A stretch of 64,000 bases of DNA, from the NCBI RefSeq assembly GCF_032062105.1, contig NW_026938995.1, positions 124,001 to 188,000 on the forward strand, read 5' to 3'. The position numbers were made by a program, and so were the translations under genes. The DNA comes from Saccostrea cucullata. Its lineage: Eukaryota. Below, piece by piece: positions 1-64,000 of the stretch (position 1 is its first letter; each line of letters starts with the position of its first letter). The notes under the pieces were generated by a model. The model was given only the letters and a program-made list of their open reading frames with translations, made no database searches and was not told the DNA's origin.

Positions 1-14800: not shown

Positions 14801-17800
14801 TGTAGGAATCAAATATCATTGACAAACCTCATTAGCTAATTTATATATTGTGTACTCTATAGTTTTTGATATTAGATATATTTTTTTTCTTTAATTTCAG
14901 GAAGGAGAACAGTGATTTGAAGAACACCATTCAGAGTCGAGATGATGTGATTTTGGGCCTGAGGAGGGATCTGGCTGGAGCTCATGCCAGACTCTCAGAT
15001 ATTACAGGTAAATTAACAATGTGTGACGTTTATAAAATCATAGCATAATGACATAAAATAAAGCCAGAATAAGGTTTAGCAAAGAAAATCAATAAATTTT
15101 GCATTAAATTTGATATAGGGCATGCGCAAGGAATACTTTAATTGTGCATTTGATAAGGTTGTTTGTATTTAAGGTGAACTGAGTGAAAGTCAGAAGCAAG
15201 AGATGGAGAAATACAAGGAGAAGTTGACACAGAGGGAGAGAGAGATAGAGGGGCTGAGGCAGCAGATGGCCAAGTTATCTAAAATCATCGACAAACAGAA
15301 GGACGAAATCAAGACATTACAGAAACAACTCAGGTCTGCATTCAAGCTTATTATTTTAGTTAAATTTCAAGAGAAACCTTGTTATGTGATCCAAATTTAA
15401 CAAGAAATATGTTATATTCCCCAATTCTAAAAAGAAATACCAGCAATCGATCCTCCTTCCAAATGTAAATATCTTATTAATATTATCAATTTCCAAAAAT
15501 GCTGTGAATGATATTCATCTCTTACAAAAAAAAAACTTTTAAATTTTAATATACATAGGCATGTATGCACATCAATATATGGCATAAAAGATTTTACATA
15601 TACACTGTATCACTAGATGAAATTTTTTATGATTTTTGAGTTATCCTAATAATCATCATTAAAGGACTCAGTCTATTTCAATGTTTTGTAGTCTTCAAAG
15701 AAGATTGTTCACTGTGTAGAAATGCAACTATGCATTGTTCAACAATCAACAACAATGTAAATTTAAATCATTGTGTATTAAAAGGTTTATAAATAAGACT
15801 GCAGCCAGTATTTTAAAAAATATTAATGTTGTGGAAATTTAAATGCCCTAGATATTTATGAATGCATACTGTTGAAAATATATTAAAGATTTGAATGATA
15901 CACAATACAAAAAAAATCAATAGGCTTATTGACTTAGGATCATACTTTTTGTGATATTTAATTAGTTACACCTTAGTGTTTAGACTGTAATATACAGCTC
16001 TCTTTCTCCCCTTTACAATGGATATTTGTATATAGGTCCTACAGGACAACAGATATAAGAACTCTGTGAGAGAAATATTAATTGAGAATGTGGTTCATTT
16101 GATAGTGAGGAGAAGGCCATTTCTATCAAATTCCAATCCAACATGGATGAGAAGAACAGAAGAATCAAAGAACTGGAATTAGACGTGGAACGCGAGAAAC
16201 TGGAGCAGAAGAAACAACTGGATATCCTGGATCAGGAGGTAAGACGAATCCTGTTATCTGAATGTTAATCCAAATTCCAGAAGGTGAGACTAAGTGAGGG
16301 ATTGTCCAATTTTGAAAGGGGTTGTAAATTAATGACAAAGAACAAGGTTTGGTGAGGAGAAAATTTGGTCCATTATCTGATAAAATTGGTGATAGTTTGT
16401 AGTGAAAGTCTTAATAAACTTTTGTTATTAAAATGCTTCTTCTTGCAACTGGAAACTGGCTCACCCATTTTATCCCTAAACCCAGTACCTGATTTAGGTG
16501 TATTTGCAGCTGTAAATATGAGCTACTGCTTTGGTCTTTCATGCTTGTAACAGTAATTATTCTATGTCCCAGGAGAATAAGTCTTGTTTTTAAATAAGAA
16601 ATCTTGTTTGGAGACCTTTACTAAGGTTATGTGGAATCTGTTTTACAGGGCAGAATAACCTCAGAGCTAACAGCCCTTGGGGCTCAGTGCCGAGGGGAGA
16701 GGCATGAACAGGTGATTTCTCGACAGAGAGAGGCACTGGCTGAGCTCAGACACAGGTGTAAAAACCTAGAACAAGCAAAACCACCATGTAAGTCATGATA
16801 CTTTTATTCTTTGATGTTATGCTGAAATCATGTGTATCTTGATTTGGAATTAGATTTGTTTTGGAAATTAATCAAACTGAAGTAAAATGTTAAAATTATG
16901 CATACCATACAATGCAAAAATTTTGATTTTTAAAAATCTTTTGAGAATTATCTCTCTTTGTATAGAGTCATTCCTCCTTTGCTAAAAAAAAGTTCAAATG
17001 GAATGAAAAAAAACTTGTCATGTTTTCGGCTGATAATAAAAAAAGTCATTTAGATATCAATATGAGAGGGTATCAATTTGTTGCAGTGCCAACCCAGGAT
17101 CAAGCCCTACAGCAAGTGATTATGCTGAAGAAAGAGTTGGCAGAAATCAAAGCCAATCAGGCTTTATCTGAAAATAGCGAGCTGTCCTCAGGACTCGAGA
17201 GGGAAGTCTCCAGGGCCAGGGGCATGCTGGGATCTGTCAATGCGGAGGCGGACATGGAGAGGAGCGCTCACAGGGAAACCATGGATGCCTTGGATGCCAG
17301 TGAGAGCTCAGTAAGTTATACAAAGTTGCTTTACACATTAGATTGGAATCATCATACATAATATAAACAATATTACTATAATGCAAAGGAATTGCAATTC
17401 ATTGAGCAAAACAAAAGCACATTTATTTCCCTCATTCCCAAAATATCTTATGCAGACATTTTATTTTTAAATGAAGACTTGAGTTAAATATCTATAAAGT
17501 ATGTCATATAAGTATTTTCCTTTTTATTTCAGTATATAACCTTACTGAGGGCTATGGCCAGTTGTCTTGAAATGGAGTCAGTTGATGGACTCCGTCCTAT
17601 TGGTCACATTCCTAAGGATGAGCGAGACAGACTATTGGTGGAGAGAGAGAACACCTGTCAGATTCTAGCCAATAGAATCAAAGTCTTACAGGAGAGAATC
17701 GCCAGGAAGGAGGAGCTACTGCAGGGATATGAGAGAGATCTGGCAAAACTGAGGTAGAGCATACAAAACCCTTCCAAGTTTTCTAGACTTTAGTTGGTTT

Positions 17801-19713
17801 TAATGTGAGATTGCACACTGTCGTTTATGTCTGGTTACAATCATCAACTGCAATCTTGTTGAGACCTCTATGGAACATCTCTTTTGTCTTATTATTTTGA
17901 CATTTTTGATATCTTAAACTTTCTTTTCTTGGTTGCATCAAGTTCTAGATAATGAAGTTTGAGTGTATCTGTTATCAATATAATAATTAACCTTGAATAT
18001 CAAAATGTCTTTTCATGTTTATCAAATTCATCATGACCCTGCAGTGTTATACATTCTCACTGCATATTATATCAGAAATAGCAGGTTTATTTTTGATATG
18101 GACAGAAACTTCCTGGATTAATGGAGAATCTGCACTTTGAACAAGGACATATTTGTGATTGCAATTAATAGAGGCAATACATGTGCATTAGGAGTGAACA
18201 AGTCTTCTCCAATTAGACATTTGCAATTATTCTAGCTGTGCCTCAAATTTGACTGAATTTCCTGTACTAATAGATTTTAACTCTTTATATCTAAAATTTT
18301 AAAGTACATGTACCATGTGCCCCATGATAGTTAAGGAAATGAATTTGAGGGATAATTAAGTCTCAGCTTAAAGTGGATTTCTACATGTTTCTGGGGTCTT
18401 GGTGTTTATTCATTTAAGGAAGACCATTAGGATCAAAGTCCACTTCATCAGCATGCAGTTTTCTGAAATTTCTGTATCAAACATAAAGCATGAAAATGAA
18501 TTGCTACGAGTGGGAACTTGAACTTTTAATGTGATTGATTTTAGACATATGATTGTAGACAGGAAATGCCGTAACTCCTTCCTTCCTTTTATTTCAGACA
18601 AGCCCAGGAACTAGCCAACAGAAACTCTAAACAAGTGGATAATCTTGCTGTAAGGAGTTATAAATAGAACTTAAGCACTAATCTCATGATATGACATAAG
18701 TTTATATTAAGTTAAAAGAACTTTTACAAAAATATAATGATTAGAGAGGTTTAGCACCATTTAAACTGTATTGGGGAAAGTATTTATAATGCAAAATGAG
18801 AGCTTTCTTTTAAAACTTCATCCACTTGTTCAAGAATTAATAAACAAATTTGATTCATAAACAGCTTTAGTATACCTGGCTTTTAATTTACAGAATGATG
18901 TAAAGAGCAGGACAGAGGAAACTCAGTATCTGAGAGAGTCACTGAGTCGGACGAGAGATCGCCTCGACCAGGAGAAACGGCTCAATAAAGCAATTAAACA
19001 ACGCAAGGTACAAATACTACTGTATTTCACCTGAAATATGGACTATTGACCATTTAAAGTAGAAATTCTGTAAAAATAATTGATAAGAACATTTTTCAAT
19101 GTGATGTTTTATTTTTAGACTTTCCATTTGGAGAATGAGAGAATTCACCAGCAGCAAGTCCCAGCTTCTCATCATTGTAAGGAGGAGGACATTTTTGGAA
19201 AGGTTAGCTTAAATCAAAACAAATAATTTAACATACTAGTGGTTTTACTAATAGTGCAGCATAAATTTGTCTTATGTTCTAAACAGATTACCCAAAGATG
19301 TCTTATTCTTTTGTGTAGGTCATGTAATACTGGAACTTTTTTCCAGGTGCCAGCTAGTTCTTCAATTTATTATATTAGAATTATTTTTTTTTTTGATTTT
19401 TCAGAATTCAGCTCGTAGGAAAGCTAGTAAGGAAGCACTGAAAAGGAGGAATTATGAAATCAACACACTGAAGAAAGAACTGTGCAGCAAGGAGCAGGCA
19501 TTGTATGACACAGAAAACAGACTGTATACACTAGAGCACAGTATAGTAAGTATATTTACAACTACCAGCTTTAATAGGTTACAAAAAAGTTTCATATTTT
19601 GTCATCCAAGAAAATCAATGAAACTCTTTTATTCTGTTAGCATGTAATGGGGATTTTGTTTTATTTTTCAGGGACTAGAGGATAAAAGAGAACAGGAGAT
19701 CATAGAGTCTTAG
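5846..19713 (+). CDS. FHAD1: Forkhead-associated domain-containing protein 1 (FHAD1-like; N-terminal FHA domain plus long coiled coils), ~26 exons
   Basis: Exon 1 (5846-5941, [20 protein letters not shown]) and exon 2 (6312-6518, [45 protein letters not shown]) form an FHA domain. GT-AG-flanked heptad-rich exons follow at approximately 6886-7225, 7360-7442, 7603-7842, 8202-8375, 8499-8590, 8750-8830, 11385-11597, 11973-12213, 12416-12614, 12913-13101, 13357-13484, 14054-14380, 14608-14751, 14901-15007, 15174-15333, 16106-16238, 16649-16787 ([25 protein letters not shown], resembling vertebrate FHAD1), 17086-17310, 17533-17753, 18598-18649, 18894-19007, 19119-19202, 19405-19545 and 19672-19713 (TAG). 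Internal boundaries are approximate. Confidence 0.88.
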
Positions 19714-20722
19714 TGTTTAACAATTGGACACAATATTGGCAATTACTCCAGATGTGCATTTAAAGCTGAGAGAATAGGCATAGATTCCTTTTTAGAGAGT
19801 GCTTTACTATTTATACTATTGGTCCATGCTTTTATAGTGAGTTTAATATACCATTTGATGGTATAAAATGAAAAAGGACCATTGAGTCTTACACAATAAT
19901 AACCCGTTGGGAGAATACACTGCATAAAAAGTTTGTCTAATAGAATGTATGAATGTGATTCTGTGATAGAGAATTCAGGGTTTTTTTCTCTAGATTTTGT
20001 CAATAGTTAATGTTTTAATTTGAATGATTTAAAATGTATGGCATTATGTTTAATTAACTGTATTTTAACACTGCTTAAATGTAAAATATATGTTTGAAAA
20101 AAGTAGTGTTTGATTTAGAGGACTATTTATATTATTTTAGTTTTTGAATTATTTGAATAGTTACAATTCAGCAGTTATGCTGCAAGGCTTAACTCTACAT
20201 AAGGACTTCAATATTGTAACTGGTTCCTTTTGCTAGTCCACTAGAATTATTAATAAATTATGATGTTTTTGTGTGTATGAGAAGGATGGGAGATATTTTA
20301 AACATCTATGTATGATTAAGCGCATCTGTGATACGTAGCTAACATGGAGTTATATATATATCTGGGTTAGGGTACCTTTACATAGCAAGATCTCTGTTTA
20401 GTGGAAATCTGTAAAAATTTGTCTCTTCAATTATTATACAATTTCTTCCAAGAAAATTATATCAAAATGTGCATGTAAACAACCTGCATGAACACATTCT
20501 GTCAGACCTATTTTTACATTGATCATAAAAATATCATGAATTAGGAAATATTTGTTCATATTTCAGTCATTTACACTGAAATAATTTTGATTTTATAAAT
20601 TCTTAGTCCATATTAATTTTGTTTATTGTTAGATGACTTTTTATATACATTTATATATTAGTATGCTTTGTTTTTGTTTATGTAGATTTTGTGACATAAG
20701 ACGAAAATGTCAACATTGTTGT

Positions 20723-20728
20723 AATAAA
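20723..20728 (+). terminator. Candidate polyadenylation signal of FHAD1
   Basis: AATAAA ~1 kb after the stop, followed by a GT/T-rich stretch (GGGTTTTGTTGCTTTTGT). Another AATAAA lies at ~20252. Confidence 0.4.
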
Positions 20729-21299
20729 TGGAAGTAGAAACGGGTTTTGTTGCTTTTGTCATCATTTTACTTTCAGCATTCAAGAGAATTATAGCCATAG
20801 CTTGAATATGGTTTCTGATAAGCAGTTCACTGATTTAACAAATTGGGATGGTCATCCCCTGGACCAATGAGTTACAAATCTGCGGCTGTTGTGAATAGCG
20901 AATGTCAAATATCAGGCAAATGCAAAGCTGGTCAACCGTCTGTAATAGTTTGAGATCTCGAACACTTCATATATATGGATATTAGTATTTTAAATGTTAC
21001 TCTTTTTTTACATGCTATTTTTTTTAAGTCCAAGTTAATGGTATTGGTTTATATACAACATATAATATTTACTCAGCCTTCATGGTGAAATAATTAAGTT
21101 CACTTTCATGAACAAACACATGGTGAATTATTACTTGAAGCCTTTAAAATTAATTGATCACTTCCTTTTTTGCTATTTGTTTTTACTTATACTAGTATAT
21201 ACCCAAAGCAAAACTTTTAAAGTTTTATTTTGGTGAAATACTAGTATTGCCTCTGTCTTTTATTTATGCAATTTTTTTTCACAAATGAAAGTGATCAAT

Positions 21300-21920
21300 T
21301 TTCTAAATAAACCATGAAAACATTAAAGGTGGGTTTACGTGCCACGGAGGAGTAAACATCCCCTATGGACCGGTCACATCCGCTGTTTGTTACGTGTCAT
21401 GATCTGAGAAAAGGGAAAATAGTAGACAATTAAAATGTAAAATAAAAATAATGGCCTAACAATTTGAAAAAGAACTCCATGCAGTTAATATTCGACTTAA
21501 CAACAGATTGTATTTGACGATAGAATATGCGAAATATTGACTTTAAAGGAGGCTGTTGATATCACTGTATCATCCATTTTATTATCAATAGCTTCCCTCT
21601 GCTCTTGCGTATCGAATTAACTGAGAGACATAAACTCCTTAAGCAGGTAATAATGATATATTGCCATATAAATAATGGAAGTTGACGATGGAGAAGTTGA
21701 GGTCATCACATTTTTTTTCTTCAGTTACCATTAACGTTTTTTGGTAGTGAAATATCCAAATATGAAACAGATGTGTCAGACTTTGTAGTGTCTTTCATTT
21801 CGAGTTAAAAGGGATACACAAATGTTATTCATATGAAGCAGAATTTACACACAAAAAAAACTTCTCTATGAAAAGAAGAAGTCTCTTACTGGCCCTTCAA
21901 TTCAACATTTAGTTAATATA
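21300..21920 (-). mobile_element. Degenerate Penelope-like (PLE) retroelement fragment, 3' part
   Basis: Similar to 27830-28510: GGAGGAGTAAACATCCCC..ACCGGTCACA terminal block, GGAAGTTGACGATGGAGAAGTTG (FxIVNFP on the minus strand), AAATATCCAAATATG..GATGTGTCAGACT. Confidence 0.55.
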
Positions 21921-21949
21921 TTAATAAACCATTTTCATCTTAAGGCTAC

Positions 21950-23330
21950 CCTTTGTATATTTGATAGTTTAATTCTCATGACATGGCCAATCCATTTCCA
22001 TCATTTCTATTTAATCTGGTCAGATATGACAACTGTGTGCGTTCTTTCATACAGCTCCTCATTGGTGATCTTGTTCGGCCAGAATATCTTGAGTATTCTA
22101 CGGATTCATCTTGTTTGGAAGGTATCTAGTTTTTGAGTGATGTTGTTTGTCACCTTCCATGACTAAGATCCATAAAGGAGGACTCAAGTGACATTTGTTT
22201 TGAATATCCTTATTTTGGTTTTAGTTCCGACAATTAAAGATTTCCAGATGTTCCGCAGGTTGGCAAAGGTGACATGGGCTTTTGCAATTCTATTTTCAAT
22301 GTCCATCGTGGAATCTCTTCTGGCTGCCATGATATTTTAAATTGACTACTTTCACATTCAGTTTTTTGTTTGCTGTAACTTCCTTATCTATCTTTGTATT
22401 TATATTCATTAGCTTTGTTTTGTTTGGATTTATATTTAGTCCAATTTGTCTGCTACACTTTATCAGGTCATCAGTTTTTCTTTGAATATCCATATATCGT
22501 TGTGTTAGTAAAGCATGTCATCTGTTAAGTCAAAATCTTCTAGTGATTGTTTAAATGTCCAGAATATTCCTCTACTGGCCTGACTGGTAGTGAATTCCAT
22601 AACCTATGCAAAAAGTAAAGATCAGTGGTGACAGCAGACATCCCTGTCGTACCCCCGCTTGGATTGGAAGCAGTCTCTTAGTTGCTGCAGATCACGTTTG
22701 CCTGGAAGTCCTTGTGTAGCATCTGAATGATGGATATGATCTTGTTAGAGATGCCATAATTTCTACGGATCATCCATAACATAAAGCAGAACGATGTATA
22801 CTGTCAAATGCTTTGGCAAAATCGATGAGATTTGTATACAGCGTAGCGCTCCAATCATTGCTCTGTTCTAAAATTTGCCTCAAGAAAAACATCTTGTCTG
22901 TGCATAATTTCCTTTTCTAAATCCAGCTTGCTCGGTAAGAAGGCACGGGTCTCCCACTGAGGCCATTCTATTTAGGATGACTGTGCCTATGATTTTGCTG
23001 GTAACTGACAGCAACATGGTTCCTCTTCAATTATTTGTGTCAGCTAAGTCACCTTTCTTGGGCAGCTTCACTATGAGACCAACCTTCCAATCCTCTGGTG
23101 CTGTTTCTGTCTACCAAATAGATTGCATGATATCCGTGAGAAGTCTGGGCGTTAATACTTCCTCAGCTTTTACCATTTCTGCATGTACCTGATCAATCTC
23201 TGCATGGGGCTTTCCCATTCTGTAGAAGTTTGATGGCATGTTTCATTTCCTCTATTGTTGGTGCGTTGGTAACGATGTACAAAGTCTCTATACCTTCACT
23301 AATTGCAGCGTGTACTGTTGATGGGTATTG
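21950..23330 (-). mobile_element. Decayed RTE-clade non-LTR retrotransposon (RT region)
   Basis: Minus-strand remnants with many stops and frameshifts: GKAP..D, WKVGLIVKLPKKGDL, NLIDFAKAFDS, GVRQGCLLSPL, IGLNINPNKTKLM, RRILKIFWPNKITNEELYERT. Confidence 0.8.
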
Positions 23331-23676
23331 TCATTACGTTCTTATCTATGTTTTTAAAAGCCATATGTAATCACAAAAGTACAGTTTTTTAAAACTGTGA
23401 CTATATTTCAATGATACTATGCATAAAAAATACAATATTTTCTTTAGTTTTTACACTTTTTATATCAATAATATACATGATATATACAGGTTTAAATATA
23501 AACAGTAAAATTGCAGAAGAAATATTACTAAACCAGCTTAAACGCGGGCTATGTATTTTCTCTGCTACCATTCTCCCATGTTAAACAAAGAAAGAAATTC
23601 CTTTTAAGTTAAATTACTCTTGTACAATAACACTTAAGTCTAAAAAGTACACACAACAGTATCTTCTCTACTGTTT

Positions 23677-26600
23677 TCACTTCAAATCAATGGAAAACAT
23701 CCTTTTAACCAACTGGAAACCACTTGACGATTGTATACGATCCACTGCAAAAAAGATAAACATAATTAGTTATAGAAATGATACACCATTATTATCTTAA
23801 CTAAAACATCGTTTTTAATATTAATAGTTGTTTGATATACCGGACTGATCACCTAATTTATGTTTTCTGAGGACTGGGTTGGATCCTCTGATTTCCAGCT
23901 GACACTGAGTAGAAATATCCGGAGATTCTGTCTGACCAGTCTGTATATCAGTTGCGACCGACTTGTTATTAGATTTCTTTGACAACCCGCGATGACTAAG
24001 TTTTCGAAAACGATGTGATCGATGCGACCTCATAGAGTTTGTTTCATTTGTATCCGTTGATGATCTTTGTGATCTTACGGACGCCGTATCATTTGTATCA
24101 AGTGAAATATTTCTCTCTGCTAACCTTGATGAAGGTTGTGTGTATGCAGAGTGCACTGAGGAACAACTCGTGCAGTTTGAGGACGTTCGTAGAAAATCCC
24201 GCCTTTTTCTGTGTCTTCTGCAAGATGAACAGTAAAGTCGTCCAGATGTTGAACCGGATGTTGAAGCAGCTGGTGTACTTGGTTGAATTTCAATCCTAGG
24301 AGCCTGTGACGGGGCTACACTTGGTTGAGTCTCATATGAAAAATTCCTGTAATAACGAACATCATCTACGTACGACGAAGTTGTATCTGCTGATGATGCA
24401 GTAGATGACGCCAGTGTCTGGACACTGTCGACTCTTGGTGGAGCTGTGGGATTTCTGATAATGGGTGCAGCTGCTGTGGGGTTTCTGATAGGTGGCGCTG
24501 CCGGAGGAAGACGATGATTGGTTGGCTCAGATACAGGTGAGGATGGATCGTTTGGAACTCTGAGAGTGTAATGATTTCCACCCCGTGGACGCCTGAATAC
24601 AGTGTCATAAACACTGTTCAGCTTGATCTTATTTCTGTTAGCAAAAGAAATTTGGTCAACGTATGATTTTATATCACCATATTTCACGCGTATCAGTTAT
24701 GCTCACTTGTAAATATGCTAGGAAGAATTTGGACGTTTCATCAAAATGGTATATATAGCACCTATTTCATATTTATATATTACCTTTACTGATATATGTT
24801 AAATATACCTAGAATTTTACAAAGTAAATTTACCTCCTGCAGTAAATGAGTCCCCCTATACATAGGGACAGCGACAATAAGGCCACAGTTACCGAGACAA
24901 TCGTCCAAATTATCTCCTCAGATACTCCTGTTTCTGGTGAGAAAGGATAAAAAAAACATTATTTCAGGAGTTATGATTGAAATGTAAGTGGTTTGTTGAC
25001 GTTTACCATTAAATATATATTTTGCGTTTTGGAGACTTAAGATACAATGTTTTCTTCCTATATGGTTCATCTCGTACCTTCTTTTTCGTCCGTCATAGGT
25101 TTGCTCTCAGAATCAATGGGATGTGGTATAAAGATGGTTCGTGACGCCTTCTTTTCTTGACCATATTGTATGGTCGTCACCATATTTGAATCTTCTGTAT
25201 CTATTAACATTCAAAATTCAGTGTATAACCTTTCTGAATATAAAAAATTATCTACATAATGGTTTAGCATAATCAAATGGAAAGCATGTCTTTTCCCCTT
25301 TCAAAATATTCCCCAGAATTTATTACTAATTTATTAAAGTTTCTACCTGAATTTAAAAATATTTCTAGAACTAACTTCTATGATAAATGTGATTCAGGTA
25401 TTAATTACTTTTTCTGAAACAATTATCCGGATTGTCGATGTTTCTAGATTCTAGACCGCTCTCTGTTATACTTATATATTGCTTTTTATCTGACAACAGT
25501 ACATGTGTAAAAATTCTTAAAAATTAAGAGCCTGGCTTTTGTGCTTTTTTTATATTAATTTTTGTATCGTGTATGTTTGTTTGTGGGGTTCTTCTTTTAT
25601 TTTTTAGAAAGGGGGGTGTTGGTTGTTGTTTGCCTTTCTTACTCATACTACAATTAGAACAAAATGAAATAACTACTTGTGCAAATAAAGAGATGAAATA
25701 AATATAATAAAATACATTCTTAAATTCAGATCATCTTACTATGCTCGCAAAGGGCCTTGTGAAATTCGTTGCAACTTGTTTCCATTTTCTGAAATCTGTT
25801 TCCAGCTTTTCGCACCATCTGACATTTAGTTTGTGTAGTTCCTTAAGAAATAAGTATTTCAAATCAATTGAACAAAATCAAATAAAACATGTTCCTCAAA
25901 AAATCGAAAAGTTCGAAATCTGACAATCACTTTGTTGATATCTGCATAATGCTTATAGAATCTGTAATAACTGATATGGACAATAATACGGCATATATTT
26001 TAATTCAATGTGTCTTTTCTTATTACAAAAAAAATAAATAAAAAATAACGAAGAAAACATTATATAATTATTATTCTTTCAATATTTAGGTAAATAGTCG
26101 AGCAACTGGCGGTTGCGGGAGGTTTCTTTACTCTCTCTTGTGTCTTGGGCCTAAGACTTAATGAATTTACTACCTGCTAATGCAATTTTGTTGATAATGT
26201 ATTCTTCTCCTCTAGCAAATCCTGCGATTTCACTTCGAATTTTTGAGATCATATACGCTGAAGTAATGTTAGAGATGCTATTGCATAAACGCCAGTGTTT
26301 TACACCCATACCATGTGCTGTAAAAAATTAGAATATAAAAGACATGGATACTTCTTTTCTTCAGTTTACATTTTATCAGATTTCTTATATAAATTATGTA
26401 AAAGGTGATGATTACGATCCATTATGATGAAACATACGAAGATAACGAACAATAATCAAGCTCAAAAGTCCATAAAACAATACAAAATAGGAGCAGAGCA
26501 AACTCGGACCTCCAAAACATCAGAGGTGGGATCAGGCCTGGGGGCCATAAAACTTAGACGAGCTCACTTTTGATCTCAGTCTCACTTTTTTTCAAAGGAA

Positions 26601-28984
26601 TATATAGTGGAAAAGTGAGACTGAGATCAAGTTTTATGGCCCCCAGACCAGGTGCTATGGAGGAATGAGCATCCCCTTCCAACCGGTCACATCTGCCGCG
26701 TGCTCATTGTCATGATCGAGGAAATAACGGAAAAATCCGTCGTCAATTCGTTACAAGCGCCTAAAGCCCTCTGTTTTGGTCAAGAAAACCGAGTAATCTA
26801 TAGCGAAATTGGTATGAAACCAATGGCCTTACTATTGTTGTGGAACATATCGTTAACCAGAAGACCCAATACTAAGTGATAATCAAACAACAACAAAGAT
26901 TTAATGTCTGATGGTAATTCCTCAAAATTGAATTCTAAAATGGCACACAGTTTCATTAGGCATTAGAGATTCGCACAAATGATCTTTATTTATTGGAATT
27001 CTTAACTTATATTATATAGGGATTATATAATAAAAACTCCAAAACTGTGTTGTTTGTCTTCATAAATTGACATGTTGCACTGAAAGCTATTTAAAGAAAT
27101 TTTTAAATGAATTCCTCTTTGAAAAAAAGTTGACATATAAAAAAAGTATTTCAGCTTATAAGGGAGCACGATTAATTGCCATCGGTATTCCAAAATTTCA
27201 GAAAACCTTATCTCCAAAAACCATTGATATTTTCAGTGAGGAACTCCTACACCTTCAAAATACCGATATATGTGCTTGTTTGTAGAATCAGAATTATTTA
27301 TCTCCATATTTAATTTTAACAGAATTTATTTTGTTTATGACCCATCTGACAGATCTCGAGAGGGGAAGATTTAAGAGATTCTCACATTTTTAGTGAGGAA
27401 GCAGTTGTCTATTATGTCAAAAGTCTGTTTTTGATTCATTGCCAAAAAATAATAGTTATTTTAACCTTTTTAATGCTAAAAAAAAATCAGAGTGTAAAAG
27501 ATATTATAATTTTGAGGCTTTTATTTTTTAAATTATATAGAATGACAAATGTAAATGGTCAAGTTTCTCACCTTCCTGACACAGACTGAGGAGATGTCGA
27601 TGACTGTTATAACGTCTGTGTCTTTCTATCACATAAGAACAAGCATCACCTAAATAAGAAAACAAGACAATTAAATTCATGACTTAAAGATTAATCTGGT
27701 GTATGTAATGTATGAAGCAACCCACCTCTTTAGCTGGAAAAGGTGGTAGGGCGATATTAAGAAATGGTGTATTACAATATATATGCATTCTACGAAAGGA
27801 ATCTTAAAAGCCTATATATAAAAATGAAATAAATGGAGATAACGAACAGTATTCGAGCTCAAAAGTCCATAAAACAAAACAAAATATGAGCAGAGCAAAC
27901 ACGAAACTCAAAAACATCAAAGGTGGGATCAGGTGCCATGGAATAGTGAGCATCCCCTGCTCACCGGTCACACCCGTAGTGGGTTCCTTGTCACAGTTGG
28001 GAAATAACGGGAAAATCCGTCGTATTTCTGTGTGTAAATAAGGGACTAACAATTAGAATGAAAAATGTCAGTCATCATTTGACTTAATGATAAAATGAAT
28101 TTGTAAACAAGGTCATTGTATCGACCATAGAACTTACGAATTGATGACTTTAAACGAGACTGCTGATATCCTCGTCTCATCAACTTGTTTGTCAATAATT
28201 TACCTCGTTTCAGTTTGTGTCTTTTGCGTATCTGAGAGATATAAACCCCGTATGCAGGTGAAGGTATAATGCTGCATAAGTAAGGGAAGTTGACGATTGA
28301 AAAGTGAAAGTCAGCACGTGTATCATAGTGCTTGGTTGTTAGATTACCATTAACACCTTTTTCAAGTAAAATATCCAAATATGGAACAGATCGATGTGTC
28401 AGACTCTGTGGTATCTTTTACCTCAAGCTCATCGGGATATACATGTATTATCGAAATAAGAATGAAAGTAACCATTGTTAATTGACAATACGTCGTCGAT
28501 ATATATAAAGATATCAAAAATATATACAGAATCCTGAAGATGAAGTGTGATTCTGAGAGGCAGGGGATCTTCGATCTCTTATTCGGATGCATTGATAAAA
28601 AATCACATAGAACACATTAATATTTAAATAAGTCTTTTAAATCTTGCCTTGACATCCCAAGTCATAAATAAGGCCGTCCAACCAAAGACTCTCATGGTCC
28701 TTTACCGTCAATAGATTATAGTCCAAGGTATTTGGTATATCAGCTGCCAAATGTCTGTATCCATCACCCTTAAACACCTCTGTACAACTCGTATCTGCTA
28801 TATGCCAGGTCATCGGGTGCGGAGTCACCAACATCTGGACATTGCCACATGACGCTAACAAAACAGAGAGCCATTGGCTGTGTAGAACATTTTAAAAAAT
28901 AATCTTAATTTTGAAATGAAGAAATAATTTTGAATGCATACCGACTTGTAGAAAGAAGAATATAATCCAAAATCCACATTTCAT
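23677..28984 (-). CDS. Uncharacterised type-I transmembrane receptor-like protein, copy A (~548 aa): signal peptide, two C-type-lectin-like modules, TM helix, Ser/Pro/Arg-rich tail
   Basis: Nine phase-consistent exons: 28942-28984 (MKCGFWIIFFFLQV), 28648-28854 (MTWHIADTSC..LWLDG; GC donor), 27572-27649, 26174-26317, 25740-25841 (KCQMV..SCNEFHKALCE), 25078-25200, 24834-24933 (TM: IIWTIVSVTVALLSLSLCIGGLIYC), 23853-24634, 23677-23744 (..KRMFSIDLK*). Total 1647 nt, no internal stop. The exon layout is the same as copy B. Confidence 0.8.
26430..26830 (-). mobile_element. Terminal fragment of the Penelope-like family (non-coding end), interrupted by a MITE
   Basis: GATAACGAACA..AGCTCAAAAGTCCATAAAACAA..GAGCAAAC..GGTGGGATCAGGTGC..GAGCATCCCC..ACCGGTCACA matches 27836-27975. 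Confidence 0.65.
26536..26648. mobile_element. ~115-bp MITE, PIF/Harbinger-like (3-bp CAG TSD)
   Basis: TIRs GCCTGGGGGCCATAAAAC / GTTTTATGGCCCCCAGAC, flanked by CAG...CAG. The empty site GGGATCAGGTGC is seen at ~27925. Related copies at 35615 and 43991. Confidence 0.8.
27830..28510 (-). mobile_element. Penelope-like retroelement RT C-terminal fragment (in intron 2 of receptor copy A)
   Basis: YIDDV, YPDELEVKDTTES and TTKHYDTRADFHFSIVNFPYLCSIIPSPAYGVYISQ..KLLTNKLMRRGYQQSRLKSSIRKFYGRY, a PLE-type RT/thumb signature. Frameshifted. Confidence 0.75.
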
Positions 28985-29639
28985 GTTGAAACCCCCTCGA
29001 ATGTCGTCCTATAAAGTGTTGAGGAATAAAACTATATAAACACATGATGATTAGGGAAACAGAGTTAAATTTGATAAGGAAGTTATGTTTTATTTTATGT
29101 GAATAGTTGTCATCTACGTATATAAGTCCAAAGCATCAACTCTGTATATATATAGTTTTATAGGATTCTGGTACTTGACATTTTAAAGAAGTATTGAACA
29201 TAACAGGGGTATTTGTTAAGTAAGACATTATACATGTAATATTTACTTTATCAGACAGTATCATCAACTTGGCATTTTGTGCGAGTACACGTTTGTCTCA
29301 GTGGGTTTTTTTTAAAACATAAAGAATATGGCACACAAGGTATTTGCAGACAAAGCATAAGAAAAAGTATGTTATGAACACACAAATAATTATAATTTTC
29401 TGACTCACAGAAATTATTTTTTTTAATCAAACTTCCTTATTAAACAAATACTTATCGGGGACATTGATTTTTATAACAACTCTTAGAAAATATGTATCAC
29501 TGCCATTTTTTTGAATCTTGAACACATAAAGGATGATTTTAAAAGATGCTTGGTTTTCTGGTAGACAATATCTACATAGATTAGAAATTCAAGTTTTCCA
29601 AAACTAAATTCTAATGGTTACCATTTAATCCCATTATTA

Positions 29640-30750
29640 TATATTAGACGTATGTTTGCATTAATATAAAGCAGAATATATTCAAAAACTTTTGCAAGAA
29701 ATAAATGATACTCCAGCCGTCGCCTTCAACTCAAGCTTTAGATATATTGAGGAAGTTTTATTAATTAACAATATTAATTTTTACTTGGTTCGATACTGTA
29801 GTTTATCTCTTTGAACTCGAATTCAGAGGCAACCCAGAGTCTAACACATCTCTTTCAAATTTGGATATTCCTTAACAAGAAAATACTATAGTTAACAATA
29901 AATTACTGTAGTTAACTATAGTGAACCCTATGAAAACTTTGATTTACTATATTGAACACTTTTACACTTTGATTTACTATAGTGATAACTTTAAATCTTT
30001 GATTTACATTAGTGATAACAATGAAAACTGTGATTTACCATGGTGATCACTATGGCAACTTTGATTTACTATGGAAAAACTTGATTTACTACGATGATAA
30101 GTTTGAAAACTTTGATTTACTATAATGATAAATTTGACACGATAGTGATCACTTTGAAAACTTTGATCTGCTATAGTGAACACTTTGACACTATAATGAA
30201 AATTTTGAAAACTTTGATTTACTATAGTGATAAATTTTACACTTTGATTTACTATAGTAAACTATAGTAAACAATAGTAAACTATTATTTAGTTTTTTTC
30301 TTGTATTAATTCATTAATGTTAACCTAATGATGAAAATGATGAAAACAATTGTATTCGACAACTCACGTATTTTAAATTTTGAATATTCAATTTATTTTG
30401 TTGCAATATACCATTATCACCAGCATTTTGAGTTCATGTGTTTCAGATAATTCGCTACAAAGATACACGCTCTCCATACGAACATTTTCTAAAACGAGAC
30501 AAACTATTGACAAATACGTTCATGATACAAGAACATCAAAACCCAAGTTTAGAGTCGGGATTCTGCAAATACTATGGTCGATATAAACACCATGTCAGCA
30601 ATGACACTCTATTATTAAGTGAAATGTTATCTAGCGTTTTATTACTTATTGCTTAATCATTTTTGTCATTCTTAATTGTATATGGATATTCCATTTGTCC
30701 CTTCATGATAAGGAACATACACAATCTTTGACCACTTGGTAATACTTTTG
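29640..30750 (+). mobile_element. Decayed Penelope-like RT fragment, split by a satellite-bearing insertion
   Basis: TTCAACTCAAGCTTTAGATATATTGAG (FRYID-like), then after 30300 ..FLKRDKLLTNTFMIQ..LESGFCKYYGRY, homologous to 28046-28378. Confidence 0.6.
29876..30305. repeat. Minisatellite array (~20-30 bp units, core ACTTTGATTTACTATAGTGATAA) with short inverted ends
   Basis: About 10 copies of TTGATTTACTA. The ends ACAAGAAAA.. and ..TTTTCTTGT are inverted, and ACTATAGT palindromes occur near both ends. Confidence 0.75.
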
Positions 30751-31265
30751 TTAATGCATCATGTAAACTACTTTTGTTTTCAGAATTTCTAACTTATAAA
30801 TATTGTTCACATGAAAGGAAAACTCATAGAATATTGCATTAATTTAAATACTAAAAGGGAAATAAATGTGGAAATTTCACATGATTTTATACTTTCGCCT
30901 CATTTTTTGAAAGAGAAACGGAAACACACAATTTACAAAAAAAGATATCAATAAGATTTGAAGAACATGTACACAAGCCGATACTTATTTGAATTTAAAC
31001 TTATCGCTTAACACTGAGATAAAGTTCCCTTAATTGAAGTACGTACAGAGTCAAATAATTTACTAAAAACATTTGGTTGTTATCAAATTATTACAGTATG
31101 ATGAGACTATTCATGTGAATATTTTACTCCGTTTCACAACCGTCTGATTTATTGAAAACCCATAATTTTGGATTTACAGGACAGAAAAAAATATTTGAAA
31201 AAAAATAAAAGCGTTTATATGAGGTTTAATTCTGCATTTTTCTGATACTAAACCTGATATTTTCA

Positions 31266-31341
31266 TAGGCAATTCAGTCACATATGATCCACATATATGC
31301 ATTGCCTTTCATATGAGGATCATATGTGGCGAAGTTGCCTG
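31266..31341. repeat. ~75-bp imperfect inverted repeat (mini-MITE or hairpin)
   Basis: Left arm AGGCAATTCAGTCACATATGATCCACATAT; reverse complement of the right arm AGGCAACTTCGCCACATATGATCCTCATAT. Confidence 0.65.
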
Positions 31342-32042
31342 TATACATTTCAAACATGTTAAATTATGATATGTGCATTTTAATTATTTTTTTTCTCAAA
31401 TTGAAAACAATAACAAAATATGTGCTTTTTAAATACAATCTCATTAAAAAATATCTTTTGAATGCACTCGATGATCCTTTCTGTAGATGACATATAAAAT
31501 ATCAAAATCGTTGTGATGGGAAGGGATTTATTCCCTTTTACTTTAGAAGTCTTTGATATCAGATACAACACATGACTGTTCACTACTATTACACAAATGT
31601 AAATTATTGGTTAATTATCAAAATAAAAACATATCTTTTTTTAAATATGTTTATTCGTTTCCCTTGAAAATCTTAATTTTTGGATATTTGTTGGAATTAT
31701 AGTGATATTTCTTTCTTTCTTGATTTTCGGACTTCACTGTTTGAATACACATACGGTTTTTTGACGAGAGTAAGAACTGATATAAACGATCATTTATGAT
31801 ATAAATGAAAGATGGTCCTCTGCAGGATCAGATCACGTGTAGGATCAGATCACGTGTATGTTATCAATCTTTTGGAGGACCACACTATACCAATAATCTT
31901 TACTAGGGTAGGTTTTCTTATTTACTAATTTTATGAGCATGTATCTTAAAAGAATCTACGAGAACACACTTTTACAGAGAATTCGAGTCTTCATCTTCCA
32001 TTTCAAATTACTTCGCAGTTAGCGTCGGTATTTCTTGTTCCA

Positions 32043-35000
32043 TTACTTTAAATCAACTGAAAACATCCTTTTAACCATTCTGAAGCCGCTTGACGTTTGT
32101 ATCCGATCCACTGCAAAAACAAGATATTGTTAGTGCCTTCAGATGTAAATTGCTTGCATTTCTCTCTATTTTATTTTCTTTCTATTCTCAATTGATTCTT
32201 TTATTGTACTGTCAAACATTGCTTTTCATTTTTTCTACCAAATTGTGATTAAATATGTATTAGGGGAGTATATACCGGTATTTGTATACATATATATTAC
32301 ATCTCTTTATTATTAAGTATTTTATCGTGCTGTTGCTTTATCCGGATACAAAGAAGACTAATATCGTTGCTCAAAAGCATGACAGATAATATTTATGAAA
32401 TAGATATTACTCAGCAAGAGGAACACAACTTTATTTATAATTTGAGTGTTAAAAAAATTACTACCTAATTTGTGTTTTCTGAGTAAATTGTTAGATCCTC
32501 CGCTCTCGTGTCCAGTTTCAGTTGAGGGTCCTGGTGTTGCTATCTGACCAGTATCAAAATATTCTTCTTCCACCTTGTGGCGAGACTTCTTTGATAAACC
32601 ATGATGATGGCTTCTTTTGGAACGATGTGATCGGTGCGACCTCATAGAGTTTGTATCATTTGTGTCTCTTGATGATCGTTGTGATCTTAAGGAAGACGAA
32701 TCATTTGTATCAAGTGAAACATTTCTCTCTGCTAACCTCGATGAAGGTTGTGTGTATGCAGAGTGCACTGAGGAACAACTCGTGCAGTTTGAGGACGTTC
32801 GTTGAAAATCACGCCTTCTTCTGTGTCTTCTGCAAGATGAACAGTAAAGTCGTCCAGATGTTGAACCGGACGTTGAAGCAGCTGGTGCACTTGGCTGAAT
32901 TTCAATCCTAGGAGCCTCTGACGGGGCTACACTTGGTGGAGTCTCATATGAAAAATTTCTGTAATAACGAACATCGTCCACATACGATGAAGATGTATCT
33001 GCTGATGATAGAGTAGATGACGCTAGTGTCTGTACACTGTCGACTCTTGGTGGAGATGTAGGGTTTCTGGTTGTCGGTGCAGTTGGTGTGGGGTTTCTAA
33101 CTACGGATTGAGATGTCGGAAGCAGATGGTTTGCTGGCTCAGATATAGGTGAGTTTGGGTCGGTTGGGATACGAATAGTATAACGATTTCCTCCACCCCG
33201 TGGACGCATAAATATGGTGTCATAAACACTGTCCATTTTTATATTCTTTCTATAAATGATTTTAATTTATTTAAATGTTGTTTTTTACAGAGATATTATG
33301 TTTATATCAACAACAAAACAAAGAATTTGCGAATGCATATTTGCAATAAATACATGTAATTTGTTCTTTTTTGCAAAATACAGATTTTAATAACCTTTCT
33401 ATGAGATAACATTCATTATTATGTTATTCACTTAGCAGTTAATTTTCAATCATTTCTGTACTGCTAAACAAATTACCTTTTGCAGAAAATTATGCCTCCT
33501 ATGCAGACAGAAAATGCCATTACGACCACAGCAATAGATAAACTTGTCCAGATTATTTCCTGAAACCCTGTGGAATCTGTTGAATCTATTGAGTACGTGT
33601 AGAAATTTCACGTACAAAAAGTAAGTCATTATTTTTTTTATTATTGAATTAACTGAATACTTTTTTTTTTATTAAATTTATTAAATTATTCATGACTAAA
33701 TCAATAATGCTTTCAATATTAGCTGGTAAAGAGAAGGTTTGTAGCATATAACTAAGTTTCTTTTCTATATTAATTTTTACTATCATACCCTCTTCTCTGT
33801 CTTTCATTGAATTCCATGACTCAGCAGAATGTGGAGTAAAAATGATTTGGTATTCCCTTTTAATTTCTCTATATTCAACTGTGGAAACCATTATCGAATA
33901 ACTTGTATCTGTTAAGAAATCAAATAATAACGAAAATGTTAAAATAACCTCTCACGAAAATGAGTGATATCATAGTGCTCTTTTATTAAGTTTTGAATAA
34001 TACCTTAAAATCACACAGCCCATGAACATGTAGTTTTCAAAATATTGATTTTGAAGCTAAAAAAGATAACCTTTGAATAATATGAGTAATACAATATATG
34101 GTAAGAGTGTATTACACACAACTTTATTTTACATCCCATGTTATGAAAAGGCACGGAAAATATATAATAAATCAAATAGCTACCGTATAATCCCTATTAA
34201 CCGCCCTGGGCGCTTAGAAAATTGCGATAAGAGGGCGGTTATTTTGGTATATTTAATGTCATATTTTAACTTCAAAAAATCTTTTTAAAAAATAAATAAA
34301 TTCAAAGAACAACTACATTAATGTCTAACTCTACTTTAAGTGAAGATAATCCAACCAAATTATGCTTAATGATTCATTTTCCATCGAGAAATTTAATAAT
34401 AGACAAGTTTCATTTTCACTAATTCTTCAAATTTTGGCAGACTTTTGATATGATTCTAGATGATTTTAATCACTGTACAGGGGGCCCTTATTTCTTGACA
34501 ATTGAAAAAGCCCTTAGGGGCGCTTATAGGGGCAGGGGCGGTTAATAGGGATTAAACGGTATTTCTCAGAGAAATTGTGTCAGGCTTACCATGCTCACAA
34601 AGGGCTTTGTGGAATTCGTTACATTTTGTGTACATCCTCCGAAATTCTTGTCCATGCTTCCTTGCCATTGTGCATTTGACTTCTGTTGAATCTTTGAAAG
34701 AAAATGTATGTAATTATAATCTACATGTAGATATATTAAAATACAGTATTAAATTACAATATACACTAAAGCAAAGGCACGAAGGGTTGTCCATTTGACT
34801 TTTTGATTATTATTTCGATTTTTTTAAAAATCTAATTAATCCGTATGAAGAATATTGTATAGAAACTTGTCAAAACTACTATAAATATGGTTTATAAATA
34901 GGTTAATAAACTTGAAATTTGATTTGCTTATTTTAATCAGGAAAGGAAGATTCACAGCCTTTTAAAGATGAAAATATTCATATGTATATTTACTTAAAGC

Positions 35001-37123
35001 AATGCTGTTGACGATAAATTCTTCTCCGGCTAAAAATCTTGAGATTTCCTGTCGTAATTTCCCAATCATAGAATAAGTGACGTTGAGAATATTGCTGTTC
35101 CATCCACAGTATTTTCGTATAGTTACTTCTCCGTTCGCTATAATTAAGAAAGGAGATAAATAATCTAGAAGGTTCCATGATGCCTCTCAGGTTGATAATG
35201 CTTCCTGGTGGTTGGTACTTTTTTTGTTGATTTTATATTTTAACATTGAAAAAACGGTTTTCTAAATATTATAATTTCATCAAGCATTAGTGATTAAAGT
35301 GCTTGTCAGATTTCTCACCATCTTGACAAAGATAGGGTAGATCATCGTGGCTGAGGAATCGTCGATGTCTTTCTATTACATGAGAACATATTCCATCTAA
35401 AGCAAAGGAAAAAAAAACACTCTGGAATTGTTATATTAATGTTTATAGTTTCATTAATATAAATAAATGCCTTACAGTGAAAAGAAAAGTAAATATACCT
35501 ACTTTTTAAATCTTTTAACACGTAAAGAAACAGGCATATTGTATAGAGCAATTTATCGATTGCATTTGTGTGGATTGTAAGTCACAATGATATTTTTATT
35601 GTAAATCAGTGCAAGCCTGGGGACCATAACTCTTAGACGAGCTCACTTATGATCTCTGTCACGCTTTTCCACTATATATTCCTTTGATGGAAGTGTGACT
35701 GAGATCAAAATTGAGCTCGTATGAGTTTCACGGCCCCAGGCCAGAGATCATACTCTGTAATTCTTGCCTCTACATCCCAGGTCATAAGCAATATTGTCAA
35801 GCCAGAAACTCTCGTAGTCCTTTATCACCTGAAGGCTATAGAACATGGTCGTGTCTGGTATATCACCCGCCAGATGCCTGTACCCGGTCCCATTAAATTT
35901 CTTGTGACAAATCTTGTCCGCATCATGCCACACCATTGGGTGCTCTGTTGTCAACATTTGTGTTTTTCCGAATGACACTGACAAAAAGTATCAATGACGT
36001 AAAAAGGTATTGAAGCAAATTTTAAAGGTATGAATTGCAGTTATATTTTTGTTTTTCTAATGAGTATCATTTTAAGTTTACCAAATAAAACATTGTACAG
36101 TAAAATTTGTCTAATCCGGACTCTGAGTACTCCGGACTTTTGTCCATTCCGTCTATAAAATTTAGTCCCATGCACTTCTTTAACAAAATCATTAGGAAAA
36201 ATTCTGTGTAGTCCGGATACTGTCTATTCTGTATTCCGAACGGCCATACTGGTCCCAACTGCTCATAATTAACGGTAATTATTCCCTCTAATCCGGCCGC
36301 ACCCGAGTTACTTCAAAGCAATTAACACGTTTCGTGCTGGATGTGATAATCCGTGTTTACATTAGCATGATTAGTGCCATGAGACGAAAGTGAAATGCGG
36401 CGGTGACACAGTCCACTTAAAATATTTTATATGATTAAATTACAATTTTAATAAAATTAACCTTGTTTTAAATTCCTTTTACCACAGTATAACATAAACA
36501 CAAAATACGCGATTTACAAATCAAAATATAAATCGGGATCGAAAATTGAACGCATTTCAAAATGGCGCCATAACAGTGTGGGAAGACGTAATTTTTTACA
36601 TAAAAAATAAAAGTAAAATCTAATAATGTAATTAGCACATCGTTAATAATTGTGCATTACTGTTAATACCCCGGTACATTGAATGAGTTCTTTGACAAGC
36701 GAAACCCGGACCGCTTAATACATAGTAGGCCTATATTATGCGTGCATGTATATTTTGATTGAAGTAACATTTCACCAGACTTTCAAACTTCGTGAACAAA
36801 TAAGAAAATACAGTAAGTCATGTGAGGCTATTTTATAATTTCTAGACTCCAAAATATTGATTGATTTCTTCATTTAATTTTATTAATAATATGTATATGA
36901 TGTACTTGTAAATAAACAATGAAAATTTTCGAAATTGATAATTTCCTGGATTTTTCCTGCACTCCGGATTCTGTCTAATCCGGCCAAATTTTATGGAACC
37001 GGCGGTAGCCGGATTGGACAAATTATACTGTATATGTATATATTTCTTGACTATCAGCATAAATTAATAACAATACTCACCCATGGGTAGGAGTGCAATT
37101 GTTATCCAAAATATCACTTTCAT
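32043..37123 (-). CDS. Uncharacterised type-I transmembrane receptor-like protein, copy B (~549 aa)
   Basis: Nine exons: 37081-37123 (MKVIFWITIALLPM), 35768-35977 (MVWHDADKIC..FWLDN; GC donor), 35319-35396, 34994-35137, 34590-34691, 33789-33908, 33477-33576 (TM: IIWTSLSIAVVVMAFSVCIGGIIFC), 32465-33249, 32043-32110 (..KRMFSVDLK*). Total 1650 nt, open frame. Confidence 0.8.
34183..34559. mobile_element. Tc1/mariner-pogo-type MITE (TA TSD)
   Basis: 24-bp TIRs CCGTATAATCCCTATTAACCGCCC / GGGCGGTTAATAGGGATTAAACGG (1 mismatch), with TA on both sides. Confidence 0.85.
35615..35741. mobile_element. PIF/Harbinger-like MITE (same family as 26536)
   Basis: GCCTGGGGACCATAA..CTTAGACGAGCTCAC..GATCTC..GAGATCAAAATTGAGCTCGT..GGCCCCAGGC, with flanks CAA/CAG. 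Confidence 0.8.
36098..37030. mobile_element. Non-autonomous pogo/Tigger-like DNA transposon (TA TSD)
   Basis: TIRs CAGTAAAATTTGTCTAATCCGG / CCGGATTGGACAAATTATACTG, TA flanks, subterminal TCCGG repeats and no transposase ORF. Confidence 0.85.
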
Positions 37124-38424
37124 CTTTGATCTTAAAGAATTAACTATGAACAAAAATCCAACGACATAAGCTATTTGGGGAAACAGAGTTTATCTAAATA
37201 AGGAAGTTAGACTGTTAATTGATTTGCCAGTATATGACACACAATGCGAACCAACACTATTTTTAGAACAGGAATGAACCTTTCCTGAAAAAGAAAGAAA
37301 TTCTCAGATGAAAGGCCTCAGAATATCTTTTTATGAAAATAGTTTTTGTATATCACTGTGGAATTACCGTTTCTACCATGATCTGTGTACATATAAGTAC
37401 CCAAACAGTACGAGAATTAAATGTTTCCTTTTGATTTTGAATGAAAGGCATTAGTAATATAATTGGAATGGTTTGAGGCCTCAAACCGAAAAAAAACTAG
37501 AACTTATAGACATGACATTAACTTTATAACAAAGGCTGCTTAGTATATCCAATATACACAAGATATTAATATTTTTAAAGTAAAAATTATTTGAAGATCT
37601 TTTTTATTTCTGTTAAAAAATCGTTTCAATCAGATAATTTTCGAGTTATTTTGATAATGCTACATACTTACCAAATTCTTTATATTTTTATAGATACTCC
37701 TGTTAACGTTCGTCTTTGTCAGGCATCTAAAAATAGGTGGCCGCCATTACTATTTGTGGGGGGGGGGGTTGAAGGGGGGGATATTTTGAACTAAATTCAG
37801 TGGAAATTTATACATGATTATGGACCAACTCAAAGTCAATAAATTGTCACCAAACATCACCTTGCATCAACTTTTTTTTTTTAGAAACCTTTGTTTGGTC
37901 AACACAGATTAACTGTTTACCTTGTTTTTAATCGATAATCATAGTGTTCTTCAATTCTCTTTTTTTGTAATACCGGTAATTGATTACAACCATCGTTTAG
38001 ATTCCTATGCTTTAAAGTTGAATAATACTTACGATGAAACTTGAAAACCGGTACAATTTTTTACACTTTTATTGTATTTGGTATTTATCTAAGCTCGACG
38101 GCTTTGTTGTTGTTGATCAATCATTTATTACATTGCCCCGGTTATCTTTTCAGAGGGAGAAGATGAATAAACAAAGGAAGGTAATCATTGTGAATTTGAG
38201 TTTAATTGTATATCCATTGACGTAGTTCTTGAGGATGCTGTTCCACATGGTAGTATAAATGTACTCTCGAAAGAGTTGTTACTTTAAATTGTCGTTATAT
38301 ACAGGTATTGTATATTTATGTGCTACAATAACAATATCAAGTAATGCAATATCACTTCATCTTAAAAAAATGTTTGTAACCGTTTATTTAAATTAAGAAC
38401 ATAGGTAGCACTCTCTACATGTTG

Positions 38425-41400
38425 CTATAGTTTTTTAAGCACTCTGATGATGTCATTAACTGTTCTCACTCCAACATTCGTCTGAAGAGGACCACTAAAC
38501 ATTAATAATGCGTTGTGGAAACCATCAGCTATATGTGAAAGTTCTACGTCTTTATTAAGATGTCTAAGACGCTCTGCAAACATAATTGCATCGTCACGGA
38601 TCAAATCATATCCGGCAGCCAAAATATATGTAAACGGGAAATGAGACAGTTCTTCATCAGATGCCATTAAAGGAAAGATGGTAGGATCTGTTAGTTTATC
38701 TTTCAGTTCCTTAAATAAAGTTTCATTGCCAATATATTCAACCTCAGGTTTCTTTAGTCTAAGCTCCTTGGATCGTATATATTTATCAGGTAAATATTTC
38801 TGCTGATCAAACAAAAACTTGTATTTCCCTCGTTTAAAATCAGCAGACGTGTGAAGATTGTTCAGAAACGCACCACACAATAAATGATCTAAATTAAGGT
38901 AATTCAAGAAAAAGTTTGTCATTTGTGGATCGTTAATACTTTTGTTTAGATACTCTACATTTTCTATAAACCCGATTGTTTTCATGTTCACCGCCTGTAA
39001 AACAGGCACCAGTAAAAGCAGCATTGCTATTTTCCCGCGCATTTCAGAGCGAAGTTGAACTGCTGCAGCAAGATTCCCGCCAGCACTGTCTCCACCTACT
39101 GCAATACGGCCTGGATCAACTCCAAGATTCCTAGCCTTATTGAAGACGTATGAAACAACATTTCTTATGTCGTCCAATCCAGCTGGATAAGGATTTTGAG
39201 GACTCAGTCGGTATCTGAACGAAAAAAAATGTTTAGATTTAAAAAAAAAAAAAGCAAATTAATTATAACATTAGTGAATATTGTAATATTCTGCATTTCT
39301 TGTTAAAACTCAATATTTTCGCTGACTGTTAATTAACAGGTGCACCATCTTTGCCAATTCATAACTGAGTTAAAAAAAAGAAGCGAATTTTAAAGGTCGG
39401 CTTAATTTTTTAAGAATACATATAGAGAGATATATAAGAAACTATCATTACGAAATACAAACCAGAAGTCTCTGTCGATACTGTTGCTCTACTGATTTAT
39501 CCTTGTAACAAAGGAAGAAAAGAGTAGCAGTTGGGACTTGAAACTTTAATACAGCGATAGATAAAATAATGATCCTTGATTAAGTCATTTTTTTGTGGCA
39601 ATATTCCAATAAGACTACAACTGTAGGAGAGCTTTTAAAATAATTTAACAGAATTTTCAATTTTAGTTACAATGGCAACATCATTGATATTTCATGAAAA
39701 GAAGAATTTTTTAAAAAGGCAATAATGTTTCTTAGTGTAGTCTACCTGCATGCCACATTATATTATAATCAGACTAAAACTGTATTTGGAATAGCATTTT
39801 AAAAGTATTTTCAGAAATTTATATTTTAAGCTACCACGGTAACAATGTTCATCAAAATCAAAAACGGTTGTACAGAATTATGTGGCTTAAAGTAGTCTTC
39901 TTGTGGTCTTTTGTTCTTTTGAAAGAACTTTTGAAAGAGTTTTCAAAGTTCTTTTGAAATTAGACCAAAACCGTAGGAGAGTTGCATTTGAAAAGCATTT
40001 CACAGAAATTTCTATTTTTAGTTACCACGGTAACACCGTTCATCGAAATCAAAAACTGATAAACAGAATTTTGTATCTTAGTGTAGTCTAATTGTGTGCC
40101 AAGTTATATTGAAATCAGACCAAATCTGTAGGAGAAGTAGCCTTTTTGAATTTTACAGAAATTTCTATTTTTAGTAACCACAGCAACACCGTCCATCGAA
40201 ATCAGAAACCGATAAAGAGAATTATGTATCTTAGTATAGTCTACTTATGTATTAAGTTATATTGAAATCGGATCAAAATTGTAAGAGAAGTTGCATTTTG
40301 AAAAAGTGTTTACAGACAGACGGACAGACGACGGACACATTACTATTGCAAAAGCTCTTCTGGTCTCTGACCAGTAGAGCTAAAATATCAGTGTATAATC
40401 TTCCTTTAAATATCTTGAAAATAAGATAATAAATGAAGCCAATTATCTTACTCCACTGATATGATAACTACACCAGTTTCCTTTGAAAGTCTTTGGTTAA
40501 AGAGGTCATAGTTATCTACGAAAAGAAATTTAAAAGTTATCAAAGCAAAAATACAATATATTCTTTATCTTAGCATTCAAAAGCAGCATTAAAACGAATA
40601 TGACAAATTCAAACTTACCGACAGAGAGAAAAGTCCAACCTCCTCCATGAATGTATATAAAGACAGGTCTGTTGGTTTGCTGAAGAGATGTTAACGGCTC
40701 GTAAAGACGGACCGGTATCCCATTCATTAACCTGTCCGTTAAACAAAACAATTTAGATAAAATACATTTATTATAATAAGTTTCATGCGTGTTTTTTATT
40801 TTAAAATTTCTTAACAACAATATTAGTATTCAACAACACTCCTAAATAAGATATATAAAAAAAATTCGTTTTGCATGTTTCGTTTTCCGACTACTCTTCA
40901 CACAATTTGGAAGCATGTTTTGGTATTTAAATACAAGTATAAAACAATATAATGCTTTACCTTTATTAGTTTTGATTCCAAAGTTTTTTTACGTTTGTAT
41001 TGTTACCAATTCCTTTCAACATTGGTGAAAATGGTTTTGTAATGCCAAGAGCAATCAGAACACCTATCTGACAAAACAAAATAAATTGAAGTGTTGCTAA
41101 TAAGATCATTTTTTTTCTTTTCACATCCAATCAACTACAGAAGTCCTGGAGAAACATTGTTTTGCTTATTAGGTATTTGACTTAATATTTTGTGACTTGA
41201 TTATTAGTTTTGTTATTTTACATTTGTATTCACAAGTTTATTTAATCACAAAACGTGGCGCACTAGATAGAGGCTACATGTAGGTTCAGACAGGAATATT
41301 TTGCCTTTGAATTTATTTCTACTTTAACTTACGAATATCAATCGCCTTGAACTTTTGATTTGTTTGTAATTTTAGTTAATGTTTTCTCGTTCTCGTAAAT

Positions 41401-42306
41401 TAATCCTCGCAGATTGATTCCAAACTGACGGATCGCGAATAAATAAAACGTGAGGCGAATAATAGTTGATTTTCAGTACAAAACACGAAAGTTTTTACCA
41501 AAGACGTCAAACTGGGAATCCGCATATATTTATACTCTCAGTTTATCCAAATGTTCCTCAAATAAGTTAGGGATACATTAATCATTGTGCTGTCATCAAC
41601 TATTTTAGGAACAGGATGTGACTCACGAAATGACCAAGGCCTTTCAAACATCATTCCATCACCCTGACACTGAGCTTCTCTTCGATGGGTTCTGGCACCC
41701 GTACATCTAACAATAAGGACAGCAGGACACAGGAGACCAACACAATAAAGGTGGTCTTCATTTTTTTGTGTTCGGAAGGTGTTACCCCTTGATAAGATAC
41801 GACTTTTATCTTTGCTTCTCACGAGTGTGTAAATCTAGTCAGATTATATGTGAAGTTTCTACAAATTTAACTATTGTTTATGTCTTTATGTTTGTTTGGT
41901 TTTGCTTTGTGTATGTTTTAGTGTGTTGAAATTGTTAATTTATCGATTAAAAGCAAAAAAAATATACAAAACGGACTAATCTTTACTGACTAATAGTCAT
42001 AAGATTTAAACAACATTTTTTTGAATGAGAATTTGTTTTTTCTTTTTTTTTAACCAAAATAATATCTAAACTACATTTATTATGTTTGCTCGTAATAAAC
42101 AGTAAAGTCTGTGTATGGTCTAGGACGAATGATCGAAATAAAGATTAAATTCAACTTACAAAATGGCCGATGTTTTTCATACATCCCTCCATGACCCTGA
42201 TACTGAACTTCTCCTCAATAGGTTCTGGTACCCGTACATCCAGAAAGGAGTACAACAGAACACAGAAAACTAAAACAATCAAAGTACATACATAAAACAC
42301 CTTCAT
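38425..42306 (-). CDS. Arylacetamide deacetylase / neutral cholesterol ester hydrolase-like lipase (HSL family), copy 1; 5' part damaged, possibly a pseudogene or N-truncated
   Basis: HGGGW exon (~40619-40727), exon ~40452-40515 and large terminal exon 38425-39214 with GDSAG, YDLIRDD and HIADGFHN. First exon 42160-42306 is intact (MKVFYVCTLIVLVFCVLL..). Exon 2 (40961-41067) ends in in-frame TAA TAA (40963-40968), and the normal exon-3 acceptor is altered. Confidence 0.75.
39640..40385 (+). mobile_element. Helentron/pearl-like non-autonomous element with internal ~150-190-bp tandem repeats
   Basis: Four units CAGAAATTTCTATTTTTAGTTACCACGGTAAC..GTAGTCTA..GTAGGAGAAGTTGCATTT, then a GACAGACGGACAGACGACGGAC microsatellite and a terminal hairpin AGCTCTTCTGGTC-TCT-GACCAGTAGAGCT. 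Absent from the paralogous intron of copy 2. Confidence 0.7.
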
Positions 42307-42929
42307 TTTGTAAACACCTTGTAAAATGTATTTTGGTTTAAGAGAGGCTTATCTGGTAAATTTGACCGGTTATCATATTCTGTTTAGAGAAGTGGACAGG
42401 CTTTTGCCTGTCCACTTCTCTAGAGAAAATACCGTTTATCAATGTACTCAGGTAACTAATATTTACCAGTGGAGTTCTAGGTCCTTCACGTCTTTAGCCG
42501 TGCTTATTAGATGCACTGCAGTATTGTCAAAACATTATTTTACAAATTCGTAGTTGCGTTCAAATTTTACATGTAAACATTTCAGGCTACATTTAATTCA
42601 TTGGAAAATTGTGTATGAAATTGATAAAATAAACAAGCTCCAGTTAGGTTATTTAAACTATATACAAATTTGGAGCGGAACAAACAAAGACCTCTAAAAT
42701 CATCAGTTGTGGGGTCATCTTTCATGGAAAAGAAAGGATTCTCGATAGACCGATTATATTCCATGTGTTCTCCTTAACATGATAACTGAAGATATTGTTC
42801 ATTTATATTCATTGTTCGATCATATATCAGCATACATTTCAAGTAGTTTTTAGGGATATCACATCATTAAAATCTTTGTTTTTTTTCCAAACACTTCTTT
42901 TATTGAATTTATAAAATCATTCATGTTTG

Positions 42930-44300
42930 GATAATTGCTGCTTTCAATATTAGCTGGTAAAGAGTAGGTTTGAAGCATATAACAAAGTTTTTTTCTATAT
43001 TATTTTTATTATCATACCTTCTGCGTCCTTTATTGAATTCCATGGTGTGTGGAGTAAAAATGGTTTGATATTCCCTTTTAACTTCTATGTATTGAATCGT
43101 AGAAACCATTATCGATGAACATGTATCTGTTGAAAAATCAAATACTATTTGATTAAGCTTTTTAATATATAGTACCGAAAAATTACACACCCTATTCATT
43201 AAGTGAAACCAGTAGTTTTCAAAATATTAATTTTGAAGCTGAAAAAAGATAAATTGTAAAGTAAAAAAGATATAAAATTTCAGACCCATTTTCATGATTT
43301 TTCTGTTAACTCTAAGTGGTAATTACTGTAAACTTGGATTATCTCCCTTTACAAAATTGGTTTATTTCTCATCTTGATATTTTGTGTCTGCTACAAATCA
43401 TATGTCATTGTTAATAATACTTTTGAGAATTTCAAACAAATTATTACACGTCACAAAGGTGGCAACACACGACAAACTGTTTTACAGACTTTTTACTCAT
43501 TGAAGGAGGATAAGATAAGGTGTTCTAGTGTTGAAAGGATTATGGAAAGCCAATTATCAGGGATATTGTATCAGGCTTACCATGCTAAAAGAGGGCTTTG
43601 TGGAATTCATTACATTTTGTGTATACATCCTCCGAAATTCTGTTGAATCTTTGATACGAAATACAGAAAATTATAATCTAGATAAACTGAAATACAGATA
43701 CATACATTGCATTAAAATATACTGGTATATTATAGAAAGACAAACAGAGCTTGTCAATTTGACATGAAATAATAAATATCTTTTATATCTTTATATATAA
43801 ACATTTATAAACTTGCAGGATGAAAAATATTGTGTAGAAAATTGTATAAGTAATTCATTGATTGCATATGTATGGATTGTAAGTCACAATAATACTTCTT
43901 TGTAACCCAAAATTTTATTCATTGTTCTCTTAAAATAATAGACACAAGAAACAAAATATTTGAACACATGGAAAGTAGACCTTAATGCAAGCCTGGGGAC
44001 CATAAAACTAAGACGAGCTCACTTTTGATCTCAGTCACGCTTTTCCACTATGTATTTCTTTGTGGAAAGTAACACTGAAATCAAAATTGAGCTGGGTTTT
44101 ATAGCCCCAGGCCAGAGTTCATATGCTTTTATTCTTGTCTCTGCATTCAAGGTCAAAAGCAATATTGTCAAGCCAGAAACTCTCGTAGTCCCTCATTAAC
44201 TGAAAATTATAGAACATGGTAGTGTCTGGTGTATCACCCGCCAGATGCCTGTTCGCGGTCCCATAAAATATCTTATGACAAATCTTGTCCTCATCATTTT
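42930..44300 (-). pseudogene. Truncated third copy (C) of the receptor-like gene
   Basis: Homologs of exon 6 (~43017-43126), exon 5 with an internal deletion (~43581-43649) and part of exon 2 (~44140-44298). The GC donor is mutated to AC. Exons 1, 3, 4 and 7-9 are missing. Confidence 0.8.
43991..44112. mobile_element. PIF/Harbinger-like MITE at the position equivalent to 35615
   Basis: Same TIRs and same flanks (TGCAA|...|CAGAG). Confidence 0.8.
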
Positions 44301-44737
44301 GGGAAATATTTTGAATTTAATTCAGTGGAAATTTATACATGTTTTTGGAATCATCTAAAAGTCAATATTCGTAAATTGTCATTAAACGTCACCCTGCATC
44401 AAAATATTCAGAAATCCGTGTTTGGTCAGCACAGATCAATCGTCTACCTTGTTTTAAATCGATAATCATAATATTCTTTAATTCTCTTTTCATGGTATAA
44501 CTGATTACAACCATCGTTTATATTCCCTTGCTTTAAAGTTGAATAATACTTATAATGAAACTTGAGAACCTGTAAAATTTTAAACACTTTTATTGTATTT
44601 GGTACTTATCTAAGCTTGATGGGGGTTTTTTTTTTTGTTGATAATCATTCATTTATTATATTGCCCCGATATCCTTTTCAGAGGGATAAGATGAATAAGA
44701 AAGTCAAGTGATGCACTTTGAATTTGAGTTTAATTAC

Positions 44738-44738
44738 T

Positions 44739-44769
<31 letters not shown>

Positions 44770-44770
44770 T
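44738..44770. repeat. (ATTT)n microsatellite
   Basis: About 8 tandem TTTA units. Confidence 0.9.
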
Positions 44771-44976
44771 GTAGTTCATATTATAAATTTATTAACGTAG
44801 TTCATGAACTTCTTCCACATGGTAGTATAAATGTATTCTCCAAAGAGTTGTTACTTAAAATTGTCGTTGTATACAGGTATTGTATATTACTTTGCTACAA
44901 TAACAATATCAAATAATAGAATTGCTTTGTAACATCTTATTTAAATTAATAAATAAGTAGCATTGTATACATGTTG

Positions 44977-47226
44977 CTATAGTTTTTTAAGCACTCTGAT
45001 GATGTCATTCACTGTTCTCACGCCAACATTCGTCTGAAGAGGACCATCAAACATCAATAATGCGTTGTGGAAACCATCAGCTATATGTGAAAGCTCTACG
45101 TCTTTATTAAGATGTCTAAGACGTTCTGCAAACATGATTGCATCGTCACGGATCAAATCATATCCGGCAGCCAAAATATATGTAAACGGGAAATGAGACA
45201 GTTCTTCATCAGATGCCATTAAAGGAAAGATGGTAGGATCTGTTAGTTTATCTTTCAATTCCTTAAATAAAGTTTCATTACCAATATATTCAACCTCGGG
45301 TCTCTTTAGTCTAAGCTCCTTGGATCGTATATATTTATCAGGTAAATATGTCTGCTGATCAAACAAAAACTTGTATTTCCCTCGTTTGAAATCAGCAGAC
45401 GTATGAAGGTTGTTCAGAAACGCACCACACAATGAATGATCTAAATTGAGGTAGGTCAAGAAATAGTTTGTCTTTTGAGGATCGTTCATACTTTTGTTTA
45501 GATACTCTATATTTTCTATAAACCCGATGGTTTTCATGTTCACTGCCTGTAATACAGGCACCAATAAAAGCAGCATTGCTATTTTCCCGCGCATTTCAGG
45601 GCGAAGTTGAACTGCTGCAGCAAGATTCCCGCCAGAACTGTCTCCACCTACTGCAATACGGCCTGGATCAACTCCAAGATCCCTAGCGTTTTTGAAAACG
45701 TATGAAACAACATTTTTTATGTCGTCCAATCCAGCTGGATAGGGATTTTGAGGAATCAGCCGGTATCTGTGAGAAAAAGTTGTTTGTACTTAAAAAAGCA
45801 AATGAATAATTATATAAGTTAATATTGTAATATTCTGCATTTCTGGTCAAAAACTCAATATTTTGGCTGACTGATAATTCAGATGCGCACCGACTTTGCC
45901 AAAAATGAATAGCCAAAGGTAGGCTTAATTTTTAATTCCATATAAAGAATACATATAAAGAAAATATCATTATGAAATACAAAAAAAATCTGTGAAAAAT
46001 CTTTCTAAAACTATCTTGAAAATAAGATAATAAAGTAAGCCAATTATCTTACTCCACGGATACGATAACTACACCAGTTTCCTTTGAAAGTCTTTGGTTA
46101 AAGAGGTCATAGTTATCTACGAAAAGAAAATTATCAAAACAAAAATACAAAATATATACATGTATATTCTTCATCCTAGCTTTCCAAAGCAGCATTAAAA
46201 CGAATATGACAAATTCAAACTGACCGACAGAGAGAAAAGTCCAGCCTCCTCCGTGAATGTATATAAAGACAGATCTGTTGGTTTGCTGAAGAGATGTTAA
46301 CGGCTCGTAAAGACGGACCGGTATCCCATTCATTAACCTGTCCGTTATCTGTCAGAAAATTTTTAAATATATGTATTTCAGGCTCTTCTTTTCTCCTGAT
46401 TGGTCATGATTTGAACAAATTTGAATCTTCACTACCAGAAGATGCTTCCATATAAACATGAACAATCACAACTTTGCTGTTCTTGAGAAGAAGATTTTTT
46501 CAAGATTTTTTCTATGTATTCTTATGTTAAACTTTGATACCCGATTATGGTCCCACCCTACCCCCGGGGGGTCATGATTTGAACAAATTTGAATCTACAC
46601 TACCAGAGGATGCTTCCAAATAACTATGAGCAATCATGGCCTTGCTGTTCTTGAGAAGAATTTTAAAGATTTCCCCCAAGTATTCCTATGTTAAACTTTA
46701 ATCCCTCATTGTGGCTCCATCCTACCCTCGGGGGTCATGACTAATAAACTTGAATCTAAACTACCAGAGGATGCTTCCACTTGAAATTCATTTTTCATGG
46801 CCCAGTAATTCTTGAGAAGAATCTTTTTAAAGATGTTCCCAATATATTCCTATGTTAGACTTTGACTTCCCATTGTGGCCCCCAACCCTACCCCTGAGGG
46901 TCATGATTTGAACAAACTTGAATTTACACTACCTGATGAAGCTCTCAAATGAGTTTCATCTTTCCTAACCCATTGGTTCTTGAGAATAAGAATTTTAAAG
47001 ATTTTCCCTATGTATTCCTATGTTAAACTCTGACCAAATATCATGGCCCCACCCTACTCCTGGGGGTCATGATTTCAAGAGACTTGAATCTACACTACCT
47101 TAGGATGCTTCCACATGAGTTTCATTTTTCCTGGCCCTGTGGTTTCTGAGAAAAGAATTTTAAAAGACCCATTATTTTTTTCACTAATTCATAATTACCT
47201 TCCCTTAGAAGAGGACGTGGCCCTTC

Positions 47227-47257
<31 letters not shown>

Positions 47258-47362
47258 AGACACTTTGTGGCAAGTTTGGTTGGGATAGGCCCAGTGGTTC
47301 TTGAGAAGAAGACGAAAATGTGAAGTTTACGTCGACAACAACAACGACAACAACGACGACAA

Positions 47363-47406
<44 letters not shown>

Positions 47407-48612
47407 GTCAGGTGAGCTTATGGGTCATAATGCTTTACCTTTAGATCTTTGTCTTGTGGATTCCAAAGTTTTCCTGTAGTACATACTCTGTAGACATTGC
47501 TACCAATTCCTTTCAACATTGGTGAAAATGGTTTTGTAATGCCAAGAGCAATCAGAACACCTAACTAACAAAACAAAGTGAAGTGTTGCTAAAAAGATCA
47601 TTTTTATCATTTCACATCCAATCAACTACGGAAGCCTGGAGAAAGAAACATCGCCTTGCTTATAAGGTGTTTGACTTCATATTGATTAGTTTCATTATTT
47701 TACATTTGTATTCACAAGTTAACTTAACCCCAAAACGTTGCGCACAAGATAAGGGCTACATGAAGGTTCAGGGTTTGGTGTAAAATGCGGAGGATGGAGT
47801 CTCCAAAATGGAGGGCCAGAGAGTGCAAGGGATGGAGCCTATTATGTCAATTTTAATACATTTGACTGTTTTTTTTCTTTCAATCATTTTAAAACTGAAT
47901 TCAACTGGGTTGCTTGTAGAGCTCTCCATCAGTGATAAAATTTGCCTGTCAGAATTAATAACTGAGTCTAAATAATCATGTAATGCATTACACATTGCAA
48001 ATCACTTTATCAGTAAATTAACATCAATTGGAAAGTCTATTTCACATTGTGGTAAAACCTGCAAAAGCTTGGGTAGGCGTATGTATAAACGTGTGAGAAA
48101 TAGTGTAAGAACACGAACGCTTTTACCAAAGGTGTCAAACTGGGAATCCACCCATATATTTATACTTTCAGGGTACTGTAGACGTACTTTTTTCCGCGCA
48201 GTATTAATTTACGCTATGTACGCGATCACAAATTTTCCGCGGAAATTTGTCCAAGCGTACTTAATATAAATGCAAGGCATATAGTGACAGTTTGAAAAAT
48301 CCGCGTAATTTTCAACACGCGGATTAAACGGAAATTAAGATTCCGCGGAATTAAAACCCCGTGGAAAAAAGAACGTCTACAGGATCCAAATGTTCCTCAA
48401 ATAAGTTAGGGATACATGAATCATTGTGCTTTCATCAACTTTTTTAGGAACAGGATGTGACTCACGAAATGACCAAGGCCTTTCAAACATCCTTCCATTA
48501 CCCTGGTACTGAGCTTTTCTTCGATGGGTTCTGGCACCCGCACATCTAACAATAACGACAACAGGACACAGGAGACCAAGACAATAAAGGCACACACGTG
48601 TAATGTCCTCAT
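44977..48612 (-). CDS. Arylacetamide deacetylase / NCEH1-like lipase (HSL family), copy 2, intact (~416 aa)
   Basis: Phase-consistent exons: 48466-48612 (signal anchor MRTLHVCAFIVLVSCVLLSLLL), 47439-47564, 46225-46348 (HGGGW), ~46053-46116, 44977-45766 (YRL.P..PYPAGLDD, GDSSG, DLIRDD, GFHN). Confidence 0.88.
46370..47420 (+). mobile_element. Helentron-associated element carrying a ~166-bp Cg170/HindIII-like satellite array
   Basis: Units anchored on TCATGATTTGAACAAA.TTGAATC at ~46404, 46572, 46735, 46901 and 47068. The tail has a (ACA/ACG)n microsatellite and the hairpin AAGCTCACTTGAGCC-TTC-GGGTCAGGTGAGCTT. It lies in intron 2 of lipase copy 2. Confidence 0.85.
48176..48382. mobile_element. 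~207-bp pogo-like MITE
   Basis: TIRs CTGTAGACGTACTTTTTTCC / GGAAAAAAGAACGTCTACAG. The empty TA site is visible in the paralogous intron at ~41544. Confidence 0.8.
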
Positions 48613-50899
48613 TTTGCTTTTTGTACAAAAGGTGTTACCCCTTGATAAGATACGACTTTTATCTTTGCTTCTGACGAGTGTGTAAATCCAGTCAGATTAT
48701 ATGTGAAGTTTCTACAAATTTAACTATTGTTTATGTATTTATGTTTGTTTGGTTTTGGTTTGTGTGTGAGTGTGTTTGAATGTAAAATAAATTGTTAACT
48801 TTTCGATTATTATTTTTTTTGAATGAAAATTGTTCTTTTTTCAAAAGATGATATCTACATTTATTATGTTTGCTCGTAGTAAACAGTATACATGTATAGT
48901 CGGTGTATAGAGTCTTGATTTACTGGATTTTTATTTTGAGGTTTAAATCCATTTGTGCACTTTCTTGGACATATTGTATTTTGTATGAATAACGCATTAT
49001 ATATAAACAGTGCTTCATTGTATGATTGTACCAATTAAGTAGTCCATGACTTGTGCATAAGTATTAAAAAACACATCCACGGGGACCCCAAAAGAATAAA
49101 AAATATTTAAGATGCACAAATATTGTTTTCCTGCATTTTTCAAGAGTATTTAAAAATAAGTTCAATTTCCTGTGATTTTGTGGTTTCAAGACAGTTTTCG
49201 AAAACAATAAAACAGATATCGTTGATTACTTAGTCGACTTACAGTTTCTTTTTCACAATAGAAGGTAAAGGGTATATATTTATTTATTCCTTTTCCTTTT
49301 GTAATAGATGCATCAATCAATGAACTGATAAACTTTCAAACAAGTAGGTATATGTTGATGCGAACAAGGTCAAATAGACGGGAAAGTTCGGTATTAGAAT
49401 AGCTCTAATATTCAAATTAAGCAAACAAGGATGAATGAAATAAACAATAAATTCAACTTACAAATTGGCCGAGGCCTTTCATACATCCCTCCATGATCCT
49501 GATGCTGATCTTCTCCTCAATAGGTTCAGGTATCCGTACATCTAGAAAGGAGGACAACAGAACACAGAAAAAGTACACACATAAAACACCTTCGTTTTGT
49601 AAACACCTTGAAAATGTATTTTGGTTTAAGAGAGGCTTATCTGGTAAATTCGACTCCGTCAATGTACTCAGGTTACTTATTTTTACAAGTTGAGTTCTTT
49701 GTCCTTCCTGTCTTTAACCGCGCTTATTTGATGCACTGCCGTATTGTCAAAACATTATTTAACAAATTCTTTGTTGCGTTCAAACTTTACATATAAAATT
49801 TTCAGACTACATTTATTTCATTGGAAAATTGTGTATGAAATATGAAGATAAATGAAAATTAACAAGCTCCGATTAAGTTATTTAAACAATACAAGTTGGG
49901 AGCAGATCAAACACAGACCTCTAAAATCATCAGTGGTGGGGTCATCTGTCATGGAGAAGAAATGATTCTCTATCGACCGATTATATTCCCTGTGTGCTCC
50001 TTAACATGATGGCTGAAGATATTGTTCATTTATATTCATTGTTCCATCATATGTCAGCATACATTTCCAGTAGTTTTTAGATATCATAAAAAATTATAAA
50101 GAAAATCTTTGTTTTTTCAAAGAAAGTGAACAAACATATATTTTTATCTACTGTTTCATAAAAGTTTGATTCCGAAGTGGTGTGCGGCATTACCAGGCTT
50201 CATAAAATCATATCAAGATCATCCAATTTTTGAAACTCAAATTATACTGGGAAAAGAAAATTAAGTTCAAAAACTACATTGCTCTATTAAAGAAAATCCG
50301 TAGATAATTCTATTTGAAAAATTATGAATGTATCACTAAACAAGAATAAAAAAATATATTCTAACTGAAAAGACCACAAGACAATGTCAAGGAAGTTGAT
50401 GAGAAAGAAAGGTAATTCTGAACTGATCAATCAAAACGGTGAAAACGTATACGAAAAAGGGGGGTTAATTTTCAGGATATGGTGCCACATGTCAGCCCCC
50501 AAAAATGCCAACATGCGACAGACGTGCTTGTCATTATTAAAGATAATGATTCAACATTCAAGTTACCAATAGATAACCTGAAAATCTAATTTCGTAGATT
50601 TTAGAAACGAACCCCAGTATCTGACACAATACATAGAAGTTGAACTTATTCTTATTGGTATTTGATTTATTTATGCCTTGATTTGCCATTCTTATTTTTA
50701 CAAATAACAATTTTGTTGAAATTAAATATCCCGTCAATATCCTACATACTTCTGATTTCATGAGACATTTATGTCAACAAAATAACCATGCAATTCATTT
50801 TAGTCGACTTAATTCGCATTTCATTTTAACACAGTAAGTCGCATAGTGAATTGTCACATTGCTTATAATTTTTTTATGACGGATAGATTAACCGGCCTT

Positions 50900-51300
50900 T
50901 TGTCAAATAAGTTGCATGTTAACTAAGACACATGCAGTATGTTGCATCCTGTATGTAAAATATCGTGTAAAAATAAATATACTCAATATATAATAAGACT
51001 TTCCATTAAAAATGTAACTTGCGTGTAAATAATTATTTTTTTGTACGTTCGACACCCAGACGTGCTTTCGACAGGTTGTTGGAAGACCTGGTCTCCAAAG
51101 ACAACCTTTAGAAATATTGTCAATCAGAAACTCAGGCATCTATTTTATATCAACATCAGAGTATCTGTGTGTACAATCAGAATATTTTAACACTTTTTAT
51201 CTTGCAAGTAGAAGGAAGAGTCAAGAGATAATTTTACCGAAAATTGGCTTCATAATCGTGTAAAATACTTTTGAGGTAAAGTTAAAGAATTATTTTTTTT
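50900..51300 (-). mobile_element. Decayed Penelope-like RT fragment (N-terminal half)
   Basis: Minus strand M(P/L)EFLIDNI..FGDQVFQQPV, preceded by CACAGATACTCTGATGTTGATATAAAA, typical of the same PLE family. Confidence 0.55.
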
Positions 51301-51726
51301 TTGTTATGTTTAATATGCTCTTTATTTTACATTCCTAGCAACCATTGCTTGACTTGTGAAAGATATATAAGACAATTTCTGGTTGCATATAACGCATCGT
51401 GATTAGTAAAAGTTTATATGAAGTTTCTATTGTCTTTTATTTAAAGCCCCGTTAGGGTAAGGTTAATTGTCTGACTTAAAGAAGTTTATGAAAAGTGAAC
51501 CTCGAGATTTTATCCTGCTTTGTTCATTCTTATGATCTTTAAAGGTACACCACGAATAATCCGTATACATTGTTTTCGTCAAACACAGTGAATGATTAGT
51601 CAAAATATTTCTTTAGGTCCCGTAAGTTAAAATATTTAAAAGTGTCGAGCATATCATTATATTTAATTTGGTTTTGAATTTAGAAATATTTTTCAAATTA
51701 ACTTTTTAACATTGGATGGAGGCAAA

Positions 51727-53252
51727 ATGCCGAAATACAAGCTGACATATTTTGATCTAAGAGGACGGGCAGAGCCCATCAGGCTTTTGTTTACAGTGGC
51801 GGGCGTCTCTTTTGAAGACGAAAGGATCAGAAAGGAACAATGGATAGCTATCAAAGACGGTAAGATCATAGGGTATTCTATCTGTCCTTAGAAAGCAAAC
51901 GAGGTACTCTTCTTATTTAGGCTTCCAACCCATATGCAGAGATTTATAATAATGATTATAAATGCATATTCTAGAGAAAACAATATGCTTTAAGTAATAT
52001 TTTTTGTGCAAGTTTCATTTCATTTGGACAACTCTATTTTTACTAATTAAAACTACAGCTTTTTTAATGGAGTAAACGATTTAATGCATTCATCTGAATT
52101 TGTCTTTCAGAAACACCAGGAAATGCGTTACCTGTTTTGTGTGTCGATGGCTTTATCATTTCACAAAGTATGGCAATAAACAGACATCTAGCACGAACAT
52201 TTGGTGAGTACTTTTCATAAATTGGGAATCAAATCGCAAACGTAAAAGAATATAAAAAGTGCTTTCTTAAAAATGATAATGATTTCATATAAAGAAAAGA
52301 ACCCTTAATATTTCATTATAAGTATTTTAGTGAATTTTGGCTTGTGCTAATAATATATTATTTTTTTTTTAAGGTTTAGACGGAGAAACTTTGTCACAAA
52401 AAGTAAAAGTTGATGAAATAGTAGAATATCTGGTAGAAATGAAAAATAAAATGGCGGAACTTCCTATGTTGAGTGAAGATCCAGTACGTCTGTCCTCACA
52501 GGCTTTGTGGTATTTATAGTAACATCTATCTGATCTGCGACCATCCAGAACACCTCAGGCATTTCGTTTTTCTGTGAAAGGCCCGAGGTGTTCCGGATGA
52601 TCTGTGACATCAATTAATTGACAGAACAATTCAAATAAAACCCAAAGTACACCAATATTAAAATATAGGTTTTCAGCTCAAAATATCTCGATGTTAAGAT
52701 TGGTACTAAGTCTAAATAGACAAGTGCTAGAAGCACTTCATTTGTACATCCATTTGTTCATTAGTTCTTTGATGCATTCTTTGAATTATATATCTATACT
52801 GTAAGATGGTAACCGTCTTTGAATTACATTTTTTTTTATTTTCAGAGGAAACAGGAATGGGCAAGGCAAGTAATGAAATCCTTCCAGGAGTTTATGGTAA
52901 AAGCTTGTACCTTCATTGAATCACAGATACAAAAGAATATGAAAGAGGGCAAAGGTTTTGCTGTTGGAAATCGGGTAGTACACTATATGTATCTTTTGTA
53001 ACATACACCTATCCTTATTACTGATTTACATAAATTAAGCTGAATAGCAATGAAAATTTTTTGTTACTGAATTTTTTTACATTTCAGTTGACTTTAGCCG
53101 ACATCATGATCTTTGAAGCATTTGAAAACATTTTGGCAACAAATGGCAATGCGTTGGACAAATGTTCGGGAATTACGAAATGCCGTGCCAAAGTGGCCAA
53201 CATGCCCCGTATCAAGGAATATCTATCGCAACGACAACATACTAATTTTTAA
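51727..53252 (+). CDS. Glutathione S-transferase, sigma class (5 coding exons)
   Basis: 51727-51859 [34 protein letters not shown]; 52111-52203 [28 protein letters not shown]; 52374-52483; 52846-52975 ..GKGFAVGNR; 53088-53252 [29 protein letters not shown]. Confidence 0.92.
52542..52599. mobile_element. 58-bp mini-element with a 9-bp TSD (Mutator-like MITE) in GST intron 3
   Basis: TIRs CATCCAGAACACCTC / GAGGTGTTCCGGATG, flanked by ATCTGCGAC and ATCTGTGAC. Confidence 0.65.
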
Positions 53253-53732
53253 AAAAAACATGGTTTTGTTAAAATGTTTCTGGCTAGTTAGACGAGTCGA
53301 AGTATTACACAGATAAGAAGAGGAAACTGACATCCCTAAGACTGTGTTTGAAAAATGGTTTAATATATTGAATGATTGTTCTTTTTTTTATTGTTTAACA
53401 CCGATTCGGCAATATTTCAGTCATGTTTCGGCGATGGTTTAGTTTGAAATTTGTGACAAAAATTCATGCTTAATTAATAATGATAACAAAACATGCGCAT
53501 ATTCAAGGAAAGTGAGTCGTATCAGTGATTGCCATAAAAACTTAAAGATCTTGGAGTTATCGTTCTTTTGAATATGTTGGTATATGAACCTCACATGTAT
53601 GAGAAATGTTGCAGCAAAATGAATATTTTTCATTTTTTTTTTCTTTTATTAAAAGCATATGCAATATACAACATAGTGGAAATAAATTGTAACATACATC
53701 ACAATTAATGCTTTTTATGTTCATATCAGAGT

Positions 53733-53968
53733 AGTTATATTACTTCTATAGAGAAGAAAAGAAAAAAAAATATATAAATATATCATACGTGTCATAGGTA
53801 TATAACAAGCATTTTGTTTTCTTTTATAACATTCACAAATTTATCTGTTCAGCAGTTATATTACTTCTATAGAGAAGAAAAGAAAAATATATAAATATAT
53901 CATACGTATCATAGGTATATAACAAGCATTTTGTTTTCTTTTATAACATTCACAAATTTATCTGTTCA
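53733..53968. repeat. Tandem ~118-bp duplication in the retrotransposon 3' UTR
   Basis: AGTTATATTACTTCTATAGAGAAGAAAAG...CACAAATTTATCTGTTCA at 53733-53851 and 53854-53968, nearly identical. Confidence 0.9.
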
Positions 53969-54167
53969 ATTTAATGCAATTATTCTAAGAGCGTATAAAC
54001 ATAGAATGTATAATATATAGGGAGAAATAAATAAATATTGAATCCAGGTAGCAAAGGGAGTCCTATTCAACACCAGCACTGTCCATAATGAGGACCCCTA
54101 GCTACCACACATGAAGACTGGTTTCTTCGTGTGTTGGATATGTCCTTGTCTACACCATAATTTTTTT

Positions 54168-57100
54168 TCATAAACAATTTGCTAAGTCATTGTACATGTT
54201 GTTTCTTATTTTACCAGTTTTTTTCACAATAGAATTTTGTAAAACAAGCCAATTTTTAACATAAGATTTCAAATTTTCTTCTGACATTCTTTCATTATTG
54301 AATCGACTCTTCATTTTATATTTATAGATTGTAAAACAAATAAATGAGATAAGATTATTCAAAATACATGTTTTCTCTGATAAATCACCAAAAAATCCCA
54401 ACATAATACGTTTCCATGAAACATTAAATTTTAAAAATATACTAATTTTCCTCCACAAATATGTTGTAATTGTACAAGAAAATAAAAGATGTTCACTATC
54501 TTCTGATACATTACATAACTCACACATTGGTGATACATCTTTATTCCATTTACTTACACTTATATTAGTATTTAACAGACAGTTAATCAGTTTGTAATTG
54601 AATTCTGCAATCTTTTTGTCATACATATTACAAATTTTTGAAATGTATATATTCTTCCATAATGATTTATCTTCTATGTTGAAATACTTATTCCACTTAC
54701 TCTCATATATTGAATTCTGAAATATGGATTGAACTAAGACCGAATAATAAAAATCACTTTTTAGAGATTTGATCGATTTAAAACAATTGTTTCTAAACAA
54801 AAACGAGTCATTATTATGAATGTTAATATAATTGGCATAGGAACAATCAAGCCTTGATTTAAAAGGTCTTAATGTCTTTTTTAGCATAATATATTCACAG
54901 TAAATATTGTTTTTACATTTTAATTTATCCCAAAAGTAATCTATTGCATGTATTTCACCGTTTTCATCAAAAAGATCTTTTACATAAAATATACCACTCT
55001 TGATCCATTGTTCAAAACATAATGTTTTAGAATCATATCGGAATAAATTATTGTGCCAGATAAATTGGGATAAAAATTCTTCCTTCAGAATTTTGTTGTT
55101 TTGTTTTATTTTTTTGCACTTATTAAACATTGAAAATACTTCCACATAAAACTGTGGGAAATTAGTCAATTCCCAGAATTTTTTATCATTCAAATTGCAA
55201 CTCGTTGTTTTAATGATATCATTTATAGATAAATTACTATTTTCCAATAAACTATTTAAAGTAAAGTGTGTGATTGTATCTTTATCCAATATTCTTCTTA
55301 CCCACGAAGCTTTCGCAGCAGAAAATTTACTTTCAATATCAACGATTCCTATTCCTCCTTGTTCAATTTTACCAATCAATGTATTTCGTTTAATCCTCTC
55401 TCTCTTTTTCCACAGAAAGTTAAAAATGATTTTTGAAGCTCTTTTAAAGAATTCTTTATCTGGATTAGGTAAAATAAACGCATTGTAAACAAGCTTTGAT
55501 ACCGCTAAAGTATTTATTATTGTACATTTTCCAAATATTGTTAAGTTGCGTTTTCGCCAAACACTTAAGATTTTTTCAAGTTTTTCAAGTTTACTTAGCC
55601 AATTTTTTTCATAACACACGTCTTTATTATGACCTAAATATATTCCAAGAGATTTAACACTTTCAGTTGCAATTTTTACACCGTATAGGTCGTTATTATT
55701 GCAATACTCATCAATTAAGGAACCAGTTAAGATACATTCAGTTTTAGATAAGTTAAGTTTCGGACCAGCAACTTTACTAAAATGGTGAATAATATTAAGA
55801 GTAGTTGCCAATGAATTGGTGTCTTTTAAGGCATTTGTGCAGTCATCAGCATGTTGGACTATCTTAATATTTTTTGAGGCATTCTCATTAAATGATAGGC
55901 CATGTATATTTTCATTATTTCTAATTTGGATAGCAAGTATTTCTAATACGAAAATAAAGAGAAGCGCAGATACCGGACATCCTTGACGTATTCCCCTTTT
56001 CATTGAGCAAGATTTTGAAATCCAGCCGTTATTTTTAATTTTGAACGTAGGATTATTATAAAGAGTTTTGATCATATCAATGAAGTCTTCTCCAAAGTTG
56101 AATTTTCGTAATGTTTTAAAAATGAAGTTATACTCAACAGAGTCAAATGCTTTTTCGAAATCTAAGAATAACAATATGCCATCAAGATCGTGATTCATAC
56201 AGTACTCGTATATATCAAGTATCAGTCTCGCATTTTCTCCAATGTATCTTCCTTTGATATATGCACTTTGTTCTTTTCCTATGATTTTTTTAGCAACAGG
56301 CTGTAATCGTAAAGCTAAAATCTGTGCAAAAATTTTATAGTCCACATTTGTGAGACTTATAGGTCTGTAATTTTTTAATTTATCTTTTTCACCTTTTTTG
56401 TAAATAAGGGAGAGTATTGCGTCTCGTTGTGAGAATGGTAGAATTCCGATCTCAATACTTTTGATTAAACATGAGAAATATATATCTTTAATATCATTCC
56501 AAAATATTTTATAAAATTCTGCTGGAAGTCCATCAGAACCAGGAGATTTGTTATTTTTCATATGATGAATGGCTTCCTTACACTCAGACATGGTCGGTAA
56601 TTTATCGCAGTTATTTCTATCATTTTCACTAACTTTAGGACATTCAATATTTTCAAGGTATTTTTCAATATCTTGATCACAGATTTTTCTACTCTCATAT
56701 AATGCATTATAAAAATCGACTAAAGCTTTCATAATATCTCCATTTTCCATAAAGACAATATCGTCGTCATTAGTAACTTTATTAATCGTATTGTCGCCCT
56801 GTTGCTTTTTTTCTAAATTTAAGAAATATGCAGTACTTTTTTCGCCCTTTTCCATCCAGATAGCTCTTGATCTTATGTAAGCCCCTTTACATTTTTGTGC
56901 ATATAATTCATCAATTTCATTTTCAAGCTGTCTTTTATATCTCATATTTATATGCGAGTAGGGTTTATTTTCCAATATTTTAATTTGATTCTCAATGAAA
57001 TCAATTCGCTTTCTTTTGGATACAGCATTTTCTTTAGAATAGGCTATTGTGAAATTTTTAATTGATTTTTTTCAAGCATTCCCATTTAGGAGCCGGATCA

Positions 57101-57948
57101 GGATCATGAATTCTAGATATTTCTTGTTTAATAAAGTTTCTCATTTCATTGCAAAATTTTTCTTTGTTGAGAAGTGACGTATTCATTTTCCAATAACCAC
57201 TCCCTCTAATATTTTCTGCGGTACAAAAATCAAAGTATAAACCTAAATGGTCACTAAATCTTGTCCCGTCATAATTAGGAGCTTTTCTTAATAAAATTTG
57301 ATTAAATCTATAGCAGAAACTTTCTGACGTAAATACGTAGTCAATTCTAGATTTTGGATTATTTTCCCCATCACACCACGTGTACCCCTGTTCGTTATTT
57401 TTATCACTAAAGGACCAACAGTCGATCAAATTTAATGATTTCACAAAGTTTCTAAGAGCCTTTACATTTCTATTATTTTCGATGATATCTATCTGACAGT
57501 TAAAATCTCCACAAACTATTAAGTTATCCAAACTTTTAGCATATTTATTGACCCATTTCAACATTTTATTTAAAAATATAATTTTGTCATTTTCTTTATT
57601 TGGCACATAAAAATTGGCCAAACTTAAAATTTGTTCAGATAATTTAACATTTACCAATAATTTTCTACCGTCAATCGAAGAATACTTATCTAGTATTTCG
57701 ATATCAAGATTTTCTTTAAACAAAATAGATACACCTCTACTGTATACCGAGTCAGAAAAACTATGAATTTTATACCCAAACCAACGTGAATTATAAATTA
57801 CTTCATTTGCTTCAATAAAATGTGTTTCTTGCAAGAAGATTATATCAAATTTTGCATCTTTAATCCATTCAAACAACAAAATTCTTTTACTATAAGTATT
57901 TAAACCACGCGCGTTTATAGAATAGAAAGTTAGTAAGTTTGTACTCAT
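54168..57948 (-). CDS. Retrotransposon ORF2 polyprotein (AP endonuclease, reverse transcriptase, C-terminal CCHC); one +1 frameshift in an A7 run
   Basis: 57058-57948: INARGL, FLQETH, GDFN, SRIDY, SDH, GYWKMN (APE). 54168-56975: KSPGSDG, NYRPISL, DFEKAFDSV, GIRQGCPVS, QHADD, LGIYLG, CELC..EDSEHLLFSC. Removing one base from the T7 run at 57066-57072 gives a single 1259-aa ORF. Confidence 0.92.
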
Positions 57949-57972
57949 TTACATAAAGCTATATTTGCTAAA

Positions 57973-58764
57973 TTACCCCTGGTCCTTTACATTTCTCTTC
58001 CTGTTTGAGTTTCTCCTGGCCTCCCGAATGAAGCCGTCCAGATTTGTCTGATTTTCGTCTGGGTTCTTATTTTTCGGAAGTGAGGTACTTCTGAGTCTTT
58101 TTGTAAGTTTTGATGTTATCCTACCCAGAATCTCTCCTAGCCGGTTTTCGCCCGGCCATTTTTCCGGATTCGTATGGAGGGTAGCATCTGGATATAGTCC
58201 GGTTCCCCAGAATATATCGTTAGTTGCTTCGGCGAATAGTGTTTTAGCATCTGAATTTTCCAGTTTCTCGCGAAGTTCCGGTACCTGAGTAGCTTTAGCA
58301 TGTATGATCTCCTCCATTACCGTTTCTTTTTGATCTTGCCACTTTTCTGGGATGTTCACTTTATCTCCTATTCTCTTAGCCTCAAGAGCTGTGGGAGCAA
58401 CGCGGATGTTTTCGGTAGCGTTGAAGTCTCCAGATCGAATAGCTTTCGTAAGCTGGTAGGCGTGCTCAGCTGATTTGTGGGTTTCCCCGAAGACCTTAAC
58501 ATCACAGGGAAAGAAATTGGATAGGGGGTTTTCTTTTCCTTGAAACACCACTAATCCATCAGCAGGTTCGCTATAGTGCTCACAATCTTTTGATCCCGGC
58601 TTATGTCCAGTTTGTTTGCATACACGACATGCGATTTCTTTTGTACAGTCTTTGGCCCTGTGTCCTGTGTCCCAACAATTGTAGCATTGCACCTGAGATT
58701 CACCCTTTTCCTGTCCATAATGGTACAATCTACACTTGATATCTGCACATTTTACATTTTTCAT
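57973..58764 (-). CDS. Retrotransposon ORF1 C-terminal part: two CCHC zinc knuckles plus a NADAR (YbiA/DUF1768) domain
   Basis: YHYGQ followed by CYNCWDTGHRAKDC and CRVCKQTGHKPGSKDC (Tx1-type knuckles). Residues ~71-220 carry the NADAR motifs LSNFF, SAEHAYQLTKA, AKRIG, W..M..I..AK.TQ.PELREKL, AEATNDIFWGTG and GENRLGEIL. Confidence 0.88.
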   Translation of the reverse strand: MKNVKCADIKCRLYHYGQEKGESQVQCYNCWDTGHRAKDCTKEIACRVCKQTGHKPGSKDCEHYSEPADGLVVFQGKENPLSNFFPCDVKVFGETHKSAEHAYQLTKAIRSGDFNATENIRVAPTALEAKRIGDKVNIPEKWQDQKETVMEEIIHAKATQVPELREKLENSDAKTLFAEATNDIFWGTGLYPDATLHTNPEKWPGENRLGEILGRITSKLTKRLRSTSLPKNKNPDENQTNLDGFIREARRNSNRKRNVKDQG

Positions 58765-59063
58765 TTAATAAACTGAAAATATTCATCTTTGAATCATATT
58801 TTTGAAAAAAATGATAAAAAGAATAAAATTCTTGATGAAAGTAATATTGATGTAGTATTTTACTTTTTAATGTTCATCTGAATGAACACGAGTTTCGCTA
58901 TCCTTTTTGCCCCTCCTGCAATACAGATTTTGTAAATCTTTTTCATGAAACCACTGGTCCTTATCTTATCATTCTATACACTTATTGTCTATTATTCACA
59001 CACAGATTGCACTTCTGGCAGGGTTAAAGGACTCCCTGCCAAAGATTTCTCTAAATCAAAGCT

Positions 59064-59356
59064 CAGGGACGTAGCATCCGGGGGGGCCAGGGGGGGCCTG
59101 GCCCCCCCACTTTTTCCCCGAACATAACCTTTACTATAGTAAATGTTTATTGATAGGATGGTTGGCCCCCCCACATTATAACCATAGTATAGTGATAAGA
59201 AGGATTGTGAGGAAAAAATTGGAAGTGATAGTAAGTTGGCTTTGAAAAAGTTGGCCACTACACCCCCCCCCCTTGCTTGTCAACTTTTTCAGGTAAGTAA
59301 AAAAAAAATTTTCTCAGGTTGGCCCCCCCACTTTCAAAAACGATGCTACGTGCCTG
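59064..59356. mobile_element. ~290-bp MITE with CAGG ends and a 5-bp TSD (hAT5-like by inference)
   Basis: TIRs CAGGGACGTAGCATC / GATGCTACGTGCCTG, AAGCT on both sides, internal GGCCCCCCCAC repeats. Confidence 0.75.
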
Positions 59357-59500
59357 AAGCTCACAGTACGATTTATCTAATCATACGTTAAAATGTGATT
59401 TTCTAAATCTTCAAACCTTTCAACCATCACGTAATGCTTTCAGAGACTCTAAGGAAATTAGACTTCTACCAAAATTATGTTTTTCATATGCGCTAATATA

Positions 59501-60567
59501 CGAGGGTTGTCCCGTAAAATCGTGGACAAGTTGTCTCGCATGAATAATAATCATCACAACGTTCTGAAAATTTCACTACTTCTTAGTACATATTTTCTGA
59601 ATGAATATAGCAAATTTCAAATAGATATATGCATAAATGAACGAATTATGAGATTTAATATTATGTATTGTATCGCCTTACGGCGCACAAATTATAACGT
59701 CAAAGTGCCTGAAACAGCGTCAGGCACCTCAATTTTCATCTTTGCACTAAAATTAAAGTTGGATAAGTCTCACTTAAATTTCTAAATTTCATTGAAGCAC
59801 ATACTTAAGTCTCCATAAACAATAGAGGAACCAATCTAGCATAAATGTACGATCTTCTGATGATTTATTAGTAAGATACGGACAATATTCCAACATCATT
59901 CAACTAATAGACAATCTTATATTGACGAGGTCAACATTGACAGCGTCTTTAGCTATTACAATTGTAGTTTGTATGTCTTGTACTACCTCGGGACTCGATC
60001 AAGAAAGACTTTACTCAGAAAACTCCCATTTCATTTATATACTAAAGATTTGGCAATTTTTGGGGATTTTTTTTCTTCTGTATTTATTTAAATTTTTACA
60101 CGGCGTTATTACACCATCTAAATCATAGCGAACTGGTCTCCGGTGCGCCGTAACGTCACCAAACGTCACCATTTTCCGTGTGTTGTGTTTACCACTTTCC
60201 CATTTCAAATGCTCAGGAAACTATCAAAAATTGACCAAATGCATTGAAAATTTTAAGAAGACAACAAAATAAATTGTGGAATTGAATAAGGATAATTTTT
60301 ACCCTAATCTTATCTATTTAAATCTTTTATTTCATATCAATACTCCTGTATATTCTTATAAAACCTTCGTTTTTTGACCGTGCGCCGTAGGGCCTTACCC
60401 TGTGCATATTCAAGCATTATAAAATCTATATTTTTGTGTATATTTTATCCAAAACATTATGATTAACTTAAATATGATAAATAAACATTCACTGAAAATT
60501 TCAGCTTATTACATCCATTATTTTTCTAGAAAAACGCTTTGTCCACGATTTTATGGGACAACCCTCG
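59501..60567. mobile_element. Non-autonomous mariner-like element (TA TSD)
   Basis: 29-bp TIRs CGAGGGTTGTCCCGTAAAATCGTGGACAA / TTGTCCACGATTTTATGGGACAACCCTCG, TA flanks, no transposase. Confidence 0.88.
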
Positions 60568-61189
60568 TAGGATGGAGTTCAATTGATCAAATTTCCAATG
60601 TGATTTATCTTGATTATCTTTTCTTGCACTTGACATCCATCAGTTAATTTTCTTTTGCACGATAATATTTTAATCTCTCTTTTTTAATTTTCTGTTGGTA
60701 CTGGTTTCGTAACAGAGTTAAGTTTGAAATACTATGAATCTTCTAACATCTAAATCCTTTACCAAATACATAATGAGACCTTTTAGGGTTCTAATTTTAG
60801 CGGTGCTCATAATTTAGTGCTTTTCACATCGCGATTCCTGCCTGCTTTTTATTATAGACCAATACATGATTATACATGGTGTAATAATAATTAGCTTCAA
60901 ATGCAAAATTTATCATTATATACGATGATAAGTTGATGGGGAAGAATGCTTTAAATTTTGGGGCACTTGTGTACATTTTCATTAATCTACTCAATCTTAA
61001 TAAGCCCTCTTTTTAATTTAAATTTCTCTCAATGGGATCCTTTATTCATACTTCAAGCGCGTGACTCTTTGTAAAATACATCAACCTATTAGATTTTTCC
61101 AACAAAACAAAAGCTTTATTAACTCGGGTACTTTCTATATTCTCATTGAGCCATATGCCATCATTTTACTTTTTGAAATGACAGTGGGT

Positions 61190-61650
61190 TGGAATATGGC
61201 AAAGTAGGAGGTTGATCCACTTCATGGGTTTGAACCCCACTGCAGGATGAAGAGAACTGTCTTTCGGATGAGACCATAGTAACCGAAGTCCCATGTTGCA
61301 ATGGATGCTGAAAGGAAAAAGATCCCTCGCTGCTCAATGACCAGTAGTACCTAGTATATATCTAAACTTTGTACCCTTCCACCGGTCACGGTAGCCTAGT
61401 GGTAGAGCGTTCGCTTCGTCATCGGGAGGCCCAGGTTCGATTCTCGTTCGCAGCGCCGCGTCAAACCTAAGACGTAAACATAGGTAGTGACTGTTCCTTC
61501 GCCAAGCGCTCGGCACTAGAAGTGAAAGTCACGGGTATGACCTTAAAAACGTAAGTCCCGTGTCACAGTAGGCTTTGGCGCGTTAAAGAACCCTCACTGC
61601 TCAATGACCCTGAGTGCCGAGTATAGGAGTAAAGCCCTTCACCGGCAAAC

Positions 61651-61691
<41 letters not shown>

Positions 61692-61795
61692 TTAAACAAT
61701 ATACAATCAATCAATCAATGTACCCTTCCACAAGCAAGTTATGACTCCTCAATATGAATGATAAAAAATTCCCGAAAGGACTTGAAACAAATATT
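61190..61795 (+). mobile_element. Old tRNA-SINE interrupted by a younger SINE
   Basis: B-box-like GGTTTGAACCCC (~61227), AGTCCCATGTTGCA..GATCCCTCGCTGCTCAATGACC. It resumes after 61731 with ATATGAATGATAAAAAATTCCCGA. Confidence 0.6.
61383..61718 (+). mobile_element. Young full-length tRNA-derived SINE with a (CAAT)n tail
   Basis: A box GGTAGCCTAGTGGTAGAGC, B box GGTTCGATTCTC, tail CAATCAATCAATCAAT, and a 13-bp TSD TGTACCCTTCCAC (61370-61382 / 61719-61731). Confidence 0.9.
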
Positions 61796-62096
61796 TTTAA
61801 AAACTTTTTCCGACCTAAATTTGAATATCCACTAATCTTTGATGTCATTTGTTTAAAAATTTACCCATGGGTAGGATTTTACGACGGGTGACGTAAACAA
61901 TAACAAAATGGTATTGCAATACACACTTTAATGTGATATTTATCAACATGTTTTCCACTGACTTGTTTATGTATCACTTTAAACTGCACTTCCCTTTCAC
62001 TGTTGACAAATAAAGCATTGCCAAAAATATTTTAAATGAGTTCCTGTCACGATGAAATGAATATTACACAGATTAATTATGCCATAGTCCAGTAAA

Positions 62097-62579
62097 TTAT
62101 TTTTTACTTTGTAACTGTTCTTTTAGTTGTGCTTGTTTACTGTAAGTTCTTTTCATATTGGTATCCACAATTTCCATTGCTGACGTATTGGTCCTTTGGG
62201 ATTGGAGGTTTTTATTCCTGTCGGTAAAGTTGCTACCAGCACCCTTGCGTTCCTCTTTAATACTAGTAAGAAATCTAATTTTCTGCGACTCAGTAAAATG
62301 ACTGTCAATGCCATTGGTTCTTTTCACCGGAAAATCCAAACTCCTTGTTGTTGAAGCTTTTGGAAATTCTCTCAGAATTTTCGACTTCTGGAATTGCCTT
62401 TTACAGGTATCTCCCACCAAAGGTTTATATTCAATCGGCGCAAACGACGCGTATTCATCAGAAATTGTGGGGGATTTGGGAATGTTTGGAAGTTTTGGAT
62501 ACGGGAATAAAACCAGTGATCTCTGATATACTTCATGGTCACTGAAACAATCCCAGATGGAATTTGTTGATGGCTTCAT
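62097..62579 (-). CDS. Putative uncharacterised 160-aa protein (single coding exon after an acceptor at ~62608)
   Basis: Long ATG-initiated ORF in AT-rich DNA, preceded by a good acceptor (CTTTTTATCAG|GTACC) and context GAAACATGA. No recognisable domain. Confidence 0.4.
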   Translation of the reverse strand: MKPSTNSIWDCFSDHEVYQRSLVLFPYPKLPNIPKSPTISDEYASFAPIEYKPLVGDTCKRQFQKSKILREFPKASTTRSLDFPVKRTNGIDSHFTESQKIRFLTSIKEERKGAGSNFTDRNKNLQSQRTNTSAMEIVDTNMKRTYSKQAQLKEQLQSKK

Positions 62580-62839
62580 GTTTCAATAAATCAACACGCA
62601 GTGGTACCTGATAAAAAGATTCCAAATATCTAACCACTATGGAGCAAAATTCATATGTTCCAAATGTTCCACAATTAAGCTGGTTTCATGGCATTTTCAG
62701 TATAAAAAGGAATGGTCCGTTCTTGTTGTTTATGACTGGTCAGTGCAAACAAAGAATAAGTAGCTTAAAATTGACCAATGACAGATTAAATATGTTAATC
62801 TGGAGCTGTTTATGTAATACATATATTAAGTCAATTACA

Positions 62840-64000
62840 AAGATTTATGCCGTCGTCCTGATTCATTTAAATGTAAGATTTTACGACTTGATTCTCGTTG
62901 TACGCTTAATTATCGATAAGATTGTTAATAGAGTAACACAATACATAAAACATTTATGTATTAACCATTATAAATTAACAGGGATTGATGGTCCACTCCT
63001 ATTCTGCAATTATTTTGGTCTTAAATGTTTCGGATAAGGTTTGTTAAAATAACGATGCTTTTTTGTAACTTCTACATACATGTATTGATTTTGCAGATGA
63101 AGTTTTAGTTATTGAATCGCCCAGGTCATTCCTTAATGTTAATCTGATAACATTTTGACTGGAATCTTTATGCACTAAATTAAAATTTCTCTTTCGTCTA
63201 GCTTAACTGATAACCAGACTGAGGCAATAATTAATTACACATATCATTCTTTGTAATTTTTCTCGATAGAGGAAAATTTAATTTTTGAATTTTTATTTAT
63301 ACTAGAGGTGTAAACATGAGGTTTAAAGTCTACGCAGTGTTTTATACACCAGTTTATTAGATATGCATGTAACAATGTTGATGACATACCTTTTTAATTA
63401 AACACTTAAAATAATAGATTTGACAATGAATGTGCAATTTTGCTGAACTCAAAAGGTCAAAAAAGTGTCCAAGGTCATATTCAAAGTACTTCAATATCCG
63501 ATTAAGAACATTTTTCACATAAACTAAAAATCTACATGCATAAAAAAGATGCTCAGACGGAAAATTTGAGAAGCTCGGTAATGTGAACAAGTATATATAC
63601 AATGTAATGTCCTGATTAACGATTCTAAATTTAAGATTTTACAACTTGATTCTAGTTGTACACTTAATTATCGATAAGATTGTCAACAGAGTTACACAAT
63701 ACATAAAACATTTATGTATTAAGCATTAAAAAATAACAGGGGTTGATAGTCAACTCTTATTCTGCAATTATTTTGGTCTTAAATGTCCGGATAAGGTTTG
63801 GTTTTAACGATGCAATGTTTATTTACGTCTATAGAGTGATTTTTCAGATGAAGTTTTAGTTATTAAATCGATAAGGTTATTCCTTAACGTTCGTCTGATA
63901 ACATTTGACCAGAATCTTTATGCGCTAAATAAATTCTCTAAGAATTTCTCTTTCGTCTAGTTTAACTGCTAGTCAGATTGAGACAATAATTAATTACACT
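62840..64000. repeat. Local direct duplication (~400 bp, period ~760 bp)
   Basis: 62845-63240 matches 63605-64000 (CTTAATTATCGATAAGATTGT..CACAATACATAAAACATTTATGTATTAA..TATTCTGCAATTATTTTGGTCTTAAATGT..CAGATGAAGTTTTAGTTATT). Confidence 0.85.

What the first reader, a model, noticed from the sequence alone, without database searches (positions are those of the whole stretch)
57973..58764. Tx1/L1 retrotransposon whose ORF1 carries a NADAR (ADP-ribose-guanine glycohydrolase fold) domain: possible transposon counter-defence system
Seen: the ORF lies inside the TSD-bounded element and ends 24 nt before the ORF2 ATG. It reads Y.GQ, two CCHC knuckles, then a complete NADAR domain (~58554-58105), retaining the Glu of SAEH, the Lys of TKA, the Asp of NDIFWG and the G.N.LG motif. 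Established: NADAR proteins are N-glycosidases. YbiA acts on riboflavin intermediates, and the NADAR antitoxin of DarT1-NADAR removes ADP-ribose from guanine in DNA. NADAR also occurs in phages and some large RNA and DNA viruses. Usual LINE ORF1 modules are RRM, knuckles, coiled coil, PHD or esterase, and I do not know NADAR as a standard one. Pierisin-like guanine ADP-ribosyltransferases (CARP-1) are known from clams. Inference: the element packages an eraser of ADP-ribosyl marks into its RNP to protect its RNA or single-stranded cDNA during target-primed reverse transcription. That would imply a host ADP-ribosylation-based restriction of transposons in bivalves.
Basis: partly seen in the sequence, partly recalled or inferred. 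Interest (0 to 1): 0.92.

Follow-up and report, generated by a model that had tools for sequence, protein, structure and literature searches.

The report
Oyster LINE ORF1 with NADAR domain
This is a dead, front-truncated copy of an oyster jumping gene (an L1/Tx1-type LINE) whose RNA-binding protein really does end in a conserved, selected NADAR enzyme domain of the kind that strips ADP-ribose from DNA and RNA bases. The fusion was already noted briefly for Pacific-oyster Tx1 elements in a 2025 paper, and what it does for the element is still unknown.

Summary
The 263-aa ORF exists and carries a genuine NADAR domain: Pfam PF08719 E=3e-26, and the fold matches YbiA and Phytophthora NADAR. It follows two CCHC knuckles and ends 24 nt before the ORF2 ATG.

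The window copy is a remnant. Homology to the family starts at 58756, and the ATG lies in the target-site duplication (AAATGAAAAAT), so it is fortuitous. About 165 N-terminal residues of ORF1 are missing. A 1-bp insertion at 57072 frameshifts ORF2.

Full-length copies (~5.9 kb, poly(A), variable 14-16 bp TSDs) encode a 428-aa ORF1p built as RRM-RRM-2xCCHC-NADAR-basic tail, plus a 1259-aa EN-RT ORF2.

The genome (probably Saccostrea cucullata) holds at least 146 such ORF1 matches, and 55 intact ones fall into at least 19 lineages. The catalytic Glu, Lys and Trp are invariant. NADAR dN/dS is 0.05-0.28, like the RRMs. So NADAR is a fixed, selected module, of the YbiA type rather than the DarT1-antitoxin type.

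Prior art exists: PMC12477816 (2025) notes NADAR in ORF1 of C. gigas Tx1 families. This scan also flagged the same thing on other pieces of this genome (s1-710874 and others).

The counter-defence idea is plausible by analogy with phage NADARs and nidovirus replicases, but it is untested. No host DNA/RNA ADP-ribosyltransferase was found, and those searches were inconclusive.

The parts
58756..58766 (-). 5' copy of the target-site duplication AAATGAAAAAT. It contains the ATG (58764-58762) of the 263-aa ORF.
   Evidence: Sequence read. Family homology starts at 58756.
53636..58755 (-). 5'-truncated copy (~5.1 kb of ~5.9 kb) of a young L1-superfamily (Tx1-like) LINE family. It is 98.9% identical to a full-length copy.
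   Evidence: blastn and global alignment to full-length genomic copies.
57973..58764 (-). Open frame of 263 aa. It is the C-terminal 260 residues of ORF1p plus three flank-derived codons (M-K-N).
   Evidence: Other copies have a 497-codon open frame and a 428-aa ORF1.
58582..58686 (-). Two CCHC zinc knuckles (aa 27-40 and 46-61 of the 263-aa ORF).
   Evidence: Pfam zf-CCHC E=3e-6 for the first knuckle. The Cys and His columns are invariant in 41 homologues.
58084..58554 (-). NADAR domain, YbiA subfamily (aa 71-227). Catalytic Glu (SAEH), Lys (TKA), last-strand Glu (AEAT), Asp and Trp (NDIFWG).
   Evidence: Pfam PF08719 E=3.4e-26. PDB sequence hits YbiA 7e-9 and 8BAU 6e-6. Foldseek TM 0.75 and 0.72. 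Residue conservation.
57976..58083 (-). Basic, low-confidence C-terminal tail of ORF1p (Lys/Arg-rich).
   Evidence: Translation. pLDDT below 50 for much of this region in the model.
57058..57948 (-). ORF2 N-terminal part: APE-type endonuclease. The frame ends prematurely after a 1-bp insertion at 57072.
   Evidence: Pfam Exo_endo_phos E=5e-20. Indel mapped.
54168..56975 (-). ORF2 remainder in another frame: reverse transcriptase plus C-terminal zf-RVT.
   Evidence: Pfam RVT_1 E=7.5e-33 and zf-RVT E=2e-6. An uninterrupted 1259-aa ORF2 exists in another copy.
53636..54167 (-). 3' UTR with a ~117-bp tandem duplication (about 53733-53968), an AATAAA signal and a short poly(A) tail (about 53636-53645).
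53625..53635 (-). 3' copy of the target-site duplication AAATGAAAAAT. Its leading A's merge with the poly(A) tail.

Best explanation
Shown:
- The finding is the C-terminal 260 residues of ORF1p of a 5'-truncated, frameshifted, recently inserted copy of an oyster L1-superfamily (Tx1-like) LINE.
- In intact copies ORF1p is a 428-aa Type-I-like LINE chaperone: two RRMs, two CCHC knuckles, then an in-frame YbiA-subfamily NADAR domain and a basic tail. An EN-RT-zf ORF2 follows after 24 nt.
- The NADAR module is a fixed, monophyletic part of this LINE lineage and is under purifying selection. It occurs in at least 19 lineages in this genome, in other pteriomorph bivalves, and on outside contigs.

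Inferred:
- The domain is a catalytically active N-glycosidase (about 0.7).
- The RRM, knuckle and basic modules hold it on the element's own RNA or nascent cDNA.
- Its most likely substrate is ADP-ribose attached to nucleobases (guanine N2, possibly cytosine). That is the only macromolecular activity shown for NADARs, including YbiA-type ones. Probability about 0.4.
- Removing such adducts would keep the template readable by the RT. Whether the adducts come from a dedicated host restriction enzyme (the counter-defence reading, about 0.25) or from other sources is unknown.

The confidence given below applies to the shown anatomy and evolution, not to the mechanism.
For: Domain identity:
- Pfam NADAR E=3.4e-26 (window) and 1.4e-25 (full ORF1).
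- AF2 model with pLDDT 87.7. Foldseek top hits are YbiA 2B3W (TM 0.75) and P. nicotianae NADAR 8BAU (TM 0.72, rmsd 3.5), followed by tandem-RRM proteins for the N-terminus.
- The alignment to 8BAU equates SAEH-Glu with E43, TKA-Lys with K50, AEAT-Glu with E125, and the Asp and Trp of NDIFWG with D130 and W133 (residue roles from PMC11543638).

Fixed module, not a one-off capture:
- At least 146 ORF1 matches in the genome at 36-100% identity, most without stops.
- 55 intact ORFs fall into 19 clusters at 80% identity, with Glu, Lys and Trp in 55/55.

Selection:
- NADAR dN/dS is 0.05-0.28 in independent subfamily pairs with dS 0.03-0.7. This is similar to the RRM and CCHC regions.

LINE identity:
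- Full-length copies have TSDs, poly(A) tails and a 1259-aa ORF2.
- ORF2 is closest to human L1 ORF2p, 3.6e-89.
- The same ORF1-ORF2 layout occurs on four outside contigs.
- Named homologues occur in Pinctada, Crassostrea/Magallana, Saccostrea and Ostrea.

Enzymology and precedents (literature):
- NADARs of several subfamilies, including YbiA-type ones, hydrolyse guanine-ADPr on DNA and RNA (PMC11543638, PMC11125620, PMC11833690).
- T4-like phages use orphan NADARs against DarTG1 (PMC11825919 abstract).
- NADAR folds occur in roniviral and nido-like replicases of invertebrates and in giant viruses.
Against: - No biochemical data exist for any animal or transposon NADAR.
- One ADPr-contacting residue of the Phytophthora enzyme (R79) is not conserved here: the aligned position is K/N/D.
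- No guanine-targeting ART was found in this genome. The control genomes were also silent, so the blanks are uninformative.
- DNA-ADP-ribosylating activity in bivalves is reported for clams (PMC11209040), not for oysters.
- YbiA-type enzymes also cleave small-molecule N-glycosides (riboflavin intermediates), so the physiological substrate may not be a nucleic acid.
- The only published comment on these elements suggests RNA processing instead (PMC12477816).
Confidence: 0.9

Rival explanations
1. Counter-defence proper. A host (or symbiont or pathogen) ADP-ribosyltransferase marks LINE RNA or single-stranded cDNA as a restriction mechanism, and the ORF1p-borne NADAR erases the marks inside the RNP.
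For: - It parallels phage orphan NADARs that neutralise DarTG1 (PMC11825919).
- NADAR folds occur in replicases of invertebrate RNA viruses and in giant viruses.
- An unrelated retrotransposon acquired NADAR independently: Ectocarpus Gypsy (PMC12477816).
- The subfamily-defining active-site residue is diversified among families of one genome, all under purifying selection: Glu in 41, His in 13, Asp in 1 of 55, with Asp348 changed to Asn in 9. This fits shifting substrate or enemy specificity.
- Guanine-N2 DNA ADP-ribosylating proteins exist in bivalves: CARP-1 and five other clams (PMC11209040).
Against: - No cognate ART was identified in this genome (inconclusive).
- No evidence exists that any eukaryote restricts transposons by base ADP-ribosylation.
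- CARP-1 activity is reported from heterodont clams, whereas these LINEs are documented in pteriomorph oysters.
- The whole argument is by analogy.
Confidence: 0.25
2. RNA-processing or template-maintenance role without a host enemy. The NADAR acts on the element's RNA, for example by removing spontaneous or metabolic N-glycosidic adducts or a 5'-end-related NAD/ADPr-derived group. This is the suggestion made for the C. gigas and Ectocarpus elements.
For: - The published suggestion (PMC12477816).
- NADAR is fused to mRNA capping enzyme (guanylyltransferase plus N7-methyltransferase) in ~1130-aa proteins that were the closest non-TE hits to a profile of distant NADAR-ORF1 proteins (A2).
- A C. 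elegans multi-NADAR protein, SNA-3, is linked to trans-splicing (PMC11125620).
Against: [quoted passage not shown]
- No defined RNA-processing reaction is known for NADAR.
- Most LINEs manage without such a domain.
Confidence: 0.2
3. Small-molecule N-glycosidase, or a protein- or PARP-directed role. The domain either hydrolyses free ADP-ribose/NAD-derived or riboflavin-intermediate-like metabolites near the RNP, or it counteracts protein ADP-ribosylation triggered by the TPRT nick.
For: - E. coli YbiA and plant homologues cleave riboflavin-pathway intermediates (cited in PMC11543638). The domain here is of the YbiA type.
- A PARG-ARH-NADAR triple fusion (P0285) shows that NADAR travels with general ADP-ribose erasers.
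Against: - No protein de-ADP-ribosylase activity is reported for NADAR in the papers I read.
- A metabolic enzyme gives no obvious benefit to a LINE.
- Tethering to RRMs and knuckles argues for a nucleic-acid substrate.
Confidence: 0.1
4. The domain is a non-catalytic structural or nucleic-acid-binding module (a pseudoenzyme) kept for RNP assembly.
For: - One ADPr-binding Arg of the reference structure is not conserved.
- Asp348 is Asn in 9/55 families.
Against: - The catalytic Glu and Lys and the Trp are invariant in 55/55 genomic and 40-41/41 database homologues down to ~31% identity.
- The last-strand residue is always one of the three catalytic alternatives known in the superfamily (E, H or D).
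Confidence: 0.05

Closest known systems
Tx1 LINE families of Crassostrea (Magallana) gigas in Repbase, whose ORF1 proteins carry YbiA-family NADAR domains (noted in PMC12477816, Genome Biol 2025)
   Same: The same kind of host (Ostreidae), the same element type and the same ORF1-NADAR fusion. C. gigas proteins share 48% identity over 98% of the full ORF1p (P0022).
   Different: - This is a different genus and different families. The best database identity to the full ORF1p is 63%.
- The paper gives one paragraph without copy numbers, selection analysis, structure or active-site analysis.
- I could not compare directly with the Repbase sequences.
Type I LINE ORF1p (RRM plus CCHC knuckle; plant L1 and Tx1-like elements) and its vertebrate derivative ZCCHC3
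   Same: Tandem RRM-like domains followed by CCHC knuckles. Foldseek gives tandem-RRM hits, and the Atlas feature search lists ZCCHC3 RNA-binding-domain clusters at 0.75-0.77 (a lead only).
   Different: It has an extra ~160-aa enzymatic NADAR domain and a basic tail after the knuckles.
Orphan YbiA-subfamily NADARs (E. coli YbiA, PDB 2B3W; Phytophthora nicotianae NADAR, PDB 8BAU)
   Same: The same fold (TM 0.72-0.75). It has the same catalytic Glu and Lys and the YbiA-type Glu in the last strand. These enzymes hydrolyse guanine-ADPr in vitro (PMC11543638, PMC11125620).
   Different: They are free-standing proteins. Here the domain is embedded in a retrotransposon RNA chaperone. The R79-equivalent position is not conserved.
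DarT1-NADAR (DarTG1) antitoxins and phage anti-DarTG1 NADARs (gp30.3 type)
   Same: The same superfamily. A mobile genetic element carrying a NADAR as an eraser is the functional precedent. 13/55 oyster families have His at the phage-type position.
   Different: - This family has Glu, not the Asp of DarT1-associated NADARs.
- There is no DarT neighbour and no DarT hit in the genome.
- The host is eukaryotic.
Ectocarpus Gypsy LTR retrotransposons with NADAR at the N-terminus of Pol (PMC12477816)
   Same: A retrotransposon that has fixed a YbiA-family NADAR domain.
   Different: It is a different element class, a different position (Pol rather than the gag-like ORF1) and apparently a separate, bacterial-like acquisition.
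Esterase-type LINE ORF1 proteins (SGNH/GDSL; CR1/L2-like)
   Same: They are another case of an enzyme domain in ORF1. One outside contig (L080, P0089) has GDSL esterase plus NADAR in a single ORF1 upstream of an EN ORF.
   Different: The enzyme and presumed substrate (lipid) differ. The window family has no esterase.

Membership tests
NADAR superfamily (Pfam PF08719) | Profile match above the curated gathering score | tested here: met
   92.9 bits against a cut-off of 35.1, E=3.4e-26, covering model positions 9-162 of 163.
NADAR superfamily (Pfam PF08719) | YbiA-like fold (helical core flanked by small sheets) | tested here: met
   AF2 pLDDT is about 95 across the domain. Foldseek gives 2B3W at TM 0.75 and 8BAU at TM 0.72, rmsd 3.5.
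NADAR superfamily (Pfam PF08719) | Conserved catalytic Glu and Lys (E43/K50 of P. nicotianae; E88/K95 of E. coli C7) | tested here: met
   SAEH-Glu and TKA-Lys align to E43 and K50. They are present in 55/55 genomic and 40/41 database homologues.
NADAR superfamily (Pfam PF08719) | ADP-ribosyl-base (N-glycosidic) hydrolase activity | not testable with these tools
   This needs a biochemical assay.
YbiA subfamily of NADAR | Glutamate in the last strand (E125 of P. nicotianae) | tested here: met
   The AEAT-Glu aligns to E125. It is Glu in the window family and in 41/55 sampled ORFs, with His in 13 and Asp in 1.
DarT1-associated (BC4488) NADAR antitoxin | Aspartate at the distinguishing last-strand position | tested here: not met
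   The window family has Glu.
DarT1-associated (BC4488) NADAR antitoxin | Encoded next to a DarT toxin gene | tested here: not met
   The neighbours are LINE ORF2 and flanking DNA. PF14487 finds nothing in the genome, although its control was also silent.
L1-superfamily LINE (L1/Tx1 group) | ORF2 with N-terminal APE-type endonuclease, RT and a C-terminal zinc-binding domain | tested here: met
   Exo_endo_phos, RVT_1 and zf-RVT in a 1259-aa ORF2. The best solved relative is human L1 ORF2p at 3.6e-89, against R2 at 1e-14.
L1-superfamily LINE (L1/Tx1 group) | TPRT hallmarks: poly(A) tail, variable-length TSDs, frequent 5' truncation | tested here: met
   The window copy and four full-length copies have poly(A) tails and 11-16 bp TSDs. 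The window copy is 5'-truncated.
Tx1 clade in the strict sense | RT phylogeny groups the element with reference Tx1 elements | not tested
   No Repbase or reference RT set was available. The label rests on the Repbase classification of the C. gigas relatives as quoted in PMC12477816.
Tx1 clade in the strict sense | Sequence-specific insertion (typical of many Tx1 members) | tested here: not met
   The five TSDs examined are all different: AAATGAAAAAT, AAATGAAAATGGTGTC, ACTCTTCAAGAGTA, GAGTGGAAATTTTC and GAATGTAAACAGAAA.
Type I LINE ORF1p (RRM plus CCHC) | RRM fold(s) followed by CCHC knuckle(s) | tested here: met
   Model residues 13-180 match tandem-RRM structures (U2AF65, HuR, hnRNP A1) at Foldseek E of 4e-5 to 1e-3. 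The knuckle Cys and His are invariant.

The most novel reading that the evidence does not exclude
Oyster and other invertebrate LINEs carry an active base-de-ADP-ribosylase in their RNP because their RNA or cDNA is attacked by a still-unidentified ADP-ribosyltransferase. On this reading, nucleic-acid ADP-ribosylation is a eukaryotic restriction system against retroelements and RNA viruses. LINE ORF1-NADAR, the roniviral and nido-like replicase NADARs and the giant-virus NADARs would be parallel counter-measures. The Glu/His/Asn active-site variants among families of one genome would reflect an arms race.
Probability: 0.22. Interest if true: 0.9.

Novelty: new member of a known kind. Interest (0 to 1): 0.55.

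Why it matters
An enzyme that erases ADP-ribose from nucleobases, built into the RNA chaperone of a LINE and kept under selection in dozens of lineages, implies one of two things. Either the element's nucleic acids meet such adducts in vivo, or NADAR has an unknown RNA-related activity. Either answer would be new biology for animal NADARs, which currently have no assigned function (PMC11125620). If the adducts are laid by a host enzyme, this would reveal an ADP-ribosylation-based defence against retroelements in invertebrates. It would mirror bacterial DarTG against phage NADARs, and vertebrate PARPs against viral macrodomains. The system is experimentally tractable: recombinant domain assays, and catalytic mutants in a mobility reporter. 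The fusion itself, however, is already in Repbase and has been mentioned in print.

Tried and rejected
1. Host-enzyme search. The genome search on the window's genome with Pfam DarT (PF14487), ADPrib_exo_Tox (PF03496) and Enterotoxin_a (PF01375) found nothing. The 14 control genomes were also silent, so the blanks carry no weight. No session-held sequence of CARP-1 or pierisin was available to use as a query.
3. NADAR-less sister lineages. A genome search with the RRM-RRM-CCHC part alone was saturated by 150 scored hits. The top-scoring hits, and all with long open frames, were the NADAR-bearing loci. Absence of NADAR-less relatives therefore cannot be claimed.
4. Taxonomic range beyond pteriomorph bivalves. 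Distant ORF1-type NADAR proteins come from unnamed ENA, Logan and NCBI assemblies. The listing of cluster members returned no names. Atlas clusters are labelled Mollusca only.
5. First tree analysis. The attempt to find a clade of at least 90% TE sequences failed, because fragmentary proteins could not be labelled. I replaced it with an MRCA test.
6. The CARP-1 paper (PMC1564245) is not held. I therefore could not check whether oysters were among the shellfish tested.
7. One-off capture, neutral evolution and chance ORF are rejected.
8. DarT1-antitoxin membership is rejected: Glu rather than Asp, and no DarT.
Full report
**1. What is at the coordinates**

The ORF listing and translate confirm a 263-codon ORF on the minus strand, 57973..58764. 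Its features are:
- LYHYGQ, which matches the family-wide motif H-x-G-Q.
- Two knuckles, CYNCWDTGHRAKDC and CRVCKQTGHKPGSKDC.
- A ~155-residue domain that Pfam scores as NADAR (PF08719): 92.9 bits against a cut-off of 35.1, E=3.4e-26, almost full model length.
- By sequence alone it finds E. coli YbiA (2B3W, 7e-9) and the Phytophthora nicotianae NADAR-ADPr complex (8BAU, 6e-6) in the PDB.

The stop is at 57973-57975. The next ATG, at 57948, opens an APE-endonuclease ORF, so the 24-nt spacer is correct. Downstream there are RT and zf-RVT domains. The sequence-level observation therefore holds and is far beyond chance.

**2. The window copy is a truncated, dead insertion**

- Similarity of the window element to other genomic copies begins abruptly at 58756 and runs to a short poly(A) tail at ~53636.
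- The same 11-mer, AAATGAAAAAT, lies immediately outside both ends (58766-58756 and 53635-53625). This is the target-site duplication.
- The ATG of the 263-aa ORF (58764-58762) lies inside that duplication. The first three codons (M-K-N) come from the target site, and the ORF start is fortuitous.
- Other copies of the same family (96-99% identical) have a 497-codon open frame at this position.
- The window copy lacks ~767 bp of 5' sequence, namely the 5' UTR and the first ~165 residues of ORF1p.
- A global alignment to a full-length copy gives 98.9% identity over 5.1 kb. It shows a single 1-bp insertion at window 57072, which frameshifts ORF2 between the endonuclease and the RT.
- The 3' UTR carries a ~117-bp tandem duplication.

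**3. The full-length element**

- Six full-length loci were fetched. The element is ~5.9 kb.
- It starts with GAAAGTCACGTGACGG, ends in AATAAA plus poly(A), and is flanked by 14-16 bp TSDs.
- The TSDs differ between copies, so there is no site specificity.
- ORF1 (taking the MTSDVPNIM... start) is 428 aa, at L035:1955-3238.
- ORF2 is 1259 aa with Exo_endo_phos, RVT_1 and zf-RVT.
- ORF1 is open in all six copies. ORF2 is uninterrupted in one of the six.
- ORF2's best solved relative is human L1 ORF2p (3.6e-89 over ~880 residues), far ahead of R2 (1e-14).
- I therefore file the element in the L1 superfamily. The label 'Tx1' follows the Repbase classification of the C. gigas relatives quoted in the literature and was not tested here.

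**4. Architecture of ORF1p**

An AlphaFold2 model built on 41 homologues has mean pLDDT 87.7. Foldseek against the PDB gives:
- YbiA (TM 0.75 on the target) and 8BAU (TM 0.72, rmsd 3.5) for residues ~236-392.
- A long list of tandem-RRM proteins (U2AF65, HuR, hnRNP A1, IMP3) for residues ~13-180.

ORF1p is thus RRM-RRM-CCHC-CCHC-NADAR-basic tail. This is a Type-I-like LINE chaperone with an enzyme added at its C-terminal end. A language-model look-up returns two mollusc NADAR clusters. With lower scores it returns CCHC and ZCCHC3-type RNA-binding clusters.

**5. Which NADAR**

Schuller et al. (PMC11543638) identify the following in the Phytophthora enzyme:
- E43 and E125 on the distal ribose.
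- K50, R79, W89, R93, W133 and D130 in ADPr binding.

They and Cihlova et al. (PMC11125620) define the subfamilies by the last-strand residue:
- Glu in the YbiA family.
- Asp in the DarT1-associated BC4488 family.
- His in the phage gp30.3 type.

The HMMER alignment to 8BAU (chain index = paper numbering + 2) gives these equivalences:
- SAEH-Glu = E43.
- TKA-Lys = K50.
- PEKW-Trp = W89.
- AEAT-Glu = E125.
- NDIFW Asp and Trp = D130 and W133.
- The R79 position is Asp here and K/N/D across the family.

The window family is therefore YbiA-type, not the DarT1-antitoxin type. [quoted passage not shown] NADARs are inactive on phosphate-end ADPr (PMC11125620, PMC11833690).

**6. Fixed module under selection**

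- A six-frame search of the window's own 1.17-Gb assembly with the 263-aa ORF gives at least 146 matches at 36-100% identity. This is a lower bound (637 candidates, 145 scored). Most have no internal stops and lie in open frames of 390-520 codons.
- From 55 intact ORF1s I obtained 19 clusters at 80% amino-acid identity.
- The catalytic Glu, Lys and W351 are present in 55/55.
- Nei-Gojobori dN/dS for the NADAR segment is 0.05-0.28 in independent subfamily pairs with dS from 0.03 to 0.7. Examples: 0.037/0.398, 0.034/0.714, 0.028/0.448. These values are indistinguishable from the RRM and knuckle segments. The C-terminal tail is often less constrained: 0.75-1.2 in several subfamilies, though no non-synonymous change is seen in others.
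- Caveat: only intact ORFs were analysed. This biases omega downward, but not by an order of magnitude.
- The last-strand residue is Glu in 41, His in 13 and Asp in 1. D348 is Asn in 9. Each state defines whole families that are themselves under purifying selection.

**7. Distribution**

- Word-indexed searches find the full architecture in Pinctada imbricata, Crassostrea/Magallana gigas, Saccostrea cucullata and Ostrea edulis, at 42-50% identity.
- A 97%-identical S. cucullata fragment (P0092) suggests the window comes from S. cucullata or a very close relative. So does the identity of a contig length: 447,821 bp for C13194 and for the contig of P0024.
- An exhaustive HMMER scan with the domain alone finds 8826 proteins at E<=1e-3. 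Many of the top 150 are 50%-cluster representatives of 400-620 aa with NADAR at ~200-380. A sample of 26 such proteins shares the RRM-CCHC-NADAR layout.
- In total, 162 of the 298 session proteins hit a profile of the N-terminal RRM region.
- On four outside contigs the NADAR ORF sits directly upstream of an EN/RT ORF (L077, L081, L082). In L080 the ORF1 has a GDSL esterase followed by NADAR.
- In a FastTree of NADAR domains, all 150 domains from RRM-bearing proteins fall in one clade (support 0.82). That clade excludes the capping-enzyme fusions, a PARG-ARH-NADAR fusion, the fungal proteins and most multi-NADAR proteins. The esterase-NADAR ORF1 is nested inside it.
- This tree is exploratory, because the sample was chosen by similarity to the query.

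**8. Prior knowledge**

- A full-text search found one directly relevant statement. It is in 'Characterization of the transposable element landscape shaping the Ectocarpus genome' (Genome Biol 2025, PMC12477816).
- That paper reports a YbiA-family NADAR at the N-terminus of Pol in one Ectocarpus Gypsy lineage.
[quoted passage not shown] It suggests a role in processing RNA intermediates.
- In the listed results of my searches, no other paper on bivalve or mollusc LINEs mentions NADAR; the bivalve TE survey PMC10294476 has zero occurrences of 'NADAR domain'.
- The scan itself flagged the same fusion on three other pieces of this genome. One follow-up reached the same verdict (s1-710874).
The functional hypothesis is not published, as far as the held library shows.

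**9. Mechanism**

Shown:
- An apparently intact NADAR active site is covalently tethered to RNA and ssDNA-binding modules in the protein that coats LINE RNA.
- It is maintained by selection.

Inferred from established NADAR enzymology:
- The domain cleaves an N-glycosidic ADP-ribosyl-base bond on the element's RNA or nascent cDNA. That would remove a block to reverse transcription or second-strand synthesis.

Support by analogy for a conflict role:
- Phage orphan NADARs defeat DarTG1 (PMC11825919).
- Structural NADAR matches occur in replicase polyproteins of shrimp roniviruses and nido-like invertebrate viruses, and in many giant viruses and phages.
- Ectocarpus Gypsy acquired NADAR independently.
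- The subfamily-defining residue varies among co-resident families.

Against or missing:
- No host ART was found. The blanks have silent controls.
- DNA-ADP-ribosylating proteins in bivalves are documented for clams, not oysters (PMC11209040).
- There is no biochemistry for any animal NADAR.
- NADAR-capping-enzyme fusions keep an RNA-processing reading alive.

My estimates are:

| Claim | Probability |
|---|---|
| Catalytically active | ~0.7 |
| Substrate is a nucleic-acid base adduct | ~0.4 |
| Adduct laid by a dedicated host restriction ART | ~0.2-0.25 |

**10. Not done**

Copies were only compared and described.
- RT-based clade placement needs a reference set that is not available here.

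Noticed in passing
Own-genome loci L037, L039-L041, L048-L050, L053, L054, L073-L076 against L038, L046, L047, L064-L068, L071: Co-resident NADAR-ORF1 families differ at the residue that defines NADAR subfamilies. The states are Glu...Asp (29/55), His...Asp (13/55, the phage gp30.3-type state) and Glu...Asn (9/55). Each state is fixed in whole families with NADAR dN/dS around 0.06-0.1.
   Followed up: partly
L080:729-2453 (P0089) with L080:2568-3716: A metagenome-assembly contig carries a LINE whose ORF1 combines a GDSL/SGNH esterase (aa 193-304) with a NADAR domain (aa 371-501), upstream of an endonuclease ORF. Its NADAR nests inside the RRM-type LINE NADAR clade.
   Followed up: partly
P0273-P0290 (database proteins, ~1120-1160 aa): The mRNA capping enzyme (guanylyltransferase plus cap N7-methyltransferase) carries a C-terminal NADAR domain, 35-43% identical to the NADAR domain of a distant LINE ORF1 protein (P0244). 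These look like large-DNA-virus proteins. They link NADAR to mRNA 5'-end enzymes.
   Followed up: no
P0285 (861 aa): A single protein fuses all three known ADP-ribose eraser folds: microbial PARG, ARH (ADP_ribosyl_GH) and NADAR.
   Followed up: no
BFVD hits (Gill-associated virus and yellow head virus replicase 1ab, Wenling nido-like virus 1, Ingleside virus RdRp): The ORF1p model's NADAR part matches segments of replicase polyproteins of invertebrate RNA viruses. This suggests NADAR plays in invertebrate viruses the part that macrodomains play in vertebrate ones.
   Followed up: no
window 53733-53968 (-): The 3' UTR of the LINE holds a ~117-bp tandem duplication. It is also present, with variable copy structure, in other family members.
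   Followed up: no
G000:C15369:5814-7295 and G000:C17122:9153-10634: In a related family (55-69% identity), the NADAR part lies on the opposite strand just upstream of the RRM part. This is an inverted rearrangement present at two loci, and it resembles the inverted copy described in the earlier finding s1-710874.
   Followed up: no
L032:2-1696 and L032:7400-9001: One full-length copy is inserted between two long open frames (565 and 534 codons) that look like parts of another, larger element. This would be a nested insertion.
   Followed up: no
P0112 (4240 aa, 7 NADAR stretches), P0114, P0127: Very long proteins with multiple tandem NADAR domains are among the best non-LINE matches. They may be relatives of the nematode multi-NADAR protein SNA-3/F44E2.8.
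   Followed up: no
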